Source of the DNA: an uncultured Candidatus Epulonipiscium sp.
Lineage (GTDB): Bacteria > Bacillota > Clostridia > Lachnospirales > Cellulosilyticaceae
Assembly: GCA_964442565.1 (NCBI GenBank)
Contig: CAYUEJ010000003.1
Coordinates: 1 to 24,077 of the forward strand
Direction of reading: 5' to 3'
Length of the DNA: 24,077 nucleotides
The notes under the pieces are model-generated. The model had not been told where the DNA came from, did no database searches, and was given only the letters and a program-made list of their open reading frames with translations. This document shows positions 1 through 24,077 of the stretch, one piece after another. How positions within the stretch are numbered: position 1 is the first letter of the stretch; every line of letters starts with the position of its first letter. A program made the position numbers and the translations under genes.

Positions 1-946
1 CCCCTGCAGTTAATATCTTCCCAAACCACCTATACATGATTAATTCACCATTCTTCTCAACATCATTTCCCTGTACAAAATAATAAGCAAGTACCGTACT
101 TAATACCGCCAATATAATTAATATCCCTATATATAATGCCAGGTGTGGGTACATATATGTTCTATAATATTGCCAAGGATCACCATAGAAAGACCGGTTA
201 TTTGTTGCTACATTATTGAGCCCTGCCATTGGACTTGCAAGGAAAAATAAACGAAATGCATGCTTTATGGGTATATAAATCCAGACCCTTGGTGACTTGC
301 CTAATATAAGAAGCATTACAGCTGGCACTGCATATATCAAAAACCATGGCACCAAGTAGATAATTGCTCCTACAACTCCTGCTATAATATTTTGCCCCAT
401 CAGGGTTTGTATTAACATTAGGAAGGAATAGGCTGCCACCATAATAAGCCACCCAATCCCTAGCCATAATAATAAAGCCCCTAAACTATCTTGTTTACTT
501 AAAGTTTCCCCGTGCTGGGAGTAATTGTATACATGGCTAATCCACCTTGTATTTCTCACACGCATTATTATTGTCACCACACCAAATACAATAAAGGGTA
601 TGGTGAACGTCTTGAGCCCCATTACATATTTAATCCAAAACTGCTCCTTACGATCAAATGGCAAAGTGCTAATAAATTTCCCTACATTTGGATTTCGCTC
701 CTGGGAAAATAGTAAGATAACAAGTAAGGTAATCCCTATAAGCATCAAAGGAAGCATGAAGGCACTCATTCGGTAAATCTCATCTATAAAACTAACATCC
801 ATAAGACCTGCTACAAGGTATCTTTTTTTCATACGGGTAATATTATTATTTAATATTACAGCAAAAATAATATATACAAAAGAAAATAATAACATGACCC
901 ATCTTGTGCTTTTCCACTCTTTTTGTACCAGTGGGTGTTTAATCAT
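1..946 (-). CDS. ABC transporter permease (ABC-2 type), paralog of the upstream permease; 3' end runs off the window
   Basis: Not in the ORF track because there is no stop in the window. Hand translation from ATG at 946 (ATGA overlap with the stop of 943..2052) gives MIKHPLVQKEWKSTRW...ISTLPFDRKEQFWIKY, and near base 1 EKNGELIMYRWFGKILTAG. These align with KHPLFWKEWKSAKW, VSSLPFNKNEQFKIKW and RNGQLIMFDWAGKLLIIG of the neighbouring permease. Confidence 0.88.
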   Translation of the reverse strand, partial: MIKHPLVQKEWKSTRWVMLLFSFVYIIFAVILNNNITRMKKRYLVAGLMDVSFIDEIYRMSAFMLPLMLIGITLLVILLFSQERNPNVGKFISTLPFDRKEQFWIKYVMGLKTFTIPFIVFGVVTIIMRVRNTRWISHVYNYSQHGETLSKQDSLGALLLWLGIGWLIMVAAYSFLMLIQTLMGQNIIAGVVGAIIYLVPWFLIYAVPAVMLLILGKSPRVWIYIPIKHAFRLFFLASPMAGLNNVATNNRSFYGDPWQYYRTYMYPHLALYIGILIILAVLSTVLAYYFVQGNDVEKNGELIMYRWFGKILTAG

Positions 947-2052
947 GCCTTGCACCTCCCAGATAGGCTTACAATTTTTCGAATAAGAACAAAGCCTATA
1001 ATTGCGCTTATTGTTAATGTGATTATTTCATAAATAGGTTTTGTATTTTCAATAAAGAGAATTCTAAACCCATTATTACCAAGTAAGGCCACACAGGTTG
1101 TAACGCCTATAATAAGTAGCTTTCCCGCCCAGTCAAACATAATAAGCTGGCCATTGCGGCTGTTTTCATTGCGTCCATAGAGCTGTATACCACCGTATAA
1201 AGATAGTCCTACTATGGCAAATAATACGATTATTCTAATCCAGTAATATTCATAGGAAAATACACTTACTGCAGAACGTCCAAGTACTGTATCTACCATT
1301 ATGCCTCTTCTAGCATTAATCAGGACATCACGATATGAATACCAGTTATTATGCCAGTAGGCTTTGATCATTGGTTTATTTAACATACGTGATATTGTTG
1401 TGATGCTTGTTTCTATTAAAAACCATGGTACTGCAAGGGTAATGACACCGATGACACTAGCTGCTATATTGTTTGCAATAAAAGTTTGTATTAGCATTAA
1501 AAAACTATAAAGTGCAATAAGTAGTAAATATACTTGTAATAAACCTAACATAATTGCTGCTAACGTATCATGAGGCATTACCTGTGCTCCACTGTGTGAT
1601 ATGGCATAAATCTCTTCTATCCAGCCCCAATTAGCAGCTCTTATTAGGAGGCTCATAATGCTAGCGATAGCAAAGGGAATCGTAATGGTTATAGCACCTA
1701 CAAACCACTTTATCTTAAACTGTTCATTTTTATTAAATGGCAAGCTACTAACAAATGCACCGATACCTTCTTTTCGGTCATTTTGAAATAATAGTGTTGT
1801 CATTACAATTACAATTGGCACAAAGGTAAGTGCAGCCCCAAATAGTTCATTTGAAAAATTTCTATCAAAAATGCTGATGCTTTGCAGGTATACCATATTC
1901 TCATCAATCACCAACTTATCCGACAATTCTTGTATCTGTTGCAGGTCATTGTTAAGCCCTAAGAACATGATGAGAAATATCCCCATCATTAGTAAGCACC
2001 ACCACTTTGCACTTTTCCATTCTTTCCAAAATAGAGGGTGTTTTGTTAACAT
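943..2052 (-). CDS. ABC transporter permease (ABC-2 type, multi-TM)
   Basis: 369 aa with many hydrophobic segments and the SLPF..KxEQF motif typical of ABC-2 permeases; translationally coupled (TAATG) to the ABC ATPase. Confidence 0.85.
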   Translation of the reverse strand: MLTKHPLFWKEWKSAKWWCLLMMGIFLIMFLGLNNDLQQIQELSDKLVIDENMVYLQSISIFDRNFSNELFGAALTFVPIVIVMTTLLFQNDRKEGIGAFVSSLPFNKNEQFKIKWFVGAITITIPFAIASIMSLLIRAANWGWIEEIYAISHSGAQVMPHDTLAAIMLGLLQVYLLLIALYSFLMLIQTFIANNIAASVIGVITLAVPWFLIETSITTISRMLNKPMIKAYWHNNWYSYRDVLINARRGIMVDTVLGRSAVSVFSYEYYWIRIIVLFAIVGLSLYGGIQLYGRNENSRNGQLIMFDWAGKLLIIGVTTCVALLGNNGFRILFIENTKPIYEIITLTISAIIGFVLIRKIVSLSGRCKA

Positions 2053-2927
2053 TATTGTCCCTCCTCACTTGTATATATAAAGATTTCTTCTAAGCTAAGA
2101 TTAACCTGATCTACAAACTTAGCACCTGCTTTATATAATTTTTCCTCAAGGTCTTTTGAATACTTTTGGGTCACAATATAGTGAACCCGCCCGACTTTTT
2201 CTACGCTATTAACTTCCGCCCAATATTCTAAGCCCTCAGGACTCTTATCTTCAAATACAACTTGAAGCTTCTTAATGTTTTGCTTCATTTCATCTAGGGT
2301 GCTCATATAAGTAATTTTACCTTTATTAATGATTGCTATTTCATCGCATATACGCTCTAACTCACCTAAATGATGGGAAGATACAAAGACTGTCAACTGG
2401 TTTTCTCCCACCTCTTGTAATAAAATATCTAGCATTTGTTTTTTAGCTATGGCATCAAGGCCTGAAGTTGGTTCATCTAAAATCAATACATCTGGGTTTA
2501 TTGATAGATTTAGCATTAAGGATAATCTCATTTGCATCCCTTTAGATAACTGCCTCACCCTTTTGTTTTCATCTAGGTTAAAAACAGCATTATAGTTGTT
2601 AAATCTATCCGTTGAAAACGTAGGATAAGTCCTTTTATAAAATTCAACCATCTCTTTTACTCTAAAAAACGGAAAGTACTGGTTTTGATCAGCTACGTAG
2701 CCAATCCTTTCTTTTACAATGGGATTTTCATATACCAGCTCACCGTTAATTGTAATCTCACCTTCATCTGCCTTATAAATACCTGTCATACACTGAATAA
2801 GAGTAGTTTTACCTGCTCCGTTCTCTCCAATAATGCCGAATATAGTACCCTTTTTAACATTTATATTAATATCTGAAATAGCTGTAAAATCTCCGAATTT
2901 CTTAGTTGCATTTTTAATTTGTATCAT
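2052..2927 (-). CDS. ABC transporter ATP-binding protein (YtrB/CcmA-like)
   Basis: Walker A GENGAGKTT, signature LSKGMQ, Walker B LILDEPTSGLD, H-loop SSHH. Confidence 0.95.
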   Translation of the reverse strand: MIQIKNATKKFGDFTAISDININVKKGTIFGIIGENGAGKTTLIQCMTGIYKADEGEITINGELVYENPIVKERIGYVADQNQYFPFFRVKEMVEFYKRTYPTFSTDRFNNYNAVFNLDENKRVRQLSKGMQMRLSLMLNLSINPDVLILDEPTSGLDAIAKKQMLDILLQEVGENQLTVFVSSHHLGELERICDEIAIINKGKITYMSTLDEMKQNIKKLQVVFEDKSPEGLEYWAEVNSVEKVGRVHYIVTQKYSKDLEEKLYKAGAKFVDQVNLSLEEIFIYTSEEGQ

Positions 2928-2931
2928 GGTA

Positions 2932-3312
2932 TCACTCCCCTTTTAACTCGTCATATATTGTTTGCACCTCTTGGTTCATCTCATCCCATGATAATCCCAT
3001 GTAATGCATTTCAATAATTATTTTCTTTAATGCTTTCTTGATTTCATCCATCTTCTCATCATCTGCCTTCGCTTTATAATCTGTTCGGATAAATGTCCCC
3101 TTGCCTCTAATTGTTTCAATAACCCCCATACGCTCTAACTCCTGATAAGCTTTGCTAATGGTGTTAGGATTAGCTAAAATCATAGATGATAGCTGGCGTA
3201 TAGAAGGTAATTGGTCCCCTGGCATCATAATTTCCTTGATAATGTTCTCCTTGACTTGATCTGCAATTTGCTCGTAGATAGGCTGGCTGCTTCTTGAATC
3301 TATATTGATCAT
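2932..3312 (-). CDS. GntR family transcriptional regulator, YtrA subfamily
   Basis: 126 aa; PIYEQI...PGDQLPSIRQLS...NPNTISKAYQELERMGVIETIRGKGTF winged HTH with a short C-terminus, heading an ABC operon. Confidence 0.93.
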   Translation of the reverse strand: MINIDSRSSQPIYEQIADQVKENIIKEIMMPGDQLPSIRQLSSMILANPNTISKAYQELERMGVIETIRGKGTFIRTDYKAKADDEKMDEIKKALKKIIIEMHYMGLSWDEMNQEVQTIYDELKGE

Positions 3313-3350
3313 TGATTCACCTCCACTTAGGAAATCGTTACTTGTATTAA

Positions 3351-3373
3351 GTGTATTAGTTGATATAGTACAC
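3351..3373. promoter_or_regulatory. Putative YtrA-type operator (inverted repeat)
   Basis: GTGTATTA-N7-TAGTACAC (7/8 symmetric), just downstream of the -10 of the gntR promoter; resembles the TGTACTA...TAGTACA type of site known for YtrA-family regulators. Confidence 0.7.
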
Positions 3374-3377
3374 CCTT

Positions 3378-3406
3378 AATATAATCTTATATCTGGGGTT
3401 TGTCAA
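3378..3406 (-). promoter_or_regulatory. SigA-type promoter of the gntR-ABC operon
   Basis: Minus strand TTGACA (3406-3401), 17 nt spacer, TATATT (3383-3378). Confidence 0.75.
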
Positions 3407-3421
3407 GGCCTAATACAAAAT

Positions 3422-3483
3422 GAGGGGACGGTTCACAAAAAACACTAATTCTAAGATTAGTATTTTTTGTGAACCGTCCCCTC
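3422..3483. repeat. Long palindrome (GAGGGGACGGTTCAC...GTGAACCGTCCCCTC), REP-like; may also terminate hemZ transcription
   Basis: 28-bp arms with one mismatch and a 6-nt loop, between the hemZ stop and the gntR promoter. 16 bp of the right arm recur exactly at 6222-6237. Confidence 0.8.
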
Positions 3484-3556
3484 GTACTGCTGTCTCCTGT
3501 ATTACCTACTCAACACTCTTCTTAATTTGCAGCTTTTTCATAATGAATACCTATCA

Positions 3557-4981
3557 TTATATCCCAGCCTTGCGCTCAATCATTTCGCCAATCCGCCCAA
3601 TGTACTGCTCCAGATTTTTCACATTGGGAATTCGTTTTATGTTCTTCCCATCATCTGACACCACTTTTGTTACCGCACCAGCACCCATGGCAATGATTGT
3701 CTCTTGTTCTGCTATCATCTGTATGTTGTATATACTCTCTTTTCCTAGTAGCGCATATCCCACGTTCTCAAAATTACCTAGGATATCTTTTTGCCGGTAC
3801 ATATAATACGGCTCCATGCCCATTTTCTTGGCACCACTGGCCGTGATATCTAACATTTCCTGTATATCCTCTACCTGGCTTAGATCATAGTCTTCAATTT
3901 CTTCTTTTAACCTTGAAGCCCTTTTAATGGCCATAGTATGGACTGTAATACTGTCTGGCTTTAGTTTTCCTAGCTCTGCCATAGTATTAGATACATCTGC
4001 AGGCCCTTCCCCTGGCAAGCCTATAATTAGGTCCATATTGATATTGCCATGTCCTTCTTCTCTTGCCATGTGAAATATCCTGACAATATCTTCCACACTA
4101 TGGCTTCTACCCACATCATCTAAAGTCTTTTGGTTCATAGTTTGAGGATTAATTGAGATTCGTCCGACTTTATGCTCTTTCATAATTCTTAGTTTATTGC
4201 GGTTTAAAGTATCTGGTCTTCCAGCTTCTATTGTATATTCCTCAATATCATCTATATTAAAACATTTCCCGACTTCTTCTAAGAGTCTTTTAAGTTGCTG
4301 GTCATTTAGACTTGTGGGAGTTCCACCTCCTATATAAAGACTTCGTATATGCCTGCCCTTAGTCATTCTTGAAACATAATTAATCTCCTTAATTAAGGCA
4401 TCTAAGTAGGCATCTACCTGGCTCCCCTTTTCCTTAAGAGAATAGGATGTGAATGAGCAGTAAAGACACCTCGTTGGGCAAAAAGGAATGCCAATATAGA
4501 GGCTGATTTCGCCTTCTTTATTTTGAGACAATATCTCTTCTTCTTTATTGGCAATTTCTATCATTAGACTAGCTTTTTCCCGGGAAATACAATAATCCTC
4601 TATTAGTTTTTGATTAATAGAGGATTCACTATAATTCTCCTTTTTATAGTTATGAACTACTTTTGTCGGTCTTATGCCCGTAAGTACGCCCCACGGCGCA
4701 TGTCTACCAGTTACTTCTGCCAAAACAGTATATAATGTTTTCTTAAGCCCTTGTCTTAGAACACCCTCATCTTCTATATTCAAAGAAGACGAGGCCATTA
4801 ATTGCTCTCCCTTTAGTACCTGAGCACTTACCTTCTTTCCATCCACCTGGCTCATGACCACATAACCTATATCCCCGGCTTCTAATCCCATAAAAGGCTC
4901 AAACACATTTAATATGTTCTGCAGCTCATACTCCGAATGATGATTTTCCACCCTTAGCTCCACTTTACTCTTATTTCCCAC
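3557..4981 (-). CDS. hemZ: Radical SAM coproporphyrinogen dehydrogenase-like protein HemZ
   Basis: 474 aa; CPTRCLYC radical-SAM motif, YIGGGTPT, TIEAGRPDT, RISINPQT, PYYMYRQK; N-terminal PWGVLTGIRP extension; typical position after dtd and the MBL hydrolase. GTG start. Confidence 0.88.
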   Translation of the reverse strand: MGNKSKVELRVENHHSEYELQNILNVFEPFMGLEAGDIGYVVMSQVDGKKVSAQVLKGEQLMASSSLNIEDEGVLRQGLKKTLYTVLAEVTGRHAPWGVLTGIRPTKVVHNYKKENYSESSINQKLIEDYCISREKASLMIEIANKEEEILSQNKEGEISLYIGIPFCPTRCLYCSFTSYSLKEKGSQVDAYLDALIKEINYVSRMTKGRHIRSLYIGGGTPTSLNDQQLKRLLEEVGKCFNIDDIEEYTIEAGRPDTLNRNKLRIMKEHKVGRISINPQTMNQKTLDDVGRSHSVEDIVRIFHMAREEGHGNINMDLIIGLPGEGPADVSNTMAELGKLKPDSITVHTMAIKRASRLKEEIEDYDLSQVEDIQEMLDITASGAKKMGMEPYYMYRQKDILGNFENVGYALLGKESIYNIQMIAEQETIIAMGAGAVTKVVSDDGKNIKRIPNVKNLEQYIGRIGEMIERKAGI

Positions 4982-4995
4982 CTTTAAATCATCTC

Positions 4996-5658
4996 CTAGT
5001 AATCCATATTAAAATAAGGATTATAGCTTTTTTCATATTTAACTGTTGTTGAAGGTCCATGCCCTGGATAAAGCGTCGTTTCTCCAGGCAATGTAAATAT
5101 CTGTGTCTTAATAGACTCTAATAAAGTCGGCCCATTCCCACCATAAAGGTCTGTTCTTCCCATAGATTCTTTAAAAATCACATCTCCTACAAAGGCTACT
5201 TTATGATGCTCAAAGTAATAAACAACGCTATCGCTTGTATGTCCTGGTGTAAAAAACACATTAAATGATAATGAATCTGGTAAGTCACCTAGTAAATCAT
5301 CGTAGCTTTCTTCACCTTCACTAATATATTTATCTGCCGCAAACTGAACTCTATCACTAGCAAACATAGTGGATAGGTTTTTCTCTGGGTCTTCTAAATA
5401 TTCCTTAGCACCCTTATGAGCTATAATGTCACATTCTAAAACTTCTCTAAGTTCCTCTGCTGCGCCAATGTGATCGTAGTGTCCGTGGGTAATAAGAATT
5501 AATCCAATTTGCCAGTCATTTTCTTTAATCTTTGCTAAAATACGACCTGCATCTGCCCCTGGATCAATTACAATCCCTTTCTTTGTATCCTCATCTATTA
5601 TAAAATACACATTTTCCTGTAATGGTCCTACTACTAATTTATCTATCACAAAAATCAC
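4996..5658 (-). CDS. MBL-fold metallo-hydrolase (glyoxalase II-like)
   Basis: THGHYDHIGA (HxHxDH), TPGHT, GD, GRTDL and YPGHG motifs. Confidence 0.93.
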   Translation of the reverse strand: MIFVIDKLVVGPLQENVYFIIDEDTKKGIVIDPGADAGRILAKIKENDWQIGLILITHGHYDHIGAAEELREVLECDIIAHKGAKEYLEDPEKNLSTMFASDRVQFAADKYISEGEESYDDLLGDLPDSLSFNVFFTPGHTSDSVVYYFEHHKVAFVGDVIFKESMGRTDLYGGNGPTLLESIKTQIFTLPGETTLYPGHGPSTTVKYEKSYNPYFNMDY

Positions 5659-5692
5659 CTCGTATTTTCTATTTTAATATCATAACAATTAT

Positions 5693-6142
5693 TTAAAATA
5701 CTTTATCACTATCTAGCAAGATCGTCACTGGTCCATCATTAACCAGTTCCACCTGCATATCTGCCTGAAACTCACCCATCTCCACTGGGATTTCTAGAAC
5801 TTCTAACTTCTTAACAAACATCCCGTATTTGTTTTCAGCTTCTTCAATACTGCCTGATGCCATAAAGCTTGGTCTTGCACCTTTTCTAGCATCACCGTAC
5901 AGGGTAAAGTTCGGAACAATAAGGATACTTCCTCCTATATCTTTTACAGAGATATTCATCTTCCCATCTTCATCTTCAAAAATCCTTAGACCTTGCATTT
6001 TATTAATAATATAATCCATATCTTTTTCAGTATCATCTGCTTTAATCCCAACTAGGACTAATAATCCACACTGTATGTCCCCTATGACTTTGTTATCCAC
6101 AGTCACCGAAGCCTTTGATACCCTTTGCACAACTGCTCTCAT
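5693..6142 (-). CDS. dtd: D-aminoacyl-tRNA deacylase
   Basis: MRAVVQRV start, PNFTLYGDARKGARPSF, NDGPVT motif. ATG at 6142 lies 8 nt after GGAGG (the ORF track starts one codon earlier, at 6145). Confidence 0.95.
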   Translation of the reverse strand: MRAVVQRVSKASVTVDNKVIGDIQCGLLVLVGIKADDTEKDMDYIINKMQGLRIFEDEDGKMNISVKDIGGSILIVPNFTLYGDARKGARPSFMASGSIEEAENKYGMFVKKLEVLEIPVEMGEFQADMQVELVNDGPVTILLDSDKVF

Positions 6143-6229
6143 CAAACTTACCTCCCTTATATCCTTTCCCTAGTCATTTTTATACCATAGTACATAAGTC
6201 TATATTGCGTTACTATATCAATTTGTGAA

Positions 6230-6268
6230 CCGTCCCCAACACCCGTCCCCAACACCCGTCCCCAACAC
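6230..6268. repeat. Tandem repeat 3 x 13 bp (CCGTCCCCAACAC) starting inside a GTGAACCGTCCCC half-site
   Basis: Three exact units at 6230, 6243 and 6256; TTTGTGAACCGTCCCC (6222-6237) is identical to 3466-3481. Confidence 0.9.
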
Positions 6269-6275
6269 CCAATGC

Positions 6276-6311
6276 AATACCCCATCATAGCTTTCACTAT
6301 AACGGGGTATT
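6276..6311. terminator. Hairpin downstream of relA (possible terminator or stabiliser)
   Basis: AATACCCC...ATAG-CTTTCA-CTAT...GGGGTATT. The U-rich tail is on the + strand and weak in the relA direction. Confidence 0.45.
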
Positions 6312-6323
6312 TTATTTGTATAT

Positions 6324-8537
6324 CTAAGATGATGCCCTGATAATCTCAATAATATCTCCAATTTGTAGCAGTTTATGGATAATTAAGTCTAGTTGCTCAA
6401 CATTGCATATTTCTATTTTAATGTTAAATACAGCCTCATTATCTTTAGTTGATCGTGCGTTTAGAGTTTTTACGTGTATTTTCATATCTGTTAAAACCCT
6501 AGAGATATCTAGGATGATTCCCATTCTATCTAGTGCCCTTACTTGAATCTCAGTTACATAGGTCCTATCGTCTAGGCTACATTCTATCTGCCACTCAGAA
6601 TCAATAAGACGCTCCCGCTCATCTTCTGGCAAATGAATTATGTTAACACAATCGGTCCTATGAATTGAAACACCCCTACCCTTTGTAATGTAACCTACGA
6701 TTTCATCCCCTGGAACTGGGTTACAGCACTTTGAGAACCTGACAGCTAAATCCCCTACACCCTTAACAATGATTCCACTTTTACTACTTACACTCCTTGG
6801 CCTTTCTTCCTTGCCAATCGTTAGTTTATCTGGTAAAGGTTTGACCTTACCCCTCTCATGCTCCTCAATTAGTCTTTGGACGATTTGTCCTTCTTTTATA
6901 CCACCATGACCAACGGTTGCGCAAAGGGAATCCCATGATGTAAGGCCATTTTTTCTAAGAACTGCCGTGGTTGACTTATCTGTTAAGAGGTCATTAAGAT
7001 TATATCCCTTCTTCTTAGCATATTGCTCAAGCATTTCCTTACCACGAACAATATTTTCTTCTTTAAACTGCTTACGGAACCACTGATTAATCTTAGTCTT
7101 AGCTTGAGAACTTTTTACAATCTTAAGCCAATCCCTGCTAGGCCCTTTAGAGTTTTGTGAGGTCATAATATCTAGCCTATCACCATTTTTAATCACATAA
7201 TCAAATGTAACTATTCTCCCGTTAGCCTTTGCCCCAACCATCATGTTACCCACAGCACTGTGGATATTATATGCAAAATCAATTGGTGTGGAGCCTTTAG
7301 GTAGTGTAAGAAGATCCCCCGTTGGGGTAAATACATAAACCTGGTCTGTATAAACATCAAGGTCTAGTTTAAGAGCATCCATAAATTCTTGATTGTCTGA
7401 CATATCTCTTTGCCACTCTAAAATTTGCCGCAGCCATGCTAATTTTTCTTCTGACTGATCCTGGCCTGTTTCCTTACTCCCATCCTTATACTTCCAATGG
7501 GCTGCAATACCATATTCAGCTGTTCTATGCATATCATGGGTACGAATTTGCATCTCAAAAGGTGTACCCTCTGGCCCCATAAGCGTCGTATGAAGTGATT
7601 GGTACATATTAGGCTTAGGCATTGCAATGTAGTCTTTAAATCTACCTGGGATAGGTTTATACATCTCATGGACAACCCCTAAGGCCCCGTAGCAATCCTT
7701 TACATTGTCAACAATTGCCCTAACCGCAAATAAATCATATATTTGATCCAGTGTCTTATTCTGATTTACAATCTTTTTATATATACTAAAAAAATGCTTA
7801 GGCCTTCCTTCTACTGTGGCATGGACCCCTGCTTCTTCTAGTTTTGTTTTAATTTCCTTTATAATGTCATCTATATACTCAACCCGTTCCACCCTTTTCT
7901 TGGCAATCTTGTGTACTAGGTCGTAATATACTTCAGTTTCTAGGTATCTAAGAGCCAAATCCTCAAGCTCCACCTTAATGGTGCTAATCCCTAACCTATG
8001 GGCTAAAGGAGCATATATATGCATTGTTTCCTCTGCTTTTTCTATTTGTTTCTCAGGGGACATATATTTTAGCGTCATCATATTATGCAACCTATCCGCA
8101 AGTTTAATTAAAACAACCCTAATATCCTGGGCCATTGCTAAAAACATTTTACGGTAGTTTTCTGCTTGAGTTTCTTGTTTTTGTACCTCTTTATTAGATG
8201 ATGAATACTGAATTTGCCCAAGTTTAGTTACACCATCCACTAATAAGGCTACTTCCTCACCAAACATCTGCGAAATTTCCTCGAATGTGTAATCCGTATC
8301 CTCTATAACATCATGAAGTATTCCAGCAACTATTGATTCTTTATCCAGTTCCAAATCTGCTAGAATACAAGCTACCTCTAGAGGATGAATAATATACGGC
8401 TCCCCAGATTTCCTAAATTGATCCTTGTGAGCATTGTAAGCTAAATCATATGCTTTTTGTATAATAGACAGATCGTCAGAGGGATGGTACTTACTTACTT
8501 TTTCCATTAAGCGTTCATATATCATATCTGGTTCCAT
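6324..8537 (-). CDS. relA: Bifunctional (p)ppGpp synthetase/hydrolase Rel (long RSH)
   Basis: HD domain (RKSGEPYIIHP, HDVIED), synthetase (GRPKHFFSIYKK, YQSLHT, EMQIRT), TGS, CCNPVPGD and ACT domains. Start placed at ATG 8537 behind AGGGGGAG; the ORF track extends to 8567. Confidence 0.96.
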   Translation of the reverse strand: MEPDMIYERLMEKVSKYHPSDDLSIIQKAYDLAYNAHKDQFRKSGEPYIIHPLEVACILADLELDKESIVAGILHDVIEDTDYTFEEISQMFGEEVALLVDGVTKLGQIQYSSSNKEVQKQETQAENYRKMFLAMAQDIRVVLIKLADRLHNMMTLKYMSPEKQIEKAEETMHIYAPLAHRLGISTIKVELEDLALRYLETEVYYDLVHKIAKKRVERVEYIDDIIKEIKTKLEEAGVHATVEGRPKHFFSIYKKIVNQNKTLDQIYDLFAVRAIVDNVKDCYGALGVVHEMYKPIPGRFKDYIAMPKPNMYQSLHTTLMGPEGTPFEMQIRTHDMHRTAEYGIAAHWKYKDGSKETGQDQSEEKLAWLRQILEWQRDMSDNQEFMDALKLDLDVYTDQVYVFTPTGDLLTLPKGSTPIDFAYNIHSAVGNMMVGAKANGRIVTFDYVIKNGDRLDIMTSQNSKGPSRDWLKIVKSSQAKTKINQWFRKQFKEENIVRGKEMLEQYAKKKGYNLNDLLTDKSTTAVLRKNGLTSWDSLCATVGHGGIKEGQIVQRLIEEHERGKVKPLPDKLTIGKEERPRSVSSKSGIIVKGVGDLAVRFSKCCNPVPGDEIVGYITKGRGVSIHRTDCVNIIHLPEDERERLIDSEWQIECSLDDRTYVTEIQVRALDRMGIILDISRVLTDMKIHVKTLNARSTKDNEAVFNIKIEICNVEQLDLIIHKLLQIGDIIEIIRASS

Positions 8538-8637
8538 TTTTCTCCCCCTTTCATCATTTTTAGTCACTCCATTACATAATACTTAGTATATAACCTTTAT
8601 TATAGCTTATTATAACACAATATTCATTATCAAAATC

Positions 8638-9150
8638 CTAATATTTAATTAGAGATGAAACATTATACTCCTTAAATAATTCAATCCCATTTAAAAACTC
8701 AAGTTCAATTAAATACTCGATTTTTACAACCTCTCCCCCCATTTTTTCAATAAGGTCAATCATTGCCCTTGTCGTTCCGCCTGTTGCTAATAAATCATCA
8801 ACAATAACTACCTTTTGGCCTGGTTTTATTGCATCGACATGAAGCTCTATTGTAGAACTACCGTATTCTAAATCATAATCTTGAGAAATTGTTTTGTATG
8901 GAAGCTTACCTGGCTTACGTACAGGTACAAATCCCTTATTCAAATTGTATGCTATAGGCACACCAAATAGGAATCCCCTAGATTCTGGCCCTACAACAAG
9001 GTCAAAATCAAGATCTATTAGGTTCTCCTGCATCCTATTGATAGCTTCCTTAAGACCTTCTGGGCTTTGTATAAGTGGTGTAATATCCTTAAATAATACC
9101 CCTTCTTCTGGAAAATCTTCTACATCTCTAATTAACTCTTTTAAGTCCAT
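8638..9150 (-). CDS. apt: Adenine phosphoribosyltransferase
   Basis: DFPEEGVLFKDITP, GPESRGF, RKPGKLP, LEYG and the PRPP motif VVIVDDLLATGGT. Confidence 0.97.
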   Translation of the reverse strand: MDLKELIRDVEDFPEEGVLFKDITPLIQSPEGLKEAINRMQENLIDLDFDLVVGPESRGFLFGVPIAYNLNKGFVPVRKPGKLPYKTISQDYDLEYGSSTIELHVDAIKPGQKVVIVDDLLATGGTTRAMIDLIEKMGGEVVKIEYLIELEFLNGIELFKEYNVSSLIKY

Positions 9151-9172
9151 TTTTGCATCCCCCTTGGATATA

Positions 9173-11293
9173 TTAATTGTTTCCTAGTTTACTTAGTTGC
9201 ATATATCTTTTAGAATTTGATAAGTCATTTTTTATGCCTTCTATAATCTTAAATCTTATAATCCTATCAGCCTCATCAAAACTATATTGTAACAAGCCTA
9301 GCTCTTTAAAAATATCTAGTATTTGTAAGATTTTATACTCACTCATAGCCTGTTTGCTAACTTCTTTTTTAATGGCATATATTGATTCTTCACTAATGCT
9401 TATATTTGCTGCCTGCTTTAAATAACGATAAACAGCTACGGCATCATCCCTAGTTGGAATCATATTATCTAAATTATCACTGTAACTACTAATATAACAG
9501 CTTTCACTACTGTTTGTAAATAACTTTAACTTCTCGCCTGTAGGTTCTGGCATTTTTTTATATAAGGATAAATAATATTCACTTTTATTTCTTTCTTCCC
9601 CTAATGATTTTATATCTTTTATAAGCATTTGTGGGGTTACCTTGCCTAACCATTCATTTTTTTGAAGGTTACCTGCAATAAGTATATCCTCATCTTTTTC
9701 AATGATGCGGCTTTGATATCCCATATTAAATCCTACGCAATCAATTAACCTATCCGGTGTGTATAGCTGCATTTTTAAATGCTTCCCATCAGTTCCTATT
9801 GCCTTGCTACTATATACTTTAGCTTTATAGGAAAAAATTGGTGATGGATTACCTACTCCATAAGGCTCCAGATCTTCCAGTGCCTCCGCCATAGGTACAG
9901 TAATTTGCTGCTCATAAAGCTCACAGTCTATTTTCATTTTACGTTTTAGCATTTCATCATCAATAATAACCTGGCCATATTCATTGATGTGCTCCCTAAA
10001 ATCATCAATCTTATTATAATCTAAAGACAATCCCGCCGCCATGTCGTGTCCACCAAATTGCTCAAGAAAATGTCCTGAATTACAAAGGGCATCAAACATA
10101 CTAAAACCCTCTATACTACGTGCTGACCCTGTGCCCCTCCCATCTTTATCTATGGAAATCACGATGCTTGGTTTATAATAAAGTTCAGTGATTCTTGAGG
10201 CTACAATTCCAATAACACCAGTATGCCAGCCTTCAGACGCTACAACTATAACCCTATTAGAACTAAGTTTTTTATCTTCTTCAATCTTTTCAACTGCTAA
10301 ATCAAATATTTCCTGCTCTATAGCCTTCCGGCTTGTGTTTTCATCATCAAGTTCCTTTGCTATATCATTAGCTATATCCCTATCCTTTGTTGTAAATAGT
10401 TCGACACCTTTTTTAGCATCTCCAAGCCTTCCTGCTGCGTTAAGTCTAGGACCTATTTGAAACCCTATAGTTCCTGCGCTTATCTTCTTACCCTTAGACT
10501 TTGATACTTCTAGTAGTGCGTCAAGGCCAAGGTTCCAGGTAGTAGGGATTGTGTTAAATGCATTTTTAACTATAATTCTATTCTCATCTACTAGGGGAAC
10601 AATATCCGCAATAGTTCCAACGGCTACAATATCAATATACTTCCATATTGTATCTACATTCCCAAACCTAATCGCCAATGCATGAATTAGTTTAAATGTA
10701 ACTCCCACACCCGCTAGTTCTTTAAAGGGATAATTAGAGTCTGGGCGCTTTGGATTTACAATAGCATGGGCATCCGGCAAGACTTCCATACATTCATGGT
10801 GATCTGTAATAATGATATCTAGCCCTATATTTTTTGCAAATATAACCTCTTTATTAGCTGAAATTCCTGTGTCTACAGAAATCAGTAAGCTTGCACCCAT
10901 ATTTCTAATTTCTTCTAAGGCAGCCGTATTAAAGCCATACCCCTCACTAACCCTATCTGGTATATAATAATCTATATTATACCCATTTTCCTTTAAAAAC
11001 ATATATAAAATTGATGTGCTTGTAATACCATCCACATCATAGTCCCCGTATATCGTTATTTTTTCCCCGTCCTTCTTTGCTTTTTCGATACGCCCAATGG
11101 CCTTTCCCATATCTGGCAAATCCATGGGATCATGCATCTTGTCAAGACTTGGTGATAAGAATATGTTTTTCTCCTCTTTGGTAATTATTCCTCTATCCTC
11201 TAAAATAGCATCTATAATTTGTTTGGCTGTTTTATCACTGCCTAAAGCCTTATCATTGTTTCGCTTAATCCATTTATACTTTTCTATTATCAT
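9173..11293 (-). CDS. recJ: Single-stranded-DNA-specific exonuclease RecJ
   Basis: YGDYDVDGITS, DRVSEGYG, TDHH (DHH), GTIADIVPL, PRLNAAGRL, GSARS and FGGHDMAAG motifs. Likely ATG at 11293 (ORF track GTG at 11302). Confidence 0.96.
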   Translation of the reverse strand: MIIEKYKWIKRNNDKALGSDKTAKQIIDAILEDRGIITKEEKNIFLSPSLDKMHDPMDLPDMGKAIGRIEKAKKDGEKITIYGDYDVDGITSTSILYMFLKENGYNIDYYIPDRVSEGYGFNTAALEEIRNMGASLLISVDTGISANKEVIFAKNIGLDIIITDHHECMEVLPDAHAIVNPKRPDSNYPFKELAGVGVTFKLIHALAIRFGNVDTIWKYIDIVAVGTIADIVPLVDENRIIVKNAFNTIPTTWNLGLDALLEVSKSKGKKISAGTIGFQIGPRLNAAGRLGDAKKGVELFTTKDRDIANDIAKELDDENTSRKAIEQEIFDLAVEKIEEDKKLSSNRVIVVASEGWHTGVIGIVASRITELYYKPSIVISIDKDGRGTGSARSIEGFSMFDALCNSGHFLEQFGGHDMAAGLSLDYNKIDDFREHINEYGQVIIDDEMLKRKMKIDCELYEQQITVPMAEALEDLEPYGVGNPSPIFSYKAKVYSSKAIGTDGKHLKMQLYTPDRLIDCVGFNMGYQSRIIEKDEDILIAGNLQKNEWLGKVTPQMLIKDIKSLGEERNKSEYYLSLYKKMPEPTGEKLKLFTNSSESCYISSYSDNLDNMIPTRDDAVAVYRYLKQAANISISEESIYAIKKEVSKQAMSEYKILQILDIFKELGLLQYSFDEADRIIRFKIIEGIKNDLSNSKRYMQLSKLGNN

Positions 11294-11381
11294 ATTATCC
11301 ACCCCATCATAGGATATAGTATAACATATTCACAGTAAAGTTGTATAACTCGTATTATTAGTATCAATTTAATTTTATCTA

Positions 11382-11390
11382 TGATATAAT
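11382..11390 (+). promoter_or_regulatory. Extended -10 promoter of the S1-domain gene
   Basis: TGnTATAAT (TGATATAAT) about 33 nt upstream of the ATG; no clear -35. Confidence 0.5.
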
Positions 11391-11423
11391 ATAGCCGTAT
11401 TTACATTAAATAGGAGTGTTGTT

Positions 11424-11789
11424 ATGTCAGAGAATTTTGAAGTAGGTCAGATTGTCGAAGGGAAGGTAACAGGTGTAAAGCCATTTGGTGCTTTTGTATC
11501 TTTAAGTAGCTCAAAGCAAGGATTGGTTCATATATCACATGTTACACATGGTTTCTTGAAAGATATCAATGAAGCTGTGGCTGTTGGGGATACTGTTAAG
11601 GTTAAGATTATCTCTATCGATGATAGTAATGGTAAGATTGCCCTTTCTATGAAAGATGCAGCGCCAAAGGCTCCATCCCAACCTAAACCAAAGGAAGTTC
11701 CAGCAGAATCCTTTGAAAACTTGATGAAAGATTTTTTAAAAACATCAACTGACCGTCAAACCGACATTAATAAAAGACTTAATCGTTAA
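11424..11789 (+). CDS. S1 RNA-binding domain protein (YabR/YugI-like)
   Basis: GQIVEGKVTGVKPFGAFV...GLVHISHV...VKVKIISID...KIALSMK S1 fold plus a SFENLMKDFLK C-terminal helix as in YabR-type proteins; RBS AGGAG. Confidence 0.9.
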   Translation: MSENFEVGQIVEGKVTGVKPFGAFVSLSSSKQGLVHISHVTHGFLKDINEAVAVGDTVKVKIISIDDSNGKIALSMKDAAPKAPSQPKPKEVPAESFENLMKDFLKTSTDRQTDINKRLNR

Positions 11790-11794
11790 TTCGG

Positions 11795-11875
11795 TGGGTA
11801 TAGAAAATGTGCCACCATCAACGCTTTTACAACCAGAGGTTGTATGCGTCGATGATGGCACATTTTCTATGCCTA
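11795..11875 (-). repeat. Long hairpin, family A (conserved-loop element)
   Basis: Core arms 11800-11824 and 11846-11870 (25 bp, 2 mismatches, extendable by 5 bp); the loop on the minus strand is ATACAACCTCTGGTTGTAAAA. Confidence 0.9.
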
Positions 11876-11892
11876 TTATATCTATACTGTGG

Positions 11893-11956
11893 TAGTAGCG
11901 TACTTTTCGGACACTTTTACAAGCAAAGTTGTGTGTGCAGGAAATCTATGCTACTA
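11893..11956 (-). repeat. Long hairpin, family A, degenerate stem, overlapping the secF stop codon
   Basis: Arms 11893-11914 and 11935-11956 (16/22 Watson-Crick); the loop on the minus strand is ACACAACTTTGCTTGTAAAA. Confidence 0.75.
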
Positions 11957-12838
11957 GGCTCTTTTAGTTTTTTGAGTCAATTGATACCATACCGGGCTTG
12001 CTATAAATATAGATGAATATGTTCCTATTCCAATCCCCACTGCTAATGGAATAGCAAATTCTTTAACTGAAGCTGTTCCAAAAATTATTAAAAATATTAC
12101 AACTGATACAGTAGTTATAGATGTATTAATTGTTCTAGTTAAGGTTTGAGCAATACTCATATTAATAATCTCTGCCTTATCTTTTCTTACTCTACCTCTG
12201 TTTTCACGAATACGGTCAAATATAACAATTGTATCGTTAATAGAATATCCTAAGATTGTAAGGGTTACTGCAATAAATGATGTGTTAACTGGTACTCTAA
12301 ATACTGAGTAAACCATTAAAACAATACATAAATCATGAAGGAGTGCTATAACAGCGCTTGCCCCCATATAAAAATCTTTAAATCTAATACTTATATATAT
12401 TAGCATTAATATTGCTGATACTATAATTGCTTGTATTGCCCTTGTTTTCATTTCACCACTCACTGTTGGTGACATATCTTCTACCCCTAGCTGGTCTTCA
12501 TCTGTTAGGTTATATTTTTCTTTAAGAGCTTCAAACAATTCTTTTCTTTGACCTGTTGTAGTCTCTTTAATCTTAATAACTACTTCATTTTCTCCTGCTA
12601 CCTTAGTAATATGTGGTGACTTGTCCCCTGTTGTTTCCTCAACAATTGGCTTAATATCATTTTGAATATCGAAGTCTTGTCCAATATTTACATGTACTAA
12701 AGTTCCACCTTTAAACTCTATGTCATAATTTAGTATATCATTTCCTAAAGCCGCATTAAAAGGCATGGCAAGGAGTCCTATTAAAACAAGCACTATTGAA
12801 ATAGTAAAAAATATTTTTCTTTTTCCTATGAAATCCAC
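11954..12838 (-). CDS. secF: Protein translocase subunit SecF
   Basis: DIEFKGGT, SPTVSGEM, ILGYSINDTIVIFDRIREN, RTINTSITT and GTYSSIFIASP motifs. Confidence 0.96.
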   Translation of the reverse strand: MDFIGKRKIFFTISIVLVLIGLLAMPFNAALGNDILNYDIEFKGGTLVHVNIGQDFDIQNDIKPIVEETTGDKSPHITKVAGENEVVIKIKETTTGQRKELFEALKEKYNLTDEDQLGVEDMSPTVSGEMKTRAIQAIIVSAILMLIYISIRFKDFYMGASAVIALLHDLCIVLMVYSVFRVPVNTSFIAVTLTILGYSINDTIVIFDRIRENRGRVRKDKAEIINMSIAQTLTRTINTSITTVSVVIFLIIFGTASVKEFAIPLAVGIGIGTYSSIFIASPVWYQLTQKTKRA

Positions 12839-12850
12839 TGCGTATCCCCC

Positions 12851-14113
12851 CTATTCTGCAACTTTGCGCGCACCGTATAGTGCTGGTTTATTTATGCCCA
12901 TATTAATGAATAATCTCATAATATATCTTGTAATAAAAATTGCTGTAAACATTGAAATTACGATACCTACTGCTAATGTTTGTGCAAAACTTTTAATAAG
13001 TCCTGAGCCTAGGTAGTATAATACAGCTGCTGATATGAGTGTTGTTACGTTACCATCAAGTACGGCGCTAAGAGCCTTGTTAAATCCAACATCCACGGCT
13101 ACCCTAACACTTCTACCAACCTCTAACTCTTCTTTAATACGTGCCATAATAATTACGTTAGCATCTACAGCCATACCTATAGATAATATAATACCTGCAA
13201 TACCTGGAAGTGTAAGCGTTGCTCCCATAGCACTTAACGCAATAATTAATAATCCAATATAAAAACAAAGTGCAATATCTGCTGCAATTCCGCCTACTCG
13301 GTACATAACTGCCATAAATACTAAGATAAATATAACACCTAGTAATCCTGCAAATATACTTGAATCTAGTGCGCTCATACCAAGTTTGGCACCAACTGCC
13401 ATGGTTGAAATAGGTGTTAGGTTAAATGGTAATGATCCAGCTTCAATCCTACCTGCTAGCACATCTGCCTGTTCACCGGTGAATCTTCCTTCAATCATTG
13501 CCTTGCCGTCTGTAATTACACTGTTAACGTTTGGCGCGCTAATAACAACATCATCAAGCATAATGGAAAGTGGCTGGTTAATATACTTCTCTGTCGCCTC
13601 TGCAAAAAGTTTTGTTCCTTCTCCATCAAACTCAAGTGATACAACAGTCTTTGTAAGCCCTGTTTGTTGGTCTTGGTAAATCTGCTTAGTTGCACTCTTA
13701 ACGTGCTGACCACCTAAAGCTACCTCGCCATCAGGCCCAACAAATGATAGCTGAGCTGTTGCACCTATTTCCTCTACTGCTTGTGTCGCATCCTTCACAC
13801 CTGGAATATCAACGCGAATCCTTCTAGTACCTTCTTGTGCTACATCAGATTCTGTATATCCCTCTCTATCTAATCGTACGCGAATCATTTCAATTGCTGA
13901 GCTCATTTCTTTTTGGGTAGGATCTTCCTTAACATCAGCTTCATATACGATGTTTACTCCGCCTTTTAGGTCAAGTCCTAGCTTAATTCCTTCTGCTCCA
14001 AACTTCTTGCTCTCCCCAATTCCGTAATATGCTAATGCGGCAATTCCTACTGCAAGAGCTATTACTATAGCAAATATTATGCTACTTTTGGTTTTCTTAT
14101 TAGTACCCTTCAT
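12851..14113 (-). CDS. secD: Protein translocase subunit SecD
   Basis: KLGLDLKGG, LTLPGIAGIILSIGMAVDANVII, DGNVTTLI and IKSFAQTL motifs. Confidence 0.96.
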   Translation of the reverse strand: MKGTNKKTKSSIIFAIVIALAVGIAALAYYGIGESKKFGAEGIKLGLDLKGGVNIVYEADVKEDPTQKEMSSAIEMIRVRLDREGYTESDVAQEGTRRIRVDIPGVKDATQAVEEIGATAQLSFVGPDGEVALGGQHVKSATKQIYQDQQTGLTKTVVSLEFDGEGTKLFAEATEKYINQPLSIMLDDVVISAPNVNSVITDGKAMIEGRFTGEQADVLAGRIEAGSLPFNLTPISTMAVGAKLGMSALDSSIFAGLLGVIFILVFMAVMYRVGGIAADIALCFYIGLLIIALSAMGATLTLPGIAGIILSIGMAVDANVIIMARIKEELEVGRSVRVAVDVGFNKALSAVLDGNVTTLISAAVLYYLGSGLIKSFAQTLAVGIVISMFTAIFITRYIMRLFINMGINKPALYGARKVAE

Positions 14114-14168
14114 GTTTTTCCTCCTTATTGAGTAATCTTTATGTTATAAATTAATTCACATAAGACCT

Positions 14169-14197
14169 ATTATAAAATGCAATCAACCATACGTCAA
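14169..14197 (-). promoter_or_regulatory. SigA-type promoter of secD-secF
   Basis: Minus strand TTGACG (14197-14192), 17 nt spacer, TATAAT (14174-14169). Confidence 0.75.
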
Positions 14198-14231
14198 TCC
14201 TTTAACAACTTTACCTATGTACTTATAACCA

Positions 14232-14263
14232 TAAATTAAAAGCAGTGACCCTCTAGTCACTGC
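14232..14263 (-). terminator. Intrinsic terminator downstream of the TIGR04086-like gene
   Basis: Minus strand GCAGTGAC-TAGAGG-GTCACTGC followed by TTTTAATTT. Confidence 0.8.
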
Positions 14264-14310
14264 AATACAGTTCATTATAACACACATCTTAATCTTTGCA
14301 AAGTGCGTTG

Positions 14311-14733
14311 CTATTTTTTCATATTAATGCCTAGCATGCCACCTACCGCTCCACTACAAAGCATTACGCATAGCATTACTAATGCGTTTGTGCATAGCAG
14401 TAAACTTGCCTCTGATGTAAATGCTGCAATGGCAAAATAAATAGCTGCGTATATGCTAGCACCAACTATCCCCCATTTCCATCCATCTTTGCGCTCGCCC
14501 TTAGATGTATCTGCTCCTGCAATAAATGTTGATAAAATAATGCCTGTAATAATAATAATTTTTTCCTTATCAACCCCTATATTTGTATGTGTAATCAAAA
14601 CTGCTGTTGTAAGTAAAAATATAATAGTAACCATATAAGCATACATATTTGCCTTTAAAATACGCGCTACCCTCGTCGTAACTGGATTTGTTTTCGCCCC
14701 TGTTTTAGATCCTTTAACATAGCTTTTTTGCAT
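14311..14733 (-). CDS. Four-TM membrane protein, TIGR04086/YrzE (DUF3792)-like
   Basis: 140 aa with four hydrophobic segments, the K..GWKWG motif and C-terminal GAVGGMLGIN; typical clostridial position upstream of secD. Confidence 0.75.
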   Translation of the reverse strand: MQKSYVKGSKTGAKTNPVTTRVARILKANMYAYMVTIIFLLTTAVLITHTNIGVDKEKIIIITGIILSTFIAGADTSKGERKDGWKWGIVGASIYAAIYFAIAAFTSEASLLLCTNALVMLCVMLCSGAVGGMLGINMKK

Positions 14734-14822
14734 GATTTCACTCCTCCCTATTAAATGGCTTATACTATTGTATGCATGAAATTGACACTTTATGATAATA
14801 TATATATAGGAGGCTGATAATT

Positions 14823-15635
14823 ATGATAGTAGATTTACATGTACACTCAAATGCATCAGATGGAACTTTGACACCGACCGAACTTGTAATCCATGCTAAG
14901 GAAAAAGGGCTTAGCGCTATAGCTTTAACAGACCATGATACAGTTGAAGGGATAGATGAGGCCATGGAGGCCGGCGCACTATACCAAGTTGAGGTTATAG
15001 CAGGTATAGAACTTTCCGCCGATTTTCCAAATGATAACCTACATATATTAGGCTATCGTATTAACTTTAAGGATTCAGAATTTCTAAAAAAACTAAGACC
15101 TATACAAAATGGTAGGAATATTCGCAATGAAAAAATGCTCCAAAACCTTCGTGATTTAGGTTTTGATATAAGTATTGATGGTGATGCAGATATTGTTACT
15201 AGAGCGCACTTTGCTAGGGCCCTATTCGATGCTGGATATGTATCTTCACTTGATCAGGCCTTTAAGCTTTATCTTTCTCCTGGCAAACCTGACTATGTTA
15301 AACGAATAACCCCTAGCCCTAAAGAATGTATTGATTTAATCCATAGCGGGGGGGGTATAGCTGTCTTAGCCCATCCAACCTTATACGGTTTAAAGGCGCC
15401 AGAAATTATGAGACTCGTAAAAAAACTAGCAGACAACGGCCTTGATGGGATTGAGGTTATGCACTCAGTCCATAGTAGGCAAGACGAAATATTCCTAAGG
15501 GACCTAGCCAAAAAGAATAACCTAATTATTACTGGTGGCAGTGATTTTCACGGAAGCAATAAACCTAATCTTGAGATTGCTATAGGATACGGCAACCTCA
15601 AAATCCCCTACTCCATCTTGGAAAGCCTTCTGTAA
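14823..15635 (+). CDS. PHP domain metal-dependent phosphoesterase (TrpH/YciV-like)
   Basis: DLHVHSNASDG, ALTDHDT, GIELS, HILGY, AVLAHP and TGGSDFHG motifs; RBS AGGAGG. Confidence 0.93.
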   Translation: MIVDLHVHSNASDGTLTPTELVIHAKEKGLSAIALTDHDTVEGIDEAMEAGALYQVEVIAGIELSADFPNDNLHILGYRINFKDSEFLKKLRPIQNGRNIRNEKMLQNLRDLGFDISIDGDADIVTRAHFARALFDAGYVSSLDQAFKLYLSPGKPDYVKRITPSPKECIDLIHSGGGIAVLAHPTLYGLKAPEIMRLVKKLADNGLDGIEVMHSVHSRQDEIFLRDLAKKNNLIITGGSDFHGSNKPNLEIAIGYGNLKIPYSILESLL

Positions 15636-15639
15636 ATAT

Positions 15640-15707
15640 GGTGGAGTGGTATGGTGCAACACACACAGCATACGCCGCAAAAGTGTTGCACCATACTACT
15701 TACCACC
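15640..15707 (+). repeat. Long hairpin, family A
   Basis: Arms GGTGG-AGTGGTATGGTGCAACAC and GTGTTGCACCATACTACT-TA-CCACC; loop 15663-15682 ACACAGCATACGCCGCAAAA; starts 4 nt after the PHP stop. Confidence 0.9.
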
Positions 15708-15732
15708 ACCCGATAATAGAAGTCTACCCACA

Positions 15733-15760
15733 TGCCCTCCCCACATTAGATGGCTGCACG
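15733..15760. repeat. 28-bp direct repeat B, copy 1
   Basis: TGCCCTCCCCACATTAGATGGCTGCACG, identical to 15849-15876; flanked by CTACCC...GGGTAG. Confidence 0.92.
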
Positions 15761-15819
15761 GGGTAGGGTCAGCAGGTTTTAAATTCGGGTGCTACATTTG
15801 TTACAAAAACACCCTCCCG

Positions 15820-15847
15820 AACACTTTTGCAACCTAAGTTGCCGTGT
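15820..15847 (-). repeat. Family A loop without its outer stem
   Basis: Minus strand ACACG-GCAAC-TTAG-GTTGC-AAAA-GTGTT; the left and right flanks do not pair. Confidence 0.75.
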
Positions 15848-15848
15848 C

Positions 15849-15876
15849 TGCCCTCCCCACATTAGATGGCTGCACG
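15849..15876. repeat. 28-bp direct repeat B, copy 2
   Basis: Exact copy of 15733-15760, 116 nt downstream. Confidence 0.92.
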
Positions 15877-15945
15877 TGGTAAAGGCACCATATGGAACAC
15901 TTTTGCGGCGTATGCCGTGTGTGTTACATATGGTGCCTTTATCAC
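15876..15945 (-). repeat. Long hairpin, family A
   Basis: Core arms 15880-15900 and 15921-15941 (21 bp, 1 mismatch); the minus-strand loop ACACGGCATACGCCGCAAAA is 19/20 identical to the loop at 15663-15682 in inverted orientation. Confidence 0.92.
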
Positions 15946-15957
15946 TAATAGCCAATT

Positions 15958-17349
15958 TTAAAAATCTGCTGACCCAGGTGTTCTTGGGAATGGAATAACG
16001 TCTCTAATGTTTGTCATTCCCGTTACGTACATAATTAGCCTTTCAAATCCAAGACCAAATCCTGCGTGGCGTGTACCACCAAATCTTCTAAGGTCAAGAT
16101 ACCACTCATATCCTTCTGTAGTGAGACCCATTTCAGCCATACGCGCCTCTAATACATCAAGCCTTTCTTCCCTTTGGCTACCACCAATTAGCTCACCAAT
16201 CCCTGGTACCAAGAGATCCATAGCTGCTACAGTCTTATTATCCTCGTTAATTCTCATATAAAAAGCTTTAATATCTTTTGGATAATCTGTTACAAACACT
16301 GGCTTTTTAAAATGTTCTTCTGTTAAATAACGCTCGTGCTCTGTTTGAAGGTCGCAGCCCCAATATACATCGTACTCAAACTTCTTATCTGCTGCCTTAA
16401 GGATTTCAATACTATCTGTATAACTAACCCTTACAAAGTCTGATTCTAATAAAATATTAAGTCTGTTCATAACATCCTTATCCACAAACTTATTAAAGAA
16501 TTCCATCTCCTCTGGAGCATTGTCTAAAATATATTGCACAATATACTTTACCATATCCTCTGCAAGGTTCATATTATCATTAAGGTCTGCAAAGGCAATC
16601 TCTGGCTCTAACATCCAAAACTCAGCCGCATGACGTGGTGTATGGGAATTCTCAGCCCTAAAGGTTGGCCCAAAAGTATAAACATCTCTAAAAGCCATTG
16701 CAAATGTTTCTGCATTTAACTGACCACTAACTGTTAAGTTGGACATCTTACCAAAGAAGTCTTCTTTATAATTAACATTGCCCGCCTCATCCTTAGGAGG
16801 ATTTGCTGGATCTATAGTTGTTACATGGAACATCTCACCCGCACCCTCAGCATCGCTTGCTGTAATAATTGGTGTATGTGCATATACAAAACCTCTCTCC
16901 TGGAAAAACTGGTGTATAGCATAAGATGCAAGTGATCTTATACGAAATACAGCTGCAAAGGTATTTGTCCTAGGGCGAAGATGGGCTATTTGTCTAAGAT
17001 ATTCAAATGTATGCCTCTTTTTTTGAAGTGGGTACTCTGCTGGCGAGTTACCTTCTACCTCAATGTTAGTAGCTTTAATTTCAAAAGGCTGCTTGGCATT
17101 TGGCGTTATAACAATGCTACCCGTTGCAATAATTGCAGACCCTACTCCTAACTTTGCAATTTCCTTAAAATTGTTAAGTTCCTGATCAAATACAATCTGC
17201 ATACTCTTAAAGAATGTTCCATCATTTAGTTCTATAAAACCAAATGTCTTGGAATCTCTAACAGTACGAACCCAACCTGCCACTGTTACTGTCTGTCCTT
17301 CAAATGCTTGTATATCCCTATACAGCATTTTTACTGATGTAGTCCTCAT
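15958..17349 (-). CDS. asnS: Asparagine--tRNA ligase
   Basis: [80 protein letters not shown] and GFGLGFERL motifs. Start placed at ATG 17349 after GGGAG (ORF track 17373). Confidence 0.97.
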
Positions 17350-17422
17350 TCTATTCTCTCCCTTTAATTTCAATTATTGCTTATCCTTTTATATTAATCT
17401 AATTTTGCTCATTTTACAAGGC

Positions 17423-17447
17423 AAAAAACTCCCTTTAACAGGAGTTT
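17423..17447 (-). terminator. Intrinsic terminator overlapping the stop of the TPR-like gene
   Basis: Minus strand AAACTCC-TGTTAAAG-GGAGTTT-TTT. Confidence 0.65.
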
Positions 17448-17757
17448 AGTTTACGGTTTTTAAAACTGTAGTAAAATTCTCATACATTTGTTTAAATTTC
17501 TCAAGTTGAGTATGTTTATGCTGGCAATCACTCTGCTCTACCCCTTCAAAAACCGTTAGTGCTTTTTCTAAAATTCGCATTAAATCCTCTTTTTGACCTA
17601 AATTTAAATAATACTCACTTAAACGCTCATACGGGTGGGTACCATCGAAACTTTCTTCTACATTTAACTCATATAACTCTACAGCTTTATCAATATCCCC
17701 ACTTTTTTCATATTCAATAGCTTGAAGATTTCTTTCAACTTGGTCTGACCAGCTCAT
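17446..17757 (-). CDS. Small hypothetical protein, TPR-like helical repeat
   Basis: EYEKSGDIDKAVELYE...HPYERLSEYY...EDLMRILEKAL resembles a TPR helix pair. RBS AAGGAG fits ATG 17757 better than 17763. Confidence 0.6.
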   Translation of the reverse strand: MSWSDQVERNLQAIEYEKSGDIDKAVELYELNVEESFDGTHPYERLSEYYLNLGQKEDLMRILEKALTVFEGVEQSDCQHKHTQLEKFKQMYENFTTVLKTVN

Positions 17758-17856
17758 GTACATCCGCTCCTTTGCTTAGTAGTTGCATTATTTAAATATT
17801 TAGTTAATTGATATTATAGTATCAAACAAATACTAAATAGTCAACACTAAAAAAGG

Positions 17857-18639
17857 TTATTTTACCATTCTTTGTCTAACCACTTCAAACATGCATATTC
17901 CTGCTGCAATTGATGCATTTAACGATTCCGCCCCTCCAGGCATTGGAATTTTAATAAAGCTTGGAACCATATTACGGGTTACCTCACTTATTCCATTAGC
18001 CTCATTACCAATCACTATAGCGGTCTTTTGTGTATAATCATAGTCATATAATATTTTACTTTCTTCTAAAGAGGTTGCATATATATTGGTTTTTGCATCT
18101 GTTAGGCTATTAATAATATACTCCATATCCATATCAATAATTACAGGTATATGAAATATAGACCCCATGGTAGCCCTTACTGTTTTAGGGTTATATAGGT
18201 CTACGCACCCCCTAGATAAAAATATTCCATCTGCATTACTTGCATGGGCTGTTCTTATTAATGTCCCAAGGTTACCTGGGTCATTAATAAGATCTGCTAC
18301 AATAAAAAAACCCTTATCTTTTTGAATAATATCTTCTAATTTATAATCTAGCTGGGAAACCACTGCTAATATTCCCTGTGGCGTTTTTGTATCTGAAATA
18401 GCCTCAAATACACTATCTGATACTTCTATAAAAGGGGCATTCTTATTTATAATAATTTTATCAATTTGTGAAATAAGGCTCTTAGCTACAACATATTTAT
18501 GTATATTCCAGTTAGTTGGTATTTCCCTAACAGCCCTAAGACCCTCAACAATAAATACTTGTTGGTTATTTCTCTCTTTTTTCTTCTTTTGAAGAAGTTG
18601 TAGTTCTTTTATAAGTGGATTTTGGTTACTTGTAATCAT
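17857..18639 (-). CDS. TrmH/SpoU family RNA methyltransferase
   Basis: MITSNQNPLIK, FIVEG, TPQGILAV, DPGNLGTLIRTA, RATMGS, IGNEANG and AESLNASIAAGI (SPOUT) motifs. Confidence 0.95.
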   Translation of the reverse strand: MITSNQNPLIKELQLLQKKKKERNNQQVFIVEGLRAVREIPTNWNIHKYVVAKSLISQIDKIIINKNAPFIEVSDSVFEAISDTKTPQGILAVVSQLDYKLEDIIQKDKGFFIVADLINDPGNLGTLIRTAHASNADGIFLSRGCVDLYNPKTVRATMGSIFHIPVIIDMDMEYIINSLTDAKTNIYATSLEESKILYDYDYTQKTAIVIGNEANGISEVTRNMVPSFIKIPMPGGAESLNASIAAGICMFEVVRQRMVK

Positions 18640-18670
18640 TATGACACACCTTTACTATAATTATACTTGT

Positions 18671-19321
18671 TTAACTAAATTGCTCTATTTTCTTATTAGC
18701 CCCAACTACAACCAAGATATCATTTTTTAGTAATAAAAAATCTGGACCTGGCGTGATTGAAATTTCCTTATCTCTTTCTATAGCAATTACATTAATACCA
18801 TATGCGGCCCTCATATTAATTTCCCTGATTGTTTTACCATTCCACGCTGGTAAAGAAACAATCTCCACTATGCTATACTCTGGTGATAGCTGAATATGCT
18901 CTACAATACTTCCTGATATTAAACTATTTGCAATTCTCACCCCCATATCCTGCTCAGGTGAGATAATCTTATCTGCCCCTAGTTTTTGTAATACTTTCTC
19001 ATGAAGATCACTACTTGCTTTTGCAACTACATATTGTATTCCCATCTCTTTAAGCAATAGTGTAACCATTATACTTGACTGAATATCACGCCCTATAGCA
19101 ACTATAGCTATATCAAAATTTCTTATACCTAATGAATTTAAGGTATCAACATCTGTAACATCTGCCTGGACTGCATGGGTTACAACTGATGATATCTCCT
19201 GAATAACTTCCTCATTGATATCTATGGCCATAACTTCATAACCTGATTCTGCCAGCGTTGTTGCAACACTAACCCCAAAACGGCCTAAGCCTATTACTAC
19301 GAATTGCTTATTTTTTAGCAT
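18671..19321 (-). CDS. ktrA: Ktr/Trk potassium uptake NAD-binding subunit (KtrA/TrkA family)
   Basis: VIGLGRFG Rossmann motif, RCK_N plus RCK_C domains, PEQDMG. Confidence 0.92.
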   Translation of the reverse strand: MLKNKQFVVIGLGRFGVSVATTLAESGYEVMAIDINEEVIQEISSVVTHAVQADVTDVDTLNSLGIRNFDIAIVAIGRDIQSSIMVTLLLKEMGIQYVVAKASSDLHEKVLQKLGADKIISPEQDMGVRIANSLISGSIVEHIQLSPEYSIVEIVSLPAWNGKTIREINMRAAYGINVIAIERDKEISITPGPDFLLLKNDILVVVGANKKIEQFS

Positions 19322-19334
19322 AATTATTCTCCTT

Positions 19335-20708
19335 TTATACTATTATTTTTTCCTCTGGATACTGAATTGCATTTTTACTATTTCCTTGTTTAACCATTAT
19401 GGCCACAACCATAGTAACCGGGCCAAGCCTTCCTATAAACATATCTATTATTATTATTCCTTTTCCTATAACTGATAAATTCGGTGTAATACCTAGTGTT
19501 GATCCTACTGTAGCAAATCCCGATACTGCCTCAAATAAAAGGTCAATAAACTGTGCATCCTCTGTAAATGAGAGAATAATTGTAATTCCCAAGACTACTG
19601 CAAGTGCAATCATAATTACTGCTAAGGCCCTTAAAATTGCCTTTAAAGGTATTTTCCTTTGGAATGCCTCTATGGATTCCTTTCCTTTGACAGTAGATAT
19701 GGTACATAAGACTAGAATCCCGGCTGCAATAGTTTTAATCCCACCTGCAGTTCCTGCCGGCGACCCACCTATAAACATTAAAATTATCATCATAAATTTA
19801 GATGAATCTTTCATTGCATTTAAGTCAATCGTATTAAAACCTGCGGTTCTTGGCGATACCGACTGAAAAAAGGCAGCGAATATCTTATCAGCAAGCGGAA
19901 GTCCTCCTAGTGTGCCAGGATTGTTAAACTCTGCTATTAAAAAGAATAAAAAACCGCCTACAATTAAATATAAGGTAATTGTAAGGACTAATTTCGTATG
20001 GAGTGCTAGCTTATCAAATGCTTGTTTCCATGTAAATCTTTTGTTCATCTTCATCTTTGACTTCACACCATGTATTATATCCATCCATACACCAAACCCT
20101 AAACCACCCAAAATTATAAGCCCTGATATGGTAAAGTTTATAATAGGACTGCCTACATAAGGTGATAGGCTAGAATCTCCAACAATATCAAATCCTGCAT
20201 TACAAAATCCTGATATAGAGTGAAAAACAGAATACCAAGCCCCTTTTAAAAAACCGTATTCTGGTATAAATTTAAGCGATAATAAAAGTGCCCCAATCCC
20301 CTCTACCAATAAGGTTCCTTTTACAATTGTTTTAGTAAACTTAACAACCCCTGCAGTTGTATCTCTACCTAAAGCCTCCTGCATAATTAATCTATCTTTT
20401 AAAGTGATTTTTTTACCTAATAGTACAAAAAGCATACTAACCAAAGTCATAAATCCAAGCCCACCTATTTGGATAAGCGATATAATGACTATTTTACCAA
20501 ACAAGCTCCAATGGGCATAGGTGTTGACCACAATAAGCCCCGTTACACATACTGCTGATGTTGCGGTAAATAAGGCATCTAAATATGATATACTTTGATT
20601 ATTATTACTTGCTATTGGCAATGATAATAGGAGGGAGCCTATTATTATCACTATTAGAAAGCCTATTACTAATATTCTTGCTGGCCCTAAACTTACTTTT
20701 TGTTTCAT
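19335..20708 (-). CDS. ktrB: Ktr/Trk potassium uptake membrane subunit (KtrB/TrkH family)
   Basis: ALFTATSAVCVTGL, IQIGGLGFMT, FHSISGFCNAGF, RTAGFNT, GSPAGTAGGIK and MFIGRLGP motifs. Confidence 0.93.
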   Translation of the reverse strand: MKQKVSLGPARILVIGFLIVIIIGSLLLSLPIASNNNQSISYLDALFTATSAVCVTGLIVVNTYAHWSLFGKIVIISLIQIGGLGFMTLVSMLFVLLGKKITLKDRLIMQEALGRDTTAGVVKFTKTIVKGTLLVEGIGALLLSLKFIPEYGFLKGAWYSVFHSISGFCNAGFDIVGDSSLSPYVGSPIINFTISGLIILGGLGFGVWMDIIHGVKSKMKMNKRFTWKQAFDKLALHTKLVLTITLYLIVGGFLFFLIAEFNNPGTLGGLPLADKIFAAFFQSVSPRTAGFNTIDLNAMKDSSKFMMIILMFIGGSPAGTAGGIKTIAAGILVLCTISTVKGKESIEAFQRKIPLKAILRALAVIMIALAVVLGITIILSFTEDAQFIDLLFEAVSGFATVGSTLGITPNLSVIGKGIIIIDMFIGRLGPVTMVVAIMVKQGNSKNAIQYPEEKIIV

Positions 20709-20898
20709 TTTTGTTACCCCTCTTTTATACTATCCTTACTATAAATGTGTTATAACATATTATACCCTTTTTTATGATTATAGCATATTAAGTTTTTATT
20801 ATCTAAACTGTATTTGAGGCAATATTGTCGGTTTTTGCTATACCTAGTTTTCTTTTTTAGGTTTTTACTGTATAATAGGTAAATATGGAGGTGTTTGT

Positions 20899-22083
20899 GT
20901 GGAAGTTCAAAATAATATTGTAATAGTCGGTGGTTGTATCGCTGCAAAAGAAGCAGCTAATGCTATTCTGAAAAATGATTTGCTAGCAAATATTACTATT
21001 ATAAGCTCGGAAGCTTATTTGCCTTATTACAGACCTATGCTTTCACGTGCTATAGGCCAAGAACCTGATAAATCAAGATTTTATTTAGCTCCTAGGTCAT
21101 GGTACGAAGAAAATAATATAAATCTGGTCTTAGGCACAGAGATATCTAAGGTTATACCAGAAGATAATATAGTTGTTTCAACCAATGGAGATTCTTATAG
21201 CTATACCCAGCTACTTATAGCAACAGGTTCAAGTAATTTTATACCTATACCTAATGCAACAGATATAGATGGTGTTATATCTATTCGTGATTATAATGAT
21301 ATAACTAAGCTACGCAACATATTGCCTCGTGTAAAGAAAGCCATAGTTGTAGGTAGCGGGCTTTTAGGAATAGAAGCAGCCTGGGAACTACAACAGCAAA
21401 ATATCGATGTAACATTAATGGAGTTTGCACCACATGTACTTCCTAAACAACTAGATAACCAGGCATCTGATTTCTTATCTAAGCATATTAATGGGCTAGG
21501 TACGGATATAACTTGTGGCTGCGCCGCTCAAAGTATATTAGAAGAAGATGGTTCTATTATTGGCGTTAAATGCTCCGATGGTGCAGATTATCCTTGTGAT
21601 TTACTTATATTTTCAGTTGGTGCACTTCCTAACATAGCCTTAGTTAAGGATACCAATATTTTAACTAATAGAGGAATTATTGTTGATAATAATATGAGAA
21701 CTAATATCCCAAATATTTACGCAGCTGGCGACGTTGCCGAGAATGAATACAACTCTTCTGGCTTATGGCTTCCTGCTATGGAAATGGGCAAGGTTGCCGG
21801 TGCTAATATAGCAAATCAAGAGGCATCCTATAAACCAGTATTTACAACAACAATGTTAACCGCTTTTGATACTAGAATCTTTTCCATAGGTGAAATCCCT
21901 ACTGGAGATGATATTAAAACAGAGGCTATTATAGACCCTGACAATAGATTTTTTAAAAAGTTATTTGCTAGGGATAATATATTAATAGGTGCTATCCTTA
22001 TAGGTGATATTTCACAAGGGACACGCCTTACTAAAAGTCTTGGTACAAAAACCTTAGAGGAAGCCAAAGAACTTATTGCATAA
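20899..22083 (+). CDS. FAD-dependent NAD(P)H oxidoreductase, probable NAD(P)H:rubredoxin oxidoreductase
   Basis: PYYRPMLS, LLIATGS, VGSGLLGIEAA, RGIIVD...TNIPNIYAAGDVAE; directly upstream of rubredoxin; GTG start after GGAGG. Confidence 0.85.
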   Translation: MEVQNNIVIVGGCIAAKEAANAILKNDLLANITIISSEAYLPYYRPMLSRAIGQEPDKSRFYLAPRSWYEENNINLVLGTEISKVIPEDNIVVSTNGDSYSYTQLLIATGSSNFIPIPNATDIDGVISIRDYNDITKLRNILPRVKKAIVVGSGLLGIEAAWELQQQNIDVTLMEFAPHVLPKQLDNQASDFLSKHINGLGTDITCGCAAQSILEEDGSIIGVKCSDGADYPCDLLIFSVGALPNIALVKDTNILTNRGIIVDNNMRTNIPNIYAAGDVAENEYNSSGLWLPAMEMGKVAGANIANQEASYKPVFTTTMLTAFDTRIFSIGEIPTGDDIKTEAIIDPDNRFFKKLFARDNILIGAILIGDISQGTRLTKSLGTKTLEEAKELIA

Positions 22084-22156
22084 AAACTATATTTCAGTTT
22101 ATAATATGTCTTAAGACAGATTATAATATAAATCAAAACAAAAGGAGAGATAAATT

Positions 22157-22315
22157 ATGGAAAATTGGGTATGCTTAGTATGTGGATATGTATATGTTCC
22201 TGCAGATGGTGATCCAGATAACGGCGTTGAGCCAGGTACATCATTTGAGAATGTTCCTGAAGAATGGGTTTGTCCACTTTGCGGAGTAGGCAAAGATCAA
22301 TTCGAACAAGAATAA
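22157..22315 (+). CDS. Rubredoxin
   Basis: Below the ORF-track size cut-off. Hand translation: [52 protein letters not shown] (52 aa, two CxxC motifs); RBS AAAGGAG. Confidence 0.96.
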
Positions 22316-22322
22316 TAAAGTA

Positions 22323-22385
22323 GCAGATAGGTCCTTTTTGAGGCAGACAACTCACGTTGAAAAGCCCCAAAAAGGACCTATTTGC
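22323..22385 (+). repeat. Long hairpin, family A
   Basis: 22-bp arms GCAGATAGGTCCTTTTTGAGGC and GCCCCAAAAAGGACCTATTTGC (2 mismatches); loop AGACAACTCACGTTGAAAA. Confidence 0.88.
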
Positions 22386-22435
22386 CATAACTATTGTTCG
22401 TCAGGAAAGCAGATTTTTTTACCAGAGATAAATAT

Positions 22436-22511
22436 AATGGGAGGATAGGTTATAAAGCAATACTTTTGCACCGTTAAGGCGTGTGTATTGCGTATAACCC
22501 ATCCTCCCATT
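22436..22511 (-). repeat. Long hairpin, family A
   Basis: Arms 22436-22463 and 22485-22511 (about 27 bp); the loop on the minus strand is ACACGCCTTAACGGTGCAAAA; begins a few nt after the pyk stop. Confidence 0.9.
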
Positions 22512-22517
22512 CTTATA

Positions 22518-24077
22518 TTACTTAGCTGGTTTTTTTACAGGTTCACCACTAAAGATGTATCCTTGGTTACTATCTATTGTTATAAGAGTATTATGATGTA
22601 TATGCTCTGTTGCGTTCCTTGCACCTGTTATAACTGGTATATCAAGGGCCCGTGCCACTATTACTGCATGGTTTGTCTCTTCTGGCGAATCATCTTCTAC
22701 TATAATACCACTTGCACGCTTCATATATGGTAAAAGTGAATTATCTGTCTTCGTTGTAACTAAAATGCTTCCGTTCTTAAAATATTTATCTGCCTCAGCT
22801 AATACTTTAACAACACTTGATTTTCCTGTTACTATTTTTTTACCAAAACCACTACCTTTGGTAAGCACGTTTCCCACGTGTTGAACTCTTAGCACGTTAG
22901 TTGTACCTGATACTCCCACAGGAGCACCTGCTGTAATAACAACCAAGTCTCCTTGCTTAGCTAATCCAAGTTCTTCTGCCCTAGTAATGGCAGTTTCAAA
23001 AATTTCATCGGTTGTTGCTTTATCTTCAATTAATACTGGCCAGCATCCCCATGCTAAATTAAGCTGATTTAGTACACGCTCATCTGTTGTACATGCAATA
23101 ACTGGGCAATGTGGCTTGTATTTAGATACTGCATAAGCAGTGTAGCCTGATTTAGTTATAGTTATGATACTTGCTGCTTCTAGTTCTTCTGCCGTTCTGC
23201 AAGTCGCATGGCTAATAGCATTAGTGATGCTTATTTCCATTGCTTTTTCGTTAATAGGTTCATTATACTGAGATGCACTTTCTGCGCTTTCTGCTATACG
23301 TGACATCATCTGGATTGCCTCTAATGGGTAGTCCCCTTGAGCTGTTTCCCCTGATAACATAATTGCAGATGTACCATCAAAAATAGCATTTGCAACGTCA
23401 CTAGCTTCCGCTCTTGTAGGACGTGGGTTTCTAATCATTGAATCTAGCATTTGTGTAGCTGTAATAACTACTCTGCCTTTGGCATTAGCTTTTTCGATTA
23501 GGTATTTCTGAACTATTGGCACTTCTTCTGGTGGAATCTCAACACCTAGGTCTCCACGTGCAACCATTATAGCGTCTGCAACTTGAAGGATTTCATCGAT
23601 ATTCTCAACTCCATCACGGTTTTCAATCTTGGCTATAATATTAAGGTGTGAACCATTATTTTCTTCAAGTATTTGACGAATTTTAAGTAAGTCTGCTGCG
23701 TTTCTAACAAAGGATACAGCAATAAAATCAAATCCAGCAGTAATACCAAATTTTATATCTTCTATATCTTTCTCTGTAAGGGCTGGAAGATTTACAAATA
23801 CATCTGGTATATTAATACCTTTACGAGAACTGATTACCCCAGGGTTTTCAACTATACATTCAACTTCTGTATCCGTTAGGTTTTTAACCCTCAGCTCAAT
23901 TAACCCATCATCTATAAGAACACGGCTTCCCCTTTGAAGATCATAAGGAAGGTTTTTGTAAGTTACACTTACCCTATCTTTGTCCCCTTCAATCTCTTCT
24001 GTAGTTAAAGTAAATGTATCCCCTAGGTTAAGCTTAATCTCAGCATTATCCTTAAAAGCACCTGTACGAATCTCTGG
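22518..24077 (-). CDS. pyk: Pyruvate kinase with C-terminal PEP-utilising swivel domain; 5' end beyond the window
   Basis: The frame stays open upstream of the ORF-track start (IIAKIENRDGVENIDEILQVADAIMVARGDLG) to the window edge (PEIRTG). TQMLDSM, PRPTRAEASDVANA, MLSGETA and G.SGTTN motifs. Confidence 0.97.
   Translation of the reverse strand, partial: PEIRTGAFKDNAEIKLNLGDTFTLTTEEIEGDKDRVSVTYKNLPYDLQRGSRVLIDDGLIELRVKNLTDTEVECIVENPGVISSRKGINIPDVFVNLPALTEKDIEDIKFGITAGFDFIAVSFVRNAADLLKIRQILEENNGSHLNIIAKIENRDGVENIDEILQVADAIMVARGDLGVEIPPEEVPIVQKYLIEKANAKGRVVITATQMLDSMIRNPRPTRAEASDVANAIFDGTSAIMLSGETAQGDYPLEAIQMMSRIAESAESASQYNEPINEKAMEISITNAISHATCRTAEELEAASIITITKSGYTAYAVSKYKPHCPVIACTTDERVLNQLNLAWGCWPVLIEDKATTDEIFETAITRAEELGLAKQGDLVVITAGAPVGVSGTTNVLRVQHVGNVLTKGSGFGKKIVTGKSSVVKVLAEADKYFKNGSILVTTKTDNSLLPYMKRASGIIVEDDSPEETNHAVIVARALDIPVITGARNATEHIHHNTLITIDSNQGYIFSGEPVKKPAK

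Follow-up and report, generated by a model that had tools for sequence, protein, structure and literature searches.

A genus-restricted palindromic repeat with a fixed apex core and a covarying stem lies behind genes of Candidatus Epulonipiscium

Introduction

The REP, BIME and REPIN repeats of Proteobacteria, such as the E. coli REP and the Pseudomonas REPIN, are accompanied by RAYT (TnpA-REP) Y1 transposases. A REP unit spans 20-40 nt and is conserved in the sequence of its stem and in a GTAG tetranucleotide on its 5' side, and the REPtron consists of a RAYT (Y1 HUH) gene lying between copies of its own REP. The repeat described here is REP-like in being a short, gene-less, lineage-specific extragenic palindrome present in tens to hundreds of copies, which are often grouped in inverted pairs or clusters of a few, downstream of genes or between convergent ones, and fold imperfectly around an internal mismatch region. 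It differs in that a 12-nt apex core is conserved and a 25-bp stem is variable, within a unit of about 70 nt, and in that no RAYT gene is flanked by the family; RAYT-like genes are instead flanked by a second, classical-looking palindrome family.

Palindromic mobile repeats without a known transposase include the Rickettsia RPE, the Neisseria Correia element and the pneumococcal RUP and BOX repeats. These are likewise gene-less hairpin repeats that are gained and lost between close relatives, but they share no sequence similarity with our family, in which we see neither the conserved terminal inverted repeats nor the target duplications of Correia and RUP. Such target-site duplications, together with terminal inverted repeats matching an autonomous IS of that genome or a related one, are also the hallmarks of MITEs.

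Integron attC sites and plasmid ssoA origins are folded single-strand DNA signals that are recognised by their structure and a small number of unpaired or apical bases; as in our family, their stem sequence is mostly free. attC sites have a conserved hairpin base (R and L boxes; R''/R' RYYYAAC / GTTRRRY) and form cassette arrays beside the integrase gene intI, whereas in our family the AAC and GTT words lie, by eye, 4 nt apart at the apex rather than at the base, and the copies are dispersed without arrays. ssoA is carried on rolling-circle plasmids in one orientation; copies of our family are scattered over the chromosome at gene ends, and no partner of either kind was noticed.

In an intrinsic terminator, a stable hairpin lies downstream of a gene and runs directly into a U-tract. 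Ordinary terminators share no common sequence and have loops of 3-8 nt; repeated terminator-like hairpins have reportedly been found in Mycobacterium with the RNIE terminator predictor. Our family resembles the Mycobacterium hairpins and bidirectional terminators in that a long hairpin sits right after stop codons and between convergent genes, often bordered by a T-tract at one foot and A-rich sequence at the other, and replaces plain terminators of sister species. It departs from them in repeating a 19-22-nt apex with a fixed core, on a stem of fixed length, about 135-140 times, and in including many copies with no T-tract on either side.

Results

The window (the whole 24,077-nt stretch analysed) belongs to a Candidatus Epulonipiscium genome, G000, whose assembly is 75% complete and comprises 420 contigs. 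The six hairpins and the stemless loop described in the initial annotation are all present (Table 1), and the window has exactly three convergent junctions, which hold all of its copies, including all six matches to the covariance model. Five of the hairpins fold far more stably than their shuffled counterparts (z of -7.3 to -11.5, none of 200 shuffles being as good). H5 is an inverted duplicate of H3, with a rare apex common to both, and direct comparison shows that their arms differ by changes and indels, with compensation on both sides of the stem.

Table 1. Hairpin copies and associated features in the window
Feature	Coordinates	Strand	Apex coordinates	Apex	z	Covariance model	Remarks
H1	11795..11875	-	11825-11845	ATA-CAACC-TCT-GGTTG-T-AAAA	-11.5	65.3 bits	Full hairpin; starts 6 nt past stop codon of S1-domain gene
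H2	11885..11964	-			-1.9	36.4 bits, E 5e-5	Decayed copy, stem mismatched; overlaps stop codon of secF
H3	15640..15707	+	15663-15682	ACA-CAGC-ATAC-GCCG-C-AAAA	-7.3	57.1 bits	Full hairpin; starts 5 nt past stop codon of PHP-domain gene
Apex-only remnant	15820..15847	-		CAAC-TTAG-GTTG type			Core matches other apices; 25-bp arms absent
H5	15876..15945	-	15901-15920	ACA-CGGC-ATAC-GCCG-C-AAAA	-7.5	70 bits	Full hairpin
Rubredoxin ORF	22157-22315						
H6	22323..22385	+	22345-22363	AGA-CAAC-TCAC-GTTG-AAAA	-9.1	73 bits	A-subfamily copy; starts 8 nt after last base of rubredoxin ORF (22315)
H7	22436..22511	-	22464-22484	ACA-CGCC-TTAAC-GGTG-C-AAAA	-7.4	61.7 bits	Full hairpin; ends 7 nt short of pyruvate kinase stop codon

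A covariance-model search of the 2.07-Mb G000 assembly recovered about 135-140 copies, the number of matches ranging from 98 to 140 with the strictness of the search filter. A descriptor scan of the genome was bimodal, with about 2,350 stemless loop-like strings versus about 75 with a 17-27-bp stem, and the exact pattern matched 51 times versus 0 for a reversed control. Each element is palindromic, gene-less and about 70-80 nt long, and consists of a short A-rich 5' flank, a 25-bp stem and an asymmetric 19-22-nt apex with the order NNN, CAAC, N4, GTTG, an optional C or T, and AAAA. Three subfamilies, A, B and C, are distinguished above a weak consensus common to all, and A and B additionally end in a 3' ACTATC tail.

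The 65 aligned copies confirm a real structure-defined family, in which pairing constrains the stem and sequence constrains the apex. In the alignment 88.8% of cells are paired, versus 62.9% after shuffling and about 38% with a slid partner, and two-sided changes occur at all 29 pairs, likewise at all 25 stem pairs. Information content at most stem positions is 0.1-0.9 bit. The arms pair in 84-100% of copies up to position 23, in 76% and 61% at positions 24 and 25 and in 21% at position 26: their length is fixed at 25 bp with a sharp boundary. Within subfamily A, diversity is highest in the flanks (0.53-0.63), followed by the tetraloop (0.43), the 5' triplet (0.37) and the arms (0.17-0.18); CAAC, GTTG and AAAA each stand at 0.02, about 9-fold below the arms. 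The 12-letter apex core is thus held fixed, the tetraloop and 5' triplet drift freely, and the 25-bp stem varies on both sides together. Given the low diversity of the core, a portion of the loop is indeed a constrained determinant, as had been proposed; the 5' 'ANA' originally included in it is free. The initial impression that the arms share almost no sequence does not extend to the family: about 27 A-type and 11 B-type copies have common 25-nt arms, the stems are related by descent, and plain BLAST recovers these A and B copies, which repeat finders had been expected to miss. Whole arms and flanks are common within subfamilies, and the flanks beyond the 25-bp arms show no mutual complementarity. 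The element multiplies as a whole hairpin.

Genome-wide, 33 of the 60 placed copies lie in convergent, 26 in co-oriented and one in divergent spacers, with gene orientations taken from a crude ORF caller. Copies are enriched in convergent spacers, which make up 12% of intergenic bases (p = 3e-15), but they are not confined to these junctions, and the statement that co-oriented spacers have none is limited to the window. Pairs and triplets occur at single junctions. Only 4 of 75 copies overlap a called ORF, and no in-frame insertions within genes were seen. At the 5' foot a stop codon lies within 8 nt or overlaps in 36 of 50 cases, versus 6 of 55 at the 3' foot. Copies therefore sit almost exclusively just behind genes, with the 5' foot usually 0-8 nt from the stop codon; the placement specificity is for gene ends, not convergent junctions, in keeping with the REP-like 3'-end habit first noted in the window.

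The six window copies lack a T-tract, and a consensus terminator scan calls none of the six. Across the family, 39 of 71 copies (55%) carry a T-tract behind the hairpin in one orientation, with an A-rich tract on the other side; when both orientations are considered, 49 of 71 have five or more T among the 7 nt that follow the hairpin in one or both of them (background 10%), and 22 of 71 have no T-tract on either side. The earlier view that these are not ordinary terminators is hence valid for the six window copies, not for the family.

Among sister species, the covariance model matched 14 times in G003, 15 times in G002 and once in G001. Neither 43 genomes representing 13 other genera of the family nor 151 genomes sampled from the order gave a match, and pattern scans across GTDB and JGI returned no true copies. 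The repeat is limited to one genus of wastewater Clostridia-like bacteria, with an approximately ten-fold expansion in the G000 species. No match to a described Rfam family emerged: nothing in the window reached gathering thresholds, and the E-value mode gave solely sub-threshold matches to eukaryotic miRNA hairpin models. The palindromic repeat is uncatalogued and absent from Rfam.

Turnover is visible at orthologous junctions. A copy is present in G000 and absent from G002 or G001 at C60, C20 and C170, and the reverse holds for G002 and G000 at C56. At 4-5 junctions with a G000 copy, the site is occupied in the sister species by a plain terminator hairpin unrelated to it, so that at several junctions the copy takes the place of the sister's ordinary long-stem hairpin or provides a hairpin that the sister lacks. 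Five of seven sister-species copies lie at junctions also occupied in G000, and junctions occupied in both species carry different subfamilies; these shared junctions are explained at least as well by old common insertions that turned over in place as by frequent new transposition. Public contigs break at the hairpins, and no within-species insertion polymorphism emerged from them.

Discussion

We consider it reasonably probable that the family is a genus-restricted, gene-less, REP/MITE-like palindromic DNA element, selfish and doubling as a predicted terminator. The element would act as a terminator, or as a hairpin closing the 3' end, often in both directions. Its apex core (CAAC, GTTG, AAAA) would be read on the folded strand by a putative copying machinery, new copies being founded only by copies that keep the core, and the stem would merely need to pair. 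The compensated substitutions and indels argue that the arms are kept complementary, which could reflect selection for folding or repair of one arm with the other as template. We found no autonomous, gene-carrying version between paired copies in the incomplete G000 assembly, no mobilising enzyme among the Y1_Tnp genes examined in this incomplete genome, and, by eye, no target-site duplication between filled and empty sites.

We think it unlikely that the family is the cognate REP of a genome-encoded, IS200-like or RAYT-like Y1 transposase that binds the folded single-stranded apex and cuts and rejoins nearby. Such enzymes do exist in G000, as three Y1_Tnp (PF01797) genes (299 aa, 297 aa and one fragment; at C176, C110 and C222), each single beside housekeeping genes and matching the model for REP-associated tyrosine transposases weakly (55 and 46 bits against a cut-off of 80); paralogs number 2-6 per genome across the genus, in at least three groups, and the repeat itself is extragenic, clustered and inverted. 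The initial annotation had envisaged the same hairpins on either side of a Y1/RAYT gene, but the family lies beside none of the Y1 genes examined. Most of these (C176, C110, C222, G003:C43) are flanked instead by the palindrome GGGACGGTT(A/C)AC, and one paralog group is adjoined by plain hairpins or no notable hairpin. Y1 gene numbers (3, 6, 3 and 2 in G000, G003, G001 and G002) do not correspond to copy numbers (about 140, 14, 1 and 15), Y1 homologs are present in 31 of the family's 47 genomes, most of them without the hairpin repeat, and there is no conserved GTAG-like 5' tetranucleotide, only an A-rich flank.

A 3' UTR RNA motif, kept by selection rather than mobility, with its apex recognised at the transcript level by an RNase or RNA-binding protein that controls 3'-end formation or mRNA stability, appears quite improbable. 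Placement right behind stop codons, the very stable RNA hairpins predicted in both senses and the sequence-specific constraint on an unpaired AAAA and a 4-bp mini-helix with a free tetraloop are consistent with such a motif. So is the mismatch pattern of subfamilies A and B, where G-U-compatible mismatches slightly outnumber A-C ones in the TTTT sense (38 versus 22, p = 0.05), but this bias is weak and missing in subfamily C. In co-oriented spacers the apex points in one sense relative to transcription in 12 of 15 A/B copies and in the opposite sense in 9 of 11 C copies (Fisher p = 0.004; 12:14 overall), and these opposite polarities disfavour the RNA-level reader of the loop suggested earlier. 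Other genera lack copies, copy number varies about 100-fold among sister species with the same housekeeping genes, and the homologous genes of sister species carry plain hairpins instead.

That only the 20-nt apex is mobile, inserting into the loops of existing terminator hairpins, would produce unrelated stems with one common loop, and it could accommodate the different arms under the shared apex of H3 and H5, the near-equal long-hairpin density of G000 and G001 (13.2 versus 12.8 per 100 kb) with an unequal share of large apices (54% versus 16%), and a nested case at C81, where a GGGACGGTTAAC palindrome encloses in its loop a hairpin of a related apex class and the G002 ortholog loop is plain; we nevertheless judge it very improbable and largely refuted, because the sister's plain hairpin stem is unrelated to the G000 stem at the same junction in all 4-5 cases, family arms stop sharply at 25 bp whereas plain hairpins score 14 to about 30 pairs, no outer palindrome exists beyond the arms, and full arms plus flanks are common within subfamilies.

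Returning to the mobile element with a predicted terminator role, it is conceivable, albeit doubtful, that the family represents an undescribed form of DNA movement, in which an enzyme recognises a small tip motif of a folded single strand, copies the hairpin without an end-sequence requirement, resynthesises one arm from the other and lands near stop codons. Such resynthesis would account for perfect pairing despite substitutions and indels and for the fixed 25-bp arm length, and landing close to stop codons would mean that a selfish hairpin steadily replaces the terminators of its host genome.

The hairpin family in its host genome

The hairpin family is a ~70-base palindromic repeat built of a 25-bp stem and a 19-22-nt apex (NNN, CAAC, N4, GTTG, an optional C or T, and AAAA). 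The best supported reading is that it is probably a mobile DNA hairpin of the REP/MITE type that has no gene of its own and is spread by a putative mobiliser. All six hairpins and the stemless loop described in the initial annotation were recovered in place. Five of the hairpins have dinucleotide-shuffle folding z-scores of -7.3 to -11.5, the sixth (H2) is a decayed copy (z -1.9) and the stemless loop is an arm-less apex. The ORF map confirmed that the window has exactly three convergent junctions and that every window copy lies inside one of them. H3 and H5 are inverted duplicates with a common rare tip. They have diverged in their arms through substitutions and indels, with matching changes on both arms, which hints that one arm may have been corrected against the other; template switching is known for quasi-palindromes. 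Junction 2 also holds a 28-nt direct repeat that is absent elsewhere in the genome. A candidate genome-wide BIME module in this junction ('Repeat B') was rejected, as the mosaic is a local duplication.

The assembly to which the window belongs as contig C3 (G000) comprises 2.07 Mb in 420 contigs, with 35.9% G+C and a completeness of 75%. A descriptor scan of this assembly yielded ~75 apex strings with a flanking stem of 17-27 bp and ~2,350 without any, and a covariance model derived from 65 copies detected ~135-140 copies, several of them severed by contig ends; many contig ends of the assembly carry copies. The apex spans at least 17 nt in 147 of the 273 long hairpins of the genome, a count that includes two rarer apex classes. 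A single short repeat makes up over half of all long hairpins in G000, which matters for both annotation and assembly.

Stem length is fixed: pairing by position from the apex amounts to 84-100% up to position 23, 76% at position 24, 61% at position 25 and 21% at position 26. In the alignment, 88.8% of the cells are paired, versus 62.9% in shuffles and ~38% with slid partners, and two-sided changes are seen at every one of the 25 stem pairs and 4 apical pairs. Mismatches show a weak strand bias (34 G-T versus 56 A-C). The stems had been described as unrelated between copies, a view that the genome-wide set overturns: copies sort by arm sequence into subfamilies A, B and C, and those of A and B are also alike outside the arms, with an A-rich flank on the 5' side and an ACTATC tail on the 3' side. 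In subfamily A, nucleotide diversity is lowest in CAAC, GTTG and AAAA (0.02 each), followed by the arms (0.17-0.18), the 5' triplet (0.37), the tetraloop (0.43) and the flanks (0.53-0.63). This pattern indicates that the mutation rate of the tip is not low and narrows the proposed determinant from the whole loop, whose tetraloop and 5' triplet vary, to a constrained 12-nt core consisting of the mini-helix and the 3' A-run.

Two further apex classes sit on similar long stems and have the layout of the main family: a tetraloop on a mini-helix of 4-5 bp, above a purine-rich internal loop of 3 nt against 4-5 nt. Tandem half copies, made of an apex and a 3' arm without the 5' arm, adjoin some full copies.

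Locations and properties of the features (G000, genome holding the window; G001, G002 and G003, sister species; C numbers, contigs; L numbers, sequence records)
Feature	Location	Description
H1	window 11795-11875	
H2	window 11893-11956	
H3	window 15640-15707	
Stemless apex	window 15820-15847	
H5	window 15876-15945	
H6	window 22323-22385	
H7	window 22436-22511	
Convergent junction 1		S1-domain gene/secF
Convergent junction 2		PHP-domain gene/asnS
Convergent junction 3		rubredoxin/pyruvate kinase
28-nt direct repeat	window 15733-15760 and 15849-15876	
Subfamily A		~27 copies; arms start GTGGCAGATAAG
Subfamily B		~11 copies; arms start GTGTCTGGCATA
Subfamily C		diverse group; TTCAACAC adjoining apex
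Apex class 2	e.g. G000 C4:2394-2462, C5:16355-16427, C170:416-500	TGG-CAAC-N4-GTTG-CAAG; ~12 copies
Apex class 3	e.g. G000 C19:2589-2669, C81:2188-2275	TGC-GGCC-N4-GGCC-GAAG; ~4 copies
Tandem half copies	G003 L129:1590-1640; G000 C170:~470-560, C11:5300-5340	
Second palindrome	window 3420-3485; G000 C176:1-63 and 1231-1291; C110; C222; G003 C43	
Nested hairpins	G000 C81:2156-2330	class 3 within GGGACGGTTAAC palindrome
ORF seemingly entering arm	G000 C388, C149, C61	A-type copies
195-aa ORF beside a copy	G000 C67:1430-2015	
Plain terminator with flipped loop	G000 C20:610-654	G001 ortholog in L043

Distribution across genomes and collections

The exact apex pattern occurs 51 times in G000, once in one sister species and in none of 39 further relatives, and the covariance model gave 14, 15 and 1 matches in the three sister species of the genus. 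Copies in the sister species have variant tips: in G003, B-type arms carry ATA-CAAC-N4-GTTG-T-AAAA, and the G002 tips read AAGCA-CAAGC-N3-4-GCTTG-T-AAAA. The model found no match in 43 genomes from 13 other genera of the family, and an order-level sample of 151 genomes from 111 genera likewise gave none beyond the genus. GTDB-wide pattern scans returned 0 matches and 1 chance match, a scan of JGI metagenomes returned 7 matches that all lack 25-bp arms, and the phage and plasmid collections held no match. The host organism itself has turned up in several studies of wastewater and bioreactor metagenomes, with no RNA data set listed among the carriers of this stretch; its gene content suggests a Clostridia-type Firmicute. 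An unrelated word, GTTGCAAAAGTGTACCGA, picked up by chance, is repeated ~50 nt apart on three JGI metagenome contigs (L062, L064 and L067).

In Rfam, which the initial annotation had proposed to search for a described family, no model matched at gathering thresholds, and the E-value mode returned only sub-threshold eukaryotic miRNA hairpin models and no bacterial family. Neither descriptions of the repeat nor its motif strings retrieved any relevant literature. Rfam-based annotation and sequence-based repeat finders leave the family wholly unlabelled.

Y1 transposases and a second palindrome

G000 encodes three Y1_Tnp proteins of ~300 aa that match the REP-associated tyrosine transposase model weakly; for the Y1 protein, the PDB gave no sequence match at an E-value of 0.01 or better. 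It had been suggested that such a gene might be flanked by the same hairpins. Instead, the flanks hold a different palindrome, GGGACGGTT(A/C)AC...GT(T/G)AACCGTCCC, whose outer stem is conserved and whose inner stem varies and covaries; on contig C43 of G003, it lies on both sides of a Y1 gene. All four genomes of the genus carry this second palindrome, at a stable 7-14 copies each, and 43 further genomes of the family have none. This Firmicute genus thus has a REPtron-like system of the classical type, in which a RAYT gene is flanked by its own REP copies, separate from the hairpin family. Mobilisation of the hairpin family by a Y1 paralog is unlikely given these flanks, and also because Y1 homologs, carried by 31 of 47 family genomes, vary in number independently of hairpin copy number. 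The ORFs between paired copies are housekeeping genes, none of them recurrent.

One class-3 hairpin is nested in the loop of another palindrome; since the orthologous loop in G002 is plain, we interpret this arrangement as the insertion of a hairpin into the tip of another hairpin.

Placement at gene 3' ends and polarity

The initial annotation had seen copies exclusively at convergent junctions. A crude ORF caller assigned 33 copies to convergent, 26 to co-oriented and 1 to divergent spacers; another 11 lie at the edge of a contig and 4 overlap a called ORF. The co-oriented copies contradict such a restriction. Convergent spacers, which make up 12% of intergenic bases, are enriched in copies (p = 3e-15), and depletion is seen in divergent ones (p = 2e-4). 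In the ACA..AAAA reading, a stop codon overlaps the 5' foot or lies no more than 8 nt away in 36 of 50 cases, versus 6 of 55 for the 3' foot. The family belongs to gene 3' ends generally, and not to convergent junctions as such.

In some A-type copies, the neighbouring ORF seemingly enters the arm and ends at the TAA within GATAAG, and the repeat may supply the stop codon of that gene. A 195-aa ORF beside another copy resembles, by eye, a type III toxin of the ToxN/AbiQ type.

Counting at least 5 T within 7 nt as a T-tract, 39 of 71 copies have one behind the hairpin when read as TTTT and 15 of 71 when read as AAAA, over a background of 10%; among A and B copies, 33 of 47 have it after the TTTT form. 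Of the A and B copies in co-oriented spacers, 12 of 15 have the TTTT sense, and 9 of the 11 C copies there have the opposite sense (Fisher p = 0.004). This subfamily-dependent polarity explains why apex polarity matches the nearest gene in 30 of 33 convergent cases genome-wide. It also counts against a single strand-specific RNA signal, and a 3'-end motif that a protein reads in the RNA is quite improbable, as the apex sense relative to transcription is opposite between A/B and C. GC skew in the G000 assembly tracks gene strand (r = 0.94) and is therefore no guide to replication orientation.

Apparent turnover between sister species

At sites of G000 copies, G001 or G002 carries an unrelated plain hairpin at 4-5 junctions and no hairpin at 3. 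Conversely, one G002 copy facing an empty G000 site lies directly after the stop codon, upstream of a conserved plain terminator. Five of seven sister copies occupy junctions that are also occupied in G000, but by another subfamily and sometimes in the opposite apex orientation. The density of long hairpins per 100 kb is similar (13.2 in G000 versus 12.8 in G001); only the large-apex share differs. Plain long-stem hairpins are well conserved between these two genomes, with a few compensated pair changes. Together, these comparisons suggest a hairpin that spreads, occupies the positions of terminators and undergoes turnover at the same sites. Insertion of the tip alone into older hairpins was rejected as highly improbable, given the fixed arm length, the unrelated stems of the sister species and the absence of outer palindromes.

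One orthologous plain terminator hairpin shows three compensated pair changes between G000 and G001, and its loop, GATTA in one and TAATC in the other, is an exact reverse complement, the loop having flipped within the palindrome.

For strain comparison, public Logan contigs stop at the hairpins; one contig spans H1-H2 unchanged, the 203-nt rubredoxin-pyk spacer is retained on one 28-kb ENA contig, and no record exists for the S1-domain protein.

Relation to known systems and implications

By its habit, the hairpin family most resembles REP/BIME/REPIN elements, small orphan palindromic repeats and bidirectional terminators. It differs from REP-RAYT systems in lacking both a flanking RAYT gene and a conserved stem with a tetranucleotide, and its conservation is the reverse of that of REP elements, with a conserved tip instead of conserved ends or stem. 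As a gene-less mobile hairpin, it would require the tip core for propagation and pairing alone in the stem, and its retention at gene ends would reflect an ability to stand in for a terminator there.

The family is a clean natural case of a conserved-tip repeat, and the constrained tip bases (CAAC, GTTG, AAAA) are now precisely listed against the free parts (tetraloop, 5' triplet and the 25 stem pairs), a partition from which binding and cleavage assays could be designed. An enzyme that reads the tip, if there is one, would represent a new tool-like activity; otherwise, the family would be one more lineage-private selfish repeat. The apparent replacement of terminator hairpins by a spreading element between sister species bears on the origin and turnover of terminators.
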